Translations under genes and position numbers: made by a program
Part shown: positions 1 through 64,000 of the stretch, one piece after another
How positions within the stretch are numbered: the first letter of the stretch is position 1
How the letters are laid out: every line of letters begins with the position of its first letter
Assembly: GCA_000004695.1 (NCBI GenBank)
Contig: CM000153.2
Coordinates: 3,968,001-4,032,000 of the forward strand
Reading direction: 5' to 3'
DNA length: 64,000 nucleotides
Origin: Dictyostelium discoideum
Lineage: Eukaryota
The notes under the pieces: model-generated
The model's input: the letters and a program-made list of their open reading frames with translations, nothing else
Database searches by the model: none
Told to the model about the DNA's origin: nothing

Positions 1-1202
1 ATTTTGATTTTTTAGAGAGGTAGATAAAATTTAATATCTGTTTTATCATATGAATGACTTGTAAAAATGTGTGATAAATAATCTTAGAAATATACATCTC
101 TATAATAAAATTCTACTGATAGACCAATAACCAAAGTGTTTTAATAATTCTAAAATTTTAAAATAAGAATGAAAATTATTAAAAGTATCATGAAAGTAAG
201 ACCTATGGAAATCAAATAAATAATTTAATACACCAATTGAATAATATAAAATGTTGGTGGTACAATTGGGGAATCTAGAATTGATAACTTTTAACTTGTT
301 TGCATTAATTTAAATCGTGGATTGCACAGACAGATTAATGAAGATTCAATTCAGGCAATAAAATCAAACTATATTGCTTTTTATTATTAAAATTTATTGA
401 ATCAAATTCATTATAATAAAAATTTATTAATACTGATTTACCCATTTCGTTGGGTTTTGTTTTCTTTCAATTTTAATATTAATTTACAAATTCTAAATAT
501 CCTCTCATTTGATTTTTTTTTTTTTTTTTTTTTTTATTGGAATTAGAAATTAGAATGGAACCTTTTTTAATTCTTACTTTTATGGTAATATCGAATCTCT
601 AAAATTATAAAGGGAGATTATTTTATTAAGTTTTTTTTTATTTATTTTTTTCTATTTTTTTTTTTATTTTTTTTTTATTTTTTTATTTTTTTTATTTTTT
701 TTTTATTTTTTTTTTTTAAAAAGGAAAGAATAAAATGCTAAAAAACCCAAAAAAATTTGATTATCGATTTTGGAAATTCAAAAAAAAGTAAAATTTTGTA
801 ACAAAACCTTTTTAGGATAGATTATAAAAATATTTCCAAAGGTGGACGATCTTGATTAAAATTTTTTTTTTTTTTTTTGCACAAAAAGAAAATTTTTTTA
901 TTTTCCAAATAGTCATTTTACACAAACAATCAGTAAATCAAAGTTTAAAAATAATAATTTTATATAAATATTTTAATGAAATTAAAAAAAAAAAAAACCA
1001 ATTGCAACAAACTTAAAAATAATAATTTTTTATAAATATTTAAATCAAATAAAAATGTATAAAATAATTTAATAATCATTTTTATTTTAAAAAAAAAAAA
1101 ATCAATTTTTTATTAGGGTTATTTGTTGTTTTAATATGACTTGTTCAAAAACAGGGGTTAAAGATTTATCTCTGGACAAAACCATTTGATTCCATCTTCT
1201 AA

Positions 1203-1218
1203 TTGTTTAATAAAAGAA

Positions 1219-1249
<31 letters not shown>

Positions 1250-1356
1250 AAAAAAAAAAAAAAAAAGGAAAAAAAAAAAAAGGAAAAAAAAAAAAATTAA
1301 AAGAAAAAAAAAAGGAAAAAAAAAAAAAAAAAAAAAAAGGAAAAGGAAAAAAAAGG

Positions 1357-1435
<79 letters not shown>

Positions 1436-1436
1436 C
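1203..1436. repeat. A-rich tract of about 230 nt, interrupted only by occasional GG and one TT, ending in a near-pure run of about 75 A
   Basis: Read directly. The 80-aa poly-Lys ORF in the track is this tract, not a gene. Confidence 0.9.
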
Positions 1437-1791
1437 TTTAATTAAAGTAAATCTTTTAACTCATAGCTTTTGAACTTGGTAAATATATTTAATATACATA
1501 GAATATAATGTCCTATATTTATAATATTATTTTTTACAATTAAAATAACAATATCAATAATAAAAATAATTTTTTTTTTTTTATAAAATCAATTTAAATT
1601 TTAATTTAGTTGAAAAAAAGTAAGGTATTAAAACTTTATTTATATAATAAAAATATCTAAAAAAATGATTTGGATAATTTTAATATTTTTTTTTTTTTTT
1701 CTTCCTTTCTTTTTCTTTATTTTTTCTCTTAGATAAACTTGAAGAGTTCTTCAAAAACCTTTATTTCTAAATCTCACTGGCTGTAACTCAA

Positions 1792-2000
1792 TATTAAAAA
1801 GCTTTGTGAATACTTTTTCAACTGATCAATTGAATGGCTACTCCTAACTCAAATGTCCCAGTATTAAAATGCTATGAGAATAGCTTTGCAACTGCTCAAT
1901 TGAATGGCTACCCCTTACTCAAATAATCCAGTATTTAAATGCTATGTGAATAGTTTTGCAACTGCTCAATATAATGGCTAGAGATCACTCAACGATCTGG
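1792..2000. repeat. Three tandem copies of a roughly 70-bp unit (1792-1860, 1861-1930, 1931-2000), about 80% identical. Shared core is gcta[tc]g[at]gaata[gc]ttttgcaactgctcaat[at][gt]aatggcta.
   Basis: Direct alignment of the three consecutive units. Non-coding and markedly less AT-rich than the flanks. Confidence 0.85.
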
Positions 2001-2862
2001 TTTAATAAATTATTGGAGGTAACAAAGACTTTTCTCAAGGAGTTTTTAATGTCGGTTCCTCAATAATTGAATAATAAAAAAAATAAAATTAAAGAATAAT
2101 ATAAAACAATTAAAAAAATAGATTTTTTATCTTTTTTGTAGTCAAAATTAACATATTTCTAATTTGATTTTAAAAACATTTACCAATATTAATAAATTAA
2201 CATAAAATAAACTATAAACAAATTCATTAGGAAAATATCCGTTATTTTATTTTTTCACAACTATAATTTTTTTTGTTAAATTAATTGCCTTTTTTTTTCG
2301 AATTTTTAATTGTATTATTACTTTTGATTAAAACATCTTTTTTGTCCAAACTTTTTTCTTAATCTTTTTTATTTTATTTGTGGTCGGCTTCGTGATTGAT
2401 GTTGATGACATATTTGAATTGTTTTATTTTATTTGTGTTTTGTCTTGGCTTATTTTTTGTAGGCATTTGTATTGCATAATATTTGTGGTGTTTTTGTTTT
2501 TTTTAAAAGTCTTTTTATTTGAAAAATGAAATAATCAAATAAAAGAGATTGTAGTTGTTGGTTCACTAAAATGGAGCCTATTTTTTTTTTTTTAATGACC
2601 TCATCCCAATTTATTTAATAGAGGAATTCAAAGCGAATTTAATGATTAAATAATGGTAAAATAAAAAATTTGTTAGGTAGTAGGGCCACTCACCCCCCTT
2701 TTATTTTAAGAGTTTTTCAAAAAAAAAAAATTTTAAGTAAAAGCAAGGTATTGGATCGATAACATTGAGATATATATATATGAAAAATATATGATCTAAT
2801 TCGGGATTGTCCTTTTGTTTTTTAGTTTTAATTTATGTAAATATAATATTTTTTCAACAAAT

Positions 2863-2935
2863 GCCCAGATAGCTCAGTCGGTAGAGCGCAAGGCTTTTAA
2901 CCTTGTGGTCGGGGGTTCGAGCCCCCCTTTGGGCG
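2863..2935 (+). tRNA. tRNA-Lys, anticodon UUU, 73 nt, no encoded CCA
   Basis: The sequence folds as a cloverleaf. Acceptor stem is GCCCAGA paired with TTTGGGC, D arm is GCTC-AGTCGGTA-GAGC, anticodon loop is CTTTTAA with anticodon TTT, T arm is GGGGG-TTCGAGC-CCCCC, and the discriminator is G. It is near-identical to eukaryotic tRNA-Lys(UUU). Confidence 0.95.
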
Positions 2936-2964
2936 AATTTTTCAAACCACTCAATATAAGTCGA

Positions 2965-2977
2965 GTGTTCGATTCCC
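2965..2977 (+). promoter_or_regulatory. External B box (GTGTTCGATTCCC) about 30 nt downstream of the tRNA-Lys gene
   Basis: Matches the GGTTCGAATCC B-box consensus. Dictyostelium tRNA genes characteristically carry a second, external B box 30-40 bp beyond the 3' end. Confidence 0.7.
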
Positions 2978-3816
2978 TTCTAAAACTCAAAATAGAAACT
3001 GAAAAAAAACTTCAATGCTACATACCAACTATACAATTAATTTAAAATGTGTTAATTCAGAACATTCGTATTTAGAAACATAATAGGGTTAATAATGCAT
3101 CATATTTGGGTTTGGATATGCAATCAATATCGACAAACCTAAAAGAGATGAAAAACCAACAAATGGTACAAACTAGCTATTCAAGAATAAAAAAAGAAGT
3201 TAATTTTAAAATTAACTCTTTCAAAAGATCAGAACAATTTTAAAGACCCAAACAATTTCCTTAAACAAATAATCAAACAAATATTAACTCAAAATTTCAA
3301 AAAAAGAAAATAAATTAATAAAATAAACCTATTGCTGTTTATTTCCTTTAATGTGTAATCATTAATCAAAATAAAAAAAATGTTGACGTTCGAACTGAAA
3401 TGTTCTAACCGAATTCTTTGTAAAGAGTATATTAGAAAGTTTTAAAAGATAGTAAAAATACTCAATAGGCTGACAGATTTTATGTAACAAATAAATACTA
3501 TATGTAAATTACCTTAATAAATAATTCCAGAGTGGAGCCATTAATCTCTGATTTATGAGAATATGAATTAATTTGAGGAATTGAATTATTCTGTCCATTC
3601 ATTACCTTTTTGATTAATGTAAAATTGGTTTGCTCAAAATTTTAATTAAAAACATTATATTGTATCAATGATAATAAAAAAAAAATAAAAAATTTTATCA
3701 ACAGCATCTTTTGGTGCTCTAGAATGTTTTTTCATAAAACTATTTATTAAAATTTATAAATTGATTATTTTTTACTATAAATTATTGTCCCACACAAGCT
3801 ATATTATTTTAAAAAT

Positions 3817-4755
3817 CTATACTTTCTTAATGCAAACACCATATGGTCTAATATCTGCGTCATTTGGAGATATCCAATATTGAATATTGTCTATTTTTAT
3901 TACAGTCTTTGGATTGACTCTATTTTGAAATACTATTACATAATGACAATTATCTTTTTTAAAAGTTCTTCCATATGTTTTTGCAATGTCAATTGATGGT
4001 GTTGAGTATATACCAACCCCAAATGCAAATCCGGAACAACTTGATAGTTTATAACCTTCCATAGCAATTGGATTACAAGATTCCTCTTTTGTACCATGGT
4101 ATGAAACCAACCATTCGTTTGGACCATTACAAAATCCTAGCCAAGTTTTTCCATCAGTTTCTGTGTTATATTTATTTATATTTAATGCAAATCTCATCCA
4201 ACCACATGGGCGAGTATATACTTCACTACCACGACTATGAACAATTGAATCTTTGATGTTTGTAAAATCATAATCAAATGATGGCGAAATAAAACTATCA
4301 TTAATGAAATAAATAAAACTGGTACCACCTCCACCTCCTTTTAAACCAATTTCCATATGAATAGTTGATCCATAGGTAATGTTATAATCTGAAATTAGAT
4401 GATCATCTTCTAGTTTTTTCCCACAATAATATAATGTTTGAAATCTTACAGGTAAATCAATTTTATAACGAATTTTTCCCTTTATATTTTTTACCAATTC
4501 AGATTCTTTAACTTGAAGCCAAAATGATTCTCCATTTAATGGCTTTATTATGATATTTGTTGTTCTAATTTCTACTTGATTAATATAGTTAAAATCTGTA
4601 TTTGTTGACTGTTCATGTTGCAAAAAACGTTTGTGAAAAGATTCAACCTCTAAAGCAATAAAACTATACCCCAAATAATTTTGCTTTTCACTTTCATAAA
4701 TAACCAAATGATTATAAATTGCTGATAATCCAAGAGTTAATAAAGATTTATCCAT
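3817..4755 (-). CDS. Ubiquitin-like domain protein with a C-terminal PARP-like ADP-ribosyltransferase-fold domain. Single exon of 312 aa, starting at MDKS; the ORF-track Met upstream is a non-ATG start.
   Basis: A ubiquitin beta-grasp signature lies at residues 70-146 (IIIKPLNGESFWLQV...KIRYKIDLPVRFQTLYYCGKKLEDDHLISDYNITYGSTIHMEIGLKGGGGG). The C-terminal 160 aa carries LVSYHGT, then about 20 aa, then GFAFGVGIYSTPSIDIAKTY. This parallels the PARP1 catalytic core LLWHGS...[20 protein letters not shown]. Confidence 0.6.
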   Translation of the reverse strand: MDKSLLTLGLSAIYNHLVIYESEKQNYLGYSFIALEVESFHKRFLQHEQSTNTDFNYINQVEIRTTNIIIKPLNGESFWLQVKESELVKNIKGKIRYKIDLPVRFQTLYYCGKKLEDDHLISDYNITYGSTIHMEIGLKGGGGGTSFIYFINDSFISPSFDYDFTNIKDSIVHSRGSEVYTRPCGWMRFALNINKYNTETDGKTWLGFCNGPNEWLVSYHGTKEESCNPIAMEGYKLSSCSGFAFGVGIYSTPSIDIAKTYGRTFKKDNCHYVIVFQNRVNPKTVIKIDNIQYWISPNDADIRPYGVCIKKV

Positions 4756-5236
4756 TATATCAAAAAATAATGATAATAGCAATAGTAAACTAAATTAGAA
4801 AATTTTATTAATAGAATAAATTTTTTTTTTTTATAAAAAATTAGTAACCTTAAGATTTCAATACATGACTAAATTTAAATAATTAACTTAAAAGGTAATT
4901 TAAAACAATATAAATCTCTTATAATTTATAATATTAAATAAAACTATATTAAATGTAAACAACTTAAAAAAATAAAAAAAAATTTTAAAATTTTAAATTG
5001 TTCAAGTCCTTTTTTGGGAATATTCTGAAAAATCGATTTTGACATTTTCATTTTATTGTCAATGAAAAATAAAGAATTATTGTAAAATCTATTAATCTCT
5101 TTAGTCTTAAAAAAAACCAATCACATTAATTAAAAAGGGAAAATTAAAATGGAATCAAAAATATATAGTTAGTCATATTATTAATTTTAATATATAGTTA
5201 ACTATTATTAATTTTATTTTAAAACATTATATAAGA

Positions 5237-7427
5237 TTACATAAATTGGAATTCATCTAAGAATGCATTTACATCACGAAGATCAGCTTTTTGAACCAAA
5301 TCTTCTCTATTCATTAATCTGAAAACCATTTTCAAATTATCCCAAATGTTTGGAGCTGGATGGATTGCAATAGCACCCAAAAATGTTGTAGCTGATTCTT
5401 GAAACATATTTAAAGAGAGGTAACTGATACCAAGATTACTACGAGCTCTAACATAGGATGGTTTATGTTCCAATGCTTTAAAGTAAGCACCCAATGCCTC
5501 TTGAGAACGATTACTATTGGCTAAAGTTGCACCAAGTTTATTCCAAAGTTGATAATCGGTTGGTGAATTTTGAAGGGCAGCTTTAAAACAATCGACAGCT
5601 TTATCATAATCATAGGACATATTGTAGAGAAGACCGAGAGCAGTTTGTACCTCTGGATCAGGGTTGCTTGGTCTTGAACGAGCAGCCTCAATAAAGAGGT
5701 TAGTTGTGAATTCATGACGTGACCAAGTGTCTAAAAATGAGTTTGGATCGACAGAACCCTTGAATTGTTTATAGAGTGCTGTATATTCGGGTGTTCTTTG
5801 TAACCATTCTTCGAGGGTATCCAATGCACGCTCCTTTTGATAATCATTTGTATGACTAACTGCCAATGCTAATCTCGCTTTACTATTGGTTGGATCGATT
5901 TGTAATGATTTGATTAAACAAGTGGTTGCTTGACTATCTTGATCATTCTCTGCATGAGCGATACCTAAATACATCCAAGCCATTGCATTCTCTGGATTTC
6001 TCTTTACTTCACTCTCCAATGCAATGATTGAATCCGATAGATGACCTTCATTAAATAATCCCATACCACGTTCTAATGTATCGCTATCTCTTGCCTCTTG
6101 AATTGAGAATTGATATTCTTGAATACGATGTTGTGGTATATGTTCATGAAAATCATTATAATCCTCTGTCCATTGATCTGCTTGTTGTTGATACTCCTCT
6201 TGTCTCTTAAAATCTGGATTGTGTACAACATCTGAACCAACAATCGATGCCTCTCCACTATTCAATTGATTCATAAACTTCATGAAATTGGATTTCTTTA
6301 ATTTTGGATCATTAATTTGTGTAATTGGACGAGTTATATCACTAATGGTTCTACGTGCAGTCTCATCCCATGCTGCTTCAACTGATCTATCCGATTCTGT
6401 CCATGCTGAATCATATGGATGAAAATCATCTCCTTTATCCCATTCCTCATCTAATTCATAATCCTCTAAATCACCATCATCAAATAACTCTTGTTGATGT
6501 TGTTCATAATCTTCATATTCTTCTGGTAAATCATTTACATATTTTTGATATTGATCATATTGACCTGTTGTTGTTGTTGTAGTTGTTGTAGTAGTAGTTG
6601 TTGTATGATGTGGTTGTGAATCCCAAACTTGATCAAAATCATCACCAACTTCAATACCTAATGAATCTAACATTCTATTTAATTGATCCTCTTCAAATTG
6701 TTCTGATTCTCCGTTTGAAAAATGTTTTAACATAATACTAGATCTATTTTTAATCTTTGATTTATCTTCAAATGTTAATGGTAAATGATTTAATGATGAT
6801 GGATGAAATAATTGCTAAAAAAAAAAAAAAAATAATAATAATAATAATAAAATAATAATATTGAAATTTTTTTTGTTTTTCTTTTTGTTAATAATTATAT
6901 ATTATATTATATTGTATTATATATAAATATTTATTTTTATATGCTTACACCAGCTCTTGTAGAATTTATAAAATCTTGAAATAAAAATTGTAAATCACTT
7001 TCAACATTTGATAATGGTAATTCTTTATGTTCTCTTGGACCATCTCTTAAATTTAAATGTCTATCCATCATTAAATGAATGTCATCCTCTTGTCCCTCAC
7101 CATCAAATATACTATCTAAATGACGTTGTTCATTATATTCCTCTTCGTGACGATATAATGAATCATAAAATTCATTCTTTCCATGATCTTCAAATTTATC
7201 CTAAATATATGTGTGTATGTATATGTTATGTATATATTATTAATAAATTATTTAAATTTTAATATTAGTATGATATCTAATAAGAAACTATTATGTGTAA
7301 TATAAATTATTATTAGTTATTGTTTACATACATGATATGATCTTTCATTTGTAAAATGTTGAACGAAATTGCCAAGTGCGTTTGGTTCAGAGCATTCTCC
7401 TTCTACTAAATCTCTGAAAACTGACAT
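5237..7427 (-). CDS. pex5: Peroxisomal targeting signal 1 receptor PEX5. Three exons on the minus strand: 7427..7332, 7200..6949, 6814..5237, about 641 aa.
   Basis: Exon 1 encodes MSVFRDLVEGECSEPNALGNFVQHFT, matching the PEX5 N-terminus MAMRDLVEG...HFTQDK. The introns are GTATGT..TAG and GTAAGC..TAG. The C-terminal TPR region AMAWMYLGIAHAENDQDSQATTCL...ALAVSHTNDYQKERALDTLEEWL matches PEX5. Confidence 0.85.
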
Positions 7428-8038
7428 TATATTTATAAGTGTAGTATATTTATTTTAAAATAATAAAAAATAAAATTTTAAAAAAAAAAATTGTGTGTTT
7501 TTTTATTATTTTTTTATTTTAATTTATTTTTATTTGTTTTTTATGCGTATTAAAAAAAAAAAATATATATTTAATATTTCTTTTATTTTATTTTATTTGA
7601 AATGCACTGGGAGCTGGAAAAAAATCATGTTTTTTCAAAAAAAAAAAAAAAAAGAAAACCGCCTTGTAAATCAAAAAGAAAAGGTGGTTTTATGATTTTT
7701 TTTAAAAAAGATTAAAAAAAAAAAATTAAAATTAAAATTTGAGTTAAAAAAATAAAAATTTAAATGAGTTCCCAAAAAAAAAAAAAAAAAATTAATTTAA
7801 TTAAATAAAAATAAAAATCAAGTTGGGTACCCAAATCTTGTTTGGTAGTATAAGCAAAATTAAATAAAAAAATATCCATTTTTAATTTAAATTGGGATTA
7901 CTCATCCCTCTTTAAAAAAATTAAATAAAAAAAAAAAAAAAAAAATATATAAAAAAATAAAATAAAAAAAAAAAAAAAAAAAAGAATTAACAATTTTACA
8001 GGAAATATTATTTTTCATTTTTTTTGAATTTAAAAAAT

Positions 8039-8077
<39 letters not shown>

Positions 8078-8132
8078 AGGTATCATTTCATGATTATCTT
8101 TTTAAATTATTTTATTATTATTATTTTAGGTT

Positions 8133-12036
<3,904 letters not shown>

Positions 12037-12259
12037 AAAACAAATTAAAATATTTGTATTCTCTTTTTTTAAAATATTTTTTTTAAAATTTTATTTATCT
12101 ATTTTAAAATATTATTTATTGATAACTATATTGTAAAAGAAAAAAAGAAAAAAAAAAAAAGAACGAATTTAATTGAATATTCTTAAATAAACAATTAATA
12201 AGTCTTCTATTAACAACATCAATCGATATTGGTATTACTATATTAAATAAACCTTATTA

Positions 12260-12564
12260 TTATAATTTCATAAAATTTGATAAATTTGATGGTGAAGAAG
12301 ATATAACAACCCTTCTATGAAGTATTGGTGAAAAAACTTTTGATTTAGTGTTATCACGAGAAGGTGAATACGTTGAAAACTTTTTTAAAACCTTTTTACT
12401 ATTTCCACTTATACAAAGACTATCGAATGAATCCTCTAAATCTTCATTATTAGATGGATTCTCCACATCACAATTAATAATACTATTTTTATTTTCACGT
12501 TGAACAATATTATTCATTATACTATTATTTAAATTACTTCTTCTACTTATAATTATACTATTAC

Positions 12565-12627
<63 letters not shown>

Positions 12628-13591
12628 TATTATTATTATTACTATTATTATTATTATTACTATTACAATTACTCGTACAAACTAAACTATTACATTCTTG
12701 ATAATTATTTATACATTTATGAATAACATTACTATTGTTATTACTATTATTTGTACTATATATTAAAAGTGGTGATGGAGATATTGGTGATGAAGTTGGT
12801 GATGTTGCTGTAAATTTTAAACTTGCTAATGATTCTAATAATTGATTGGTTTTAGATAAATTTGATGATGAATTATTATTATATATTTCAACCATTCTCA
12901 TTTTTCTTTCATATTCCTAAGAAGAAGAAGAAGAAGAAAAAAAAAAAATATATTAATATTCCAATTAAAAAATGAATTAAATAAATAATAAATTAAATAT
13001 ATAGATATATGTGTATACTTTTTTCTTTTGACCAATTGATATTTTATGCATTGCAATCATTCTATGTTGTGAAATGAATACACCTTGTGAACTATTATTT
13101 GATGATAAGGATAGCGAAGAATTAAAATAATTAATACCATTTGGTGGTGATGGTGGTGGCGTATATAAAGTAATTCTGTTATCACTTGATAATGTTGGTG
13201 ATGTCATTGATATTGTAGTTGTTGTTGTTGTAGTGGTAGTTATAACTATATCATTAGCTTTACTACTACTACTACTATTATTATTATTATTATTACTCGT
13301 TCTTATTATTGTTTCTTCATAATTGTTATCTATGCTATTTTTATTGTCGCAAAGACTAATACCATTTAAATTTATATTATTTATATTATTTGAATCAATG
13401 TTGTTATTGTTGTTGTTGTTATTGTTGTTAGCATCAATAGACATCGTATTCATCATCGTTGATAAATCATTGCCACCAATAAAACCTTTTGAAACAATAT
13501 CATCACTACTGATACTGTTATTTTGTTGGTTTAAATTTAATGATGTTCTAAATGTTAAAAAGTCTGGAGAGGATGATAAAGGGTCAAACAT
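12260..13591 (-). CDS. Asn/Ser-rich low-complexity hypothetical protein. Two exons, 13591..13019 and 12916..12260.
   Basis: Two minus-strand ORFs join in frame across a 102-nt AT-rich intron (GTATAC..polyY-TAG). There is no recognisable domain. Both the exon junction and protein-coding status are uncertain. Confidence 0.4.
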
Positions 13592-14739
13592 TTTTTTTTT
13601 TATTTTATTATTATTATTTTTCTTTTTTTTCTTTTTTTTATAATTTTAAAAAAAAAAAATAAGATTTTATTTTTTTATTTTTTTATTTTTTTTTTTATAT
13701 AAAATATTATGTGTTATTATTATCTATTGTTTTGTTTTTGTTTTTGTTTTTATTTTTGTTTTTGTTTTTGTTTTTGTTTTTTTTTTTTTTTTTTGGTTTT
13801 TTTTTTTGGTTTTTTTTTTTGGTTTTTTTTTTTTTTTTTATATATAAAAATCAAAAGAGATATCTTTAATATTGTGTGTGTATGTGGGTGTGTGTTTGTG
13901 TGTTTGGATTAAGTTTTAATATATAATTTTTTAATAATGGATATATAAAAATTGCGAATAAGATCAAAAAAAGGTATGATTTTGTTTTTTTTTTTTTTTT
14001 TTTTTTTTTTTTTGTTAGGCGGGTATGGACGAAAAAAAAAAAAAAAATGAAAATAAAAAAAAAAAAAGGGTGGGACTTTAAAAATTTTTGTTTAGATAAT
14101 TTATATTAAAAAAAAAAATAAAAATAAAAATAAACAATAATAACAGTTATAAAAAAAAAAAAAAATAGAAACAAAGCAAAAATTGCCAACAATTGACAAA
14201 AAAAGTCAGGACAAAGAAAAAATTAAAAAAAAAAAATCAATAATTTTATATTTGTTGGGCAGTTTGCGAGCCTATTTTTGCTATTTATAAGATATTTTTT
14301 TTAAAAAAAAAAAACGTTAGTTGATATTATTTTTTTTTTATTTATTTTTTTTTTTTTTTTTCTCAAAAACCATCAAAAAAAAAAAAAACAGATTCGAAGC
14401 TTTTTTTTTTTTTTTTTTTTTGTCCATTTTTTGTTTTATTTTATTTTATTATTCTTTATAAAAAAAAAAAGAATAATAAATTGTTAATTAATATTAATAA
14501 TTATTAAATAGTTTACATTTATATTAAATATCGTATTCATTATATTTTGAAACTTATACAAAAAAATAAAAATAAAAATAAAAAATTATTAAGAAATCTC
14601 ACCCCTTTAATATTTTCAATACAAAAAAGGTAAAAAATTATAAAAAAAGTTTATTAATTCATTCAAAAAGTTGTCATTCAATTCAAACAATTCATAAATA
14701 TATTTCCTTTTTCTTTCTTGCATATTTGTTATAGGTCGT

Positions 14740-14793
<54 letters not shown>

Positions 14794-15223
14794 CCAAAAA
14801 ATCAAAGGGGGCCCCCTTGGGTTAATTTGGCAACCAAAAAAAAAAATTTTTTTTTAAATTTTTTTTTTTAAAATCCAAGGGTTTTAAAAAAAACCAGTAA
14901 AAATTTTTGGCAAAAAGCCTTTTGAATTGGGGACCCTTTTTTTTTTTTTTTTTTCCCAATTTTTTAAATTTTTCAAATTTTTTTAATTTTTTAAAAACCC
15001 CCCCCCCCTCCTTTAGGGGGAATTTTTTTAAAAAAAAAAAAAAAAATTTTTTTTTTTCGGCCAATAACAAATCAAGGAAGGTTTTTTTTTTTTTTTTTTT
15101 AAAAAAAACAAAAATTTTTTTCTTTTTTTTTTTATTTTTTAGTTTATACATATGTATAAATTTTATATGGGAACTATATCAAATTTATTTTTATAACACT
15201 ATAAATATCCAACCACACTTTTA

Positions 15224-15272
<49 letters not shown>

Positions 15273-15687
15273 CAAACCACACACACCATTATCATTTTTT
15301 ATATAAATCTTTATTTGTTTTTTTATTTATTTAATTTTATTTTTTAAAATTTTATACACTTTATTTTTATTTTTGTTTTTTATTTGATTAATAGCTTATT
15401 TTTTTAATTTTTTTTTTTTTAATAAATATTATTACATAGCGTACAATAAAAACGATAAAAACTATTAAAATAATAATAATAAATAATAATAATAATACTA
15501 ATAAAAAAAACAATATTATTTAAACTTAAATTTTATTAGAAACAATAGCATAAACCTTTTGTATTATATAATTTTAGTAACAACAAATCAAACAATAAAA
15601 TATCAAAATCAAAATAAAAAAAGAAAAAACAGTTGTAATAATAAATAATATTGGTAATAATAGTAGAAATAATAATAAAAATTAGAA

Positions 15688-16516
15688 ATGGCAACAGATA
15701 ATGAAACATTAAATGATGTTTTAGGATACATTACAGATGTTTTATTATGTCTTTCAATTGTTGGTTCATTCTTTACAATTTTCACATTTATGATATTTCT
15801 TTTTCTTTTTCTTTTTCTCTCTCCCCTAATTATAGTTACTAATAGGCAATTCATTATAAAATATTAATAATAATAATAATTATATAGGTTATTTACAATC
15901 AGATTTACCAGTTTTCCTTGGTTTCTTTGTACCAGGTTTATTAACAGTTTGTGCAAATGCAGTAATTTTCTTCTTTATTGCAAGAGAAATTCATGATACT
16001 TTAAAGAATGCCCCAAGAACAGACAAAAAAGAAAAATCAAAAGAATTTAGAGTTTACTTTTCAATCTTTGTTTCAATTGGTTTATCATGGATCTTTGGTT
16101 TTATTATGACTTTCTTTAGTAGTGCCAGTGTTTTAGGTTATATCTTTTTAATTTTATTCTCTGTTACAACACCATTACAAGTAATTATCATTTATAAAAA
16201 AAAAAAAAAAAAAAAGAAAACAAAAAAGAAAACAAAACAAAACTAAATTAACACACTTGAAATTATTTTTATTATTTATAGGGTTTCTTAATTTTTATTT
16301 CATATTGTATAAATGATAAAGTTTTAGCAACTTATGCAAGAGGTTTCAGATCAATTGGTATTCCAATTTTCAACAGATGGGTCAATATTGATGATAGCAC
16401 CAAAAGAGGTAATACTTCTACAACTGGTTCTAATACTTCAACTGATAAGAGTGACAGATCTGAAAATATTTCATCTGATTCATCAATCTCTATCAAAGCA
16501 CCAAGAAATAATTAAA
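15688..16516 (+). pseudogene. Truncated paralog of the downstream cAMP-receptor-like GPCR, with an internal deletion of the TM2-TM4 block. Probable pseudogene.
   Basis: The N-terminus MATDNETLNDVLGYITDVLLCLSIVGSFFTIFTFM aligns with MPSQLLNTVLSYLTDILLSLSIVGSFLTIFTFML of the gene at 17122. The frame then runs into a TAA after about 24 junk codons, with no GT donor available. Homology resumes at 15888 (YLQSDLPVFLGFFVPG...EFRVYFSIFVSIG...GYIFLILFSV) and continues through a GTAATT..TATAG intron to a stop at 16516. Confidence 0.6.
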
Positions 16517-16681
16517 TTTGATTAGTTTGTTTATTAGAAGAAGAAAAAAAAAAAAAAAAAAAAACAAAAAAAAAAAAAAAAAAACCAAAAAAAAAAAAAA
16601 AAAAAACAAAATATAATATAATATAATATAATATATACACAAAATTTAAATCGATTTTTTAAAAAATAAATAAAATGTACC

Positions 16682-16718
<37 letters not shown>

Positions 16719-17121
16719 TAAATAATTTTATAATTAAATTATTTAATTGTTTTTTATTTTTTTTTATTCATTTTTTTTATTTTTTTTATTTTTTTTGTGA
16801 AAATATATATAATAGTAATAATTAGATTAATAGCAAAGATATACTAACACAAACACACATTCAAAAAAGAAACACCTTTTTGATTTTTTTTATTTTTTTT
16901 TTTTTTATTTATTTATTTTTATTTAATTAATTTTTTTTTTCATTAAAACAATTATAGATTTATATTTATATCACCACATCATACATCAAAATAATAATAA
17001 TAATACACACCCTTTTATTATTTAAAAGTTAAAAAAATCACTCTAAAATTAGAATTATAGTTTTATAAAAATTATAATCAAATATAATATTAGGTGAATT
17101 AAAAAAAATAAATAAATAAAA

Positions 17122-17598
17122 ATGCCATCACAATTATTAAATACAGTTTTATCATATTTAACTGATATATTATTAAGTTTATCAATAGTTGGGTCATTTT
17201 TAACAATATTTACATTTATGCTTTACCCAAAATTAAGGTCATATCCAATAAAATTGATAATATATTTATGTATGTCAATTGTGTTTTCATTATTCTTTTT
17301 TGAGATATCATTCAGGTCATCAAATTCGTTATTTTGTATACCAGCAGCAATTTTGGTTCATTACTTTTTTTTAGCAAATTTCTTTTGGACATTTTCAGTT
17401 TCTTTCAATTTCTTTCAAATGATTGTTAAAAGGAATAGAGATTCTGAATTTTATGAAAGATATTATCATTTAATTTCATGGGGAATTCCATTTATAATTA
17501 TAATTTTTTGTGCAGCATTTAAAAAATATGTTGATAGAGGTGGATTGTAAGTTAAATAATTAAAATTGGAAAAAAAAATTAATATTAAAATAATATTA

Positions 17599-17635
<37 letters not shown>

Positions 17636-18208
17636 TTGTTATTTAGAAGATCAATACTCTGTTTATTTTGGATTTTTCATGTAAATATTAAATATTTTAT
17701 TATTATCTTTTTTTTTTTTCTAAAATTTGTTTTTATTTTTTTATTTTTAAAAAAAAGGCCAGGAGTAATTATTGTTTGTTCAAATATATGTATTTATGTA
17801 TTTGTTGCAAAAGAAATTTATAAAACTTTAAGACATACACCAACACAAAAACGTCAAACGGTTAAAGAATTTAGAGTTTATTTTTCAATTTTTGTATCAA
17901 TTGGAAGTTCATGGATTTTTGGATTTATTTATATGTTTTCAGATTCAAATTCAATTATTGGATATATATTTTTAATTTTATTTTCAATTTCAACATCATT
18001 ACAAGGATTTTTTATTTTTATTTCATATTGTTTAAATTATAAAGTTTTTGCTCATTATTCAAGATCTTTCACACAATATGGGGTTTCATTCTTTAAAAGA
18101 TGGGAAAATTTGGATGGTGAAACAACACAATCTGGTCCAACTGGTACAACTGATTCATCATCAACAATGACTTCAACAACAACAACAACAAATGTTTATT
18201 CTGCATAA
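17122..18208 (+). CDS. cAMP receptor-like (CAR/Crl family) 7TM GPCR. Three exons: 17122..17546, 17636..17680, 17758..18208.
   Basis: FWTFSVSFNFFQMIVKRNRDSEFYERYYHLISWGIPFIIII aligns with Dictyostelium cAR1 [41 protein letters not shown]. Introns are GTAAGT..TTTAG and GTAAAT..AAAAG. Confidence 0.75.
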
Positions 18209-18272
18209 ATTTTTTTAAAAAAAAAATAAATAATAAATAATTATAACCATTTTTTTTATTTTTATTTTTTAT

Positions 18273-19355
18273 TTATTTAAGTAATATACACCAATCAATA
18301 TTTGGATGAATTGTTTTTGAATCATTTGAAGTTGAAATAGACATATGACCAGAAAAGAATTCTGTATCATATTCTGTACCATTATCATCGATTAAGACTG
18401 GAACAGAGAGGAAACCTTTTGGAACTTCATTAGTATCAACAAATATCCATTCTGTTGTTAAATTTCCACAAATACCTCTATCGTATTTTTCTTTATTATT
18501 GCCTACCCATTTACCATTGTTATTGAATACACAAAATGCAGTGATCCAACCTGATAAATATCTTGGACCAGAACCACCACCTACTACATGAACAATACAA
18601 TTCCACCAGCATGTATCAGGGTTACCATTAACAGAATCAATTATATTATCAATGATTGGATGAAGTAATTCAGTCCAAGAGTTCATACAATTTCCATCTG
18701 GATTACCATCGAAATCAAATTCTTTTAATTTTTCAATTCTATTTTTAATATCGATCCAATCATTAATTGTACCTAAAACTGTAACCTCTGGTAAAGAACA
18801 TCTTAGTGACATTTTATATTCAAAGAAATTTTTAACTGATGCCATCAATGCAATTGAAGCTGCCATTGTATCATTTGGAGTTGATGTTGTGAATGGTTTA
18901 TTAGCCCATTCTCTAATTGATGGATCTTTAATATTCTTTTCAATTTGTTTTGTCATTAAATTTGTAAGTTGTTCATAGTTTGCTGTCATTAATGTACCAC
19001 CACCAACTACTTCTAATTGTTTCTTTCCTTCGAAATCAACTATCTTGTTTCTTAACTTTTCAGAGTTTTCATTCAAATATAATGAAAATTGTACTAAAAT
19101 TGCAATCCAAACATCATCAGGTTTAATTGTTAAACCATGATGATTATTATATGCTTGAAGGGATGATAAAATAAAAGAATTTCCTCCAACACTTTTTGAA
19201 ATTCCTTCTTTAATACTTGTTCTTACTATTTTTCTCTCTTTTGGTTGAGTTTTAATAAAACTCATTGATGGATCTAAATATAATTGTTTATGATCAAAAT
19301 CCTTTCCTTTAAATTCATTAAATTCTACATCTGAAACCTTAAATGTTATTGACAT
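18273..19355 (-). CDS. Hypothetical conserved protein, 360 aa, single exon
   Basis: A clean ORF with coding-like composition. No motif recognised with confidence; it may belong to a DUF-type family shared with fungi. Confidence 0.6.
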   Translation of the reverse strand: MSITFKVSDVEFNEFKGKDFDHKQLYLDPSMSFIKTQPKERKIVRTSIKEGISKSVGGNSFILSSLQAYNNHHGLTIKPDDVWIAILVQFSLYLNENSEKLRNKIVDFEGKKQLEVVGGGTLMTANYEQLTNLMTKQIEKNIKDPSIREWANKPFTTSTPNDTMAASIALMASVKNFFEYKMSLRCSLPEVTVLGTINDWIDIKNRIEKLKEFDFDGNPDGNCMNSWTELLHPIIDNIIDSVNGNPDTCWWNCIVHVVGGGSGPRYLSGWITAFCVFNNNGKWVGNNKEKYDRGICGNLTTEWIFVDTNEVPKGFLSVPVLIDDNGTEYDTEFFSGHMSISTSNDSKTIHPNIDWCILLK

Positions 19356-19535
19356 TTTCTTTTTTATATTTTTCTTTTTTTTTTTAAAAATAATAAAAGA
19401 AAAAAAAAAAAAAAAATATAAATATTAAAATTTTTAAAAAAAAAAAAAAATATCTTGTTCAATGAATCAAAACAGTACCAATTAAAAAATAAATATTAAA
19501 AACTTTTTTCAAATAAAAAAAAATATCTTTCTTTT

Positions 19536-19625
19536 TTTTTTTCTATTTTTGTACAAATTTCTTTTATTATCATTATTATTAAAAATTAATATCTAAACCT
19601 AATAAAGATTTTACAATTTCTAATT
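19536..19625. repeat. About 90-bp direct duplicate of the 3' terminus (last 14 codons, stop, proximal 3' UTR) of the Rnl1-like gene. The second copy is 19678-19762.
   Basis: The two copies align at about 90% identity. They differ by a 9-bp tcattatta insert and a few substitutions. Confidence 0.8.
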
Positions 19626-19714
19626 AATTAATTAAAACAGTATTAAAAAAAAAAAAAAAAAAAAAATAAAAAAAAACTTTTTTTTTTTCTATTTTTATAC
19701 AAATTTCTTTATTA

Positions 19715-21124
19715 TTAAAAATTAATATCTAAACCTAATAAAGATCTTGCAGTTTCTAATTTTGAATTTGAATTTGTTAAATTTTTAATTCTTGACATTA
19801 ATTGTTTTGAAACTAAAGATAAATGTTTTGATAAGGTATCATTTTCATTAATTATTTCCCAATATTGATAAGAGAAAGTTTTAGCAGAATCTGTTAAATT
19901 ATTTTGAACTGGATGATTATGAAATAATTTCTTTGGAATTTGATTTTTCTTTGCATCTATAATTGTTAGAATAATACCTTGAGAAACTAAATCGATACGA
20001 TCAAATAAAATTTTAGAGAATTTTTCAATCTTTTGAATTTTCTCAGAAGGTTCTTCATTCTCATTTGTAATCATTTTAATTGTTTCTTTAACATCATCAT
20101 AATGACCACTTAATAAAATTGCCCAAACATCTTTTTCATGTTTAATAACTTTTGGTGAACGAAGTGATAATCTTGCCAATGTTATATACCACTCTGTCTT
20201 GATTTTATACATTTTACCTGAATTTTCAAATTTCAATACACAGCCCTCAATTAACTTCATTTGTTTTACAAGTTCAACTAATTCAATTGTACTTTTACAT
20301 GATTTAAATAACGATTGATCAGATGTTGTATCGATTAAATCCACCATTGGTATATTGAATGCTGTACATGTTTCTTGCAACTCTTTCCATTTTAAATATT
20401 CACCAGTGTGATTATTTCTAAGTGCTAAACATCTTAATCTCTCCTCACCATAGTATAATATAATTTGTTGTTTTGATGAACTATATTCAAATAGTGGTGT
20501 ATACCCTAACTGAATCCATTTCATTGAGAAATCATTATATTTAACTAACCCAATAGCTTCAATTCTATTCACATAATCATTTAACATTGTACCTAAATCA
20601 CTTATACCTTGTTTTGATCCCCAATAAACTTGACCTTTATTTAACATTGGTGCAATTAACGATCCATCAATTTTATCCATTAAAATATATGGTTCATTTA
20701 AATCAATAAATTCCTATTTTGGAAATAAAATAAAAAATTAAAATTTATTTAAAAAATATTTAAAATTAATTAATTATTATTTACTACTTACAGCTTTAAC
20801 TTCTTTAAATTCATTTATATTAAAAAATTTATGTAATTTTCTACATAATAATTTTTCTGTTTTTAAATCAAATATTAAACCTCTACATTCTCTTCTACAA
20901 CGTAAAAGGAATTGTTTCTTTTGATCTGGTTCTGATAATGGATCTGGAAATGATTCATCTGATAATGAATCATAATTAAAAACTATTGTATCATCTCTAA
21001 TTGATTCTCTAAATCCTGATACTCCTTTTATACATTCTCTTACATCATCTATTGTTAACCCTAAAGGATAATAATTTTTATTTCTTTCTCTATAAATTTC
21101 TTCTTCTGTTTGTTTTAATTCCAT
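19715..21124 (-). CDS. T4 Rnl1-family RNA ligase-like protein. Two exons, 21124..20792 and 20713..19715, about 443 aa.
   Basis: Nucleotidyltransferase motif I is ILMDKIDGSLI (T4 Rnl1 ILTKEDGSLV). Motifs IV-V are LIEGCVLKFENSGKMYKIKTEWY (T4 Rnl1 [20 protein letters not shown]). The intron is GTAAGT..AAATAG, 78 nt. Confidence 0.75.
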
Positions 21125-21459
21125 TTTTGATTTATTTTATTTTTTTTTTTTTTTTCTAAACAAAAAAATTAATTTTAAGTTAAAACTGTTTCTTTTTTTT
21201 TTCATTTTTTTTCCAATTTTTTTTAATTTTTTTTTTAATTTTTTTTTGTAAAAATCTAAGAAACTAATCATAAAAAAAAAAAAAAAAAAATAAAATGTGG
21301 AAAAAAAAAAGATAAAAATAACTTTTTTTTTTAAAAAGTCTGAAAAAAAAACAGTAAATAATCACTGAGGTACCTTATAATTATAAAGCATCAGTATTTT
21401 TTTTTTTTTGTTTCATACTTTTTTTTTTTTTTTTTTTTTTATTTTATTACGTGCGAACC

Positions 21460-21490
<31 letters not shown>

Positions 21491-21628
21491 ATTATTCACT
21501 TTTTTTTTTTTTTTATTCACTTTTTTTTTTTTTTTCTCCTCTCCAATGAATACACATACAATTTTAATTCACTATCACCAATACAAGGTGTAGTGTAAAT
21601 TCAAATAAAATAAAAATAAAAAATAAAA

Positions 21629-23515
21629 ATGACAAAATTTAAAAAAAATATTGATGGAACACCATTACTTTCATCAACATTTATAAATGATCAAAAAGAT
21701 GATGAATATTATAGTATTTATGGTGGTGGTGATAACAGTGCAGGGAGTAGTAATAGTGTTGGTGAAATGAGTCCAACAATTACTTCATCATTAATTAATT
21801 CATCTGATAAGAATTCATCAGATTTATATAATCAACAATTAAATTATAATACTATAAATATAAATAAAAATAATAATTCAAATATCAATAATAATAATAA
21901 TAATAATTATAATTACGATAATGATGAACAAGATAATAAAAATTATTTAGAATCAAGTAGTGATAAAATTTTTTCACTATTTTATAATCAATCTATACTC
22001 TATCAAAATTATTATACAGATTGTAGGATTTTAGTGATAACAGGTGAAAAAGATGTTGTAAGAATTTCATTAGATGAATTGTTTATTATAATTGAAGAAA
22101 TTAGAAAATTCGATCCAACTTTATCTTCAACAATACAAATTAATCCACCAACTACAACAACCACAACAACAACAACTACTACTACAAATAATAATAAAAA
22201 TAATAAAAATAATAATAAAAAAGTAAATAATGAAAAGATTAATTTAATAATTCAAGAATATTTTAATAATGCAGAAAAAAGTTTTTGGATTGATATTTAT
22301 GGATTACAAGATGATGAATTAATTACATTATGTAAAGCATTAACTATTCATCATTTAAATGTTGAAGATATTTTATCAAATGATACAAATGAAAAATGTG
22401 AATCACATGATAATTATTTATTCATTGCAACTTCTGAAATGGGTAGACATTCAACTAATGCTTCAAAGAATAGAGGACTTTACAAACCAAATCATTATAC
22501 AAATAATAAACAACAACAATATTCCTCTTCTTCAACTTCTTCATATATAAATAATAGAAATAGAAATAATAATAATAATAATAATGAAAATAATATTTAT
22601 AAAGAATTAATTGAAAATTTCTTTTATATGTTTTTATTTAAAAGAATAATTTTCGTATTACATTCTGTAGAATTGGATAGTTTTAATGATGTTTTCAAAT
22701 CATTTAGACATTTAAAGAATGAAAAGAAATTTTTAACATCTCCAGAATGGGTACTTTGTAATTTCTTGGATTCAATAAATGATTTAATATCTTTGGAAAG
22801 TGATAGAATGATGACGGAAATTTCAAAATTGGATGAATTGTGTGATTTAAAAGAATCTGATAATGATGATGGTGATGATTATTATTATGATGATGATGAT
22901 TTTAATAATAATACAAAGAGAAGGAATAAAGGTTTTATCAATAAAATTTTAAATTTCTTTAATGACGGTGGAGGTGGTGGTAGTGATAATGGTGGTGGTG
23001 GTGGTGGTAAAAGTGATGATTATATAAATTCAACTGAATTATATATTAGAATTGGTAAAGCATCAAAAAGAAATACAAATATTTTATCAAACTTATTTAA
23101 TAAGGATGTTTTATTATCATCATTATCAAGACAATCATTCAGTTTAAGGGATACTAAAATATTTGTATTACATATTAATAATAAATCAAAACGTTTAAAA
23201 GAGAGAATTAAATTATGTGAAGAACTATTGGAGGGTATTCATGCCAATTATATAAATAAAGTATCCCTTGTATTAAATGAAGAATCTCATGCTCTAACTA
23301 TTAGTATGAAGAAATTTGCAAATTACAGTTTGGTTTCTTTTCCACTAATACTCATTGCTACAATATTTGGAATGAATTGTAGAGTACCTGGAATGATTGG
23401 ATTTTTGGAAGAAGGTGAATCTGGTGTAATCTATTTTTATATTATTATTTTATCAATGTTAATTATTGGTATTTTAACTTCTTATTTATATAAGAAAATT
23501 GGTTGGATTGAATGA
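21629..23515 (+). CDS. CorA/Alr1/Mrs2-type Mg2+ transporter, 628 aa
   Basis: The C-terminal segment is two TM helices with the GMN signature: LVSFPLILIATIFGMNCRVPGMIGF...IIILSMLIIGILTSYLY. Confidence 0.75.
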   Translation: MTKFKKNIDGTPLLSSTFINDQKDDEYYSIYGGGDNSAGSSNSVGEMSPTITSSLINSSDKNSSDLYNQQLNYNTININKNNNSNINNNNNNNYNYDNDEQDNKNYLESSSDKIFSLFYNQSILYQNYYTDCRILVITGEKDVVRISLDELFIIIEEIRKFDPTLSSTIQINPPTTTTTTTTTTTTNNNKNNKNNNKKVNNEKINLIIQEYFNNAEKSFWIDIYGLQDDELITLCKALTIHHLNVEDILSNDTNEKCESHDNYLFIATSEMGRHSTNASKNRGLYKPNHYTNNKQQQYSSSSTSSYINNRNRNNNNNNNENNIYKELIENFFYMFLFKRIIFVLHSVELDSFNDVFKSFRHLKNEKKFLTSPEWVLCNFLDSINDLISLESDRMMTEISKLDELCDLKESDNDDGDDYYYDDDDFNNNTKRRNKGFINKILNFFNDGGGGGSDNGGGGGGKSDDYINSTELYIRIGKASKRNTNILSNLFNKDVLLSSLSRQSFSLRDTKIFVLHINNKSKRLKERIKLCEELLEGIHANYINKVSLVLNEESHALTISMKKFANYSLVSFPLILIATIFGMNCRVPGMIGFLEEGESGVIYFYIIILSMLIIGILTSYLYKKIGWIE

Positions 23516-23548
23516 AATAGTTAAAAAAAATTAAAAAAATGTCATTAC

Positions 23549-23621
<73 letters not shown>

Positions 23622-24051
23622 TACAATTCATATTATATCAAATAATTAAATAATTAAATAAATAAATCCAATTAAACAAATATTATTATAATATTAAAAG
23701 TCAACATGTCCCCAAATAATTTAAAAAAAAGATAAATGGGTGGACAGAATTTAAAATAGTAATTACTTTTTTTTTTTACTTTTTCTAATTTTTTTTTTTT
23801 TTTTTACTTTTTCTAATTTTTAATAAAAAAAAGTAAATGAATTAACTGTGTAGTTAAATTTAATTTGGATAATTTTATTTATTTTTTTTTTAAATTTCAT
23901 TTTTTCAAATATTCAATTTTTACACTAAAAAAAATAAAAAATTTACCAACCAAATCAATTTTTTTTTTAAATTATTAAAATTATTGAAAATAAAAAAAAA
24001 AAAGTTCAAAAGACATAATGTTTTTTTAAATTTAAAAATAAATTTAAATCA

Positions 24052-24090
<39 letters not shown>

Positions 24091-24726
24091 AAAATAGAAA
24101 AATAAAATGAAAATATATTTTTTTTTCTTTTTATACTTGGAATCTCGGATTTGATTTTTTTCATCAATATTTTCAATCAACCACATAAAATTTCAAATAA
24201 AAGTTAACAATTTTTTTTTTTTTTTTTTCAGTCAATTACCCCTTTATTATTTAAAAAAATCTCAAAGTATGAAATTCTCAATTATTATTTTATTTTTCAG
24301 TAGTGCTATTATTATTTTTTTATTTTTTTTTTTTATAATTTTTTTTTTTAAATAATTTTTGATTACTAATATTTTTTTTTTTTTTTAATTTATCACTAAT
24401 AATTTTTTTTTTTTATTTTTTTTTTTTTAATTTTTGATATTTTAAAATTAAAAATTAGTCCAGTATCCATCACGAATTTTACAACAAAAAAAAAAATAAA
24501 AAAAAAATAAAAAAATAAAATAAAATTTTTTTTTTTTTTATCACAGATTGCTTTCCCACCTGTCATCATAAAGAATCATTATCGTTAATATTAATATTAA
24601 TCACTAACCCAGTTATTTTTTTTTTCATTATAATTTTTTTTTTTTTTGACACAAATATAACCTTTTTTTTTTTGTTTTTTTTTTTTTTTTGCAAACAACA
24701 ATAATAAAAAAAAAAAAAAATCCAAC

Positions 24727-25486
24727 ATGTCATCCGAAGACGAAGAAACATCAACTATTCTTCAAGAAGAAGAAATTGATAATAATAATAATAGTAATAA
24801 TAATAACAATAATAATAATAACAATAATACTAATAAAAACTATATCAATAATAATATTCCAATTCAATCTATTAAAGGTAGATCGGGTATACATAGAAGT
24901 TTGTCAACATTAAGCGATGATTCATATCACCATCATCACCAAAAACAATTAAATTCTAGCAACAACCAATTTTTTTTAAATAAAAATTTTGAAATTAATA
25001 ATAATATTAACAACCACGACGATAATATCAATAATATCAATAACAATATTATTAATAATAACAATAGTAATAATAATACTACAACGACAACAACTACAAC
25101 AACTACAACAACAACGACAAATTCAATAGAAAGAAATAGTGCAACAATAGCAAAAGAACAATTACAAAATCAATTATTAAGTTCTATTACACCAAAAACA
25201 TCAATTAGAAAGAAATCTACATCATCGGTTGCACCAGTTGCATTGACAAAGGATTATTTATCACAATTTAGTGAAGACGAAGCATCTGAATTTACAACTA
25301 AAGGTGCACCAATTAAACCATACAAATTAACAAGGAAAATGTCAAATCTTAGTAATAGTAGTGCTGCTTTAAGTATTGTTTCATTTAGTCAATTAGATGT
25401 TCACGATTCTGATTTATTATTGTCAAATTTTAATAAACTCTCTGTAGAACAACAAGAACAAATTCGTGCATCATCACCTAATAAGC

Positions 25487-25584
<98 letters not shown>

Positions 25585-26952
25585 GGTGCAGAACATTTAC
25601 AATTGCAACAACAAATTAAACAATTACAAGAGCAATTGCAATTACAACAACAATTATTACAAAAACAACAACTACAAATACAACAACAATTATTGCAAAA
25701 ACCAAATGATACTATTATACCACCACTACCAACAACAACAACAACAACAACAACAAATGAAAATAGTTATGGTGATGAAAAATTCATTATTAAAGAAAGA
25801 AGAACAACTTCAATTTTAAATAATATAAATAATTTCGATTCAACTGAAGTTTCATCTGCATCTGATTCTGATACTGATCAACCAATTAATACACCATCAC
25901 CACAACAACAACAATTACAACAAAAGCAACAACCATCTTCTTCTACTTTTCCACAAGATAATGAAAAACAACAAGATGCTAATGATAATAAATCAAAACC
26001 ATTAAATAATAATAGTAATAATAATAATAATAATAATATATTTATAAATGGTCATTATGTTGATAAAACTATACCAATTAATTTTAATGTTGGTGGTACA
26101 TTATTTGCAACATCATTACGTACGATTTCATTATATCCAAGATCATTACTTTTCAAGATTGTTGAATTACAAATTGAATTAATATTAAAGGATGAAGTGA
26201 TTTTCATTGATAGAAGTCCAGTTTATTTTGGGGTAATATTAGATTTCATTAGAAGTGGTACTTATAATGTTACTCCAAATATTAGTACTAAAGGTATCCT
26301 TCAAGAATCAGAATTCTTTCGTATGGATCAATTGTCCACATTGATAAGGGACGAACCTGAATTAACAAGAACCGAAGTTGTAAATATTATAAACTCTTGT
26401 TATGATTTCCCCAGATTTAGAGGAATGTGGTTATGTAAAATAAATTTCTCAGGTTTAGAACTCTCTTGTGCCCTATTCGAATATTCAAATCTTACAGGTT
26501 GTCTCTTTAATTCTTCATTCATAACTAAAGCAAATTATCAAGGTTGTAAATTAGATTGTAGTAGTTTTAAATATAGTAAAGCTGATAGTGCAAACTTTTC
26601 AAAATCTTTAATTACAAATTCAAACTTTTCAAATGTCATTGGTTCAGAGATCACTTGTATCGGTGGTAATTTCACAAATTCAAAACTTTCAAATAGTACT
26701 CTAAGCTGTAGTGATTTCACTAGTTCAACTTTTAAAGGTGCTCTCATTGATGGTGTTGATTTTACAAATTGTAATCTCACAGATTGTGATTTTCGTGGTT
26801 GTGTTTTTAGTTCAACTACAAATTTTAGTGGTTCAATTTTAAAAGGTTGTTTATTCGATGAAAATTCACTTTCAATAGCTACAAATAAAAAAAGTTGGAA
26901 AAAACCAAAAAGTGTTAGATTAAGAAATAAAATTTCAATTCCTCATGTTTAA
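24727..26952 (+). CDS. KCTD9-like protein with a BTB/T1 tetramerisation domain followed by pentapeptide repeats, 741 aa
   Basis: The T1/BTB domain is INFNVGGTLFATSLRTIS...VIFIDRSPVYFGVILDFIRSGTY. The C-terminus is a run of A(D/N)LxX-type pentapeptide repeats (CNLTDCDFRGCVFSSTTNFSGSILKGCLF). The N-terminal half is poly-Q/N/T low complexity. Confidence 0.7.
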
Positions 26953-27639
26953 AAATATATAAAAAAAAAAAAGTGGAAAAAGGTAAAAAGAAAAATTATT
27001 CTTTTAAGTATCATTTAAAAATTATACTTTAAAAGAAAGAAAAAAAAAAAAAAATATTTATTCATTGTATATTTAAAAATAAATAAAAAAAAACAAATAA
27101 TTTTATTTAATTTTAATATTTTTATAAATTTTTTTATTTTTTTCATTCTACAAATATGTGTGTGTATGCTATTTGCATTCAATTATTTTTTTTCCAAAAA
27201 TATGAAAATAAAAAAATAAAAAAATAAAAAAATAATTCTTTTATGACTTCAAATGGTGATAATGGAAGAGATTATGAAAGAGAAGCGAATTTATATTAAA
27301 AATCAAATAAATTTAATGATTATTATTCTCAAGGTGGTGGCAGTGATATTGAATTACCAAAACCATCAGAGTTAAGTGAATTGGAGATTGTATCAGGTTT
27401 ATCAAAACAATGGTGGTTATATCGTTCAATTGATAATAATCATTTAATGATAAATCATAATGAAAAAGTACCACAATCATCAATCAATGGAAATAAAGAA
27501 AAACAAAAACAAATTGCAATTGGATAATTAAAAAAAGGTAATAATCAAAATAATGAAAAAATTAATACATAAAAAATAAAAATGAAAATGAAAGAAAGAA
27601 TTTAATTTTTTTTTTTTTATTTATTTATTTATTTTTATT

Positions 27640-28823
27640 TTACCAAAATTTAATATTAATATTTTTATAATCTAAAATAAAAGCTAATAAACATAAAGCA
27701 AAAGTATAAGAAGTAATGATAATCATTGATTGTTCAACTGGTGCATAAATTGTTTTCATTGAGAAATTAATTAAACCAGTTAAGATGTTACCTAACAAAA
27801 AGATGAATAGTTGATTACGATTGATTGATTTTGCAATTACAGATGCATTATGATTACCAGTGATCAATGTAATGAGTATATTTATTGAGAAATTGAATAA
27901 ATTTATTGATAGAATTGCCAATACATAACCTAAATTTGCCATTCTTCTTGAAGTTTTGTCAATATAGATTTCACATAAAATCCAAAGAATATAGAAAACA
28001 ATTGAAGAGATTAATAATTTAGTTGCAAATTTTCTCCATTCTGTCAAGCTTGATCTAACTTTAAATAATTCTGTACCGATTTTAGTACCAATTAAATAAA
28101 TTGCTAAATAACCAACAAAACTACAAATACCTTCTTTATTCATTGAAATTAAATTATCACGTGGATGATTGAGAATATAATCTGTTAATCCAAAACTATT
28201 CAATAGGAATTGATATACACAAATGAGTACTACACCTAAAATCGCTGAAATATTTGCATTAAATTTTAAGAATGCTAAAGAGATTGAAACAAAACCTAAT
28301 GTAAAAAAGAAATTCCAATGTAATCCATACTCTGAAACATGTTCTTGATAATTTATTGATTTTGTTAATATCATTCTAACAAATCCTAATATCATTAATG
28401 GTGCTTGTGCTTTAACTTGATGCCACATTAATGAACTTCTACTTAATACTTGTTGTTGTTGTTGTTTTAAAGCGGATGATGATGATGATGATGATGATGA
28501 AGTTTTATTTATTTTATCATTATCGTCTTCTTCCTCTTCTCTTTTCTTTTTTTGTTGTTTTTCAATTAAAGATGATCTTGATTGTCTTGAAACTAAAGCA
28601 CCTGATAATACAACTGAACCAACGCCAATATCCATTAATGAGATACCATAAGTTTCAGTTTTACCTAATCTTCTTGGGAAAACTTGAAAATCAACTGCTA
28701 AAATACAAATACAAGTTGCTGCCATTACAAATGCTCTATATTCTTCAAGAAATCCTTTTCTCATTGAATTTAAATTTAATAATGTTTCTTTTGGATTTTT
28801 AAAATAAATTGTAACATTTTTTC

Positions 28824-28861
<38 letters not shown>

Positions 28862-29117
28862 CTAATAATTAATAATAAAATAATAATAAAAAAAATAATA
28901 AATAAATAACTTACTGTGCAAACATTGGAACTACTAAACATGTAATAAGCATACCAACAATTAAAAATGGTGTTAATTCTGTAAAAGTGATTGCTGATAT
29001 AAATGGTACTATAATAAAAAAAAATTCTAATATAAATCTGAGTGCCAATGGTAATGGGAATTTGTCATTGTTGAAAAATGTTGCAAATACTACTCTTTGA
29101 AATAATACAGATATCTA

Positions 29118-29148
<31 letters not shown>

Positions 29149-29179
29149 AGAAAAGGTGTTAATTAAAATGATAAAATAA

Positions 29180-29216
<37 letters not shown>

Positions 29217-29332
29217 AAAAATAAAGATAACATTACTGGCATTAAAGTTAAAATGAAACATGTTTCAAAAAAGGTAGATCCATCATTACCTGAAACAAAA
29301 TTTTGATGATCATTTTTATATTGATCATCCAT
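27640..29332 (-). CDS. GPI-anchor inositol acyltransferase GWT1/PIG-W. Three exons: 29332..29237, 29114..28915, 28822..27640, about 492 aa.
   Basis: Exon 1 is MDDQYKNDHQNFVSGNDGSTFFE (yeast Gwt1 KEDFVTGLNGGSITE). ILAVDFQVFPRRLGKTETYGISLMDIGVG matches Gwt1 [42 protein letters not shown] is also conserved. Introns are GTAATG..AATAG and GTAAGT..TATAG. Confidence 0.8.
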
Positions 29333-29805
29333 TTTTTTTTTTTTTAATATGCAAGGTGTGAAGTTTTAAAAAAAAAATAAAAAATAAAAAATTATAATGA
29401 ACATTTTTTTTTTATCTTTTTTTTTTTTTTTAATTTTTTTTTTTTTTAATTTTTTTTTTATTTTCCCATATAAATTAAAGTGGTCAAAAAAAAAAAAAAT
29501 GAATATTAATTCTTATGTTAGAAATTTGTGAAATATTGTAATGACAAAATTATTAATATTTTTAATAAATAATAAATAAATAATTCCTTATTTTTTTTTT
29601 TTTTTTTTTTTTTTTTTTATTTTTTTTTAACATGCCCTAATTAAAAAAATAAATTGGGCTTAAAAAAAAAAGAATAAAATGGGGATTAATAAAATCGAAT
29701 TGGAAGGCATTGAAGACGTCATCCTCTTAAAACCGGGCTTAAAAAAAAAGTTTAAAAATTTGATAAAAAAAACGGCTTGCGAAGTGTTTTTTTATTTTAC
29801 GAAGT

Positions 29806-29841
<36 letters not shown>

Positions 29842-30260
29842 ATTGGATAGAATTAAAATTTTAATATTCCATTTTTTTTTTTTTTTTTATTTAAAAATAA
29901 ATATTTCCAAATAGTAGTAATAAATAAATAAAAAAATAAAAAATAAAAATAAAATATATTTAAAAAAATAAATTAATAAAACTAAAAATAGTAAAATAAG
30001 TTGGAAAAAAAAATAAAAAATAAAAAAATAAAAAATTAAAAATAAAAAAACTGCAAAGGACATAAAAAAACAAAAAAAAAAAAAAAATAAAAAAATAAAA
30101 ATCGATCTTTATAATAATTTATATATTTTAATCCCTAAACAAAAATAATAGTTAATACGAAAAAATAGATAATTTATTTAGTAATAATTTTTTTTTAAAA
30201 ATATAAATAATAAGAAAAAAAAAGAAAAAAAAAAAAAAAAAAAAAAATTAAATACAATAA

Positions 30261-31466
30261 ATGGATATAGTAAATGATTTAGTATCATCAATATCATCAA
30301 TATCATCAGAAGCAGCAGAAGAAGAAGCAATAAGAGATGAATTAAGAAATGATAAAGGTGGTTTAATAGCAGGTATTTTCGTATTAACACTAACAGCATC
30401 ATTTGTGCCATGGTTTTTAACAAAAGCAAAGATTACAAATTTAGTTTCAGTTGTTTCAATTTTAACATGTTTATCAGCAGGTGTTATCATTGGTGCTGGT
30501 TTTAATCATATCTTACCAGATGCAGCGGAAGAATTTCAATCATATGTAGAGGCAGTGGCACCAGATAATAAATATGGTGATTTCCCATTCGCTCATACAA
30601 TTACAATTGTAACAATGTTTGCATTAATTTGTGTTGATAAAATTTTAGTTAGTGGTGGTCTAGATGGTGAAGCCGACCACAATCACATGGACTTAAGTCA
30701 ACATAACCATCCAAGTCCACATGCTGCTGGTGAAATTGATTTAAATATTTATACAAATGGTGACGACGACGACGATGATGTAAATGAAGATCAAGAAGAG
30801 GATAGCACAAAAGATGATGAAAAAGAACATGGTCATGGTCATGGTCATGGACATGGTCATAATAGTAGTAATAGTAGTAGTAATGGTCATGGACATGGTT
30901 TAAAAAAAAAGAAAAAATCAAAAAAAGAGCATGGTCATGGTCATAATCATGATCATAGTTCAAATGGACATAGTCATAAGGATGAGAAGGATAGTGAGAA
31001 AGTAAATGTTTCAAGTAAAAGTAAAGCATGGGTATTCTTAGTTGCCCTATCACTTCATTCAATATTTGATGGATTAGGATTAGGATCAGAGACACAAAAA
31101 GATAGTTTCTATGGTTTATTAATCGCAGTTTTAGCACACAAATTTTTGGATGGATTGGTATTAGGTATTGCAATTAAATATGCTTATTTCTCTTTCAAAT
31201 TCAGTTGTATTGCATTGGTATTCGCAGCAGCTATGACACCATTAGGTATTGGTATTGGTATGGCTATATCAAGTGCCTATGAATCAAGTACTGATGCCTA
31301 TTTAGTTAAAGGTATCATTCTATCAATTACATGTGGTTCTTTTATTTATATCTCTCTCATTGAATTATTACCATCTGGACTTTGTCAAAAAGGTTGGCCA
31401 AAATTAAAATTGGCCGTTGCTTTCCTTGGTTATTCCGTTATGGCAATTCTAGCTCTTTGGGTTTAA
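30261..31466 (+). CDS. ZIP (Zrt/Irt-like) family metal transporter, 401 aa
   Basis: A His-rich cytosolic loop (HGHGHGHGHGHNSSN...HGHGHNHDH) is followed by the ZIP TM signatures HSIFDGLGLG and HKFLDGLVLG. Confidence 0.8.
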   Translation: MDIVNDLVSSISSISSEAAEEEAIRDELRNDKGGLIAGIFVLTLTASFVPWFLTKAKITNLVSVVSILTCLSAGVIIGAGFNHILPDAAEEFQSYVEAVAPDNKYGDFPFAHTITIVTMFALICVDKILVSGGLDGEADHNHMDLSQHNHPSPHAAGEIDLNIYTNGDDDDDDVNEDQEEDSTKDDEKEHGHGHGHGHGHNSSNSSSNGHGHGLKKKKKSKKEHGHGHNHDHSSNGHSHKDEKDSEKVNVSSKSKAWVFLVALSLHSIFDGLGLGSETQKDSFYGLLIAVLAHKFLDGLVLGIAIKYAYFSFKFSCIALVFAAAMTPLGIGIGMAISSAYESSTDAYLVKGIILSITCGSFIYISLIELLPSGLCQKGWPKLKLAVAFLGYSVMAILALWV

Positions 31467-31679
31467 AAAAAAAAATATCTTATTTAATTAGATCGATTGG
31501 AAAAAGACAAGAAAAAAAAAAAAAAAAAATTTAAAATTAAAATAAATTTTAAATAATATAGTAGTTATGAGTAATAACTTCAATATTATTTTATTGTATA
31601 ACTTGTAAACATAACAAAATAATAAATTTAGAATAGTTGTGTATTTTTTTTTTTTAAAAGTTTATTTATAGTTGGTTGG

Positions 31680-31711
<32 letters not shown>

Positions 31712-31752
31712 CTATTATTATTATTATTTTTTATTTTTTTTTTTTATTTTAT

Positions 31753-33300
31753 TTAATCTTCATCATCATCATCATCATCAATAACTCTTCTTTTAACTTT
31801 CTTTGTTGATACAATTAAATCTTCATCTTCATCTTCATCATCATCAAAATCTTGTTTACGGGATTTATTATTTTTATTGTCATTACTATTTTTATTTTCT
31901 TTTTTCTTTGATTTATTATCACCATCGGAATCACTTTCAGATTCACCACTTTCAGAACCATCATCATCAGAACTATCGGAACCATCATCATCACTTTCTT
32001 TGTAATCATCATCTTCCTCATCTTCATCATCGTCGACAACGAAATCATCACCTTTTTCATTACGATAACTATCGTAATCATCGTCATCATTTTCTAGATA
32101 AGAGGCGGTTAGAGAACCACTTTTACCACCTCTACCTCTATTAGGTCTATAAGAGTCATCCTTTTGCTTCTTTTTCTCTCTCAATGCATCCAATAATTCT
32201 TTTTCACGTTTTTCTTTCTCTTTCTCTGGATCCAATGTAGTGTGAATTGATTTGATTTTACTGACTTTTACAGTTCTCTTTGCAACATTCTCAGAGAGAC
32301 GTTGATGAACTTTACTCTTAATATTGGTTGGTCTAATACTTAATCTTGAATCGATTTTACCCTCACACTCTATGAAACCATCTTGAGATGAGTAAACATA
32401 GAATTGTTCATTCTGTAATGGTTGTTCCTTTATCTCCAATACTTCATTACCAATATATAGATGTGATGATCCATCTGACCATGTCACCAATCTTGTATTA
32501 CTCTCTTTTGCTGGTCTACCATTTAAATCCAATCCCCATCTCCATCTAATCACTGATTCAACATTAAATTTACTCTTTTCATCACCATTCATTGCTTCTT
32601 CATCTTCAAATGTTATTGGATCAAATGGTTTTGGTTGAATTCCTAAAATATTTAATAATTTTAATTTCATAATCTAAAAAAAATAAATAAAAATTAATAT
32701 TTTTTTTTTTTTTTTCATTTTATATTAATATGTACAATAAATTCTTTTTTTTCTTACCTTTTGTGCTGGTAAAACATTTGAAGTTTCTATATGAGTTAAT
32801 GTGATTGGGTCACGAATTAATTCAGGTTCTTCTTCTTCCTCCTCTTCACCTGCACCAGTTGCAAAATCAAGGTTTTCATTAGCATCTTCCATTGTTTCAT
32901 CCTCTTCTGTTGAATGACGATTTTTATTTTTTTTACTCTTTTTTTTCTTTTTTTTATTACTATATTCTTCATCCTCTTGATCTTCTTGTTGTTCTTCTTG
33001 ATCTTGATCTTCTTTATCTTTTTTACTTTTATTTTTTTCATTATCACTATTTACATTATCATTTTCTTCAAGATCTTTATCACCAAATAAATCATCATCA
33101 TCATCATCACCATCATTGGCATCATTATTATTATCTTCATCATTTTTTGTTGTTACATTTTTATCTTGATTTTCATTTTCTTCCTCTCTATTATTATTAT
33201 TATTATTATTTTCATTGTCGTTTGTAGTCTGTTTTGAAGATTTATCAACAAATGTACCTTCTAAAATTTGTCTTTCATCCTCTTCTCCAAAATCATTCAT
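31753..33300 (-). CDS. leo1: Leo1, Paf1 complex subunit. Two exons, 33300..32758 and 32673..31753, about 487 aa.
   Basis: The Leo1 domain is RWRWGLDLNGRPAKESNTRLVTWSDGSSHLYIGNEVLEI. The N- and C-terminal tails are extremely acidic. The intron is GTAAGA..TTTTAG, 84 nt. Confidence 0.75.
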
Positions 33301-33510
33301 TCTAAATTAATGTATTTTGAAAGAAAAAAAAAAAAAAAAAAAAAAAAAAAGAGTTTGTGTATGTATATATATATATATAATATATATATGAAAAAATAGT
33401 TATTGTTAATTTAAGTTTTTAAGAAAATAAAAAAAATAAAAAAAAAATTTGAAAATTGAAAAAATTGAAAAAATTAATTTTTTTTTTTTTCCAAAAATAT
33501 AAATGTTTTA

Positions 33511-33544
<34 letters not shown>

Positions 33545-33618
33545 AAATGCGAATGTGATCAATTGGAAATTTGATTTGTTTTTATTATTAATTTTTTATT
33601 TTTTATTTTTTTTTTTAT

Positions 33619-34456
33619 TTAATGATTATGGGCATTTGTGATATGAGTTGCATTATTATTATTAATATCTGAAGCAGTACGTGGTATGGTAACTTCATGA
33701 TTTTCTCTATTAACATAACTGAGATTATTATTCTCTCTATAACGTGTTGAAGTAACTGAATCAACATTGTAACCTTGATTAAGACCAATACGATGTGATT
33801 CACGATAGTATTCAGATGGAACGTGATCTTTAATATCAGGAATTGGTTCAGCCTTGTAATTGCTTCTATAATCTGCATATAAGGTAGATTTCTTCAATTC
33901 CATATGTCTTCTCCATGAAATGAATGCGGATATCATACCAACGAGCACTAATAAACCACCCAAAACTGACCCAACTATAATACCAGCCAATGTACCACCT
34001 GCAATACCATTACCTTTAGTATTCCATAGGTTTGTACCATTCATTGGATATAAACCAATATTTGATCCAGCAATATGTCCATTCTGGAATGCCTGTGCAT
34101 TTGTAGCTGAATAAGAGTTATATCCAACTATTTAAAATAAAAAAGTTAGTACTAATTTTTTTTTTTTTTTAAATTATATTTTAATTCTATAAATAATTAT
34201 TGTTTTTTTAAATTTACATACGTTTATAACTACCAGGTGTTCTTGCTAAATTTCCACTTTGAATTGTATTAATATTTGTTACAAAATCTGTTGGAACTGA
34301 TTGAGATTGTTGAAGACCAAATGTTGACCCAATATTTCTAACCCAATTATTATAAATTAAAACACTTTGGGAATTATCTAAATTAGTCTGAGCTAATGCC
34401 ATTGATGCTCCATAAAGCATACCAACTATACCAACACAAATTGCTTTTGATATCAT
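33619..34456 (-). CDS. Small type-I membrane protein. Two exons, 34456..34222 and 34127..33619, about 247 aa.
   Basis: A signal peptide (MISKAICVGIVGMLYGASMALAQT) is followed by a GTATGT..AAATAG intron. One Gly-rich TM helix is present (GIAGGTLAGIIVGSVLGGLLVLVGMISAFISW), then a cytosolic tail. Confidence 0.55.
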
Positions 34457-34587
34457 TTTGTGTTTTTTTTTTATTTTTATTTAATTATATATATTATTTT
34501 TTTATTTTATTTTATTTTATTTTATAATAATTAAATAATTCGATCTGATTAAATTTTTTTTTTTATTATTTTTATTTTTTTTTTTTT

Positions 34588-34626
<39 letters not shown>

Positions 34627-34757
34627 AATAAATAAATAAATAAATATATAAATAAATAAATATTTTTTATAAATTATAAATGTATTAAGGAAAAGAACTA
34701 AAAAAAAAAAAAAAAAAATAATTCAACTATAATAGTGTTTGAAAAATACCACAATAT

Positions 34758-34793
<36 letters not shown>

Positions 34794-35197
34794 CTAAAAA
34801 AGGTAAATAATTAAATAATTTTCAAATTATTTCTATATCAATATAAAAAAAATTAAATTGAAATTAAAATTGGGTATAAACAAAATGTTTAATATATTTT
34901 ATTTAAATTAAATTTTTAAAAAATAGTTACCACATTTCCAATTCGATTTTACTTTTCATAAAAAAAAAAAAAAAAAACATATAAAAACATAATAACACAC
35001 TTAATCAAGTTCAAAATAAAATATTTTACCAATTATTAAACCACACACCACACTTTCAATGTTTCAATAATTTGGAATATCTATTTTAATAAATTTAATT
35101 TCTTTCATATCAATAATTCTTTCTCAATATTTTATTATTTATCACCCACTTCTTTCGGAAATAGAAATTGTTGTTTGAGTAACCTTAATTTTAAAAT

Positions 35198-35237
<40 letters not shown>

Positions 35238-35427
35238 TTTTTTTTTTTTTCTTAATTATTTTTTTTTTAAAACAACATAATCGATAATAAAGATAATAAC
35301 ATAATAAAAATAAATAATAATAACCGAACCAAAAAAAAAAAAAAAAAAAAAAACTTAAAAAAAAAAATCTAATATTAATTTATTTATTTATTTATTTATT
35401 AATTTATATATTTTAAAAATAATAAAA

Positions 35428-36991
35428 ATGAGATTATTTTTATTATTAGTAACACTTTTCAGTGTTACAACTCAAATATATGCAGAATTTTCAGAAGATC
35501 AAATGACAAATATTGTATCTGCATTCAATAAACTTAGATCAACAGTTACACCAAGAAATTTAGGAGATTATAATCAAGTTTCATGGAGTGATATTCTATA
35601 TGCAAATGCATTAACTCAAACCCAAACTTGTCAACGTAATTCACTTTATTCACCAGCCGGTTCAGCAGGTTTATATGGTGAATCTTATGCATATTTCGAT
35701 AAAGATCCATCTGTAAATGATGTAAGTATCTAATTTTTAATAATATTAATTATATTTAAATTTTAAAATATTAATTATTTTTTTTTTTTTTTTTTTTTGA
35801 AAATTCTGGAAATTATTAATAAACAGGTTCAAGATAAACTATCCGCTGGAAGATTATATTATAATTATGATGATACCCAATGTACTGGAAATCATGATTG
35901 TACTCCATATTTAAATATTATTTGGAACACAACGTAAATATTTTATTTACTTTAAAATAATTTTTTTTTTTTTTTTAAAACATTTTATATTAATAATTTT
36001 TTTTTTTTTTTTTTAATTAAAAGTACACAAGTAGGATGTTCAAAAAGTGAATGTGATGGTAAAACATTAGTAGTTTGTAATTATAATCCACCAGGTAGTT
36101 TTTCAGGTATTCCACCATACACTGCAAGACAACATGCTGATTTAACAACAATGAGTTATGAAGAATGGCCAAATAAAATTGTGAATTTAAATCAAAGATT
36201 AGTTAGAAGAGATGACGATCATATTTACACTGCAAGTGTCCCAACTGATGGATCATTCGATTGGAGAGATAATGGTGTTGTTGGTTTCCCAAAGGATTCT
36301 TCGAATTGTGCCTCTGGTTGGGCTTTCACTGCTGCTGGTATTTTTGAATCAAGAAGTGCTATGAGAACTAGACATAGATATGATTATTCCGCTCAACAAC
36401 TTATAGATTGTATTAATGTTTGTATTATTATTGTTATTATTTTTATTATTTTTATTATTATAATTTACCAAACTAACAAAAATTTTATTTTAGTTCTCAA
36501 ATTTTTCAATTGGAAATTATACAAAATGTAGTAGATTCAGTGGTGAATTAAATAAAGCATTAATGTATGCCCAAGCATATGGTCTCCAAGCTACTAGTAC
36601 CTATCCATATGTTGGTGCTTCATCAATAGGTTGTTCATATAATCAATCATCAATTGCTGTTGAAGGTGGTGATGTTGAATATTCACAAGTTGGTAGAGAT
36701 TCAATCGTTGAAAAATGTAGAAAACAAGGTCCAGTTGGTGTTGGTATTTATGTTACCAATGAATTCTTATATTATGCTGGTGGTATTTTCGAATGTAACA
36801 ATACATTGATCGATAATGCAAACATTAATCACAATGTATTATTGGTTGGTTATAATGAAAAAGATAATTACTATATCATTAAAAATAATTTTGGTCGTAC
36901 TTGGGGTGAAAATGGTTTTGCTCGTATTACTGCCGATGTTAACAAAGATTGTTTAATAGCTAAAAATCCAGCTTATTCCATCCAAATTTAA
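35428..36991 (+). CDS. Secreted CAP/SCP/PR-1 domain fused to a papain-like (C1A) domain lacking the catalytic Cys. Four exons: 35428..35721, 35827..35933, 36024..36417, 36494..36991, about 430 aa.
   Basis: A signal peptide is present. CAP motifs include PYLNIIWNTTSTQVGC, LVVCNYNPPGSF and GESYAYF. The C1 domain has FDWRDNGVVGFPKDSSNCASGWAFTA where papain has NQGSCGSCWAF, so Gln19 becomes Ser and Cys25 becomes Gly. The His and Asn are retained (NHNVLLVGY...IIKNNFGRTWGENGF). Introns are GTAAGT, GTAAAT and GTTTGT, each ending in AG. Confidence 0.7.
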
Positions 36992-37006
36992 ATTAAAATT
37001 AAAAAC

Positions 37007-37102
<96 letters not shown>
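37007..37102. repeat. (AAT)n microsatellite of about 32 units in the 3' flank of the CAP-papain gene
   Basis: Read directly. Confidence 0.9.
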
Positions 37103-37185
37103 TTAATTAAAACTAGAAAAATAAGAAATTAATTGAACAATTTTTTTTACCACGGTAAAAAAACAGAAAGAAAAAAAACAAAAAG

Positions 37186-37235
<50 letters not shown>

Positions 37236-37482
37236 ATTAATTATTACAAATATCTTCTAAAACATAAATAAAAAAAAAAGTCAAAAAAAAAAAAAAAAAA
37301 AATTTGTTGTATTTATTTTAAAATAATAATTATCTAATGAGTCATAAATAAACAAAATAAATTTATTTTGTTTTTTTTTTTTTAGACTTTATTTTTAATT
37401 TTCATTTTTTCGTTTAAGAAAATTTTTATTTTTTTTTAATTTTATTTTCCTTTTTTTTTTTTTTTTTTTGTCGAGTTTTTAA

Positions 37483-38839
<1,357 letters not shown>

Positions 38840-39480
38840 AATAAATTTTATTAAAATATATAATTAAATTATTTTTTTTCTTTTTATTCCTTTTTTTTTT
38901 ATTTTTTTTTTTTTTTTTAATTTTAATTAAAAGCAAATAATTAATTTTTTATTTACAAATTAAAAAAAAAATAACTCAAAATAATAATAATAATAAAGAC
39001 AAAAAAAAATAAAGAAATAAAAAATAAAACTGTAATATATTAATTTTGATATAAGTGGATCAAAACAATAAAGGTTGGTAGATCTTAAAAAATTGAATCA
39101 ATTCAATTTGGTGTTTTATTGAGAGAATATTACAAATTGTAAAATATGGATCGAATTTCATATCACCAAAATATGGATATATGACTGATAGTATTATTGA
39201 GTTTAAAGTTTTACTTGCTAATGGAGAAATTGTAAATTCAAATCCATTTAATAATAATAAAAACAATAAATAATAATAATAATAATAAAAATAATAACAC
39301 ATTAAATACTTTTGTTATACAAATTAAGAAATTTTATTTTAAATTTTTTTTTTTTTTTTAGTTTTTTAAATATAATATAATATTCATTATTTGATATCAA
39401 TTAAAAAAAAGAAAGAAAAAGAAAGAATTAAAAAAAAGAATAAAAAAAAAATATATATGGTTTTTTTTTTTTTTTTTTTT

Positions 39481-41238
39481 TTACTCAGTTGTACTTAAAT
39501 GAACTTTTTGAGCTCTACCTGATGGATCTTGTGAGGCACCCCAAGTTGGAATCCAACGTTGAACGGTTTCCATACATTCTTTACCTGGATAGATGGCTTC
39601 AAACATTTTTCTGTAGAGGAAAGCTTCTTTGGTGGTTGGAGTATCATCTGGGAAGTAAGATTCACGTTTAGCAAACTCTTCATCGGAAACTTCATTCTCG
39701 GCATTTTCCTTTAAGCCATCAATCCAACTATAACCGACACCATCAGAGAATTGTTCTTTTTGTCTCCAAAGGACAGATGATGGAAGGTATGGTTTTTCGC
39801 CTTCTTTAGTTTCAAAAGCTTTTCTGAGGATATATTTCTCCATTCTCTTTTTACCTTGATCATCATGACAAACTTTGTGAGATGGGTCAATGTTCATGGC
39901 GACATCAAGGAAACGTTGATCAAGGAATGGTACACGAACTTCAACACCCCAAGCAGCGGTGGATTTATTAGCACGAAGACAATCAAAACTGTGGAGAGCT
40001 TTGATACGACGACAACATTCAACATGGAATTCATTGGCATCTGGAGCATTGTGGAAATAGAGGTAACCACCAAAGATTTCATCAGAACCTTCACCGGATA
40101 AAACCATTTTAACACCCATAGCTTTAATTTTTCTAGAGAGGAAATACATTGGAGTGGAAGCTCTAATGGTGGTGACATCATAGGTTTCCAAATGTTTAAT
40201 AACGTCTGGTAATGCATCAATACCTTCTTGAACTGTGAAATGATATTCATGATGAACTGTTTGAAGGTAATCGGCAACATCACGTGCAGCTTTAAGATCT
40301 GGGGCATCCTTTAAACCAATACAGAATGAATGAATTCTTGGCCACCATGCTCTTGATTTTTCATGATCTTCAACTCTTTGTTCTGCATGTCTACTAACGA
40401 TACTTGCAACCAATGATGAATCTAAACCACCTGATAATAAGACACCATATGGTACATCACTCATCATACGTGATACAACTGCTTGTTCAAATGCTTCTTT
40501 AATTGCTGGTAATACTTGTTCTTCACTCTTTAAAACTCCACTTGGTGAATCACCCATAATCCAGTTTGGTTTATAATATCTTACAAACTCTTTAGTTTTA
40601 CTTGAAAAATAGTGACCTGGTGGGAATGGTTGGAATTTATAACAATCATCTTTAATTGCTTTCATTTCTGATGAAAACCAAATTGAACCATCTTTATGCC
40701 ATCCAATATATAATGGTACTAAAAAAATAAAAAAATATATATTATTAATAATTTAATTGATTAATTGACTAATTGATTGATTGATTTGTTTTATTTACTT
40801 ACCAACACCAATTGGATCACGAGCAGCTAAAAATGAATTTGCTTTTTTGTTATAGACAACAAATGCAAAATCACCATCTAACATATGAACGAAATCATCA
40901 CCTTTATCTTCATAGAGATGTAAAATTGGTTCACAATCACTATGGGTTTTAAAGGTATGTTTACCAGTGGCAACCAAGTCTTCTCTTAATTTCTCGTGGT
41001 TATAAATTTCACCATTTACAGTGAGGGCAATAGTTTCATCTTCATTCAATAATGGTTGAGCACCGTTCTCTAAACCGACAATAGCTAAACGTTCATGGGT
41101 GAGAATTGAATCGGATGATTGATAAATACCGTTCCAATCTGGACCTCTATGTCTTAATCTTGATGATAATGAAAGAGCCTTCTTTCTTAATTTGCTAGCT
41201 TCCTCTAATGAGTTTAAAATTGCTAAAATACCACACAT
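39481..41238 (-). CDS. asns: Asparagine synthetase (glutamine-hydrolysing). Two exons, 41238..40803 and 40718..39481, about 557 aa.
   Basis: The N-terminal nucleophile is MCGILAIL (Cys2 of the class II glutamine amidotransferase domain). The PP-loop is SGGLDSS. The C-terminal synthetase domain is intact. The intron is GTAAGT..TTTTAG. Confidence 0.9.
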
Positions 41239-42232
41239 TTTCTTTTTTTTTTTTCTTTTTTAATTAAATTAAATAATTACCCTATGCATATGAAAAAATT
41301 ATTTTTAGGAAATAAAAAAAAAAAATTTGATAATTAAAAAAAAAATAAAAAAAAAATAAAAATATCACAAAAAAAAAAAAATCAAAAAAAAAATCCCAAA
41401 AAAAAAAAAAAAAAGTTAATATTAATTTTTAGGAGTAAAAAAAAAGTGAGGTTATTTAAACATTTTTTGACTTTTATTTTTAACCACCTCTTTTTTTTAA
41501 AAAAAAAAAAAAAAACCAACAAATAATAATTTTTAGTATAATACTTACAATTTATATAAATTGTTTTGTTGCTTATTTTTTTTGTTGAGTGAATGAAAAA
41601 AGAAAAAAAAAAAAAAACTTATTTATATGGTGCAATTGAGTAAAAATTGATAAAAAAAATAGAAAAAAATCTTTTTTTTGATTTTTTCTTTTGATTTTTT
41701 TTTAAAATTTTCAAAAAAATGAAAAAAAAAAATGAAAAAAAATAATCTGTTAATGACGATTTTTATAAAGATATTTTTTGGTATTGGTGTTGGTATTATT
41801 CATTTGGGGAAATGGTGAAAAAAAAAAAAAAACATCGAAATTCTAATAATTTTACAAAAAAAAAAAATCTATTTTAAACTGGTGATATCATCACTTCGCT
41901 TCCAGTGTTCTTTAAAAAAAAAAAAAAAAAAAAAATATATCCTATATACCAAAGTGATCATATTATTTTTTTATTTTTTCTGAAAAATTTATAATATCTT
42001 TTTTTTTTCACTAAACCAAATAAAAATAATCATATGAATTGTCATATGAAAATTTTTAAAATGAGGGTATAATATCTTATATGTATAAATTTTTTTTTAA
42101 AATGTAAATATTATATTATATTTAAAAAAATTTTATTTAATTTTTTTTGTATTATTACCATTTTTTTCTTTTTTTTTACTTATTTTTTTTTTCTTTTTTT
42201 TTTTTTTTTTTTTTTTCTTTTAAAAAATTAAA

Positions 42233-43861
42233 TTAAATTATTAAAACTGATAAAATAGAAATTAAAATAATAGTAAATAAATTGAAAATTAATTTTGAAG
42301 TATTATTATCATTATCAGCTGGTTCTTTTCTGGCACGAACAGTGATTTTATCAACATAAACTGTTGGTTGATCTTCATTAGCTTTTAACCAAAATCCATC
42401 GAAAACTTCATCAGAGTCATCAAAAGGAACAATAATTTTAGTCCAAGTATTAGCAGCAATTGGTTTGCCATTGAGTTGTTCGACCGAATAGGTTTGTTTC
42501 ACTTCATTGGTGTGATCAGGTTTCTTATGTAATATTTGAAGATTGAGATCTTGGCTACCCATTTCACCACCATGGATCCAAAATTCCAATTGTTTGTGTA
42601 CATTTGTTTGAATACAGCCATAGCACATGAAATGTAAAGATTTCTCTTTGATGGGATTAAATTTAATCGAAAATTTTCCTTCACATGGAATTACCTCGGA
42701 GGAGTTTATAACGGGTTTTGAAGTGCTCCAATCATCGGCCCAATGGGTAATCTTATCATTGTAGATATCAAAGGTATCAGAGAATTGAAGTGGTCTACCA
42801 TTGTTTTTTGCCAATCTTTCTAAATGATTTTTATAACCTTGACCAAATGTAGTTGGATCACCTTCATAATTTTCAATGAGTGATGGGACATTACAATCAC
42901 CGACCAACCAAGACCAAGCCAAATAATGAACACCATTGTCGTCACAATATTGGAGGAAATCTTTAAGGAAATCATGTTGACAATCCTTTTGACCAGTTTC
43001 AGTAGCGATCATTGGAATTTGATCAAAAATTGGTTTAATTTCAATATCCCAACAACCTTTGGATTTACATTGATTGAATTCGTAAGCATGTAAAGAAGCG
43101 GCAATTTGTTGTGGTGATAGAGTATCTCTTGGCATGTAATCAAAGAATTTCAAAAATGAAGAAGCATATTGAATTCCACTCATCAATATGATATTGGTCG
43201 CACCAGTTGATCTAACAGCCTCGAGGAGTTGTTGCATTCCGACTGTACCGTAATCTTGATTGGTGCATTGTGTACCATCTTTCCAACATTGCCATGCATC
43301 GTCATCATTGTATGCATTGTCGTTTGGGTATGGTTCATTGTAGAGATCAAAGATAACACGTGAATTATCTTTAAAATCTCTAGCAACACTCTTCCAAAAA
43401 TCTACACTACTAATATTGTTTGGCATTGGAATTTGTGCTTTTGCTTGTAATCCATTCTTTGAACTCCAATGAAGATCCAAAATTACTGCCAAATTATGAT
43501 CACAAAGCATCTCTACATATGATTTTATTGTATCTCTATATCCATTGCCATACCATAATGCCTCATTTCCATGATTACCCAACCAACAATCTTCATTCAA
43601 TGGTACACGAATTGCATTCAATTTCCAGCTTCTAAGTAATTCAATATGTTCTGAATCACATGGTCCATCGAAAACTTGTGCATTTTGAACACACATATAT
43701 TCTGTACCAGGACGATTTACTCCTCTAAGCATTATTATTTCATCATCAGAGTTATATATTGTATTTCCTTTTATATGTAATCCATGGGTTGTTTGTTCTC
43801 TTGAATATATATTTTTAATTAAAAAACATATAAAAAATATTAAACTAAATTTTATTTTCAT
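42233..43861 (-). CDS. Glycoside hydrolase family 5 endoglucanase (cellulase) with a C-terminal beta-rich extension and a hydrophobic tail, 542 aa
   Basis: A signal peptide is present. The GH5 acid/base is in FDLYNEPY and the nucleophile in IATETGQ. The C-terminal 180 aa form a putative carbohydrate-binding region ending in a hydrophobic segment (LIFNLFTIILISILSVLII). Confidence 0.8.
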   Translation of the reverse strand: MKIKFSLIFFICFLIKNIYSREQTTHGLHIKGNTIYNSDDEIIMLRGVNRPGTEYMCVQNAQVFDGPCDSEHIELLRSWKLNAIRVPLNEDCWLGNHGNEALWYGNGYRDTIKSYVEMLCDHNLAVILDLHWSSKNGLQAKAQIPMPNNISSVDFWKSVARDFKDNSRVIFDLYNEPYPNDNAYNDDDAWQCWKDGTQCTNQDYGTVGMQQLLEAVRSTGATNIILMSGIQYASSFLKFFDYMPRDTLSPQQIAASLHAYEFNQCKSKGCWDIEIKPIFDQIPMIATETGQKDCQHDFLKDFLQYCDDNGVHYLAWSWLVGDCNVPSLIENYEGDPTTFGQGYKNHLERLAKNNGRPLQFSDTFDIYNDKITHWADDWSTSKPVINSSEVIPCEGKFSIKFNPIKEKSLHFMCYGCIQTNVHKQLEFWIHGGEMGSQDLNLQILHKKPDHTNEVKQTYSVEQLNGKPIAANTWTKIIVPFDDSDEVFDGFWLKANEDQPTVYVDKITVRARKEPADNDNNTSKLIFNLFTIILISILSVLII

Positions 43862-44367
43862 TATTTCCTAATATAAAAAAAAAAAATATATAAATAAATT
43901 TTTTTTTTTATTTTTATTTTAAAATTAATTATTATTATTATTATTATTATAAATTATTATTATTATTTATTTATTTATTAATTTATTTATTTATTAATTT
44001 AAAATTTAATGGAAAAAATAATAATTATAAAAATAAAAAAATATTAGAATTATTTTAAAGTTTTTATGTATATATAGTTTTAATTTCGAATTTTTTTATT
44101 CAATAATATTTTTTATGTTGATGGTTGATTTGGATTAAATTAATAGCAGGAATAATAAATATAAAAAAAATAAAAGATAAAAAAAAAAAATAAATTGTGT
44201 TGATAAAAAAAATAAAAAAATAATAAAAAAAAAAAATTTAATTTAAGATGGATTACAAAAATACTAAAATTGGGTAGATAAATAATAGTGTTACCAATCA
44301 GAAAAAAAGTTTTATATTCGAAGTACATTTTTTTTTTATCTTTTTATTATTATTATTATTATTATTT

Positions 44368-44406
<39 letters not shown>

Positions 44407-45913
44407 TATTTATTTATTTAAAACAACCAAAAACAATAATAGATACATGAAAAAAGGATTTAATTGAAAAAAATAGTAATAATAAACACACAATTATGAC
44501 AATGCCATTTTAATACATATTGATTAATTTTATTATTATTTTTATTATTATAAAATTTATATGCTTACTTTTTTGTTTTATTAATTATTCAATCCAATTT
44601 CTTTAAATTGAGTATAAAAATAAAATAAAAAATAAAATTAAATATTATTTTAAAAAGTACAATATGATGCGTTGTTATTACTATAATTGATTATTTTATT
44701 CTTTTAATATTTCTTAAAACAACATAGTAACAAAATATAAAATTTTAATTTGTATTTTATAAATATATATATATATATGTGTGTATGTATGTATCTAGTT
44801 TGTATAGATAAATATTTTAAAACTATATCTTGGTTTTTTTGTTTTTTTATTTATTATTTAATTTTTTTTTTTTTTTTTTTTTTTTAATAAAATTTTAAAT
44901 TTAATATTTGCTTATTTTTTAAAATATTAAAATAATAATTAAATCATTAATTTAAAAGTTTTACAAAATTTAAGGAATAAATGGGAATTAAAACATATGT
45001 TCATACAAAACAATACCAATAATTATTATTTTTTTTTTTTTTTTTGAAACACACACCCACATAAAAAGTTCAAATTACTAAAAAATACAGATATTTGTGT
45101 GGTTCATTTTTTTATTTTTTTATTTTTTTTTTTTTTTTAAATGGATTAAGGAAAATTATTTATATACCCACATTAAAAAATACATAAAAAAATTTTATAC
45201 TCTCTAATTTTAATTTTTTTTGATAATTTTTAATATTAAAAAGTGTTGTGTGCTGTTATATAAAAAATTCCACCCCACTACCAATATTTTTGATGTGTTA
45301 GTGACTTTTTACAGAATATTTGAAAGTTATTGGAAATAACCTCAACTATCCGTAATTATGTTATTATTATTATTTTAAATTTACAAATACAAATAAATTG
45401 TTTGTTATGGTATTAAAAACTGTTTTCCAAATGTATAGAAACCCCAATAAAAATTTATTTTAAAGTAAAGAATGAATGATTTTTATTCACCATTTTAAAA
45501 TTATTATTTTTTAAAATAGTAGATTTAAAATATAATAGTTACTTTCATTGTTTGAAAATATTATTATTATTTTTTTATTTTTTTTTTATTTTATTTTTTT
45601 TTAAACATAAAAACACTTTTTTTTTTTTTTTTTTCAATAATAAAAACAAATTCATAAAAACAAACCCAAAATATCTATTTTAGATTTTAAAGAATAAAAA
45701 AATAAAAAAATAATAAATGATTTGGTGGATTATAAAGTGTGTGAGTGTGTTGAAAAATGAAAATGCTTATTACAATTTTTGGTGTTAAATAAAAATGATT
45801 TACTTTTTTCGTCTTTATTTAATCATTTAGATTATAATTTATACTACAATTAAAAATATACACAAATAAAATTCTATATTTTTTAATTTTGGAAATGATT
45901 TAATCAAAATTTT

Positions 45914-45946
<33 letters not shown>

Positions 45947-46321
45947 CTACACATTTATTTAAATAAAAAAAAAATTAAAAATGAAATAAAAAATAAAACT
46001 TTTAATCATTGTAGTTTTATTTCTACAAAAATATTTAATAATTTATGATATATCATATTAATACCATTATTTTTTTTTATTAATTTATAAATTATTTTAT
46101 TTAATTACTAGTAATTTTTAATTAAATTGTAAGATAGTTTATGAGGATGTACCATCACATTTTATTTTATTATTTTTTTTTTTTTTTTTTGGCATATCGT
46201 GATATTTTTTTTTTTTGGATAAAATTTTTTGTTTACTTTTTTTTATGTTTTTTTTTCTGTTTTTTTTTTTTTTTTTTTGTGTGTTTTTTTTTAATGGTAT
46301 TACTATTAATTTAGTGTGTTA

Positions 46322-47437
46322 TTAGAATAATCTAAAATCGAAAGTATCTTGTATTTGGCTTACTGCTGTCCAAATGCATTCTTCTTGATTTCTGACGTAT
46401 TCTGATCTTAAGAATAAAAAGAAAAATAATAATGATGCAAAATCAAATAATTGAATTAAATCGACATAACTAAAGATATACATTGGACATCCACCTGTAA
46501 TTATTAATATTGTTTATTATTATTTATTATATTAGTATCAATTCTACCTGTAAACTGTAATTTTTTTTATAAAGTGTTCCTTACCTGGTAGATATTTTGC
46601 CCAAACAAAAAGTGGTAAATAATTACTTAAATTAAAAATTGCCCCTAAAATTATAAATGCTCTACTCTTTCTAGTTGGACCTTCTCTAGAGAATGCAAAT
46701 GCAATCATTAAAACTAAAACAATGATTGGAATGTGTTGTAATATAAAAAATGCTAATAATATATAATAAAATACTGTATTCTCTTTGCTATATATATATT
46801 ATGTGTTGTGTTTGTGTATTAGTTTCAATTGATTTTGTTTTTTTTTTTGTTTTTTTTATTTTTTAAAAACTTACTCTATTTCTACATAAACAAAAACTAA
46901 AAAACAAACAAAACATAACAAGAAAAATACCTCTAGCAAAGAGATATGTTTTTTAAAGGATGTAGTCCATTTTGAAGAATTTCTATTCTCTTGTTGAATT
47001 TGTTGTAAAAGTAATGGTTCATTCTCTCTGTGAGTTGCTTGTTGTTGTGATGTTGATCTGTATCTACGTTGATGATTTAAAGCCAATGTCAATGCCAATG
47101 CAGTAAATCCATGTAATGTTAAACTTGCTATAAAAAATACTTCCTCCACATGTTCTTCCCTAGTTTTATCCATTGCATATCTAATTGTATTTGATGCTCC
47201 TCTTAAACCTAATGCTAAATAATAAACGATCCATAATGTATTCGATATTGTTTGCGTTCGTATCTTTTTATTGAAAACATCGACACTGTTATATTTAAAT
47301 GCTATAATCGTTGCGAATATAAAACACGATATTGATAATGATGCAAATATTAATGAAATTGATGGATAACTAAAATATTCATTAATCCTTAAACCACTTG
47401 GGCAATCTGGAACATTAATTTGTAAAAATTCACCCAT
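46322..47437 (-). CDS. Predicted multi-pass membrane protein. Three exons: 47437..46875, 46787..46585, 46494..46322, about 312 aa.
   Basis: Exon 1 is an ORF-track hit carrying several TM helices. The downstream exons come from GTAAGT..TATAG and GTAAGG..TTACAG introns, which keep an open hydrophobic frame to a TAA. Any relation to the 7TM DUF1084/TOM1-like family is only a guess. Confidence 0.5.
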
Positions 47438-47521
47438 TATTATTAAATATATATTTAATTTTGATTTTTTTTTTTTTTTTTTTTTTTTTTTCCCCCCCCC
47501 CTTTTTGGTTTTGGTTTCCTT

Positions 47522-47560
<39 letters not shown>

Positions 47561-48354
47561 ATATTTATTGAAACTTTTTTTTTTATTTCTATTTTCTATT
47601 CTTGTGTTTTTATTTACTATCTACAATTTCAAAACTAATTATCTTAGTTTTTATTTTTATTATTATTTTGTTTTTGTTTTTTTTTTTTTTTTTTTAGTTT
47701 TTTTTTTTTTGTTATCTATTTATTTATTTTTTTTTAAAAAAAAAAAAGGTTATAGTAATATACTATATATTATATTATTATTTTGTACATATATTATATA
47801 TTTTGAAAATAAATAAATAAATAAATAAAATAATGATATAAACTTTTTGAAAGGGTCGATGTTTGTCAAAAAAAAAAAAATATTTAAGTGGTCAAAAAAA
47901 TTTTAAAAAATAAAAAATTTTAAAAAATAAAAAAAAATAAAAAAAATAAAAAAAATAATAAAAAAAAAATCCTTTAGGTTATTGTTTGAAAAATAAAAAA
48001 ATAAAAAAAATAAAAAAATAAGAATAATCAAACTTTGATTATTAAAAATATAAGTTAAACCAAAATAAAACAAAATAAAAACAAAATGATAAAAAAAATA
48101 AAAAAAAAAAAAACGAAAAAAAAAAAAAAAAAAAAAATATAATTAAAATAAAATAAAAAAAAAAAAATTTAATAATAAAGATAATAGATTTTTTTTTTTT
48201 TTTCGGGGGAAACTTTTTTTTTTTTTCAATGAAAATGCTAAGGGAAAAAAAAAAAAAAAAAAAAACCTTTTTTTTTCCAAATTTTTCCCAATAAAAAAAA
48301 AAAAAAACCCTTCCTTTTTTTAAAGGAACCCTTCCCCACCCAACACGATTTTAA

Positions 48355-48393
<39 letters not shown>

Positions 48394-48706
48394 CATTATT
48401 TTTATTTTTTAATTACTATTTTAAATTTTTTTTAATATTTTATTTTTTTAGTTTTATTATTACTATTTTAGATTTTTTTTAATATTTTATTTTTTTTGTT
48501 TTATTAAAAATATTTTTTTTATTTTTTTTATTTTTTTTATTTTTTTTTTTTATTTTTTTTTTTTTTTTTAATTTTTTTTTTTTATTTTTTCATTTTCTTA
48601 TAAACCAACCACATTTTTGGAAAAATCAGATTTTTTTTTATTTTTTTTTATTTCTGAATATAAAAATAGTAATAATTATAATACACAATAATAATAATAA
48701 AGGAAA

Positions 48707-50260
<1,554 letters not shown>

Positions 50261-50287
50261 ATGGGATCCCAAAAAAAAAAAAAAAAG

Positions 50288-50323
<36 letters not shown>

Positions 50324-50821
50324 GTATAATGGTAATATAGGATAAATAGATAATTAAATAAAAAAAAAAAAAATAAAATAAATAAATAAATATGATCAAA
50401 AAAAAAAAAAAAAAAAAAAAAAATAACTAAATAAATATGATCAAAAAAAAAAAAAATAAATAAATATGATCAAAAAAAAAATTATCTTTGTTGGTGGTGT
50501 TTTTTTTTTTTTGTTTTTTTTTTGTTTGATTGTCCGAGAGAAAACTTAATTTAATGGTGTCTGAAGAAAAAGAAATAAAAATATTTATACATTTCTTTTT
50601 GGTATTTGGTGGTTATGTTTAAATGATATGAAAATAAGTTTTGAAAAAAAAAAAAAAAAAAAAAAGTTAAAAATGAAACTTGGCAAAGCCCGGAAAAAAT
50701 TATTTTAACCCCATTTTAAAACTGCGGGGTTGATCGGCAATATATTTTCATTTGCTGTTGTTCAACTGTGTTGGGGAAATGGTGCTGTCGTCACAAAAAC
50801 AAAAATCTTCAAAAAGTAGGT

Positions 50822-50886
<65 letters not shown>

Positions 50887-51112
50887 TTTTGACTTTTTCT
50901 GGTGGGCAATCCAACCCATAGCCTATTCAAAAAAAAAAATGGTTTTTTTTTTTTTTTTTCTTAATTTTATTTCCTTTTTTTTTTTTTTTTTTCTTTTTTT
51001 TTTTTTTTTTCCATTAATATTAAATCAAACAATTCTAATGTCATAATAATTTTATATTTATTTTTAATTATTTTATTAAAAAATAAAAAAAAAAAAAAAA
51101 AAAAAAAAAGAA

Positions 51113-51227
51113 ATGGCAAACACTCATAAATTTTTTAAACTTTTTAATATACTAGATTCATTGTCTATTGATATATTAAAAAATGCTTTTAAATCTGGAT
51201 CAAACCAGATTTATGTTGTAAGTTTGG

Positions 51228-51278
<51 letters not shown>

Positions 51279-54200
51279 AAACATGGACAAATATAGAAAA
51301 GGAACTAATATACTTTTTTTTTTTTTTTTAAAATTAAAAATAATATTAGGATAAACTATTATTTCCAATTATAGAAATTATTGATAGTATAAATAATAGT
51401 GAAGCATCAATTTCAGAGATATTTTATCAAAGAATGGTAAATGAATCAAGATTATTTGATCCAAATAAAATTAAAAAGAATAGAGAATTATTAGAATTTA
51501 TAATTAAAAAAATTGAAGATATTACAATGTTATCAAAAAATAAAAAAATTAAAATAATGGTTATTAAATTTTTTGAAAAACTTTTACACCATTGGTCAAA
51601 TTATACAATTGATCCAGATTCATCATTAGTTGGATTGGTTCCAACTGATAAATTAATGTCAAAATGTTTATTGGAAACTGAATGGTATTTAAATCAATCA
51701 AATAGTAATAATAGTAATAATAATAGTAATAGTAATAATAATAATAATAATAATTATGATTGTAATAATAGTTTAAGTAATAGTAGTAGTGGTATTAATA
51801 ATAGTAGTAGCAATAGTAATAATAGTAATAATAATAGTAGCGGCAGTAGTAGTAATAATAAAGAATATAATAATTTTTATCAAGGTTTTAAAGATAATGA
51901 TAAAGAAGAATTTGTTAAAAAGATAATTCAATTATCATCAATTGAAAATTCAAATGAATTAATGATAACAATTAGATATTTAGCATCATTGTATAGAGGT
52001 GTTTTAGAAAGAGTTAAAAAAGGTGATTTAATAATTGTAACATTTTCAACAATTTTAAAACAACCAATTAATTCAACTAATAATATTGAAATTTCATTAG
52101 CAAATCCATCAAATATTTTATTATCAAAACCTCCAAAAACAACACTTTCTCAAACTCAAGCAAAAGGTTATTTCTCAAAAACTAAAATTATACCAAATAG
52201 AATTTCATCATCAAGTAAACCAATTAAAATTATAACATTAGAAGAATATTGTAGATTAAATATAAAACCAATTGAACAATTTGAACAAGATAAAGAAATT
52301 AATAATAATAAAAATAATAATAAAAATAATGATTCAGATGATTCAGATGATTCAGATGATGGTTCAGATGATAATGATGATGGAAGTTGTATAGATAAAA
52401 ATAAAAAAGAAAAATTTAAATCACCAGATTCATCATTAAAAGTTTTAAATGTAAAACATAATGTTTTTAATAGGAGAGGTCAATTTGCAAGATATTCAGG
52501 TGAAACAGTTGGTGATTATTTAATTTGTTATTTTTCACCAGAGGAAACTGAAGGTGTTGCAGTATCATTAGAGAATATTTTGATATTAGGTAGAGAAACA
52601 ATTGATAGTATTAAATCATGTTATGCAAATCCAAATGATAAGAAAATTTTAACAGATATTCATCAACCAACTAATGATTTTGGTTATTTAATTGGTCAAA
52701 AAGTTAAAGATTATACTGTAAAACATTTAAAACAAAATGAAGACATTGATATGAATTTCATAAAAACTGAATATAAAAAATATAATAATAATAAATATAA
52801 TCCAAATAGGAACCACTATAATAACAACAACAACAACAATAATAATAATAATTTAGATGAAGATGATCAATCAACAAATTGTTTAAAATCTTTAACAAAG
52901 GTAAAGAAAATGTCAGATACAGTAAATATAATATTAAATAATTATCGTCAAAATCAACAAGCTACTGAATATTCTTCAGAATTGGCAGAGGTACCATTGG
53001 TTTATAAAAATTTAGAGAGAGAAATTAAAAAAGAGGTTGAAATATTTGAGAAATCAACAAATATTAGAAATTTCTTTATACCTTATTATGGCGAAACATT
53101 GTATAATTTTAATAGAAATACACCATTGAAAAAGGCAACTAGAAAAATTCAACAAATTAAATATGAAATTGATTTATTATTTGATAAATTGAATCAAGAG
53201 AAACTTCAATATTTAGATGGTTCTCGTAAGGCTGACATGTCAGATTGGTGGTTAAATTTACGTGATTCAAGATGTAATGAATTCTTGGATAAATTAGGAT
53301 ACAAATTAAATGCATTACCAGATAACTATATTGAACAACAACCTTCAAATATTCAAGATATAATAAAAAATTTGAAAATTATTAAAACAATTCTAAATAG
53401 TACATCTAGTGGTGGTGGTGGTGGTGGTGGTGGTGAAATTGATTCCAAAGTTGTTTCAAAATATTCACCACTTCCATTAATTAAAGAATTGACAAAAGAA
53501 ATTTATCCAAGAATTCACCAATTTAAAAATAATTGTCATTTAATAATTTGTGATGAATTTAAGTTAACTTGTTATCCTGGTAATGAATCTATGAAATTGT
53601 TTTTAAATACTTTAAAATATGAAAATAAAATTAGTAAAGAAGTTTATGATCAATATGAACTATTATTATTAGATTTAGATTATTTAACTGAAATGGAACA
53701 ATCTGAAAATACAAATAAATCTTTTCATATTGTACCTATTAGTGGTTTAGTAATTGGTTTCTTTTCAATACTAGTAAATGAATTAAAAACTGCAATTGAA
53801 CAATGGTCAACTCCAAATGATTTTATTCATTTACCAAATTCAATTTCAACAACAAATTTAATTTCTGGTTTAAATTTAAATTCGGTTGCAAATTCAAATA
53901 TACCAATACCACCACCTCTACCACCCCCACCCCCACCTCCACCACCACATATACCATTATCTCCAAATAGTGCTAGTAGTAGTAGTAATAATAGTAGTGG
54001 TAGTTTTTGGTCAACAAGTATTAAAAAACCGATATCAATACCATCAATATTTATGAATAATAGACAATTAAATAGCAATAATAATAATAATAATAATAAT
54101 AATAGTAATAATTTAAGTGGTCAATTAAATTATAATATGAATTATAGTGCAAATACTATTGGTAGAGCAATGACAAAAGATGAGAAATCAATTTTAATTA

Positions 54201-54817
54201 AAAGTATTTTATCAGAGGATTCAAGTTTTGTTGAAGAGGTTATAACTAGTTTAAAGTATGAAAGTGAATCAGAATTTCAAAAAGTATGGCTAAATGAACC
54301 AGATGGTGTTACAGGCTGGGCACCAATTCATTTCGCTTGTTTTATTGGTAATTCGGATATAATAAATCAACTTTTAGATCAACCCGGTATTGATATAAAT
54401 ATAAAGAGTAAACAACGTGGTTCCGCTCTACATTTCATAGTAAAACATCAATATACTGAAAAGAGAAAGAATGTTATAAACAAAATGATAAACAAAGGCA
54501 TAGATATCAATAACTCTACAAAGATAAGTGGTGAAACTCCACTTCATTCTTGCTCGCTTAGAGGTAATTTCGAATGGCTGCAATTCCTATTGGAAAAAGG
54601 TGCAAATGTAAATGCTGTAACTCTAAATAATGAAACCAGTTTACATTATGCCATCACTGTCAATAGAATTGATATAGTTGATTTCTTAATTAAATATGGT
54701 GCTAAAATAGATATAAAATCAAAGAAAAGAGGTACTCCAATCCAACTTGCTGCAAACTTAAATTTACCAAGAATAGTTGAATTATTGGAATATCATGCTT
54801 CAATGAAATCAAAATAA
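51113..54817 (+). CDS. Large ankyrin-repeat protein with a proline-rich segment. Two exons, 51113..51217 and 51350..54817, about 1190 aa.
   Basis: The first exon (MANTHKFF...NQIYV) is joined via a GTAAGT..ATATTAG intron. Three to four C-terminal ANK repeats are present (GWAPIHFACFIGNSDIINQLL, GETPLHSCSLRGNFEWLQFLLEKGANVN, ETSLHYAITVNRIDIVDFLIKYGAKID). A poly-Pro stretch reads PIPPPLPPPPPPPPPHIP. Confidence 0.65.
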
Positions 54818-55179
54818 ATAAAATAAAAAAAACAAAATAAAAAAAATAAAAATTAGTGTTTTTATCTTTATAAAAAGTATTTTTTTTTTTTTTTTTTTTT
54901 TGTATATATACGAATCCACCCCGTCCTTATTTTTTTTTTTTTTCAATTATTTTTTTATTTTTAGACTGTTTGGGAAATTAGGTCCATGTGCTTTTTTTTT
55001 TTTTTGAAATATCAATAAAATTTTCTTAGAAGAGGATATTTTAATTAAAAAAAAAAAAAAAAAAAAAAAAATTTTTAAAATTTTTGTGAATGTTTTTTTA
55101 ATTTTTTTTTTTTTTTTTTTTATTGGCATTCATAAATTTAAAGCATACTACCAGAATAAAATAAATAAAAAAAAAGAAA

Positions 55180-56796
55180 ATGAGTGGAACCAATAGTTGG
55201 TTAAACAATAATAACAATAATAGTAATACAACATTAACAAATACAAATACTATTGGAGGTACAAATTTTGGTATAAATCAATTTGATGGTGATGATTGGG
55301 ATAATATTTTTGATGGTAATAATGGTGATGGTGATGGTGATTTAGATGGTGATAGTTATAAAAGTTATCAAAATCCATACTCTTATCGTGATTGTATAAT
55401 ATTTTTAATAGATGCATCAAAAGCAATGTTTGAACCAAATGAAAATAATGAAATCCCATTTCATAATGCAGTAAAATGTTTAATTCAAACAATTACTGAT
55501 AAAATTATTACAAGTGATAGTGATTTAATTGGTGTTTGTTTTTATAATACAGTAAGTAAATCTATATATATATATATATATATATAAATATTTAAAATTA
55601 AACAAATTATTAATCATTAATATTTATTTTAAAGAATAAAAAAAAAAATATAAATGATTTTGAAAATATATATGTATTATCAGATTTAGATATACCAGAT
55701 CCAAAGATAATATTAACATTAGAAGAAATGTTAGAGAATTCAAATTTCACTACGAATGGATTGGGTAATTGTCAAGGTGAAATGCCATTTTGTGATGCAT
55801 TATGGACATGTTCAACCATGTTTAGTAATATCAAACAATCTGGATCATCATCAGGTGAGAATTCAAATAATAATAATTTCAAAAGAATTTTCTTATTCAC
55901 AAATGAAGACAATCCGAATGCATACAATGATAGTATTAGAAATTCATCGATTCAACGTTCAAAAGATTTATCAGATTTAAATATTCAAATTGAATTATTC
56001 TCAATGAATAAATCTGTGAATGATAAATTCGATTTCTCTTTATTCTATCAACATATTCTAATATTTGCAGATGAAGAGAATTATTTAGATCCAACTCAAT
56101 TTGATGCAAGTTCCAAATTCTCTGATTTAAGATTTAAATTAAAAAGAAAAGAATTTAAAAAAAGATCATTAGGTAAATTACCATTATATATTGGTAATTT
56201 AAATAATAATAATAATAATAGCAATAGTTTAGATAGTCAAGTTATTATATCAACTCAACTTTATAATTTATTTTCACATGCTCATAAATCATCACCAACA
56301 TTATTAGATCCAAAAACAAATTTACCAGTTAAACAATTGATAAAGAATGTTTGTGCAAACACTCAAGCTACTTTATTACCATCACAAATTAAACTTTGTT
56401 ATCATTATGGTGGTGAACCTGTTATATTTACCAAAGATGAGATGCAAACAATTAAATCTATCGATAGAATTGGTTTCACTTTGTTAGGTTTTAAACCATT
56501 GGAAAACATTAAACCCTATCATTCAATCAAACATTCACAATTCATTTTCCCTGATGATCAATCAATTAAAGGTTCGGTTTTAGCATTCAATGCTTTGGTT
56601 GAACAAATGTTAAAATCTGGTAAAGCTGCAATTTGTCGTTTCACTCCACGTTCATCTTCTTCACCTCGTATGGTTGCTTTAATACCACAAGAAGAGATTT
56701 TACAATCTGAATCTGAATTTAATAATCAACAATTATTAAATTCATTATCATCACAACAACAACAACAACAATCTTCTCAACAATCTTCTTCTTCCC

Positions 56797-56858
<62 letters not shown>

Positions 56859-57992
56859 CTTCCTTCTTCATCTCAACAATCAAATAATAATAGGAAAATT
56901 CAAATTAGACCAAGAGGTATGCATGTTATTTATTTACCATTTGCAGATGATATTAGATATCCAAATAATATTGGTGTTAAAAGTGATGGATTAGAGATTA
57001 AACAAGAAAATATTGATAAAGCAAAGAATATTATTAAAATGATGAAAATTAAATTTGATGAAAAGAAATTTGTAAATCCTGGACTTCAAAAACATTATGC
57101 TTCTTTACAAGCTATTGCATTGGAAAGAGATAAAGTTGAAGAAACTGTTGATAATATTCAACCAGATAGAAAATTAATTGAAAAGGTTATTGATACCACT
57201 CAAGATTTTAGTGATGGTATATTCCCAGTTGGTTATGCTTCGACTGTTTCCTCGGCAACTTCTTCTACCTCATCCTCTTCTGCAAAACGTTTAAGAGACG
57301 GTAAAGATTTATCTACAATGGATTGGCCTGATATGGTAAAGAGTGGTGAAATCATTAAATTGACAGTAGACGATTTAAAATCATTTTTATCAAATCAAAA
57401 TATTAAACCAAGTTCAAAAGCAAAAAAAGCAGATTTAATAGATTTAATCTCAAATTTAATTTCTGGTGGTAATTTTAAACCAGATAAATTACATCTTTTG
57501 AAAAAGGATTCACCTCCTTTATCTGATAATACAATAACAACAAATGGTGGTGATGACGATGATAATAATAGACCATCTAAAAAAGTTAAATCAACTTCAA
57601 CCTCAACTACTGCCTCCAAAAATACCTCTTCTTCTTCTCCACCTCTTGTTTCTGCTGCAACAATGAATAAAAAAGCTCCTCCAAAGAAAAGTTTTTCAGT
57701 AAAAGATAAAAATAGTAGTAATAATAGTAGTGGTGGTAGTAGTAAAGCAAATGTTAATGACGAATTTGATATCGATTTTAAAAATAGTGATCAAGATGAT
57801 GATACAGATAACGAATCCGATGTAAATAATAAAGCCACCACTTCAACCACTACAATAACTACTACAACAGCAGCCCCAAAGAAAAACAACTTTGTCAATA
57901 ATGGTATGTTTGATACTAGGGAATTATGTAAATATGGTAAAAACTGCTATCGTACAAATAAACAACATCTTGATGAATATAGACATCAATAA
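55180..57992 (+). CDS. ku70: Ku70 (XRCC6) homolog with SAP domain and a C-terminal PBZ zinc finger. Two exons, 55180..55551 and 55635..57992, about 909 aa.
   Basis: RDCIIFLIDASKAMFE matches human Ku70 RDSLIFLVDASKAMFE. FENIYVLSDLDIP matches FKNIYVLQELDNP. RIFLFTNEDNP is also conserved. A SAP-like motif reads LTVDDLKSFLSNQNIKPSSKAKKADLIDLI. The terminal CKYGKNCYRTNKQHLDEYRH fits the PBZ pattern C-x-YG-x2-C-x-R-x-N-x2-H-x3-F/Y-x-H. Confidence 0.85.
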
Positions 57993-58031
57993 AATATTAT
58001 TAAACTTTATAAATTGCTACATATGACACTA

Positions 58032-58064
<33 letters not shown>

Positions 58065-58105
58065 CTCTTAATTTTATTTACAACTTTATTTTTTTAAAAA
58101 TACTT

Positions 58106-58533
58106 TTAATGCATTTGAACTGCAAATTGTTCTCTAATTTTCTTTTCATTCTTCTTTTTTTGTGATAATCTCTTTGCAACTTTTTTCCTATCTTGTTGTT
58201 TTTCATTTTCTTTTTGTATATTTGATTGAATAATATCTCTCTTTTTTTGTGCTGCTCTTGATTCTGATGATACAATAGTTTTCTTTCTTAACAATTTTAA
58301 ATTCTCTTCTAAAATTTTATCTTGATCCACTTTTTGTTTAATAACTTTATCTAAAATAAAATTTTAAAATTTATATAAGTAAAAAAAATAAAAATAAAAA
58401 TAATAATAATAATAGTAAAATATATATGAAAATATTTACCAAGTGGTGATTTCAATTTTTGAAATCTTTTATTTACTCTTAATTCTTCTCCATTTAAAAC
58501 TTTTAATTGTTGTTTGATTACTTTATTTGACAT
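58106..58533 (-). CDS. Small lysine-rich coiled-coil protein. Two exons, 58533..58440 and 58350..58106, about 112 aa.
   Basis: Two short minus-strand ORFs join in frame through a GTAAAT..TTTTAG intron. The product is basic (KKRDIIQSNIQKENEKQQDRKKVAKRLSQKKKNEKKIREQ) and may be a Cgr1-like nucleolar protein. That assignment is speculative. Confidence 0.45.
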
Positions 58534-58601
58534 TTTATTTAATTAATAAATATATAAAAAAAAATTTCCCCAAGACAAAAATAAAAATTAAAATTTCTTT
58601 C

Positions 58602-58651
<50 letters not shown>

Positions 58652-58983
58652 TTCCAAATTAATCATATATTTTATCTTTATAATTAAATTCACAATCTTG
58701 TTGTTAATTTATAGATAATTTATCTCAAGATCTTTCAATAATTCTGAAATATATAAAAAGAATAAAAAAATAAAAAAAAATAAAAATAAAAAAATAATAA
58801 TAAAATAAAAATAAAAATTAAAGGATAATTTTGATTAATATATTACTAGCTTCAGTTTTAATTAAATAAATTAATACAAATATTTTATGTTGTTTTATTT
58901 ATTTATTTTAAATACATTAAAAATTTTATTTTATTTTATATTATTTTATTAGGTTTGGAAAAAAAAAATATAATATTTATTTA

Positions 58984-59055
58984 AATAAATAATAAAATAA
59001 AATAAATAAAATAAAATAAAATAAAATAAAATAAAATAAAATAAAATAAAATAAA
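58984..59055. repeat. (AAAAT)n-type microsatellite of about 14 units
   Basis: Read directly. Confidence 0.85.
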
Positions 59056-59319
59056 TTGAAAAAAAAAAAAATGAAAATGAAATTAAACAATTGAATTTTA
59101 ATTTAGAGAAAGGTATTAAGGATAAAATGGATTTTTTTTATTTTTTTAAAAAAAAACTAATAATCTTTATTTTCTTTTAAAAAGTAATTCTAAATTATGT
59201 GTTATAAATAGTTTTTAAATAATTGACTCTAATTAAATCATAGGAATTAAAAATTATAAAACTATAAAAATTGGTTAAATAAACCCAAAAAATAAAAAAA
59301 AATAAAAAAATTGTTGGTA

Positions 59320-59362
<43 letters not shown>

Positions 59363-59517
59363 AAGGTATCACAGCCCAAATTCTTTGGATTTTTTTTTTT
59401 TTTTTATAAAAGGAAAAATAAAATAAATAAAAAAATAAATAAATAAAAAAAGACCGGTCGTTTTTTTTTTTTAAAGTTTTTTTTTTTAATTTGGTTTAAA
59501 AAAAAAAACAAATTTTG

Positions 59518-59551
<34 letters not shown>

Positions 59552-60845
59552 CAAAACCAAATTTTTTCATTTTTTTTTTTTATTTTTGGGTTTCTGTTTT
59601 AAATTTTTTTATTTTTATACATTTGTTGATTTAAAAATTCACTCATATATTTATTTATTATTTAGAGAAGATACATTGTATTTTTATAAAGGCTATTAAT
59701 TGGTAGGTTTAATTTTGGTTTTCATTTTTCATATAAACATGGTTTTGGTTTTTTTTTTTTTTTTTTTTTCCTTCACAATCTTTGATTCCATCGATAAAAA
59801 AAAAATCAAATAGGTTATATTTTTTTTTCTTTGTGCCAATCTCATTCAAACCCATCAAAAATATATTAAATTTTTTTTTAAAAAAAAAAGAAAAAAAAAA
59901 ATCCTTCATGTTTGTGCTTCTGTTGGGGGTGAAGAAAATAATAATAATAATAATAATATTAATAAAAATAATAATAATAATAATAATAATAATAGTAACC
60001 AAAAAAAAAAAAATTTTGGTTGTTGGGAGGGGCTATCCGAACACATAGATTCTTCAAATCCATTTTTTTTTTTTTTTTTTTTTATTGGGAAAATTTTTGG
60101 TAAAAAAAAAAAAAAATTAAAAATAAAAATAATCACAAATATCCACACCCCCAAAAAAAAAAAAATCATAAAAACACACAAAAAGACGGTTCTTTCATTG
60201 ATAACTCCACCACACACACAAAAATAAAAAACAGTACACACAGTTGAAAAAAAAAAATATATTTTTATATTGTGAGTAGTTTGTTTTTTTGACTATAGAA
60301 ATATTGAAGAATGGTTTCATCTCATCTTTTTTGAAATATATAAACACAAAACACATTCATAATACACACACACACAACATTAACAAAAAAATAAAAATAA
60401 TAAAAAAATAAAACAACAATAATAATAAAAATAATAATAATAAAAACAAAAAATAAAATAATAAATTGTAAAAAAAAATCCAACACTAACATAAAATTTT
60501 ATTATCATTTTCCAAATTTTAGATCTTCACAATAATATATAAATATATAATTAAACCAAACCGAAAGATATACTTCCCACAAAATAAATAATAAATTGTA
60601 ATAATAGTAATATTTTTAAATATATTAATAAAAAAATAAAAATAAAATAAAAAATAAAAATAAAAATAAACATATAAAATAAAAATAAAAATAACAATTA
60701 AAAAAAAAATAATAATAATAAAATAACAAAAATAATAAAAATAATAAATAAAAAAAAATAATAATCTATACTAAAAATAATAATATAAATACATATATAA
60801 AAGAGAATAAAATAAAATAAAAATAAATATTTTTTTTTTTTTTAA

Positions 60846-60899
<54 letters not shown>

Positions 60900-60902
<3 letters not shown>

Positions 60903-62282
60903 ATAAGTAGTTTTTTAAAAAAGTCAGAAAAAGAATATACAGAAGAAGAGATTAAAATTGAATCAAGGTTATTACATAAGAATGTAAAGGAAGGAAATGT
61001 TAAACAAGTGAAGAAACTTTTAGGTAAAAAGGGTAAATTAATTATAAATACCGTCGATGATTTGGATCAATCATCATTGATGATAGCAGCAAGAAACAAT
61101 AATTTGGAAATGTTTGAATTGGTATTATCACATTATAAAATTTGTAAGGTAGATATAAATATACCAGACAAGAATGGGTATACATGTTTACATCATTTCC
61201 TCTCGATGACCGATATTGATATACGTATGATTTACATTCTATTGGAATGTGAAGATATTCATGTCAATGTGAACAATCGTGATTTGAATACACCATTTCA
61301 TTATTTCTGTCAAAAGTTTCGTGCACAAAATAATGGTCAATTAAAGGAGGTTTTCGATATACTCATTAAAAAAGGTGTGAATGTCAATGCCATCAATAAG
61401 AATGGTGAATCACCACTCCACAAAGCAATTTTCAATACTACAGTGGCTCAAGGTATGATTACATTACTCTTGGAGAATAAATCCAATGTGAATATAGTCA
61501 ATAAGAATGGTGAGTCACCACTTCACTATTGCGTTAGAATGGGTCGTGCCGATTTGGTTTCCATACTTCTTCAATATGGCGCCGATCGTAGTGCCGTCGC
61601 CAAAGATAATAAACCACTCTATCAAATTGCAATCGATGAAAACTTTACAAAGTTAGCCGATCTTCTTAGAGAGGGTGGTGATATGTCAAAGATTTCCGAT
61701 GGTGCCTCCACTGAACTTTTATCTCTTCTTCAAAATCCAACACTTCGTGAAGACTTTAGGAAGTTTTTAAGAGAAGAATTAATCTGTGAAGAGAATATAA
61801 ACTTTTATACTGACGTTGAAGCTTACAAATACTTAAAGGTTGATTACAATAGATTACTCAAAGAATTCTATAGAATATATGAAAAATACATTATCGATGA
61901 TTCACCTTGTGAAATTAATGTTCCCTACTCTATAAAGTATAATATTTTAAATTTTAAGAAAACACTACCTTCCGTTGAATTATTAAGTGGTGGTAGTAGT
62001 ATGAGTCTAGATAAAATTCATTCAAGTCAAAGTAATAATAGTATTTGTAGTAGCAATAGTAATGAAAACATTTGTAATAGTAATAATAATAGTAGTTTAA
62101 GTATTGGTAATGGTAATAATAGTGGAAGTACTTTTAGTAGTAATAATAGTTTAGGTAGTGGTATAAGTAGTGCCAATTCTTCTTTTTGTTTACCAAATAA
62201 TTCACCCTCTCCTTCTTCTATGACTGTAACTGTAACTGATACTGATAATTTAAATAATAATAATACCAATAATAACAATAAT

Positions 62283-62364
<82 letters not shown>

Positions 62365-62537
62365 GTCAACAATCATCACCCTCTTCATCAACTCCATCTT
62401 CACCAATTATTTCTGGTAATAATTTGGATGTTGAAAAACTTCAATCAATTTTTAATATTGCTCAACATCACATTTTTAATTTAATGGCAAGTGATTCTCT
62501 TGCAAAATATAAAAAAAAATCATTTTTAAATAAATAA
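60900..62537 (+). CDS. Ankyrin-repeat plus RGS-domain protein, 545 aa
   Basis: ANK repeats include GYTCLHHF, GESPLHKAIFN and GESPLHYCVRMGRADLVSILLQYGAD. The RGS domain is LLQNPTLREDFRKFLREELICEENINFYTDVEAYKYL...EFYRIYEKYIIDDSPCEINV. The C-terminus has poly-Asn and poly-Ser. Confidence 0.75.
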
Positions 62538-63567
62538 TCTATGTTTTAATTTTTGTTTCTCTTTTTTTTTTTTTTTTTTTTGTTAAAGAAAAAAAAAAAA
62601 AAAAAAACACACATATATTTTAAAATAAAATCTTTTTTTTTTTTTTTTCCCTTTGTAATATTTCTTTAAAAAAAAAATAAAATAACAATAATATTGTAAA
62701 GTCCTGTAAAACTTGTGCAATATTGCAATTACAAAATAATTGACATATTTTGAAAATAATAATAATAGTAACAAATAATTTATTAATTTTTTTTAAAAAA
62801 AATTTATTTACAAATAATTCTTATAAAATAAATGTTTTGCCATCACAATATTATTAAAAAATTAAACCACTTTGTTGATCCCCTTAAATGGTATAATTAA
62901 AAAATTTTAGTATCGAAACCCAGGCAAATTGGCTCAAATATTTCGAAAGTGCAAAATTCACCATTCATTAAATTGTAAATTAAAAATCCAAATTTAAAAT
63001 CTAACAATGTGTAAATTAAATAATAAATTTTGATCAGGAATATAAATTATGTTTATAAATAAACATCAATTAATTTATTAATTTAATTAATAAAAAAATT
63101 GAAATAAGAAACAACCAACAGCATTTTCATTTTTTAAAAAAATAACTTTTATTTTATTATTTCAATAAAAAAAAAAAGTTTATATTTTTTTGTTTGATTT
63201 TATTTTTATTTTTATTTTTTATTTTTTATTTTTTTATTATTATTAATTTACTTTAAAAATATGATTAATTATTTATCTAGTTATTAATTTTTTTTTCCAT
63301 TTTTAAAATTAGTTTATTTGGCTTGAGAAAAATTAATTTTTTTTGATTACCTAAACATATTTTGTTGTGAAAATTTAATTTTTTGATTTGGTTGAGAAAA
63401 ATAAAATTGTTTTTTTTTTTTTTTTTTTTTTTTTTTTGGAACGAAAACGTTAACGAAAAAAAAAAACAATTTTTTTTTTTTCAAAATATTTGAAAACTTT
63501 TTTTATATACGAAAAATTTTCAACATTTTTTTTTTCCTTTTTCTTTTCTCCATCATACACACATACA

Positions 63568-64000
63568 ATGACTAGTGAAGTTGCATTATTTGGTAAATGG
63601 TGAGTCTCTGTCAAAATTGACACAGAATATATAGGTTGAATGTAGATTTTATCAAATATAATTCAAGTTATTTCAAAGATTGATACAACTGATGATAGAT
63701 TGGATTATAGAATGTTGATTATAGATATATGTTAGAAGAATAAACAGAAACTATGACAAATCAAACAATCCAACAACCTAAACAAAACAAAATAAATAAA
63801 AACAAATATTAATACTTAATTCTAAATAATAAAAATAAAATAATATAATATAAATAGGTCATACTCTGGCGTTACTTGTCCAGATATCTCCTTACAAGAT
63901 TACATCTGCGTTAAAAAGAATGTCTTCACTCCACATTCAGCAGGTAGATACAACAAAGTTAGATTCAGAAAGGCCCAATGCCCAATTGTTGAACGTCTTG
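63568..64000 (+). CDS. rps5: 40S ribosomal protein S5 (uS7), 5' part. Exon 1 is 63568..63599 and exon 2 starts at 63858 and runs off the window.
   Basis: The joined exons read [11 protein letters not shown]|[20 protein letters not shown]...[22 protein letters not shown]. Human RPS5 reads [25 protein letters not shown]...[22 protein letters not shown]. The intron is GTGAGT..AAATAG. Confidence 0.9.

What the first reader, a model, noticed from the sequence alone, without database searches (positions are those of the whole stretch)
3817..4755. Ubiquitin-like domain fused to a PARP-like ADP-ribosyltransferase fold
A single-exon 312-aa protein carries a clear ubiquitin beta-grasp signature ending in a poly-Gly linker. 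It is followed by a roughly 160-aa domain whose motif order reproduces the PARP/diphtheria-toxin H-Y-E catalytic core. The elements are HGT, then about 20 aa, then GFAFGVGIYSTPSIDIAKTY, which matches PARP1 HGS...[20 protein letters not shown]. In the third catalytic position the segment reads CHYVIVF where PARP1 has NEYIVYD, so the Glu appears to be replaced by His. That would be a non-canonical triad. A Ub-ART fusion is of interest given known crosstalk between ADP-ribosylation and ubiquitin. I do not recognise a named family with this architecture. Alternative folds in the same clan, Tpt1/KptA or TNT-like, are not excluded.
Basis: partly seen in the sequence, partly recalled or inferred. Interest (0 to 1): 0.65.

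Follow-up and report, generated by a model that had tools for sequence, protein, structure and literature searches.

The report
Ubiquitin-fused NEURL4-like ADP-ribosyltransferase paralog

Summary
An uninterrupted 312-codon ORF lies at 3817-4755 on the minus strand. It encodes a 45-residue N-terminal element, a ubiquitin domain (Pfam E=4e-14) ending in GLKGG-GGG, and a 168-residue C-terminal domain.

It is not an unnamed family. A profile of 98 homologues aligns to the published NEURL4-like ART family at 97.9% probability (E=5e-13). That published set already contains Dictyostelium, Glomeromycota, Nematostella and Daphnia members of this Ub-fused subfamily.

H271 lies in a hypervariable column, and its strand aligns with the PARP strand that follows the second Tyr. 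The real motif III is "IQYW": this column is Glu in 85 of 98 homologues and aligns to NEURL4's experimentally required ELEW. The triad here is therefore H220-Y250-Q292.

The gene belongs to a young, fast-evolving Dictyostelium sub-clade with pseudogenised siblings and a degraded Ub surface. It is most likely a weak mono-ART or an NAD-binding pseudoenzyme. Verdict: new member of a known kind, moderate interest.

The parts
3817..4755 (-). Complete single-exon CDS, 312 codons plus TAA stop (3817-3819)
   Evidence: ORF list and translation. Co-linear with an intact 317-aa paralog at L001:7608-8561.
4621..4755 (-). N-terminal conserved element, aa 1-45 (helix 3-14 carrying the family motif LLxAAxSSLxG, here SLLTLGLSAIY, then short strands and helices). 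Function unknown.
   Evidence: AF2 pLDDT 86-95 over aa 1-40. L5/L6/A9/S11 columns conserved in 67-79 of 98 sequences. The element is present in multi-Ub and Ub-less relatives. No Pfam hit.
4564..4620 (-). Low-confidence linker, aa 46-64
   Evidence: pLDDT below 50 for aa 48-61. In-frame indels relative to the paralog lie here.
4333..4563 (-). Ubiquitin beta-grasp domain, aa 65-141, ending in L138-K139-G140-G141 (the Ub L73-R74-G75-G76 positions)
4324..4338 (-). Gly5 junction (aa 140-144): the Ub di-Gly plus three extra Gly, a flexible Ub/ART boundary and possible DUB site
   Evidence: Sequence. pLDDT below 50 at aa 140-143. G75 kept in 88/98 and G76 in 86/98; the next residue is G in 70/98.
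3820..4323 (-). NEURL4-like (PARP-related) ADP-ribosyltransferase domain, aa 145-312
4186..4212 (-). Family-specific strand motif RPCGWMRFA (aa 182-190), shared with NEURL4 (PxGWCRFAL) and absent from PARPs
   Evidence: P183, G185, R188 invariant and W186 in 96/98. Aligned to NEURL4 PfGWcRFaL.
4090..4107 (-). ART motif I, VSYHGT (aa 217-222), with H220 predicted to be the NAD-binding His
   Evidence: H220 in 97/98 and G221 in 98/98. Aligned to PARP16/PARP10 HGT and NEURL4 FHGT. NEURL4 HGS->AGA is part of an inactivating mutant.
3973..4020 (-). ART motif II, GVGIYSTPSIDIAKTY (aa 246-261): Y250 and Y261 with PARP1-like Y-x10-Y spacing
   Evidence: Y250 in 98/98, Y261 in 93/98. Aligned to PARP GxGxYFA. 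PARP1 Y896/Y907 numbering from the PMC7955679 supplement.
3916..3948 (-). Strand CHYVIVFQNRV (aa 270-280).
   Evidence: H271 column hypervariable; Q277 and N278 in 98/98, R279 in 97/98. Aligned to PARP10 HKAVFVARVLT and NEURL4 vaFQvxvrP.
3868..3885 (-). ART motif III, IQYWIS (aa 291-296). Q292 (3880-3882) occupies the catalytic-Glu position.
   Evidence: Column is E 85, D 3, Q 2, A 2, K 2 of 98. Aligned to the second E of NEURL4 ExEW, which is needed for NEURL4 activity. It immediately precedes strand 293-296. Q is also found in the closest paralog and in P0027.

Best explanation
The gene encodes a member of the ubiquitin-fused branch of the NEURL4-like ADP-ribosyltransferases, a PARP-related H-Y-E clade. 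The protein has three conserved parts: a short folded N-terminal element, a ubiquitin domain, and a minimal ART domain. The ART domain keeps the NAD+-binding half of the active site (H220-G-T, Y250, Y261). It has almost no loop between the last strands, where PARPs carry their 35-55-residue acceptor region. In most family members motif III is GEYW with a Glu. In this gene and its closest siblings it is IQYW, giving an H-Y-Q triad. By analogy with H-Y-[I/L/T/Y] PARPs and with what I recall of PARP1 E988Q, the protein most likely still binds NAD+ and transfers single ADP-ribose units at best, weakly, or it has become a non-catalytic NAD/ADP-ribose binder. It cannot be expected to make polymers. 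The Ub moiety in the family is near-canonical and ends in LRLRGG-G, so many members are probably cut by deubiquitinases or use the Ub as a targeting or interaction module. In this copy the Ub surface is degraded (I44Y, V70E, R72G, R42T) while L-K-G-G is kept. Shown: gene structure, domain architecture, fold class, family membership, residue conservation, and fast birth-and-death evolution of the sub-clade. Inferred: NAD+ binding, mono-ART or pseudoenzyme status, Ub processing, and any substrate.
Against: No biochemical data exist for any Ub-fused member (literature searches). The equivalence of Q292 with PARP E988 rests on the NEURL4 alignment, strand order and conservation. A direct PARP alignment of the C-terminal strands was not significant and offered a different register, and I could not inspect model coordinates. 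The ART-only model used for the fold searches was mediocre (pLDDT 63). An ART-domain dN/dS of 0.75 together with the degraded Ub surface fits loss of function as well as it fits a weak enzyme. The invariant Q277-N278-R279 is unexplained by the PARP analogy and may mean the chemistry or substrate differs.
Confidence: 0.6

Rival explanations
1. Catalytically dead, decaying paralog (pseudoenzyme, or a gene on its way to becoming a pseudogene). The E->Q change at motif III, the shortened loop before it, the degraded Ub hydrophobic patch and relaxed constraint would mean the protein no longer transfers ADP-ribose and at most acts as a binder or decoy.
For: Q292 replaces a Glu kept in 85/98 homologues. 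ART-domain dN/dS is 0.75, and 1.26 for the N-terminus plus linker. Sibling copies are frameshifted or truncated: the P0001 locus, and P0006 at 126 aa and P0027 at 150 aa. The Ub carries I44Y, V70E, R72G and R42T.
Against: The ORF is intact over 312 codons in very AT-rich DNA. All other invariant family residues are kept (H220, Y250, Q277, N278, R279, R303-P-Y). Q is shared by two intact paralogs, so it has been retained rather than drifting. Ub dN/dS of 0.29 shows ongoing constraint. From my own knowledge, PARPs lacking the Glu are active mono-ARTs.
Confidence: 0.3
2. One reading: a non-canonical H-Y-H triad, with H271 in CHYVIVF replacing the catalytic Glu of PARP1 NEYIVYD.
For: Only a superficial pattern match between CHYVIVF and NEYIVYD (a polar residue followed by an aromatic and hydrophobic strand).
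Against: The H271 column is hypervariable (K24, Q20, R12, E11, T10, N8...). It is E in the closest intact paralog. The strand aligns with PARP10 HKAVFVARVLT / PARP1 IGLILLGEVAL and with NEURL4 vaFQvxvrP, which is the strand right after the second Tyr. Two more strands follow it in the model, as in PARPs.
Confidence: 0.03
3. Ubiquitin-fusion precursor. As with Ub-ribosomal-protein fusions or polyubiquitin, the Ub is removed by deubiquitinases after G141, releasing a free ART domain and an N-terminally extended Ub with a free Gly-Gly. The fusion would serve expression, folding or stoichiometry. This reading is compatible with the best explanation rather than exclusive of it.
For: The family Ub is near-canonical (median 65% identity, up to 81%). 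The tail LRLRGG-G is the commonest form, with G75 in 88/98 and G76 in 86/98, and the next residue is Gly rather than Pro in most. The junction is predicted to be flexible (pLDDT below 50). Some relatives carry several tandem Ub units before the ART (P0119, P0134).
Against: Ub is never at the extreme N-terminus. A conserved, confidently folded 45-aa element precedes it and persists in Ub-less relatives, which suggests the N-element works together with the ART in one chain. In multi-Ub relatives the unit next to the ART lacks Gly-Gly. In this gene R72G and R74K weaken the recognition tail.
Confidence: 0.3
4. A different ART-clan enzyme: a Tpt1/KptA-type RNA 2'-phosphotransferase or a TNT-like NAD glycohydrolase.
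Confidence: 0.03

Closest known systems
NEURL4-like ART family (C-terminal domain of human NEURL4; de Souza & Aravind 2012 as cited in PMC8932523 and PMC3417536; sequence set in the PMC7955679 supplement)
   Same: Homologous over the whole domain (hhalign 97.9%, E=4.6e-13). It shares the PxGWxRFAL strand, [FY]HGT, xSPSIxYA, FQxxVxP and the E-bearing motif before the last two strands. Close paralogs of this gene are already filed in that family's published dataset. The NEURL4 C-terminal domain has shown ART activity that depends on HGS and ELEW.
   Different: There are no neuralized-homology repeats; the N-terminal partner is ubiquitin plus a 45-aa element. Motif II has the canonical Tyr (GIYST), whereas NEURL4 proper has Phe or Leu (H-L-E in PMC7955679 Table 1). 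The 20-60-residue insert between motif I and motif II in NEURL4 proteins is absent. Motif III is Gln in this gene.
PARP/ARTD catalytic domain (PF00644), especially the compact mono-ARTs PARP16 and PARP10/15
   Same: Best structural matches. HGT and GxGxY...Y motifs with the same Y-x10-Y spacing as PARP1. Like H-Y-I/L/Y PARPs, it lacks the catalytic Glu.
   Different: It fails Pfam's gathering threshold (16.8-18.4 bits against 26.7). It has no helical regulatory domain, and only about 5 residues where PARPs have a 35-55-residue region before motif III (Y261->Q292 is 31 residues, against 81 in PARP1 and 55 in PARP10). It has its own invariant GWxR and FQNRV signatures.
Ubiquitin-fusion precursors (Ub-ribosomal protein fusions, polyubiquitin)
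   Same: A ubiquitin unit ending in Gly-Gly is fused directly to a C-terminal extension protein. Some relatives have tandem Ub units.
   Different: The Ub is internal (66 residues precede it). In this gene the Ub is only 42% identical to ubiquitin, with the I44/V70 patch and R72 lost. Cleavage is untested.
Systems that couple ADP-ribosylation and ubiquitin (Legionella SidE mART acting on Ub R42; DTX3L/PARP9 acting on Ub G76). From the reference lists of PMC7955679 and my own knowledge.
   Same: An ART and ubiquitin act together, and here they sit in one polypeptide.
   Different: There is no evidence that this ART modifies Ub. SidE has an R-S-E-type mART plus a phosphodiesterase domain, and DTX3L uses a RING-DTC module; neither is present here. 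In this gene the SidE target Arg42 is Thr.

Membership tests
NEURL4-like ART family | Profile-level homology over the whole ART domain | tested here: met
   hhalign of the 98-sequence family profile against 26 published NEURL4-family sequences: Prob 97.9%, E=4.6e-13, 116 aligned columns, query aa 41-166 of 170 against template 1-173 of 174.
NEURL4-like ART family | N-terminal strand motif P-x-G-W-x-R-[FY]-x-L | tested here: met
   RPCGWMRFAL at aa 182-191. P183, G185 and R188 are invariant and W186 is in 96/98. Aligned to NEURL4 PfGWcRFaL.
NEURL4-like ART family | Motif I [FY]-H-G-[ST] | tested here: met
   SYHGT, with H220 in 97/98.
NEURL4-like ART family | Motif III acidic residue (E of ELEW); the family motif is quoted as H-Y-E[D-Q] | tested here: inconclusive
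   The family column is E in 85/98, but this gene has Q292. Q is allowed by the 'E[D-Q]' wording quoted in PMC8932523. I could not read the original definition because the paper is not held.
NEURL4-like ART family | Close relatives already assigned to the family by its curators or users | tested here: met
   Q54V68_DICDI, Q54V66_DICDI, F0Z762_DICPU (=P0003) and Glomeromycota, Nematostella and Daphnia entries are labelled NEURL4 in PMC7955679 supplementary file 5.
NEURL4 orthologue (the protein, not the domain family) | Neuralized homology repeats N-terminal to the ART; length about 1,500 aa | tested here: not met
   312 aa. Pfam finds only ubiquitin plus weak ART hits.
NEURL4-like ART family | NAD+-dependent ADP-ribosyl transfer | not testable with these tools
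   Shown only for the human NEURL4 C-terminal domain (PMC8932523). No data exist for any Ub-fused member.
PARP catalytic domain (PF00644) | Score at or above Pfam's gathering threshold | tested here: not met
   16.8 bits (full protein) and 18.4 bits (domain alone) against a 26.7 cutoff. 15/19 relatives hit at E<=1, best 4.8e-6.
PARP catalytic domain (PF00644) | ART fold most similar to PARP structures | tested here: met
PARP catalytic domain (PF00644) | H-Y-E triad | tested here: not met
   H220 and Y250 are present. The Glu position is Q292 (inferred mapping), as in no canonical poly-ART.
PARP catalytic domain (PF00644) | Extended region (acceptor/D-loop elements) between the strand after Tyr-2 and motif III | tested here: not met
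   Only aa 281-292 separate strand 270-280 from motif III. The Y-to-motif-III distance is 31 residues, against 81 in PARP1 and 55 in PARP10 (numbering).
Ubiquitin family (PF00240) | Beta-grasp domain above the Pfam threshold, with a C-terminal Gly-Gly | tested here: met
Ubiquitin family (PF00240) | Canonical interaction surface and tail (L8, I44, V70, R72, R74) | tested here: not met
   L8 is kept, but the query has I44Y, V70E, R72G and R74K. The family at large keeps them: I44 in 74/98, V70 in 78/98, R72 in 69/98.
Tpt1/KptA (PF01885) and TNT-like NADases | Profile or fold similarity exceeding that to PARPs | tested here: not met

The most novel reading that the evidence does not exclude
The Ub-ART family could be a self-contained eukaryotic ADP-ribosyl-ubiquitin module. 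The ART domain would ADP-ribosylate its own fused, or DUB-released, ubiquitin, for example on the exposed C-terminal Gly or a surface residue. That would produce a modified Ub for non-canonical conjugation or for blocking conjugation, analogous to bacterial SidE or to DTX3L/PARP9 but encoded in one small protein and expanded in lineages such as dictyostelids, Glomeromycota, rotifers and Hydra. The conserved N-terminal element would hold Ub and ART together after cleavage. This particular gene (H-Y-Q, degraded Ub) would be a derived or regulatory copy.
Probability: 0.08. Interest if true: 0.8.

Novelty: new member of a known kind. Interest (0 to 1): 0.33.

Why it matters
ADP-ribosylation and ubiquitin crosstalk is an active field, covering SidE, Deltex/PARP9 and ubiquitylation of ADP-ribose. 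Here ubiquitin is fused directly to an ART in a family with at least 2,570 sequence clusters spread patchily across eukaryotes, and no member has been tested. The useful outcome for this gene is a corrected active-site map: H220, Y250/Y261 and Q292, plus the unexplained invariant QNR. The analysis also shows that E-bearing paralogs, not this copy, are the better candidates for biochemistry. The ART homology itself is already in the literature and in public datasets, so this is an annotation refinement rather than a discovery.

Tried and rejected
2. AFDB50 Foldseek was not available.
3. Model coordinates are not exposed, so I could not measure the geometry of H220, Y250 and Q292.
4. hhalign restricted to the C-terminal strands against PARPs was not significant (Prob below 1%). 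It suggested another register (NPKTVIKI opposite NEYIVY), which I rejected because those columns are not conserved and the NEURL4 alignment is strong.
5. A global hhalign to PARPs was uninformative.
6. A possible intron in aa 28-62 was rejected: the segment is conserved as coding in the intact paralog and partly predicted with high confidence.
7. Exact-product look-ups for the gene, its TPR neighbour and P0006 found nothing, so the source strain is unidentified beyond being Dictyostelium-like.
8. The founding papers (de Souza & Aravind 2012; Aravind et al. 2015) are not held, so I cannot say whether the Ub fusion was explicitly described there.
9. Viral and prokaryotic scans found no relatives.
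10. A second copy in the window was sought by tblastn and none was found.
11. A UIM-like reading of the N-terminal helix was rejected because the Ala-Ser spacing does not fit.
PARP10 and three Pfam members came from the paper's supplements.

Full report
**Observation.** The window is very AT-rich (GC 0.14-0.32), and its homologues are dictyostelid. An uninterrupted ORF runs on the minus strand from the ATG at 4755 to the TAA at 3817-3819 and encodes 312 aa. Pfam places a ubiquitin domain at aa 68-136 (PF00240, 52.5 bits against a 25.4 cutoff, E=4e-14). The alignment to ubiquitin is end to end and puts G140-G141 on Ub G75-G76, followed by three more glycines.

**What the C-terminal domain is.**
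- Alone, it has no significant PDB sequence hit and only a sub-threshold PARP hit in Pfam (16.8-18.4 bits against 26.7).
- It does have many homologues. One search returned 27 proteins, and a profile search returned 1,730. An exhaustive profile search found 2,570 clusters at 50% identity, 473 of them at E<=1e-30.
- Named sources are Dictyostelium species, Glomeromycota, bdelloid rotifers, Hydra and teleost fish. All are labelled hypothetical or "ubiquitin-like domain-containing", except that UniRef calls DDB_G0286017 a "PARP catalytic domain-c..." protein.
- A 19-sequence profile searched against PDB sequences returned only ARTs (PARP16, ZAP, exotoxin A, cholix toxin, PARP10), each below significance. 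Of those 19 members, 15 touch PF00644 (best E=4.8e-6) and 17 touch DUF3990.
- An AF2 model of the domain (pLDDT 63, pTM 0.65) matched only PARP1/2/3/4/16 ART domains in its top 50 Foldseek hits (prob about 1.0).
- The other ART clades scored far lower: Tpt1 4.5 and 3.5, diphtheria toxin 4.5, pertussis-type toxins 4.1 or less, and the TNT-like Tse6 3.2.

**Named family.** The literature describes a "NEURL4-like" ART family distinct from PARPs (PMC3417536; PMC8932523; PMC7955679).
- The PeerJ paper's supplementary FASTA for that family let me build a 26-sequence profile. hhalign against my 98-sequence family profile gave Prob 97.9%, E=4.6e-13 over 116 columns spanning the whole domain.
- The same published set already lists Q54V68_DICDI, Q54V66_DICDI and F0Z762_DICPU (my P0003), plus Glomeromycota, Nematostella and Daphnia fragments with the GIYSTP / VVFQNRVNP / EYWISP motifs.
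- So the ART homology of this subfamily is already on record.
- I could not read de Souza & Aravind 2012 or Aravind et al. 2015, so I do not know whether the ubiquitin fusion was discussed there.

**Active-site map.**
- In a 98-sequence full-length alignment (A2), H220 is kept in 97/98, Y250 in 98/98 and Y261 in 93/98.
- The Y250-Y261 spacing of 11 equals PARP1 Y896-Y907.
- In the confident part of an hhalign alignment to PARPs (Prob 70%, E=4e-5), CHYVIVFQNRV pairs with PARP10 HKAVFVARVLT. In the PARP alignment that segment is PARP1 IGLILLGEVAL, the strand that follows the second Tyr.
- The better full-length model (pLDDT 82.7) shows five strands after the motif-II helix: 263-267, 270-280, 286-288, 293-296 and 302-311. 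From my own knowledge of PARP structures, this matches the PARP order.
- The residue just before the fourth strand is Q292. That column is Glu in 85/98 (D3, Q2, A2, K2), within a GEYW motif that resembles PARP1 NEYIV.
- In the NEURL4 alignment Q292 pairs with the second Glu of ExEW. Cardamone et al. abolished NEURL4 C-terminal activity with HGS->AGA plus ELEW->ALAA.
- I therefore assign the triad as H220-Y250-Q292. This step is inferred.
- Q277-N278-R279 are invariant. The Gln is shared with NEURL4 (FQ), and the motif is unexplained.

**The other parts.**
- The family's ubiquitin is near-canonical: median 65% identity to Ub, up to 81%. LRLRGG-G is the commonest tail, and R42, I44, T66, H68 and V70 are mostly kept.
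- This gene's Ub is 42% identical to ubiquitin and carries R42T, I44Y, K63Y, V70E, R72G and R74K, while keeping L8, K48 and L-K-G-G.
- The Gly junction is predicted to be flexible.
- The first 45 residues are predicted with pLDDT 86-95. They carry a conserved LLxAAxSSLxG helix that precedes the Ub units in nearly every architecture I looked at.
- Those architectures include proteins with about five Ub-like units (P0119, P0134), a kinase-containing model (P0030) and fish proteins with no detectable Ub (P0020, P0026).
- The conserved module is thus N-element, then Ub(s), then ART. The role of the N-element is unknown.

**Evolutionary state of this copy.**
- There is no second copy in the window.
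- The best database hit, P0001 (69% identity), comes from a locus that is frameshifted and was annotated with artificial introns.
- Its neighbour is an intact 317-aa paralog, 82% identical to the window protein, which also has IQYW.
- Nei-Gojobori dN/dS between the two intact genes is 0.66 overall: 0.29 for Ub, 0.75 for the ART domain and 1.26 for the N-terminus plus linker. These estimates are noisy because dS is only about 0.16.
- P0006 (126 aa) and P0027 (150 aa) are truncated siblings.
- Other Dictyostelium paralogs are only 52-56% identical in the ART domain. They keep Glu or Asp at motif III and have a loop six residues longer.
- This is a young, divergent sub-clade evolving by birth and death.
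- Pattern-plus-tblastn scans found no relatives in viral or prokaryotic collections.

**Mechanism.**
- Most likely the protein folds as a minimal PARP-like ART whose NAD+-binding His/Tyr/Tyr set is intact but whose catalytic Glu is Gln.
- From my own knowledge, H-Y-[I/L/T/Y] PARPs are active mono-ARTs and PARP1 E988Q retains only mono-transferase activity.
- By that analogy the expected outcome is weak mono-ADP-ribosylation or NAD/ADP-ribose binding without transfer, and not polymer synthesis.
- For the family, the conserved LRLRGG-G tail makes deubiquitinase processing plausible. The conserved N-element argues that at least part of the function needs the pieces together.
- No substrate can be named.
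- The rivals I kept are a dead, decaying pseudoenzyme and a cleaved-precursor reading; the latter is compatible with the main explanation.

**Verdict.**
- Observation: confirmed.
- Interpretation: partly supported. The Ub plus PARP-like ART reading is correct. The third catalytic residue and the "no named family" statement are not.
- Novelty: new member of a known kind, namely the Ub-fused branch of the NEURL4-like ARTs.
- Interest: moderate to low for this gene. The Ub-ART family as a whole remains biochemically untested and touches a topical question.

Noticed in passing
window 4621-4755 (-), aa 1-45: A short N-terminal element (helix with the family motif LLxAAxSSLxG, then small strands and helices) is predicted with pLDDT 86-95. 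It precedes the Ub units in almost every relative, including multi-Ub proteins and fish proteins that lack Ub. It has no Pfam match and its role is unknown.
   Followed up: partly
window 3916-3948 (-), aa 277-279: Q277-N278-R279 (FQNRV) are invariant in 97-98 of 98 homologues, more conserved than the catalytic Glu column. The Gln is shared with NEURL4 (FQ). The PARP analogy does not explain this motif.
   Followed up: partly
L001:5001-5940 (GCA_054859355.1, JBTAPG010000076.1): The gene model for P0001 (243 aa, 'hypothetical protein ACTFIW_013067') is a frameshifted pseudogene of this family. The straight translation hits stops after about 50 codons, and the annotated product was obtained by inserting introns.
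   Followed up: yes
L001:7608-8561: An intact 317-aa tandem paralog lies here, 82% identical to the window gene. It also has Q at motif III, and E where the window gene has H271. It did not appear in either homologue search.
   Followed up: yes
P0119 (915 aa), P0134 (847 aa), P0030 (1426 aa), P0028 (404 aa): Unusual architectures occur in the family. P0119 and P0134 have about five Ub-like units before one ART. P0030 has three protein-kinase domains interleaved with two N-motif/Ub/ART units, possibly a merged tandem array. P0028 has a duplicated half-ART, probably an assembly or annotation artefact.
   Followed up: partly
P0020 (Engraulis), P0026, P0040 (Dissostichus): The teleost members keep the N-terminal motif and the ART but have no Pfam-detectable ubiquitin. 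They also carry an insertion before the last strand (…PPGTDAWQERDIVMGNIRPY…).
   Followed up: no
window 2862-2936 (+): A tRNA-Lys (anticodon UUU) gene lies about 0.9 kb downstream of the gene's stop codon.
   Followed up: no
window 5237-6733 (-): A 498-aa ORF encodes a protein with a C-terminal TPR array and an N-terminal acidic region containing a run of 13 Thr. By eye it looks like a PEX5-type receptor, but only the TPR repeats were confirmed. The true start may lie upstream across an intron.
   Followed up: partly
window 8536-12036 (+): A long ORF (1,166 aa as listed) contains MCM OB, P-loop and lid domains followed by about 600 residues with no Pfam match.
   Followed up: partly
window 44001-46000 and 58001-60000: These stretches have extremely low GC (0.14). 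They are probably intergenic or repeat DNA.
   Followed up: no

What the first reader, a model, noticed from the sequence alone, without database searches (positions are those of the whole stretch)
15688..18208. Tandem cAMP-receptor-like GPCR duplicates; upstream copy lost its TM2-TM4 block; differing intron positions
The two genes share the N-terminus, TM1 and the C-terminal half. The upstream copy replaces the segment homologous to 17220-17550 (LYPKLR...YVDRGG) with about 100 nt of low-complexity sequence that hits a TAA and has no GT donor. It is most likely a pseudogene, or possibly a neo-gene using a non-canonical splice. The intact copy has an intron at GFFM|PG that the damaged copy lacks. 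The damaged copy has an intron at PLQ|GFL that the intact copy lacks. This indicates intron gain or loss after duplication.
Basis: seen in the sequence. Interest (0 to 1): 0.55.

Follow-up and report, generated by a model that had tools for sequence, protein, structure and literature searches.

The report
Deletion-broken paralogue next to Dictyostelium lrlA
Two neighbouring receptor genes of the social amoeba Dictyostelium discoideum are old duplicates: the downstream one is the known gene lrlA, and the upstream one lost three of its seven membrane helices to a roughly 450-base deletion in the reference-strain lineage, a truncation already reported in the literature.

Summary
The downstream gene (17122-18208, 3 exons, 306 aa) is exactly LrlA (Q54MC6), the "latrophilin receptor-like" family-2 (secretin/adhesion-type) GPCR of D. 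discoideum AX4. It is not a cAR/Crl receptor.

The upstream gene keeps TM1 and TM5-TM7 but lacks TM2-TM4. Syntenic loci from four other D. discoideum / D. cf. discoideum assemblies and three sister species show a clean deletion of about 444-456 bp with a 4-nt TTTC overlap at the junction. It removed:
- codons 38-144;
- one whole intron;
- the GT donor of the next intron.

The "100 nt of low complexity" is the leftover 3' end of that intron. It is read in frame to a TAA. An independent assembly of the same genotype has the identical junction.

The broken copy is the slowly evolving, pan-dictyostelid orthologue. lrlA is the fast-evolving group-4 duplicate. With outgroups, the PLQ|GF intron is ancestral and was lost in lrlA, and the FFM|PG intron is an lrlA-lineage gain.

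Hall et al. 2022/23 (PMC10445921) already report a truncated four-TM LrlA duplicate, DDB_G0286109; that this is the gene seen here is inferred by elimination. It is most likely a recent, lineage-specific pseudogene. What appears new: the exact lesion, its absence from other strains, and the polarity of the intron changes.

The parts
15688..15798 (+). Gene A (lrlA paralogue, probably DDB_G0286109): retained 5' part of exon 1, codons 1-37 (MATDNETLNDVLGYITDVLLCLSIVGSFFTIFTFMIF), that is the short N-terminus plus TM1
   Evidence: 100% identical to the first 108 nt of the intact gene in strains ACTFIR, ACTFIW and ACTFIY. Hydropathy puts TM1 at about residues 9-38.
15796..15799 (+). Deletion junction: TTTC, present at both edges of the missing segment in intact alleles (4-nt microhomology)
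   Evidence: blastn: window 14769-15799 = L001 3083-4112 and window 15796-16247 = L001 4569-5017. The window therefore lacks L001 4113-4568 (456 bp; 444 bp relative to L002).
15800..15887 (+). Residual 3' part of intron b (T/C tract, TACTAAT branch-like motif, AAT repeats, AG acceptor). It is now read in frame from exon 1 and ends at TAA 15865-15867.
   Evidence: Aligns to the 3' end of the GF|C intron of the intact alleles. The 59-aa ORF is 15688-15867.
15749..15769 (+). The only two GT dinucleotides in phase with the 15888 acceptor (15749 gtcttt, 15764 gttcat). Both lie inside the TM1 coding sequence. The second is used by NCBI model KAM9942216.1 (200 aa).
   Evidence: P0064 equals the 15688-15763 + 15888... 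model.
15888..16180 (+). Gene A exon encoding the end of ECL2, TM5, ICL3, TM6 and most of TM7 ((C)YLQSDL...TTPLQ). It starts in phase 1, so the first complete codon is at 15890.
   Evidence: It differs from strain ACTFIR at 3 of 294 nt.
16181..16281 (+). Gene A intron c (gtaatt...atag, phase 0, at PLQ|GF): the ancestral intron, absent from lrlA
   Evidence: Present at the same position and phase in D. citrinum, D. firmibasis, both D. purpureum paralogues, T. lacteum and C. fasciculata.
16282..16515 (+). Gene A last exon (end of TM7 and the C-terminal tail; stop TAA 16513-16515)
17122..17546 (+). lrlA exon 1 (N-terminus, TM1-TM4, start of ECL2)
   Evidence: The whole product is identical to Q54MC6 / XP_637908.1.
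17636..17680 (+). lrlA 45-nt mini-exon ((F)CYLEDQYSVYFGFF(M)). It lies between the shared intron b (17547-17635, phase 2) and the lrlA-specific intron (17681-17757, phase 2, at FFM|PG).
   Evidence: The same structure occurs in D. citrinum and strain ACTFIR.
17758..18208 (+). lrlA exon 3 (TM5-TM7 and the Ser/Thr-rich tail; stop TAA 18206-18208). There is no intron at SLQ|GF.

Best explanation
**What the two genes are.**
- The pair is lrlA (downstream) and its group-4 paralogue (upstream, almost certainly dictyBase DDB_G0286109).
- Both are family-2 (7tm_2) seven-helix receptors with almost no extracellular N-terminus.

**The lesion.** In the lineage of the reference strain, one genomic deletion of about 450 bp removed:
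- codons 38-144 of the upstream gene (ICL1, TM2, TM3 with its conserved Cys, TM4 and most of ECL2);
- the whole IPS|G intron;
- the GT donor and 5' T-tract of the next intron.

The deletion ran between a TTTC in exon 1 and a TTTC in the T/C tract of the GF|C intron. This suggests slippage or microhomology-mediated joining.

**What is left.** The surviving 3' end of the GF|C intron is fused to exon 1, so translation from the ATG runs 22 codons into intron sequence and stops. TM5-TM7 can only be reached through a weak cryptic donor inside TM1.

**Why it cannot be a working GPCR.** Either way the helix bundle is incomplete. Removing an odd number of helices would also put TM5-TM7, the basic ICL3 loop and the C-tail in the wrong orientation.

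**Conclusion.**
- The remnant is most likely a young pseudogene. The remaining exons carry no further lesions because the deletion is recent.
- The reference-strain lineage therefore lacks a working copy of the conserved pan-dictyostelid receptor and retains only the divergent duplicate, lrlA.

**Shown:** paralogy, the extent of the lesion, the direction (deletion), confirmation in an independent assembly, intact alleles elsewhere, and intron polarity.

**Inferred:** the deletion mechanism, loss of function, and the identity with DDB_G0286109.
For: **Identity of lrlA.** The product is an exact match to Q54MC6 / XP_637908.1. Pfam 7tm_2 scores 91.8 bits.

**Deletion mapping.**
- The deletion was mapped against the syntenic loci L001 and L002.
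- The junction and all coding sequence are identical in an independent assembly, GCA_054883475.1.

**Intact alleles elsewhere.**
- The gene is intact at DNA level in four other D. discoideum / cf. discoideum assemblies.
- It is also intact in D. citrinum, D. firmibasis and D. purpureum.
- All other dictyostelid orthologues examined keep TM2-TM4. The window state is therefore derived, a deletion.

**Selection and rate.**
- The intact gene is under purifying selection, with dN/dS 0.14-0.30.
- It is 72-75% identical to T. lacteum / C. fasciculata proteins, against 55-60% for LrlA.

**Reading frame and helices.**
- The ORF stops at 15865-15867.
- Only two in-phase GTs exist, gtcttt and gttcat. All 23 donors mapped in this family begin gtaag, gtatg, gtaaa, gtaat or gttag.
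- Hydropathy shows 7 helices in LrlA and intact A. At best TM1 plus TM5-7 remain in any product of the window copy.
- The remnant matches only profile positions 156-250 of 7tm_2.

**Age of the lesion.** The remnant differs from strain ACTFIR by only 3 synonymous and 3 non-synonymous changes in 211 codons.

Against: - No transcript data could be examined, so use of a cryptic splice site is not excluded.
- The 174-codon 3' reading frame and its intron c splice sites are still intact.
- One automated annotation (KAM9942216.1) and, according to PMC10445921, the reference annotation treat the locus as a protein-coding gene with four TM segments.
- I could not retrieve the AX4 protein model, so I could not see which junction it uses.
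- The strains with the intact gene differ from the window by 2-6% in neighbouring coding DNA. It is therefore unknown how widespread the deletion is among close relatives of NC4/AX4.
Confidence: 0.8

Rival explanations
1. Truncated but expressed gene. A cryptic donor inside TM1 (15763|gttcat) is spliced to the 15888 acceptor. This gives a 200-aa, roughly four-helix protein with a new or modulatory role, for example pairing with LrlA as truncated GPCR variants do in animals.
For: - The junction is in phase and yields an open 200-codon frame identical to NCBI model KAM9942216.1.
- The downstream exons and intron c are undamaged.
- PMC10445921 lists the gene as a four-TM protein.
- Hydropathy gives about four hydrophobic segments for this model.
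Against: - The donor gttcat matches none of the 23 donors mapped in this gene family beyond the first three bases gtt, which it shares only with the gttagt donor of intron a.
- Splicing there removes half of TM1.
- Deleting three helices inverts the topology of TM5-TM7 relative to the positive-inside ICL3 (inference from standard membrane-protein topology rules).
- The 200-aa sequence occurs in the 15-billion-protein collection only as that single genome annotation and in no transcript-derived or Logan contig.
- The annotation is automated and does not show transcript support.
Confidence: 0.12
2. Assembly artefact: the TM2-TM4 block is present in the organism but collapsed or lost in the reference sequence.
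For: The window does contain a low-quality stretch only about 600 bp upstream, at 14781-15114. The missing block is flanked by a T-tract.
Against: - An independent chromosome-level assembly of the same genotype has exactly the same junction, with 213 nt across it identical.
- Sequence on both sides of the junction is clean and matches other strains at 99-100%.
- The published analysis of AX4 also found the gene truncated.
Confidence: 0.02
3. One reading: two cAMP-receptor-like (Crl) duplicates, of which the upstream one is a redundant new copy that decayed after duplication.
For: LrlA and intact A exceed the gathering threshold of Pfam Dicty_CAR (63-69 bits). The genes are adjacent.
Against: - 7tm_2 scores higher in every family member tested.
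- UniProt and published phylogeny assign LrlA to family 2.
- The duplication predates the D. purpureum split, and both copies persisted under purifying selection.
- The upstream copy is the conserved one and is intact in other strains.
Confidence: 0.04

Closest known systems
DDB_G0286109, the truncated LrlA duplicate of D. discoideum reported by Hall, Kelly, Schaap and Schilde (Open Res Europe 2022/23, PMC10445921)
   Same: - It is a truncated paralogue of LrlA that arose by a group-4 duplication and has four TM segments left.
- It is the only such gene reported for D. discoideum.
- The window's upstream gene has exactly TM1 plus TM5-7.
   Different: - The paper treats truncation as the D. discoideum state and gives no lesion.
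- Here the lesion is mapped as a roughly 450-bp exon-to-intron deletion with a lost splice donor.
- It is shown to be absent from four other D. discoideum / cf. discoideum assemblies.
- The truncated gene is shown to be the slowly evolving ancestral-type copy.
- The identity of the window gene with DDB_G0286109 is inferred by elimination. It was not checked against the dictyBase record.
LrlA (latrophilin receptor-like protein A, Q54MC6), family-2 GPCR
   Same: - The downstream gene is this protein, residue for residue.
- The upstream gene is its paralogue, 57% identical over TM5 to the tail.
   Different: - LrlA is the derived, faster-evolving copy.
- It lost the ancestral PLQ|GF intron and gained the FFM|PG intron.
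- Despite the name, it has no latrophilin-type GAIN/GPS or lectin domains.
Dictyostelium cAR/Crl receptors (Pfam Dicty_CAR)
   Same: - They share the seven-helix fold and a short N-terminus.
- Profile hits overlap, and both profiles pass threshold.
   Different: - The Dicty_CAR score is lower than the 7tm_2 score.
- Published trees place LrlA with family 2.
- There is no evidence of cAMP binding.
Natural deletion alleles of GPCR genes such as human CCR5-delta32 (from general knowledge, not tested here)
   Same: - A short genomic deletion flanked by a small direct repeat.
- It truncates a seven-helix receptor.
- It is present in some lineages of a species and absent in others.
   Different: - The lesion here spans an exon-intron boundary and removes three helices plus a splice donor, rather than causing a frameshift.
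- Population frequency and phenotype are unknown.

Membership tests
GPCR family 2 (Pfam 7tm_2, secretin/adhesion type) | Significant match to PF00002 over the whole seven-helix core, above the gathering score | tested here: met
   - LrlA: 91.8 bits, profile positions 3-250 of 250.
- Intact allele of gene A (P0074): 88.7 bits, positions 4-250.
- Window copy of gene A: 26 bits, positions 156-250 only, so it matches the family through TM5-7 alone.
GPCR family 2 (Pfam 7tm_2, secretin/adhesion type) | Seven hydrophobic transmembrane segments | tested here: not met
   This verdict is for the window copy of gene A. Every possible product has TM1 (or half of it) plus TM5-7, or TM1 only. LrlA and intact A each show seven segments.
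GPCR family 2 (Pfam 7tm_2, secretin/adhesion type) | Conserved Cys pair linking the top of TM3 to ECL2 | tested here: not met
   - Both Cys residues (FC-IPS and GF-C-YL) are present in LrlA and in all intact orthologues.
- In the window copy of A the TM3 Cys lies in the deleted block, and the ECL2 Cys codon has lost its first base along with the upstream exon.
- That these two Cys form the disulfide is assumed from general family-2 knowledge.
Adhesion GPCR / latrophilin subfamily | Long extracellular N-terminus with a GAIN domain and GPS autoproteolysis motif (or a hormone-binding HRM domain for secretin receptors) | tested here: not met
   Only about 8-10 residues precede TM1. There is no Pfam hit other than seven-helix families. 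PMC10445921 likewise reports no N-terminal or GAIN domains in amoebozoan family-2 receptors.
   Dicty_CAR passes its threshold (63-71 bits) but scores below 7tm_2 in LrlA, intact A and the T. lacteum orthologue. Published phylogeny and UniProt place LrlA in family 2. I did not build a tree that includes the cAR/Crl sequences.
Duplicated-gene pseudogene (non-processed) | Clear homology to a functional gene, plus a lesion that removes essential parts or the reading frame | tested here: met
   A 444-456-bp deletion removes TM2-TM4 and a splice donor. There is an in-frame TAA 22 codons after the junction.
Duplicated-gene pseudogene (non-processed) | No functional transcript or protein | not testable with these tools
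   No RNA-seq mapping was available. Exact look-ups of the 59-aa ORF and of nine alternative GT-AG models found nothing on record, which is uninformative.
Duplicated-gene pseudogene (non-processed) | Relaxed selection or accumulated secondary lesions | tested here: inconclusive
   There are no further stops, frameshifts or splice-site losses. Against strain ACTFIR there are 3 synonymous and 3 non-synonymous differences in 211 codons, too few to judge. This fits a recent event.

The most novel reading that the evidence does not exclude
The remnant is not dead. In the AX4/NC4 lineage a cryptic splice inside TM1 produces a 200-aa four-helix protein (half of TM1 plus TM5-TM7) that acts as a strain-specific modulator, for example a dominant-negative partner of LrlA. 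The reference strain would then differ from wild isolates both by loss of the ancestral family-2 receptor and by gain of an interfering fragment.
Probability: 0.07. Interest if true: 0.5.

Novelty: already known. Interest (0 to 1): 0.27.

Why it matters
D. discoideum is usually described as having a single family-2 GPCR, lrlA (for example PMC5821085). This locus shows that the statement reflects the reference-strain lineage. Other D. discoideum-labelled isolates and every other dictyostelid examined keep a second, more conserved receptor. In AX4 that receptor is broken by a recent deletion.

Two practical consequences follow:
- Anyone studying family-2 signalling in the laboratory strain is working in a probable natural null background for the ancestral gene.
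- Anyone comparing GPCR repertoires across species should not count the truncation as a species trait.

The locus is also a small, cleanly polarised example of intron loss, intron gain and a 2-nt intron shift after gene duplication. None of this is surprising in kind.

Tried and rejected
1. **Enumerating splice combinations.** I enumerated every GT/GC/AT donor and AG/AC acceptor combination that joins exon 1 to the 3' exons in frame. Only two GT-AG donors qualify, and both are weak.

2. **Retrieving the AX4 protein model of the truncated gene.**
   - A second homology search with the C-terminal half returned only the ACTFIT model. It also missed known 95%-identical orthologues, so it is not exhaustive.
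   - Exact look-ups of nine alternative GT-AG models and of the 59-aa ORF were all negative.
   - A look-up of contigs encoding the 59-aa ORF, meant to find transcript-derived contigs, found nothing.

3. **Possible independent lesions in other strains.** The short annotated proteins in strains ACTFIY (219 aa) and ACTFIZ (265 aa) might have marked independent lesions. They do not. The DNA is intact, and the annotators split the gene because intron a holds a long (AAT)n tract.

4. **Assembly artefact.** Rejected, because an independent assembly has the same junction.

5. **Insertion in the other strains rather than deletion here.** Rejected, because all outgroups have TM2-TM4.

6. **Translocation of the missing block elsewhere in the window.** Not found.

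7. **Literature and supplement searches.** I looked for strain identities of the new assemblies and for expression data on DDB_G0286109. These gave nothing usable.

8. **tRNA and tandem-repeat scans.** Scans around the locus showed nothing relevant.
Full report
**1. What is in the sequence**

The region is extremely AT-rich Dictyostelium DNA.

Gene B:
- It reads from ATG 17122 through exons 17122-17546, 17636-17680 and 17758-18208.
- The introns are canonical: gtaagt...ag and gtaaat...ag.
- The product is 306 aa.

Gene A:
- It starts at ATG 15688 and encodes a short N-terminus and TM1.
- After ...FTFMIF it continues into a T/C-rich tract and stops at TAA 15865-15867, giving a 59-aa ORF.
- From an AG acceptor at 15886-15887 a phase-1 exon runs 15888-16180.
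- It is followed by intron 16181-16281 (gtaatt...atag) and a last exon 16282-16515.

Evidence that A and B are paralogues:
- They are 57% identical over 139 aa (E = 2e-55) from ECL2 to the proximal C-tail.
- They are 65% identical over 26 aa at the N-terminus/TM1.
- At DNA level the shared blocks are 71-76% identical.
- Residues 35-142 of B (TM2-TM4) have no counterpart in A or elsewhere in the window.

Hydropathy gives seven segments in B. Any product of A has TM1 plus TM5-7 at most.

**2. Identity**

- Gene B is, residue for residue, LrlA, 'latrophilin receptor-like protein A' of D. discoideum AX4 (Q54MC6, XP_637908.1, EAL64397.1).
- Its best Pfam match is 7tm_2, the secretin family (91.8 bits). 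Dicty_CAR scores lower (63.1 bits).
- There is no GAIN, GPS or hormone-binding domain, and only about 8 residues precede TM1.
- The literature treats lrlA as the family-2 GPCR of D. discoideum (PMC5821085; PMC10445921).
- The label 'cAMP-receptor-like' is thus imprecise.

**3. The lesion in gene A**

*Syntenic loci.* These were fetched from other assemblies. All share the order: 400-aa gene (-), gene A, lrlA, DUF4419 gene (-), T4-type RNA ligase gene (-).

*Intact allele.* In D. discoideum strains with locus-tag prefixes ACTFIR and ACTFIW, gene A encodes an intact 319-aa seven-helix protein (P0074) from four exons.

*Breakpoints (blastn).*
- Window 14769-15799 equals L001 3083-4112.
- Window 15796-16247 equals L001 4569-5017.
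- The window therefore lacks 456 bp relative to L001 (444 bp relative to L002), with TTTC present at both edges.

*The missing segment comprises:*
- the rest of exon 1 from codon 38;
- the whole first intron (IPS|G, phase 1);
- all of exon 2;
- the gtaagt donor and 5' T-tract of the second intron (GF|C).

*What remains.* The roughly 90 nt of 'low complexity' at 15800-15887 is simply the surviving 3' part of that second intron. It holds a T/C tract, a TACTAAT motif, AAT repeats and the AG.

*Direction of change.*
- TM2-TM4 are present in every orthologue from D. citrinum, D. firmibasis, D. purpureum, Tieghemostelium, Cavenderia, Heterostelium, Acytostelium and Polysphondylium.
- The window state is therefore a deletion, not an insertion elsewhere.

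*Mechanism.* The TTTC overlap next to a long T/C tract suggests slippage or microhomology-mediated joining. This is an inference.

**4. Is it real?**

- Assembly GCA_054883475.1 (prefix ACTFIT) is 100% identical to the window in all coding DNA compared. It differs only in homopolymer lengths and one evidently low-quality stretch of the window.
- It is therefore an independent assembly of the same genotype, and it carries exactly the same junction.
- The published AX4-based survey also found a truncated four-TM LrlA duplicate.
- An assembly artefact is excluded for practical purposes.

**5. How widespread?**

- Gene A is intact at DNA level in ACTFIR, ACTFIW, ACTFIY and ACTFIZ.
- The last two are annotated as two short genes only because intron a contains a long (AAT)n tract.
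- These isolates differ from the window by 2.1-5.6% in the neighbouring DUF4419 coding sequence. They are not close relatives of the reference strain.
- What can be said is that the deletion is derived within what NCBI labels D. discoideum.
- Whether it is confined to NC4 and its axenic derivatives is open.

**6. Which copy is which?**

*Tree and conservation.*
- In an NJ tree the A-type proteins of D. discoideum, D. citrinum, D. firmibasis and D. purpureum (DICPUDRAFT_95036) form a 100%-supported clade.
- LrlA groups with DICPUDRAFT_151051 at 84%.
- A-type proteins are 72-75% identical to the T. lacteum and C. fasciculata proteins. LrlA is only 55-60% identical.
- The TM5-ICL3-TM6 stretch of A is almost invariant across Dictyostelia.
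- Intact A evolves under purifying selection, with dN/dS 0.14-0.30 between species.
- The broken gene is therefore the conserved, ancestral-type orthologue, and lrlA is the divergent group-4 duplicate.

*Recency of the deletion.*
- The remnant in the window shows no further stops, frameshifts or splice-site losses.
- It differs from ACTFIR by 3 synonymous and 3 non-synonymous changes in 211 codons.
- This fits a recent deletion.

**7. Introns**

Exon maps that reproduce each annotated protein exactly, together with the splice sites, show the following:

| Intron | Where it occurs | Inference |
|---|---|---|
| c (PLQ\|GF, phase 0) | All A-type genes, both D. purpureum paralogues, T. lacteum and C. 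fasciculata | Ancestral; lost in lrlA after the D. purpureum split |
| FFM\|PG (phase 2) | Only lrlA of D. discoideum and D. citrinum by exon map; visible in D. firmibasis DNA | Gained in the lrlA lineage |
| a (IPS\|G, phase 1) | Only the A gene of D. discoideum, D. citrinum and D. firmibasis | Gained in that lineage |
| b (shared) | Phase 2 in the Phe codon in lrlA, D. purpureum, T. lacteum and C. fasciculata; phase 1 in the next (Cys) codon in the D. discoideum-complex A gene | A 2-nt shift in the D. discoideum-complex A gene |

**8. What the remnant can make**

*Translation.* Translation from ATG 15688 gives a 59-aa peptide: TM1 plus a hydrophobic intron-encoded tail.

*Possible donors.*
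- Six GTs lie between the ATG and the acceptor.
- Only 15749 (gtcttt) and 15764 (gttcat) are in phase with 15888.
- Both lie within TM1 and resemble none of the 23 donors mapped in this family, which begin gtaag, gtatg, gtaaa, gtaat or gttag.

*The 200-aa model.*
- NCBI's automated model for ACTFIT (KAM9942216.1, 200 aa) uses 15764.
- Such a protein would retain half of TM1 and TM5-7.
- It matches 7tm_2 only over profile positions 157-250.

*Topology.* Removing three helices would force TM5-7, the basic ICL3 (KNAPRTDKKEKSKEFR) and the C-tail into inverted topology, or leave TM1 uninserted. This follows from standard topology rules.

*Verdict.* A working GPCR is excluded. A residual non-receptor role is unlikely but untested, because no transcript data could be examined.

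**9. Comparison with what is known**

- That is this gene, by elimination. It is the only truncated LrlA paralogue found, and its helix count matches.
- The core of the finding is therefore already known.
- I did not find the following in the literature I could search:
  - the exact deletion;
  - the loss of the splice donor;
  - the absence of the lesion from other isolates;
  - the recognition that the conserved copy is the broken one;
  - the intron polarity.

**10. Verdict**

- The feature is real, correctly observed and sensibly interpreted. It is ordinary in kind and already reported in outline.
- It is a young, lineage-specific pseudogene of a conserved family-2 GPCR sitting next to its paralogue lrlA.
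- Interest is low to moderate. Its main practical value is as a caveat about the reference strain.

Noticed in passing
window 14781-15114: About 80 of the 130 differences between the window and the otherwise identical ACTFIT assembly cluster in this stretch. The window version looks 'smeared' into runs (GGGGGCCCCC against GGGTGCACC; C11TCC...GGGGG against CCACAACCCATTC...GATGG). It is only 78-79% identical to other strains, whereas the ACTFIT version is 93-94% identical. This is probably a low-quality stretch of the reference sequence and not biology.
   Followed up: yes
L004 2686-2928 and L005 2702-3070 (intron a of gene A in strains ACTFIY and ACTFIZ); L001 4233-4324: The (AAT)n tract inside intron a varies greatly between isolates. 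The intron is 92 nt in ACTFIR, about 240 nt in ACTFIY and about 370 nt in ACTFIZ. In the two long cases the automated annotation split an intact gene into two short 'genes' (122 + 219 aa and 107 + 265 aa).
   Followed up: yes
L001 4525/4660, L011 4212/4398 and L006 4100/4262, compared with window 17546/17636, L007 1496/1560, L009 1958/2036 and L010 1934/2016: The intron shared by both paralogues lies 2 nt further 3' in the D. discoideum / citrinum / firmibasis A gene (phase 1, T|GT of the Cys codon). In lrlA, both D. purpureum genes, T. lacteum and C. fasciculata it is phase 2, TT|Y of the Phe codon. This is an apparent 2-nt intron slide.
   Followed up: partly
L006 5845-6057 (D. firmibasis lrlA, RB653_000469): The annotated 286-aa model skips the mini-exon (CYLKDQYSVYFGFF...) that is visible in the DNA between a gtaggt donor and a gtaaat donor. 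The model is probably about 15 residues short, unless the exon is out of frame in that species.
   Followed up: partly
window 18273-19355 (-) and about 19700-21100 (-): The downstream neighbours are a 360-aa DUF4419 protein and a T4 Rnl1-type RNA ligase homologue (Pfam RNA_lig_T4_1). Both are syntenic in all Dictyostelium loci fetched.
   Followed up: no
gene A against lrlA coding sequences (L001, L011, window): Synonymous divergence between D. discoideum and D. citrinum is much lower in gene A (dS 0.15) than in the adjacent lrlA (dS 0.37). The cause was not examined; it could be codon-usage constraint, different mutation or conversion history, or noise.
   Followed up: no
window 2862-2936 (+): This is the single tRNA gene in the window, tRNA-Lys(UUU). 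It is unrelated to the finding.
   Followed up: no

What the first reader, a model, noticed from the sequence alone, without database searches (positions are those of the whole stretch)
19715..21124. Stand-alone T4 Rnl1-family RNA ligase in an amoebozoan genome
Motif I (MDKIDGSL) and motifs IV-V (EGCVLKF...GKMYKIKTEWY) match T4 RNA ligase 1 almost residue for residue (KEDGSL, EGYV...FKIKSDWY). Rnl1-type ligases are characteristic of phage and baculovirus RNA-repair systems and of the fungal and plant Trl1 ligase domain. A free-standing version with a 150-aa N-terminal extension and a spliceosomal intron is uncommon. It suggests an RNA repair or tRNA-restriction countermeasure function, or an old horizontal acquisition.
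Basis: partly seen in the sequence, partly recalled or inferred. Interest (0 to 1): 0.55.

Follow-up and report, generated by a model that had tools for sequence, protein, structure and literature searches.

The report
Amoeba gene for T4-type RNA ligase
This is an intact, conserved Dictyostelium gene for an RNA-joining enzyme of the type used by phage T4 to repair cut tRNA; it is a real but already database-annotated member of a known enzyme family, and its job in amoebae has never been tested.

Summary
Window 19715-21124 (minus strand) is a two-exon Dictyostelium discoideum gene with a 78-nt GT..AG intron, encoding 443 aa. It matches Pfam RNA_lig_T4_1 end to end (E 1.5e-40), and T4 Rnl1 is its best solved relative by sequence and by fold. 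Every catalytic residue checked is kept, with K125 as the AMP-accepting lysine.

Three points of the interpretation need correcting.
- There is no 150-aa N-terminal extension. T4's own lysine is at residue 99, and phage ligases align from residue 19.
- Fungal Trl1 ligase is now classed apart as Rnl6. This protein is far closer to T4 Rnl1 (profile E 8e-50 vs 1e-9) and has a T4-type helical C-domain.
- Free-standing is the normal state for Rnl1.

The gene is old and under constraint. It has two paralogues across Dictyostelia (98% bootstrap), a conserved intron position and dN/dS of 0.11. Relatives occur in other Amoebozoa and Heterolobosea. Phage relatives usually sit next to a polynucleotide kinase; none lies nearby here.

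The most likely function is ATP-dependent sealing of broken tRNA or other loop RNA, which is inferred and untested. It is a new, uncharacterised member of a known kind, of modest interest.

The parts
20792..21124 (-). Exon 1 (codons 1-111). Encodes the Rnl1-type N-terminal sub-domain, including R81 (= T4 R54) and K99/F100/F101 (= T4 K75/F76/F77).
   Evidence: ORF and splice reconstruction. Residue mapping to T4 Rnl1. These residues are invariant in 17 homologues.
20714..20791 (-). Spliceosomal intron, 78 nt, GTAAGT...ATAG, phase 0, very AT-rich.
   Evidence: Removing it gives an uninterrupted 443-aa product 99% identical to the NCBI model. The D. dimigraforme orthologue has a 108-nt intron at the same codon position.
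19715..20713 (-). Exon 2 (codons 112-443 plus the stop at 19715-19717). Encodes the nucleotidyltransferase core and the helical C-terminal domain.
20660..20674 (-). Motif I, KIDGS (K125 D127 G128). K125 is the predicted AMP-accepting lysine.
   Evidence: Aligns with T4 K99-E-D-G-S. Invariant in alignment A1.
20486..20488 (-). Motif III glutamate, E187 (= T4 E159).
   Evidence: invariant in A1
20234..20248 (-). Motif IV, EGCVL (E267 G268 = T4 E227 G228).
20186..20212 (-). Motif V, MYKIKTEWY (K281, K283, Y287 = T4 K240, K242, Y246).
19718..20173 (-). All-helical C-terminal domain (residues 292-443). It is the counterpart of the T4 Rnl1 C-domain that gives tRNA specificity.

Best explanation
The locus is a functional nuclear gene of Dictyostelium discoideum. 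It encodes a complete ATP-dependent RNA ligase of the Rnl1 (T4 RnlA) family: an N-terminal sub-domain, a nucleotidyltransferase core and a helical C-domain.

Mechanism, inferred from the family:
1. K125 attacks ATP to form ligase-AMP. R81 and K99 hold the gamma-phosphate, F100/F101 contact the adenine, and E187, E267, K281 and K283 handle the catalytic metal and alpha-phosphate.
2. AMP is passed to a 5'-phosphate RNA end.
3. A 3'-OH end attacks and reseals the strand.

The C-domain is the T4 type, which in T4 directs the enzyme to breaks in tRNA anticodon loops. The most likely substrates are therefore nicked tRNAs or similar RNA loops of the translation apparatus, cut by stress nucleases or microbial ribotoxins. 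The ends would first be healed by kinase and phosphatase enzymes encoded elsewhere in the genome.

The gene is one of two paralogues that arose before Dictyostelia radiated. It belongs to a group of protist (Amoebozoa and Heterolobosea) ligases whose nearest non-eukaryotic relatives are Rnl1-like ligases of large phages.

Shown here: gene structure, family membership, intact catalytic residues, conservation and constraint, distribution, and the lack of a linked healing gene. Inferred: enzymatic activity, substrate and biological role.
For: - Family: Pfam PF09511 E 1.5e-40, full profile. PHROG 562, the T4 gp63 family, E 2.9e-48. T4 Rnl1 is the top solved relative by sequence (E 5e-19; profile E 7.8e-50 covering chain residues 52-369). 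It is also top by fold (Foldseek E 3e-18, TM 0.69-0.70), on a confident model (pLDDT 87.7).
- Catalytic residues: all 13 positions mapped from T4 are kept, and 12 of the 13 (all but K145) are invariant across 17 homologues. R54 and K75 are essential in T4 (PMC6379707).
- C-domain homology. T4's C-domain confers tRNA-loop specificity (PMC6379707).
- Genuine host gene: about 22% GC like its surroundings, an intron, and eukaryotic neighbours DUF4419, CorA, GWT1, Leo1 and MCM.
- Constraint: dN/dS 0.11 against D. dimigraforme, with a conserved intron position.
- Phylogeny and distribution: orthologues and a second paralogue occur across Dictyostelia, with A+B monophyly at 98% bootstrap. Relatives occur in Physarum, Balamuthia, Nolandella, Pelomyxa, Flectonema, Willaertia, Acrasis and Pharyngomonas.
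- Repair context in phage relatives: 56 of 80 viral loci have a same-strand P-loop kinase near the ligase, sometimes with a HAD_PNKP phosphatase.
- Link to the translation apparatus: two heterolobosean relatives are fused to an MCT-1-like pre-PUA/PUA module. I take this, from general knowledge, to be a 40S/tRNA-binding module.
- RtcB is reported in Dictyostelium (PMC13247085), so routine tRNA splicing does not need this enzyme.
Against: - No biochemical or expression data exist for this protein or for any protist Rnl1.
- It scores below NCBI's strict equivalog cut-off for T4 RnlA (115.6 vs 242.25 bits), so identity of function with T4 Rnl1 is not assured.
- No healing partner was found in the window or in 7 eukaryotic loci, and the rest of the genome could not be searched.
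- The ribotoxin-repair role is by analogy only.
Confidence: 0.6

Rival explanations
1. It is the sealing component of a yeast-type (5'-phosphate, 2'-PO4-dependent) tRNA-splicing and unfolded-protein-response pathway. On this view it is a stand-alone Trl1/Rnl6-like ligase, as in Mucorales and Branchiostoma, working with separately encoded kinase and cyclic phosphodiesterase enzymes.
For: Stand-alone eukaryotic ligases with this role exist (PMC10946426, PMC3400036). Trl1-LIG structures are the second-best fold matches (E about 1e-8). Both families share the N-terminal sub-domain (PMC6379707).
Against: - The family profile matches T4 Rnl1 at E 8e-50 over the whole length. It matches Trl1 only at 1e-9 to 1e-5 and only within the nucleotidyltransferase part.
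- Motif I is KxDG as in T4, not the KxNG of Trl1 (PMC6379707).
- The RxxR 2'-PO4 site after motif V is not conserved. Query RLSLR is RxxxR, and it is absent from the Tieghemostelium orthologue and from all B paralogues (sequences).
- The C-domain is the T4/phage type.
- RtcB is reported in Dictyostelium (PMC13247085).
Confidence: 0.1
2. It is a catalytically active Rnl1-fold enzyme that amoebae use for something other than repair. Examples are programmed RNA circularisation or joining, or adenylylation of another substrate.
For: - The family expanded in protists: two paralogues in Dictyostelia, 3 or more in Balamuthia, 7 in Naegleria (PMC4408790). Expansion suggests diversified roles.
- It scores below the equivalog threshold.
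- The C-domain has diverged from T4.
Against: No positive evidence. All ligation-step residues are kept, including Y287, the counterpart of T4 Y246. Phage relatives sit in heal-and-seal gene contexts.
Confidence: 0.15
3. It is not a working host gene. It could be a recent phage or bacterial insertion, assembly contamination, a decaying pseudogene, or a different nucleotidyltransferase such as a DNA ligase or capping enzyme.
For: The nearest non-eukaryotic relatives are phage genes. A short duplication of the gene's 3' end lies just downstream.
Against: - It has host-like AT-rich composition, a spliceosomal intron and eukaryotic flanking genes.
- Orthologues with the same intron position occur across Dictyostelia, and dN/dS is 0.11.
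- No viral relative exceeds 37% identity, while other Dictyostelia reach 45-61% and non-dictyostelid Amoebozoa about 36-40%.
- There are no DNA-ligase or capping-enzyme Pfam hits. Rnl2 (PF09414) scores only 18.8 bits, below its cut-off.
Confidence: 0.03

Closest known systems
Bacteriophage T4 RNA ligase 1 (Rnl1 / RnlA / gp63; PDB 2C5U, 5TT6, 9DO4)
   Same: - Same three-part architecture: N sub-domain, nucleotidyltransferase core and helical C-domain.
- Same motif order and spacing.
- The ATP- and metal-binding residues checked are identical.
   Different: - Only about 21-25% identical.
- About 26 extra N-terminal residues and a longer C-domain (152 vs about 120 aa).
- Below NCBI's equivalog cut-off.
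- Nuclear eukaryotic gene with an intron, and no adjacent Pnkp.
- T4's second role in tail-fibre attachment is irrelevant here.
Rnl1-like ligases of large phages of alphaproteobacteria and cyanobacteria (e.g. Sinorhizobium phage phiM12/phiM19, Roseobacter DSS3P8, Caulobacter phages) and related metagenomic phage contigs
   Same: - Collinear over query residues 19-438 at about 30% identity.
- They share the conserved N-terminal 'FP..T..DCREAIKG..GFRE' region and the C-domain (hhalign 99.7%).
- They are closer to the amoebal protein than T4 Rnl1 is.
   Different: The phage genes are usually linked to a P-loop polynucleotide kinase, and sometimes a HAD phosphatase. The amoebal gene is not.
Protist Rnl1-family genes: the seven uncharacterised Naegleria gruberi Rnl1 members (PMC4408790), plus Balamuthia, Physarum, Pelomyxa, Willaertia and Acrasis homologues
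   Same: They fall in the same similarity group (33-42% identity, full length) and are free-standing eukaryotic genes. None has been characterised biochemically, to my knowledge.
   Different: Copy number differs. Some heterolobosean members carry an extra MCT-1-like PUA module that the Dictyostelium protein lacks.
Trl1 ligase domain (Rnl6) and the stand-alone Mucorales and Branchiostoma tRNA ligases
   Same: They share the adenylyltransferase domain with the Rnl1-like N sub-domain. They are eukaryotic, and some are stand-alone (PMC6379707, PMC10946426).
   Different: - Their C-domain is different.
- Motif I is KxNG.
- They have an RxxR 2'-PO4 site and require a 2'-PO4 end.
- The sequence relationship is much weaker (E 1e-9 vs 8e-50).

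Membership tests
Rnl1 (T4 RnlA-type ATP-dependent RNA ligase) | Covalent nucleotidyltransferase motifs I (KxDG), III, IV and V, in order and with T4-like spacing | tested here: met
   K125-I-D-G, E187, E267-G268 and K281-x-K283 align with T4 K99, E159, E227-G228 and K240/K242. They are invariant in 17 homologues. PF09511 scores 139.9 bits against a 28.3 cut-off.
Rnl1 (T4 RnlA-type ATP-dependent RNA ligase) | [quoted passage not shown] | tested here: met
   R81, K99 and F100/F101 align and are invariant. Their role in T4 is described in PMC6379707. The fold is shared in the AF2 model.
Rnl1 (T4 RnlA-type ATP-dependent RNA ligase) | The clade-defining all-helical C-terminal domain of T4 Rnl1 (families are defined by their appended domains, PMC6379707) | tested here: met
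   For:
- Family profile aligns to T4 chain residues 248-369.
- hhalign of C-domains only: protist vs phage clade 99.7% (E 7e-26); phage clade vs T4 95.6% (E 1e-8); protist vs T4 directly 81% (E 1e-5).

Caveat: a protist-only profile search of PDB and Foldseek on the isolated domain both found nothing. Support is therefore real but modest.
Rnl1 (T4 RnlA-type ATP-dependent RNA ligase) | Equivalog-level similarity to T4 RnlA (NCBIfam TIGR02308 trusted cut-off) | tested here: not met
   115.6 bits against a cut-off of 242.25. It is a family member but not a close functional equivalent by that curated criterion.
Rnl1 (T4 RnlA-type ATP-dependent RNA ligase) | ATP-dependent lysine adenylylation and sealing of 3'-OH/5'-PO4 breaks, with preference for tRNA anticodon loops | not testable with these tools
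   Needs recombinant protein assays.
Phage heal-and-seal tRNA repair system (Pnkp + Rnl1) | A polynucleotide kinase/phosphatase gene linked to the ligase | tested here: not met
   No kinase or phosphatase lies among the neighbours. A kinase HMM built from the phage neighbours finds nothing in the 64-kb window or in 7 eukaryotic loci, but finds 56 of 80 viral loci. An unlinked partner elsewhere in the genome could not be searched.
Trl1-LIG / Rnl6 (fungal-type tRNA ligase) | KxNG motif I, the Rnl6-specific C-domain with the RxxR 2'-PO4 site, and a KIN-CPD partner in cis or trans | tested here: not met
   - Motif I is KIDG.
- The profile match to Trl1 structures is confined to profile positions 73-267 (83-258 for most chains), at E 1e-9 or weaker.
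- The arginines after motif V are not conserved among orthologues.
- There is no fused kinase or CPD domain.
DNA ligase / mRNA capping enzyme / Rnl2 | Best profile hit to those families | tested here: not met
   There are no Pfam hits to DNA ligase or capping-enzyme families. PF09414 (Rnl2-type) scores only 18.8 bits against a 27 cut-off. Structural matches to DNA ligases are at E > 1e-3.

The most novel reading that the evidence does not exclude
Amoebozoa and Heterolobosea, which graze on bacteria, long ago captured a phage Rnl1 ligase and kept and duplicated it as an innate RNA-repair defence. On this reading it reseals tRNA or ribosome-associated RNA cut by bacterial or fungal ribotoxins.

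Supporting hints are the MCT-1/PUA fusions in heteroloboseans, which would mark a ribosome-docked version, and a restriction-endonuclease-like DUF4365 gene beside the second Dictyostelium paralogue. This would be a eukaryotic counterpart of the phage anti-restriction tRNA repair system, and would parallel the horizontally acquired RNA ligases induced by a fungal pathogen in bdelloid rotifers (PMC11258130).
Probability: 0.25. Interest if true: 0.6.

Novelty: new member of a known kind. Interest (0 to 1): 0.3.

Why it matters
RNA repair by Rnl1 is well understood only in phage T4, where it undoes host tRNA cleavage. A conserved, constrained and duplicated Rnl1 in a genetically tractable amoeba offers a practical system to ask what Rnl1-type repair does in eukaryotic cells that already have RtcB. 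Knock-outs, ribotoxin challenge and yeast complementation are all feasible. It would also help explain why bacterivorous protists such as Naegleria, Balamuthia and Dictyostelium accumulate RNA ligases. As it stands, the finding is a correct family assignment that public databases already carry, not a new kind of system.

Tried and rejected
- A profile of the protist C-domains alone was searched against PDB sequences. T4 Rnl1 was not found.
- The second word-indexed protein search, using the family profile, added little taxonomic information.
- NJ bootstrap for a single eukaryotic clade gave 0% when two very divergent fusion proteins (P0030, P0200) were included, and only 31% without them. I therefore make no claim about one versus several transfers, or about direction.
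- Balamuthia P0054 is named 'Polynucleotide kinase' by its source. It has no P-loop and no kinase Pfam hit, so it is not evidence for a kinase fusion.
- The long Heterostelium (861 aa) and Cavenderia (1276 aa) homologues look like gene models merged with neighbouring aminotransferase and kinase genes, not real fusions.
- Neighbours of the second paralogue and of the Cavenderia orthologue were examined for a healing enzyme. None was found.
- Three papers could not be retrieved: the T4 Rnl1 mutagenesis papers and Burroughs & Aravind 2016.
- I ran no further search on the phage kinase. The word index would have been saturated by phage hits.

Full report
**What is there.** The window is about 22% GC throughout, and the best protein match is a Dictyostelium discoideum model, so the source is D. 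discoideum. On the minus strand an ATG at 21124 opens a 333-nt exon. A 78-nt AT-rich intron with GTAAGT...ATAG ends follows (20791-20714), then a 999-nt exon ending at the stop codon 19717-19715. The spliced product is 443 aa. It is 99% identical over its full length to an NCBI 'hypothetical protein' of D. discoideum.

**Family assignment.** Four lines of evidence agree.
- Pfam RNA_lig_T4_1 (PF09511) matches at E 1.5e-40 over the whole profile. The only other hit, the Rnl2-type PF09414, is below threshold.
- PHROG 562, the T4 gp63 'RNA ligase and tail fibre attachment catalyst' family, matches at E 2.9e-48.
- The only solved structures found by sequence are the T4 Rnl1 entries, at E 5e-19. A 17-sequence family profile raises this to E 7.8e-50 across T4 chain residues 52-369, while fungal Trl1 ligase domains reach only 1e-9 to 1e-5 and only in the nucleotidyltransferase part.
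- An AlphaFold model (pLDDT 87.7) has T4 Rnl1 as its best Foldseek match (E 3e-18, TM 0.69-0.70). Trl1-LIG, archaeal Rnl3, Rnl2 and Rnl5 come next, with DNA ligases far behind.

**Catalytic competence.** Mapping onto T4 Rnl1 gives these equivalences:

| T4 Rnl1 | This protein |
|---|---|
| R54 | R81 |
| K75 | K99 |
| F76/F77 | F100/F101 |
| K99 | K125 |
| D101 | D127 |
| G102 | G128 |
| K119 | K145 |
| E159 | E187 |
| E227/G228 | E267/G268 |
| K240/K242 | K281/K283 |
| Y246 | Y287 |

Apart from K145, all are invariant in an alignment of dictyostelid, other protist and phage homologues. PMC6379707 records that T4 R54 and K75 contact the ATP gamma-phosphate and are essential, and that F76 contacts adenine. 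The other essential-residue assignments rest on my knowledge of the Shuman-lab mutagenesis papers, which I could not retrieve.

- There is no 150-aa N-terminal extension. T4's own lysine is residue 99, the query's is 125, and phage and protist homologues align from about residue 19. The region is the normal Rnl1 N-terminal sub-domain plus about 26 residues.
- RNA ligase families are now defined by their appended domains, and fungal Trl1-LIG has been split off as Rnl6 because its C-domain differs (PMC6379707). Whether this protein has the T4-type C-domain is therefore the real membership test (next paragraph).
- Motif I here is KxDG (T4-like), not the KxNG of Trl1. The RxxR 2'-phosphate site of Trl1 has no conserved counterpart (sequences).
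- 'Free-standing' is the normal state for Rnl1. Stand-alone eukaryotic ligases of this superfamily are on record in Naegleria (seven Rnl1-family genes), Branchiostoma and Mucorales (PMC4408790, PMC10946426, PMC3400036).

**The C-domain test.** I examined the C-domain separately.
- A protist-only C-domain profile finds nothing in PDB.
- Foldseek on an isolated C-domain model (pLDDT 88.5) finds nothing.
- Profile-profile comparison of C-domains alone links the protist group to the phage group at 99.7% (E 7e-26). It links the phage group to the T4 C-domain at 95.6% (E 1e-8) and the protist group directly to T4 at 81% (E 1e-5).

I count the feature as met, with modest support.

**A real, old, constrained host gene.**
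- The neighbours are ordinary eukaryotic genes: DUF4419, a CorA-type transporter, a BTB/pentapeptide protein, GWT1, a ZIP transporter, Leo1 and an MCM.
- Orthologues occur in D. dimigraforme (90%), D. purpureum (61%), Cavenderia (49%), Tieghemostelium (45%), Heterostelium and Acytostelium.
- A second paralogue (37-39% identity) occurs across the same range. The two paralogue groups together are monophyletic in 98% of NJ bootstraps, so the duplication predates the dictyostelid radiation.
- Against D. dimigraforme, dS is 0.44, dN is 0.049 and dN/dS is 0.11. The intron sits at the same codon.

**Wider relatives.** An exhaustive HMMER scan found 3,598 cluster representatives at E ≤ 1e-3.
- The closest non-dictyostelid hits are eukaryotic. 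They include Balamuthia (at least three copies), Physarum, Nolandella, Pelomyxa and Flectonema (Amoebozoa), and Willaertia, Acrasis and Pharyngomonas (Heterolobosea).
- Metagenomic contigs carrying close relatives have clearly eukaryotic neighbours such as Mlh1, Ku, a Ras/Roc protein and a PB1-domain protein.
- The next group is phage. Three sampled contigs are phage-like and carry an AAA_33 kinase beside the ligase, one also with a HAD_PNKP phosphatase.
- The best annotated phage matches are Sinorhizobium phiM12-type, Roseobacter, Caulobacter and Synechococcus phages, at about 30% identity over residues 19-438.
- In IMG/VR no relative exceeds 37% identity.
- In NJ trees the protist sequences group together next to, or within, this phage assemblage, with T4 Rnl1 further out. 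Bootstrap support for a single eukaryotic clade is only 31%. An ancient phage- or bacterium-to-protist transfer is plausible but not demonstrated.

**Partner enzymes.** A kinase HMM built from three phage neighbours detects a same-strand kinase in 56 of 80 viral loci. It detects nothing in the 64-kb window or in seven eukaryotic loci carrying relatives. The flanks of the second D. discoideum paralogue and of the Cavenderia orthologue also lack one. The rest of the Dictyostelium genome could not be searched with the tools available.

**Likely function.** From the family mechanism, the enzyme should self-adenylylate at K125, activate a 5'-phosphate RNA end and seal it to a 3'-OH. Several points bear on the substrate and role.
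- T4's C-domain directs it to broken tRNA anticodon loops (PMC6379707).
- Phage relatives sit in heal-and-seal gene contexts.
- Two heterolobosean relatives are fused to an MCT-1-like pre-PUA/PUA module (PDB 5ONS, E 2.7e-33). MCT-1 acts at the 40S subunit on P-site tRNA, as far as I know.
- RtcB, the usual tRNA-splicing ligase of animals, is reported in Dictyostelium (PMC13247085).

I therefore favour repair of nicked tRNA or other translation-apparatus RNA over routine tRNA splicing. The damage would come from stress nucleases or microbial ribotoxins. A comparable idea has been proposed for horizontally acquired RNA ligases that bdelloid rotifers induce on fungal attack (PMC11258130). All of this is inference; no biochemical or genetic data exist.

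**Verdict.** This is an uncharacterised but database-annotated member of the Rnl1 family. Orthologues are named 'T4 RNA ligase 1-like N-terminal domain-containing protein' in UniRef, and the Pelomyxa homologue 'RNA ligase, T4 RnlA family protein'. It belongs to a protist group whose existence has been noted for Naegleria. Interest is modest and lies mainly in Dictyostelium as a tractable system for eukaryotic Rnl1-type RNA repair.

Noticed in passing
window 19546-19625 and 19682-19761: An 80-nt direct repeat (81% identity) copies the last 14 codons and 3' flank of the ligase gene about 136 nt downstream. tblastn also finds residues 430-443 again at 19623-19582. It is probably a small local duplication in the AT-rich intergenic region.
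   Followed up: partly
P0074 (Acrasis kona, 603 aa) and P0115 (metagenomic single ORF, 629 aa); not in the window: These heterolobosean relatives carry a full Rnl1-type ligase followed by a pre-PUA + PUA module. That module is 2.7e-33 to human MCT-1/MCTS1 (PDB 5ONS), a 40S/tRNA-binding factor. An RNA ligase fused to such a translation-recycling module appears undescribed.
   Followed up: partly
L008 11914-13470 (D. discoideum, beside paralogue B at L008 10001-11611): The gene immediately downstream of the second Dictyostelium Rnl1 paralogue encodes a 518-aa protein with a DUF4365 domain (E 6e-11). As far as I know DUF4365 is a restriction-endonuclease-like domain, common in prokaryotes. A nuclease-ligase pairing is possible but was not examined further.
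   Followed up: no
L011-L090 (IMG/VR loci), L001, L003, L004: In 56 of 80 viral loci the Rnl1-like ligase is followed on the same strand by a small P-loop (AAA_33) kinase. In L004 a separate HAD_PNKP phosphatase is also nearby. The healing functions are thus split into separate small genes rather than fused as in T4 Pnkp.
   Followed up: partly
P0015, P0195, P0030 (metagenomic proteins): There are non-eukaryotic fusion architectures. One is an AbiEii-type nucleotidyltransferase (PF08843) + Rnl1 ligase (695 and 597 aa). The other is a kinase + metallophosphatase + Rnl1 ligase (715 aa).
   Followed up: no
window 18273-19355 (-): The gene immediately downstream of the ligase encodes a 360-aa DUF4419 protein (E 1.3e-104), a family of unknown function.
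   Followed up: no
window 2862-2936 (+): A tRNA-Lys(UUU) gene is the only tRNA gene ARAGORN finds in the 64-kb window. It is about 17 kb from the ligase, and there is no evident link.
   Followed up: no
P0054 (Balamuthia mandrillaris, 649 aa): This protein is named 'Polynucleotide kinase' by its source. It has no P-loop and no kinase domain hit, only the Rnl1 ligase domain behind a 195-aa low-complexity N-terminus. The name looks like a mis-transfer.
   Followed up: yes

What the first reader, a model, noticed from the sequence alone, without database searches (positions are those of the whole stretch)
35428..36991. CAP/PR-1 domain fused to a papain-like domain with the catalytic Cys mutated to Gly
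A signal peptide is followed by a full CAP domain and then a C1A papain fold. In the papain fold, the oxyanion Gln and the nucleophile Cys sit in the sequence NCASGWAF, against QGSCGSCWAF in papain. Both are substituted, to Ser and Gly, while the His and Asn are kept. This predicts a secreted, catalytically dead pseudoprotease tethered to a CAP domain. Such a protein could act as a decoy or binding protein. The Gly codon GGT is one transition from TGT. A sequencing error or strain polymorphism must therefore be excluded.
Basis: partly seen in the sequence, partly recalled or inferred. Interest (0 to 1): 0.6.

Follow-up and report, generated by a model that had tools for sequence, protein, structure and literature searches.

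The report
Conserved dead papain–CAP spore protein
This is a real Dictyostelium gene for a secreted two-domain protein (a PR-1-like CAP domain joined to a papain-like domain that lost its catalytic cysteine before the social amoebae diversified), switched on late in spore formation; it is an uncharacterised but fairly ordinary pseudoenzyme, not a sequencing error.

Summary
Window 35428-36991 (+) is a four-exon gene for a 430-aa protein: signal peptide, CAP domain (PF00188, E 2e-12), 50-residue linker, papain-like domain (PF00112, E 1e-41). Papain Gln19 is Ser226 and Cys25 is Gly232; His159 and Asn175 are kept (His378, Asn396).

It is DDB_G0286055 (Q54MB6), annotated "hypothetical". A sequencing error is excluded. 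Seven independent D. discoideum-group assemblies carry the same residues. Eight orthologues across Dictyostelia, out to Cavenderia fasciculata, have Ser at Gln19 and Gly or Ala at Cys25. All 20 active paralogues examined, including gmsA, keep Gln, Gly23 and Cys.

The dead clade is monophyletic (100/100), syntenic, and shares intron positions in the four species checked. It is under purifying selection: dN/dS is 0.15-0.25 overall and 0.08-0.19 in the papain domain.

Published data make it a top ChIP target of the sporulation factor SpaA. It is about 40-fold prespore-enriched and rises from under 1 to about 1300 expression units between 12 and 24 h.

Best reading: a non-catalytic secreted protein of late spore maturation. 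This is a new variant of a known kind, the papain-fold pseudoprotease. Minor corrections: GGT to TGT is a transversion, and the Gly codon is 36316-36318.

The parts
35038..35164 (+). Upstream regulatory region bound by the sporulation transcription factor SpaA. It has CA-rich boxes at 35038-35053 (AAACCACACACCACAC) and 35143-35149 (CACCCAC).
   Evidence: The published ChIP-qPCR primers 'G0286055p' match window 35044-35065 and the reverse complement of 35143-35164. The ChIP-seq summit is 364 bp upstream of the start codon. A similar CA-rich box occurs at -396 in D. firmibasis and -456 in D. dimigraforme.
35428..35721 (+). Exon 1 (codons 1-98): signal peptide (residues 1-19, 35428-35484) and the first part of the CAP domain.
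   Evidence: ATG start and a GTAAGT donor at 35722. The exon length (294 nt) is identical in D. firmibasis.
35827..35933 (+). Exon 2 (107 nt): middle of the CAP domain.
   Evidence: Acceptor ..aaacag| and donor |gtaaat. The same 107-nt exon is found in D. firmibasis, D. dimigraforme and D. purpureum.
36024..36417 (+). Exon 3: end of the CAP domain (to residue 154, 36084), linker (residues 161-209, 36103-36249), and the first part of the papain-like domain (from residue 211, 36253).
   Evidence: The donor GTTTGT at 36418 gives ..DCIN|FSNFS.., which agrees with all orthologues. The AX4 RefSeq model uses a donor 15 nt further on.
36298..36300 (+). Codon TCT = Ser226, at the position of the oxyanion-hole Gln19 of papain.
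   Evidence: Ser in 8 of 8 dead-clade orthologues; Gln in 20 of 20 active paralogues.
36316..36318 (+). Codon GGT = Gly232, at the position of the nucleophile Cys25 of papain.
   Evidence: Gly in 6 of 8 and Ala in 2 of 8 orthologues; Cys in 20 of 20 paralogues. The codon is GGT in four species.
36494..36991 (+). Exon 4: remainder of the papain-like domain (to residue 427, 36979), including His378 (36830-36832) and Asn396 (36884-36886), then the stop codon TAA.

Best explanation
The gene encodes a secreted, disulfide-stabilised, probably N-glycosylated protein made by prespore cells at culmination under the sporulation factor SpaA. Its C-terminal papain-fold domain cannot do thiol-protease chemistry. 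It lacks the nucleophile (Gly232), the oxyanion-hole Gln (Ser226) and the invariant Gly23 (Ala230). The 'GCNGG' substrate-binding segment is replaced by a longer, variable loop that carries glycosylation sequons. The fold has nevertheless been kept under purifying selection in lineages spanning Dictyostelia, out to Cavenderia fasciculata. It therefore most likely works as a non-catalytic binding or structural module, tethered to a PR-1-like CAP domain that has also lost most of its signature His/Glu residues. The likely place of action is outside the cell during spore maturation (spore coat or the matrix between spores).

Shown: the architecture, the substitutions, their age and conservation, purifying selection, SpaA binding, and late prespore-specific expression.
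Inferred: secretion, extracellular site of action, and a binding rather than catalytic role.
Unknown: the ligand.
For: - Domains and residues.
- Loss of the Cys abolishes activity: engineered Cys-to-Gly, Ala or Ser proenzymes appear among the PDB matches (2o6x reads NCGSGWAF; C150A pro-rhodesain and C26S pro-cathepsin H). XCP1 C161A has no activity (PMC10403534).
- Conservation: the 8 orthologues form a clade with 100/100 bootstrap support. Synteny Leo1 / small TM gene / this gene / PfkB kinase holds in three other species. Intron positions are identical in the four species checked.
- Selection: dN/dS is 0.15-0.25 overall and 0.075-0.19 in the papain domain. Identity of the dead domain between species (91.8, 90.0 and 68.5%) lies between that of the two active paralogues.
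- Secretory features: a hydrophobic N-terminus in all orthologues, 6 conserved Cys in the CAP domain and 6 in the papain-like domain, and 5 N-x-S/T sequons (132, 265, 268, 273, 315), three of them in the 265-275 loop.
- Expression (PMC5923282): ChIP-seq -log10 q of 69, 111 and 127, next to cotC, wacA, aqpA and cotA. Prespore enrichment is log2 5.33. The time course is 0.6, 0.3, 2.5, 5.3, 133, 1259 and 1316 at 0-24 h.
Against: - There is no direct evidence of secretion, localisation, glycosylation or any binding partner.
- His378, Asn396, Asn377, the clade-specific invariant Ser226/Asp225/Pro223, and the near-invariant Asn379 form a conserved polar site where the active centre used to be. A purely structural role does not obviously require this.
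- Expression starts at 16-20 h, later than the classical prespore-vesicle coat genes (cotA-C from 8 h). A prespore-vesicle or coat location is therefore not implied.
- No orthologue turned up from Acytostelium or Heterostelium. This could be a loss or a limit of the search.
Confidence: 0.6

Rival explanations
1. Regulator or decoy of the cysteine-protease system. The dead domain binds what active cathepsin-like enzymes bind (substrates, or cystatin-type inhibitors). It would thereby protect spore proteins or tune protease activity during dormancy and germination.
For: The papain fold, its three disulfides and the His/Asn pair are kept. The gene is expressed exactly when spores mature. Active paralogues with the same architecture exist in the same genome.
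Against: The canonical substrate-binding elements are not conserved. Gly23 is replaced. 'GCNGG' is replaced by a variable loop modelled at pLDDT below 50 (268-280). Trp177 is Phe in group-4 species. No partner is known.
Confidence: 0.2
2. Neofunctionalised pocket. Removing the Cys and Gln side chains and gaining Asn379 created a new polar cavity around His378. This cavity binds a small ligand or sugar, or supports a different chemistry.
For: Clade-specific invariant residues cluster at the old active centre: Pro223, Asp225, Ser226, Ala234, Asn377, His378, Asn396, with Asn379 in 7 of 8. The papain domain is the most constrained part of the protein.
Against: His and Asn are also retained in other inactive papain homologues, where they are thought to be structural (own knowledge). 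Five of 11 canonical active-site positions are invariant, against about 25% of the whole domain, which is not a striking excess. No coordinates were available to check that the residues form a single pocket.
Confidence: 0.12
3. The CAP domain is the working part (lipid or sterol binding, or a signalling peptide, as in other CAP proteins), and the papain fold is only a stable carrier.
For: The CAP domain is complete, is modelled at pLDDT 86-96, and is closest to plant PR-1 (E 1.8e-12). All six Cys are conserved family-wide.
Against: The CAP domain evolves faster than the papain domain (dN/dS 0.18-0.26 against 0.075-0.19). Only one of the four signature His/Glu residues survives: Phe33, Glu85, Gly106, Pro125. 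The plant cleavage motif CNYD is CNYN here and varies among orthologues.
Confidence: 0.1
4. Artefact: a sequencing error, a strain polymorphism or a decaying pseudogene.
For: One base change (GGT to TGT) would restore the Cys codon.
Against: The residues are identical in 7 assemblies. There is Gly or Ala in 8 orthologues spanning Dictyostelia, together with the Gln19 and Gly23 changes. The ORF is intact, the introns are conserved, dN/dS is far below 1, and late expression is strong.
Confidence: 0.01

Closest known systems
[quoted passage not shown]
   Same: Same architecture: signal peptide, PR-1-like CAP domain, linker, C1A papain domain. Same conserved Cys pattern in the CAP domain. gmsA lies on the same chromosome, 10-12 genes away by locus-tag numbers. 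All belong to one dictyostelid family.
   Different: The paralogues keep Gln19, Gly23, Cys25, 'GCNGG' and the first CAP His (HNxxR). Many of them, including gmsA, have Pro/Thr-rich linkers. This gene has lost all of these and has a non-repetitive, partly conserved linker. gmsA is known only as a gamete-enriched, mating-type-specific transcript not required for mating (PMC4910948). This gene is a late prespore gene.
Soybean P34 (Gly m Bd 30K), a natural papain-superfamily protein without the catalytic Cys
   Same: A papain fold that lacks the catalytic cysteine and has no enzymatic activity (PMC2292165). That the replacement in P34 is Gly is from my own knowledge. Both are deposited in a dormant propagule (seed or spore).
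   Different: P34 is an ordinary pre-pro-papain with a processed proregion and is stored in vacuoles. It has no CAP domain and arose independently in plants.
Other non-peptidase homologues of family C1A: Plasmodium SERA5, sponge silicatein, and a Cys-to-Gly domain in a Diorhabda beetle protein
   Different: Per my own knowledge, SERA5 and silicatein have Ser, which can still act as a nucleophile, and keep Gln19. None is fused to a CAP domain.
Plant PR-1 and its processing by the papain-like protease XCP1
   Same: The CAP domain here is most similar to plant PR-1 (9lyt, E 1.8e-12; P14a) and ends in a PR-1-like C-terminus, CNYNPPGSFSGIPPY. In Arabidopsis a papain-like protease cleaves PR-1 at CNYD to release a peptide (PMC10403534). 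The two folds that interact in plants are therefore fused in Dictyostelia.
   Different: The Asp of CNYD is absent (CNYN, CNFA, CNFY and others), and the fused protease domain in this gene is dead. Any functional parallel is speculation.

Membership tests
Peptidase family C1A (papain-like cysteine proteases) | Papain fold and significant match to Pfam PF00112 | tested here: met
Peptidase family C1A (papain-like cysteine proteases) | Catalytic dyad Cys25-His159 | tested here: not met
   Cys25 is Gly232; His159 is kept as His378. The protein is therefore a non-peptidase homologue, not an active member.
Peptidase family C1A (papain-like cysteine proteases) | Oxyanion-hole Gln19, and Asn175 orienting the His | tested here: not met
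   Gln19 is Ser226 (8 of 8 orthologues). Asn175 is kept as Asn396.
Peptidase family C1A (papain-like cysteine proteases) | N-terminal I29 (cathepsin propeptide inhibitor) proregion | tested here: not met
   No PF08246 hit. The profile-profile alignment starts at residue 208. The linker alone against propeptides gives E 0.42. A CAP domain occupies the N-terminal position.
Peptidase family C1A (papain-like cysteine proteases) | Three conserved disulfides (22-63, 56-95, 153-200) | tested here: met
   Cys229, 263, 277, 312, 366 and 418 are at the expected places. All are conserved in the dead clade except Cys277, whose column is misaligned. Pairing is inferred, not observed.
CAP / CRISP / PR-1 superfamily (PF00188) | CAP domain sequence match and alpha-beta-alpha sandwich fold | tested here: met
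CAP / CRISP / PR-1 superfamily (PF00188) | Conserved His-Glu-Glu-His tetrad of the putative active or metal-binding site | tested here: not met
   The residues are Phe33, Glu85, Gly106 and Pro125, so one of four is kept (alignment to PR-1; family table).
CAP / CRISP / PR-1 superfamily (PF00188) | Six-Cys pattern of PR-1-type CAP domains | tested here: met
   Cys68, 117, 139, 144 and 152 are invariant, and Cys123 is at least 90% conserved, in 28 family members.
Dictyostelid gmsA-like CAP-papain family | Signal peptide, CAP domain and C1A domain in one chain, with full-length homology to gmsA | tested here: met
   Full-length single-stretch profile matches to dictyostelid proteins. Alignment and tree with gmsA and DDB_G0276111. 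tblastn of gmsA hits this gene at E 3e-15.
Dictyostelid gmsA-like CAP-papain family | Intact protease active site (Gln19, Gly23, Cys25, GCNGG) | tested here: not met
   Invariant in 20 of 20 paralogues and replaced in 8 of 8 members of this orthogroup. This gene belongs to a distinct, inactive subfamily.

The most novel reading that the evidence does not exclude
The dictyostelid CAP-papain proteins may be a 'Rosetta-stone' fusion of two folds that work as a substrate-protease pair in plants (PR-1 cleaved by XCP1). On this reading, this ancient dead member has turned the old active centre (His378, Asn377, Asn379, Asn396, Ser226, Asp225) into a new ligand-binding or non-thiol catalytic pocket. 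That pocket would control spore-coat maturation or dormancy. It would make the protein a neofunctionalised pseudoenzyme rather than an inert relic.
Probability: 0.1. Interest if true: 0.65.

Novelty: new variant of a known kind. Interest (0 to 1): 0.35.

Why it matters
Catalytically dead papain homologues are already known, so the principle is not new. This one differs in three ways. The prodomain position is taken by a PR-1-like CAP domain. Inactivation predates the divergence of the sampled lineages, out to Cavenderia, yet the dead domain is the most constrained part of the protein. [quoted passage not shown]

This gives the Dictyostelium field a well-defined, uncharacterised, abundant late spore gene that can be knocked out and tagged easily. 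It also offers a natural comparison of active and dead paralogues with the same architecture in one genome, which is useful for studying how pseudoenzymes are retained. It does not bear on a long-standing open question.

Tried and rejected

2. Plant-type CAPE/CNYD processing motif. The CAP C-terminus resembles PR-1, but the critical Asp is absent and the position varies among orthologues.

3. A second copy, or gmsA, inside the window. tblastn with this protein, gmsA and DDB_G0276111 finds only this gene.

4. Mapping papain subsites by adding papain to the family alignment. The result was out of register in several regions. Only motif-anchored positions were used afterwards.

5. Comparisons with D. 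purpureum for dN/dS. Synonymous sites are near saturation (pS 0.42-0.45), so those ratios (0.44-0.51) are not informative.

6. Looking for whether the linker or the CAP domain covers the cleft in the model.

7. Literature searches for Q54MB6, DDB_G0286015 and CAP-superfamily papers on Dictyostelium gave nothing specific.

8. The first AlphaFold run used a cathepsin-heavy alignment and gave a poor CAP domain (pLDDT 31-63). It was replaced by a run on the family alignment.

Full report
**What is in the sequence.** The window is AT-rich (22.7% GC) Dictyostelium DNA. Between 35428 and 36991 on the + strand, three ORF pieces join through three short AT-rich introns with GT..AG borders. The result is a 1293-nt coding sequence of 430 codons, with exons 35428-35721, 35827-35933, 36024-36417 and 36494-36991. 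Pfam finds a complete CAP domain (PF00188, residues 31-154, E 2.3e-12). It also finds a complete papain-family domain (PF00112, residues 211-427, E 1.3e-41). The N-terminus MRLFLLLVTLFSVTTQIYA|EF has the form of a signal peptide; this is read from the sequence.

In alignments to solved cathepsins, KDSSNCASGWAF lines up with the K-[ND]-Q-G-x-C-G-S-C-W-A-F motif. Papain Gln19 is therefore Ser226 (36298-36300) and Cys25 is Gly232 (GGT, 36316-36318). His159 and Asn175 are present as His378 and Asn396.
- The Ser lies just upstream of the quoted octamer.
- The Gly codon is 36316-36318.
- GGT to TGT is a transversion.

**Identity, and exclusion of an artefact.** The exact 430-aa protein is in NCBI as KAM9942211.1 (D. 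discoideum). The AX4 reference gene is DDB_G0286055 (XP_637918, Q54MB6), annotated only as hypothetical or 'Peptidase C1A domain-containing'. The AX4 model is identical except for five extra residues (VCIII) that come from a donor 15 nt downstream. All orthologues lack them.

All seven sequences of the 90% cluster come from separate assemblies, and all read DSSNCASGWAF. Orthologues were found in D. dimigraforme, D. firmibasis, D. purpureum, Polysphondylium violaceum, Tieghemostelium lacteum, Cavenderia fasciculata and one unnamed EukProt dictyostelid. In all eight:
- Gln19 is Ser.
- Gly23 is Ala or Ser.
- Cys25 is Gly (6) or Ala (2).
- Asn at position 158, His159 and Asn175 are invariant.

Orthology is supported by three lines of evidence. 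Gene order (Leo1, small membrane protein, this gene, PfkB-type kinase) is conserved in three species. Intron positions are identical in the four species checked. The clade has 100/100 bootstrap support. The loss therefore predates the divergence of all sampled dictyostelid lineages. A read pile-up is unnecessary.

**The family.** A profile search of 1.84 billion representatives, plus word-indexed searches, shows that signal peptide + CAP + papain is a multigene family. Every member whose source could be identified is a dictyostelid. D. discoideum has three members:
- This gene.
- DDB_G0276111.

By locus-tag numbers, gmsA lies 10-12 genes from this gene in D. discoideum and D. firmibasis. It is not inside the window. 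All 20 paralogues examined keep Gln19, Gly23, Cys25 and 'GCNGG'. Most have the HNxxR motif of CAP domains, and many, including gmsA, have Pro/Thr-rich linkers. The clade of this gene is the inactive sister group of the active ones.

**Selection.** Nei-Gojobori estimates were made among D. discoideum, D. dimigraforme and D. firmibasis:

| Region | dN/dS |
|---|---|
| Whole protein | 0.15-0.25 |
| Papain-like domain | 0.075-0.19 |
| CAP domain | 0.18-0.26 |
| Linker | about 0.25 |

Comparisons with D. purpureum are saturated. Protein identity of the dead papain domain between species is 91.8, 90.0 and 68.5%. This lies between gmsA (93.7, 92.7 and 72.2%) and DDB_G0276111 (86.5, 80.2 and 69.8%). 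Constraint was therefore not relaxed after the nucleophile was lost.

**Structure.** An AlphaFold model built on the family alignment is confident (mean pLDDT 83.7, pTM 0.74). The CAP domain is at 86-96, most of the papain domain at 80-95, and the linker at 54-81. Only the loop 268-280 falls below 50.

The low-confidence loop is an insertion where the active enzymes have 'GCNGG'. In group-4 species it carries three N-x-S/T sequons. The CAP domain is closest to plant PR-1 (E 1.8e-12). It keeps only one of the four signature His/Glu residues: Phe33, Glu85, Gly106, Pro125.

**Expression (published data).** DDB_G0286055 appears in one searchable paper, on the sporulation transcription factor SpaA (PMC5923282).
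- *ChIP.* The gene is among the strongest ChIP-seq targets. [quoted passage not shown] Binding was validated by ChIP-qPCR.
- *Bound region.* The qPCR primers map to window 35044-35065 and 35143-35164. They bracket two CA-rich boxes. The distal box is conserved in D. firmibasis and D. dimigraforme.
- *Cell type.* The paper tabulates RNA-seq values from Parikh et al. 2010. These give a prespore over prestalk enrichment of log2 5.33. For comparison, cotA is 5.45 and psvA is 5.52.
- *Timing.* The time course is 0.6, 0.3, 2.5, 5.3, 133, 1259 and 1316 at 0, 4, 8, 12, 16, 20 and 24 h. This is a late, culmination-stage profile. It is later than the classical coat genes cotA-C and psvA, which are already high at 8 h.

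**How it most likely works.** Without a thiol, without the oxyanion-hole Gln, and with Gly23 and the Gly-rich substrate-binding segment replaced, papain-type proteolysis is excluded. Engineered Cys-to-Gly, Ala or Ser proenzymes in the PDB, and the XCP1 C161A mutant, illustrate that this single change is enough.

The protein has the hallmarks of an extracellular protein: a signal peptide, twelve conserved Cys and glycosylation sequons. It is made in prespore cells just as spores encapsulate. I therefore read it as a non-catalytic binding or structural protein of spore maturation, with confidence 0.6.

The ligand is unknown. Several residues around the former active centre are specific to the clade and invariant (Pro223, Asp225, Ser226, Ala234, Asn377, His378, Asn396), and Asn379 is nearly so. 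This leaves room for a remodelled binding pocket, which I cannot explain. A conserved Leu193 followed by a basic residue and then an acidic run in the linker could be a processing site. That is inference only.

**Rivals.** Four were considered:
- A protease or inhibitor decoy is possible. The poor conservation of canonical subsites argues against it.
- A neofunctionalised pocket is possible, with no direct support.
- CAP as the functional part, with the papain fold as a carrier, is made unlikely by the stronger constraint on the papain domain.
- An artefact or pseudogene is excluded.

**Comparison with known things.** The closest relatives are gmsA and DDB_G0276111. They share the architecture but have intact active sites.

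The closest analogue is soybean P34, a papain-superfamily protein that lacks the catalytic cysteine and has no activity (PMC2292165). That the replacement in P34 is Gly is from my own knowledge.

Other Cys-to-Gly papain domains turned up in a Diorhabda beetle protein, in Anaeramoeba and in metagenomes. That search was biased by the shared SGWAF words.

In plants, a papain-like protease (XCP1) cleaves PR-1 (PMC10403534). The same two folds are fused here, but the cleavage motif is not conserved.

By the membership tests, this protein is a homologue but not an active member of family C1A. It is a CAP-fold protein without the CAP tetrad. It is a divergent, inactive subfamily of the dictyostelid gmsA-like family.

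**Verdict.** It is a new variant of a known kind (papain-fold pseudoprotease). It is of moderate interest, mainly to those who study Dictyostelium sporulation and pseudoenzyme evolution.

Noticed in passing
window 36418-36432: The AX4 RefSeq model XP_637918 (435 aa) extends exon 3 by 15 nt (VCIII), using a GTTATT donor at 36433. All orthologues and the newer NCBI models use the GTTTGT donor at 36418 (430 aa). The reference annotation is probably slightly wrong.
   Followed up: partly
window 37007-37102: An uninterrupted (AAT) microsatellite of about 32 units starts 16 nt after the stop codon, followed by long poly(A) tracts. This is typical Dictyostelium 3' flanking sequence but a likely polymorphic marker.
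   Followed up: no
window 35038-35053 and 35143-35149: CA-rich boxes (AAACCACACACCACAC; CACCCAC) sit in an otherwise almost pure A/T intergenic region. They bracket the published SpaA ChIP-qPCR amplicon. Similar boxes occur upstream of the D. firmibasis and D. dimigraforme orthologues, and a C-rich box in D. purpureum.
   Followed up: partly
not in window (D. discoideum chromosome 4; locus tags KAM9942199 vs KAM9942211; RB653_000462 vs RB653_000452): The active paralogue gmsA lies only 10-12 genes from this gene in both D. discoideum and D. firmibasis. This suggests an old local duplication with conserved linkage.
   Followed up: partly
proteins P0009 and P0069 (Tieghemostelium lacteum KYQ90541 and a EukProt dictyostelid): A further subfamily has two CAP domains in tandem before an intact papain domain (about 557 aa).
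   Followed up: no
protein P0008 (Diorhabda sublineata XP_056633311), also P0013 (Anaeramoeba ignava), P0040, P0056: These are independent papain-like domains with Gly at the nucleophile position. The beetle protein has QGTCTSGWAF in a first domain followed by an intact QGICGSCWAF domain. The hits were favoured by the word-indexed search sharing SGWAF.
   Followed up: no
window 33619-34460 (- strand): This is a divergently transcribed neighbour encoding a small protein with a hydrophobic N-terminus and one predicted membrane span. It has no Pfam match. It is conserved in the same position in three other Dictyostelium species and shares the roughly 960-bp intergenic region with the SpaA-bound promoter.
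   Followed up: no
residues 190-200 of the protein (window about 36190-36222): The linker has an invariant Leu193 followed by a basic residue (LVRR, LKVK, LKDR, LEAR, LKRR) and then an acidic run. This is a possible proteolytic processing site that would separate the CAP and papain domains.
   Followed up: no
window 27640-43861: The surrounding genes are unrelated housekeeping or secreted enzymes: GWT1, a ZIP transporter, Leo1, a PfkB-family kinase, asparagine synthase and a GH5 cellulase with a signal peptide (42233-43861, - strand). There is no functional clustering with the finding.
   Followed up: yes
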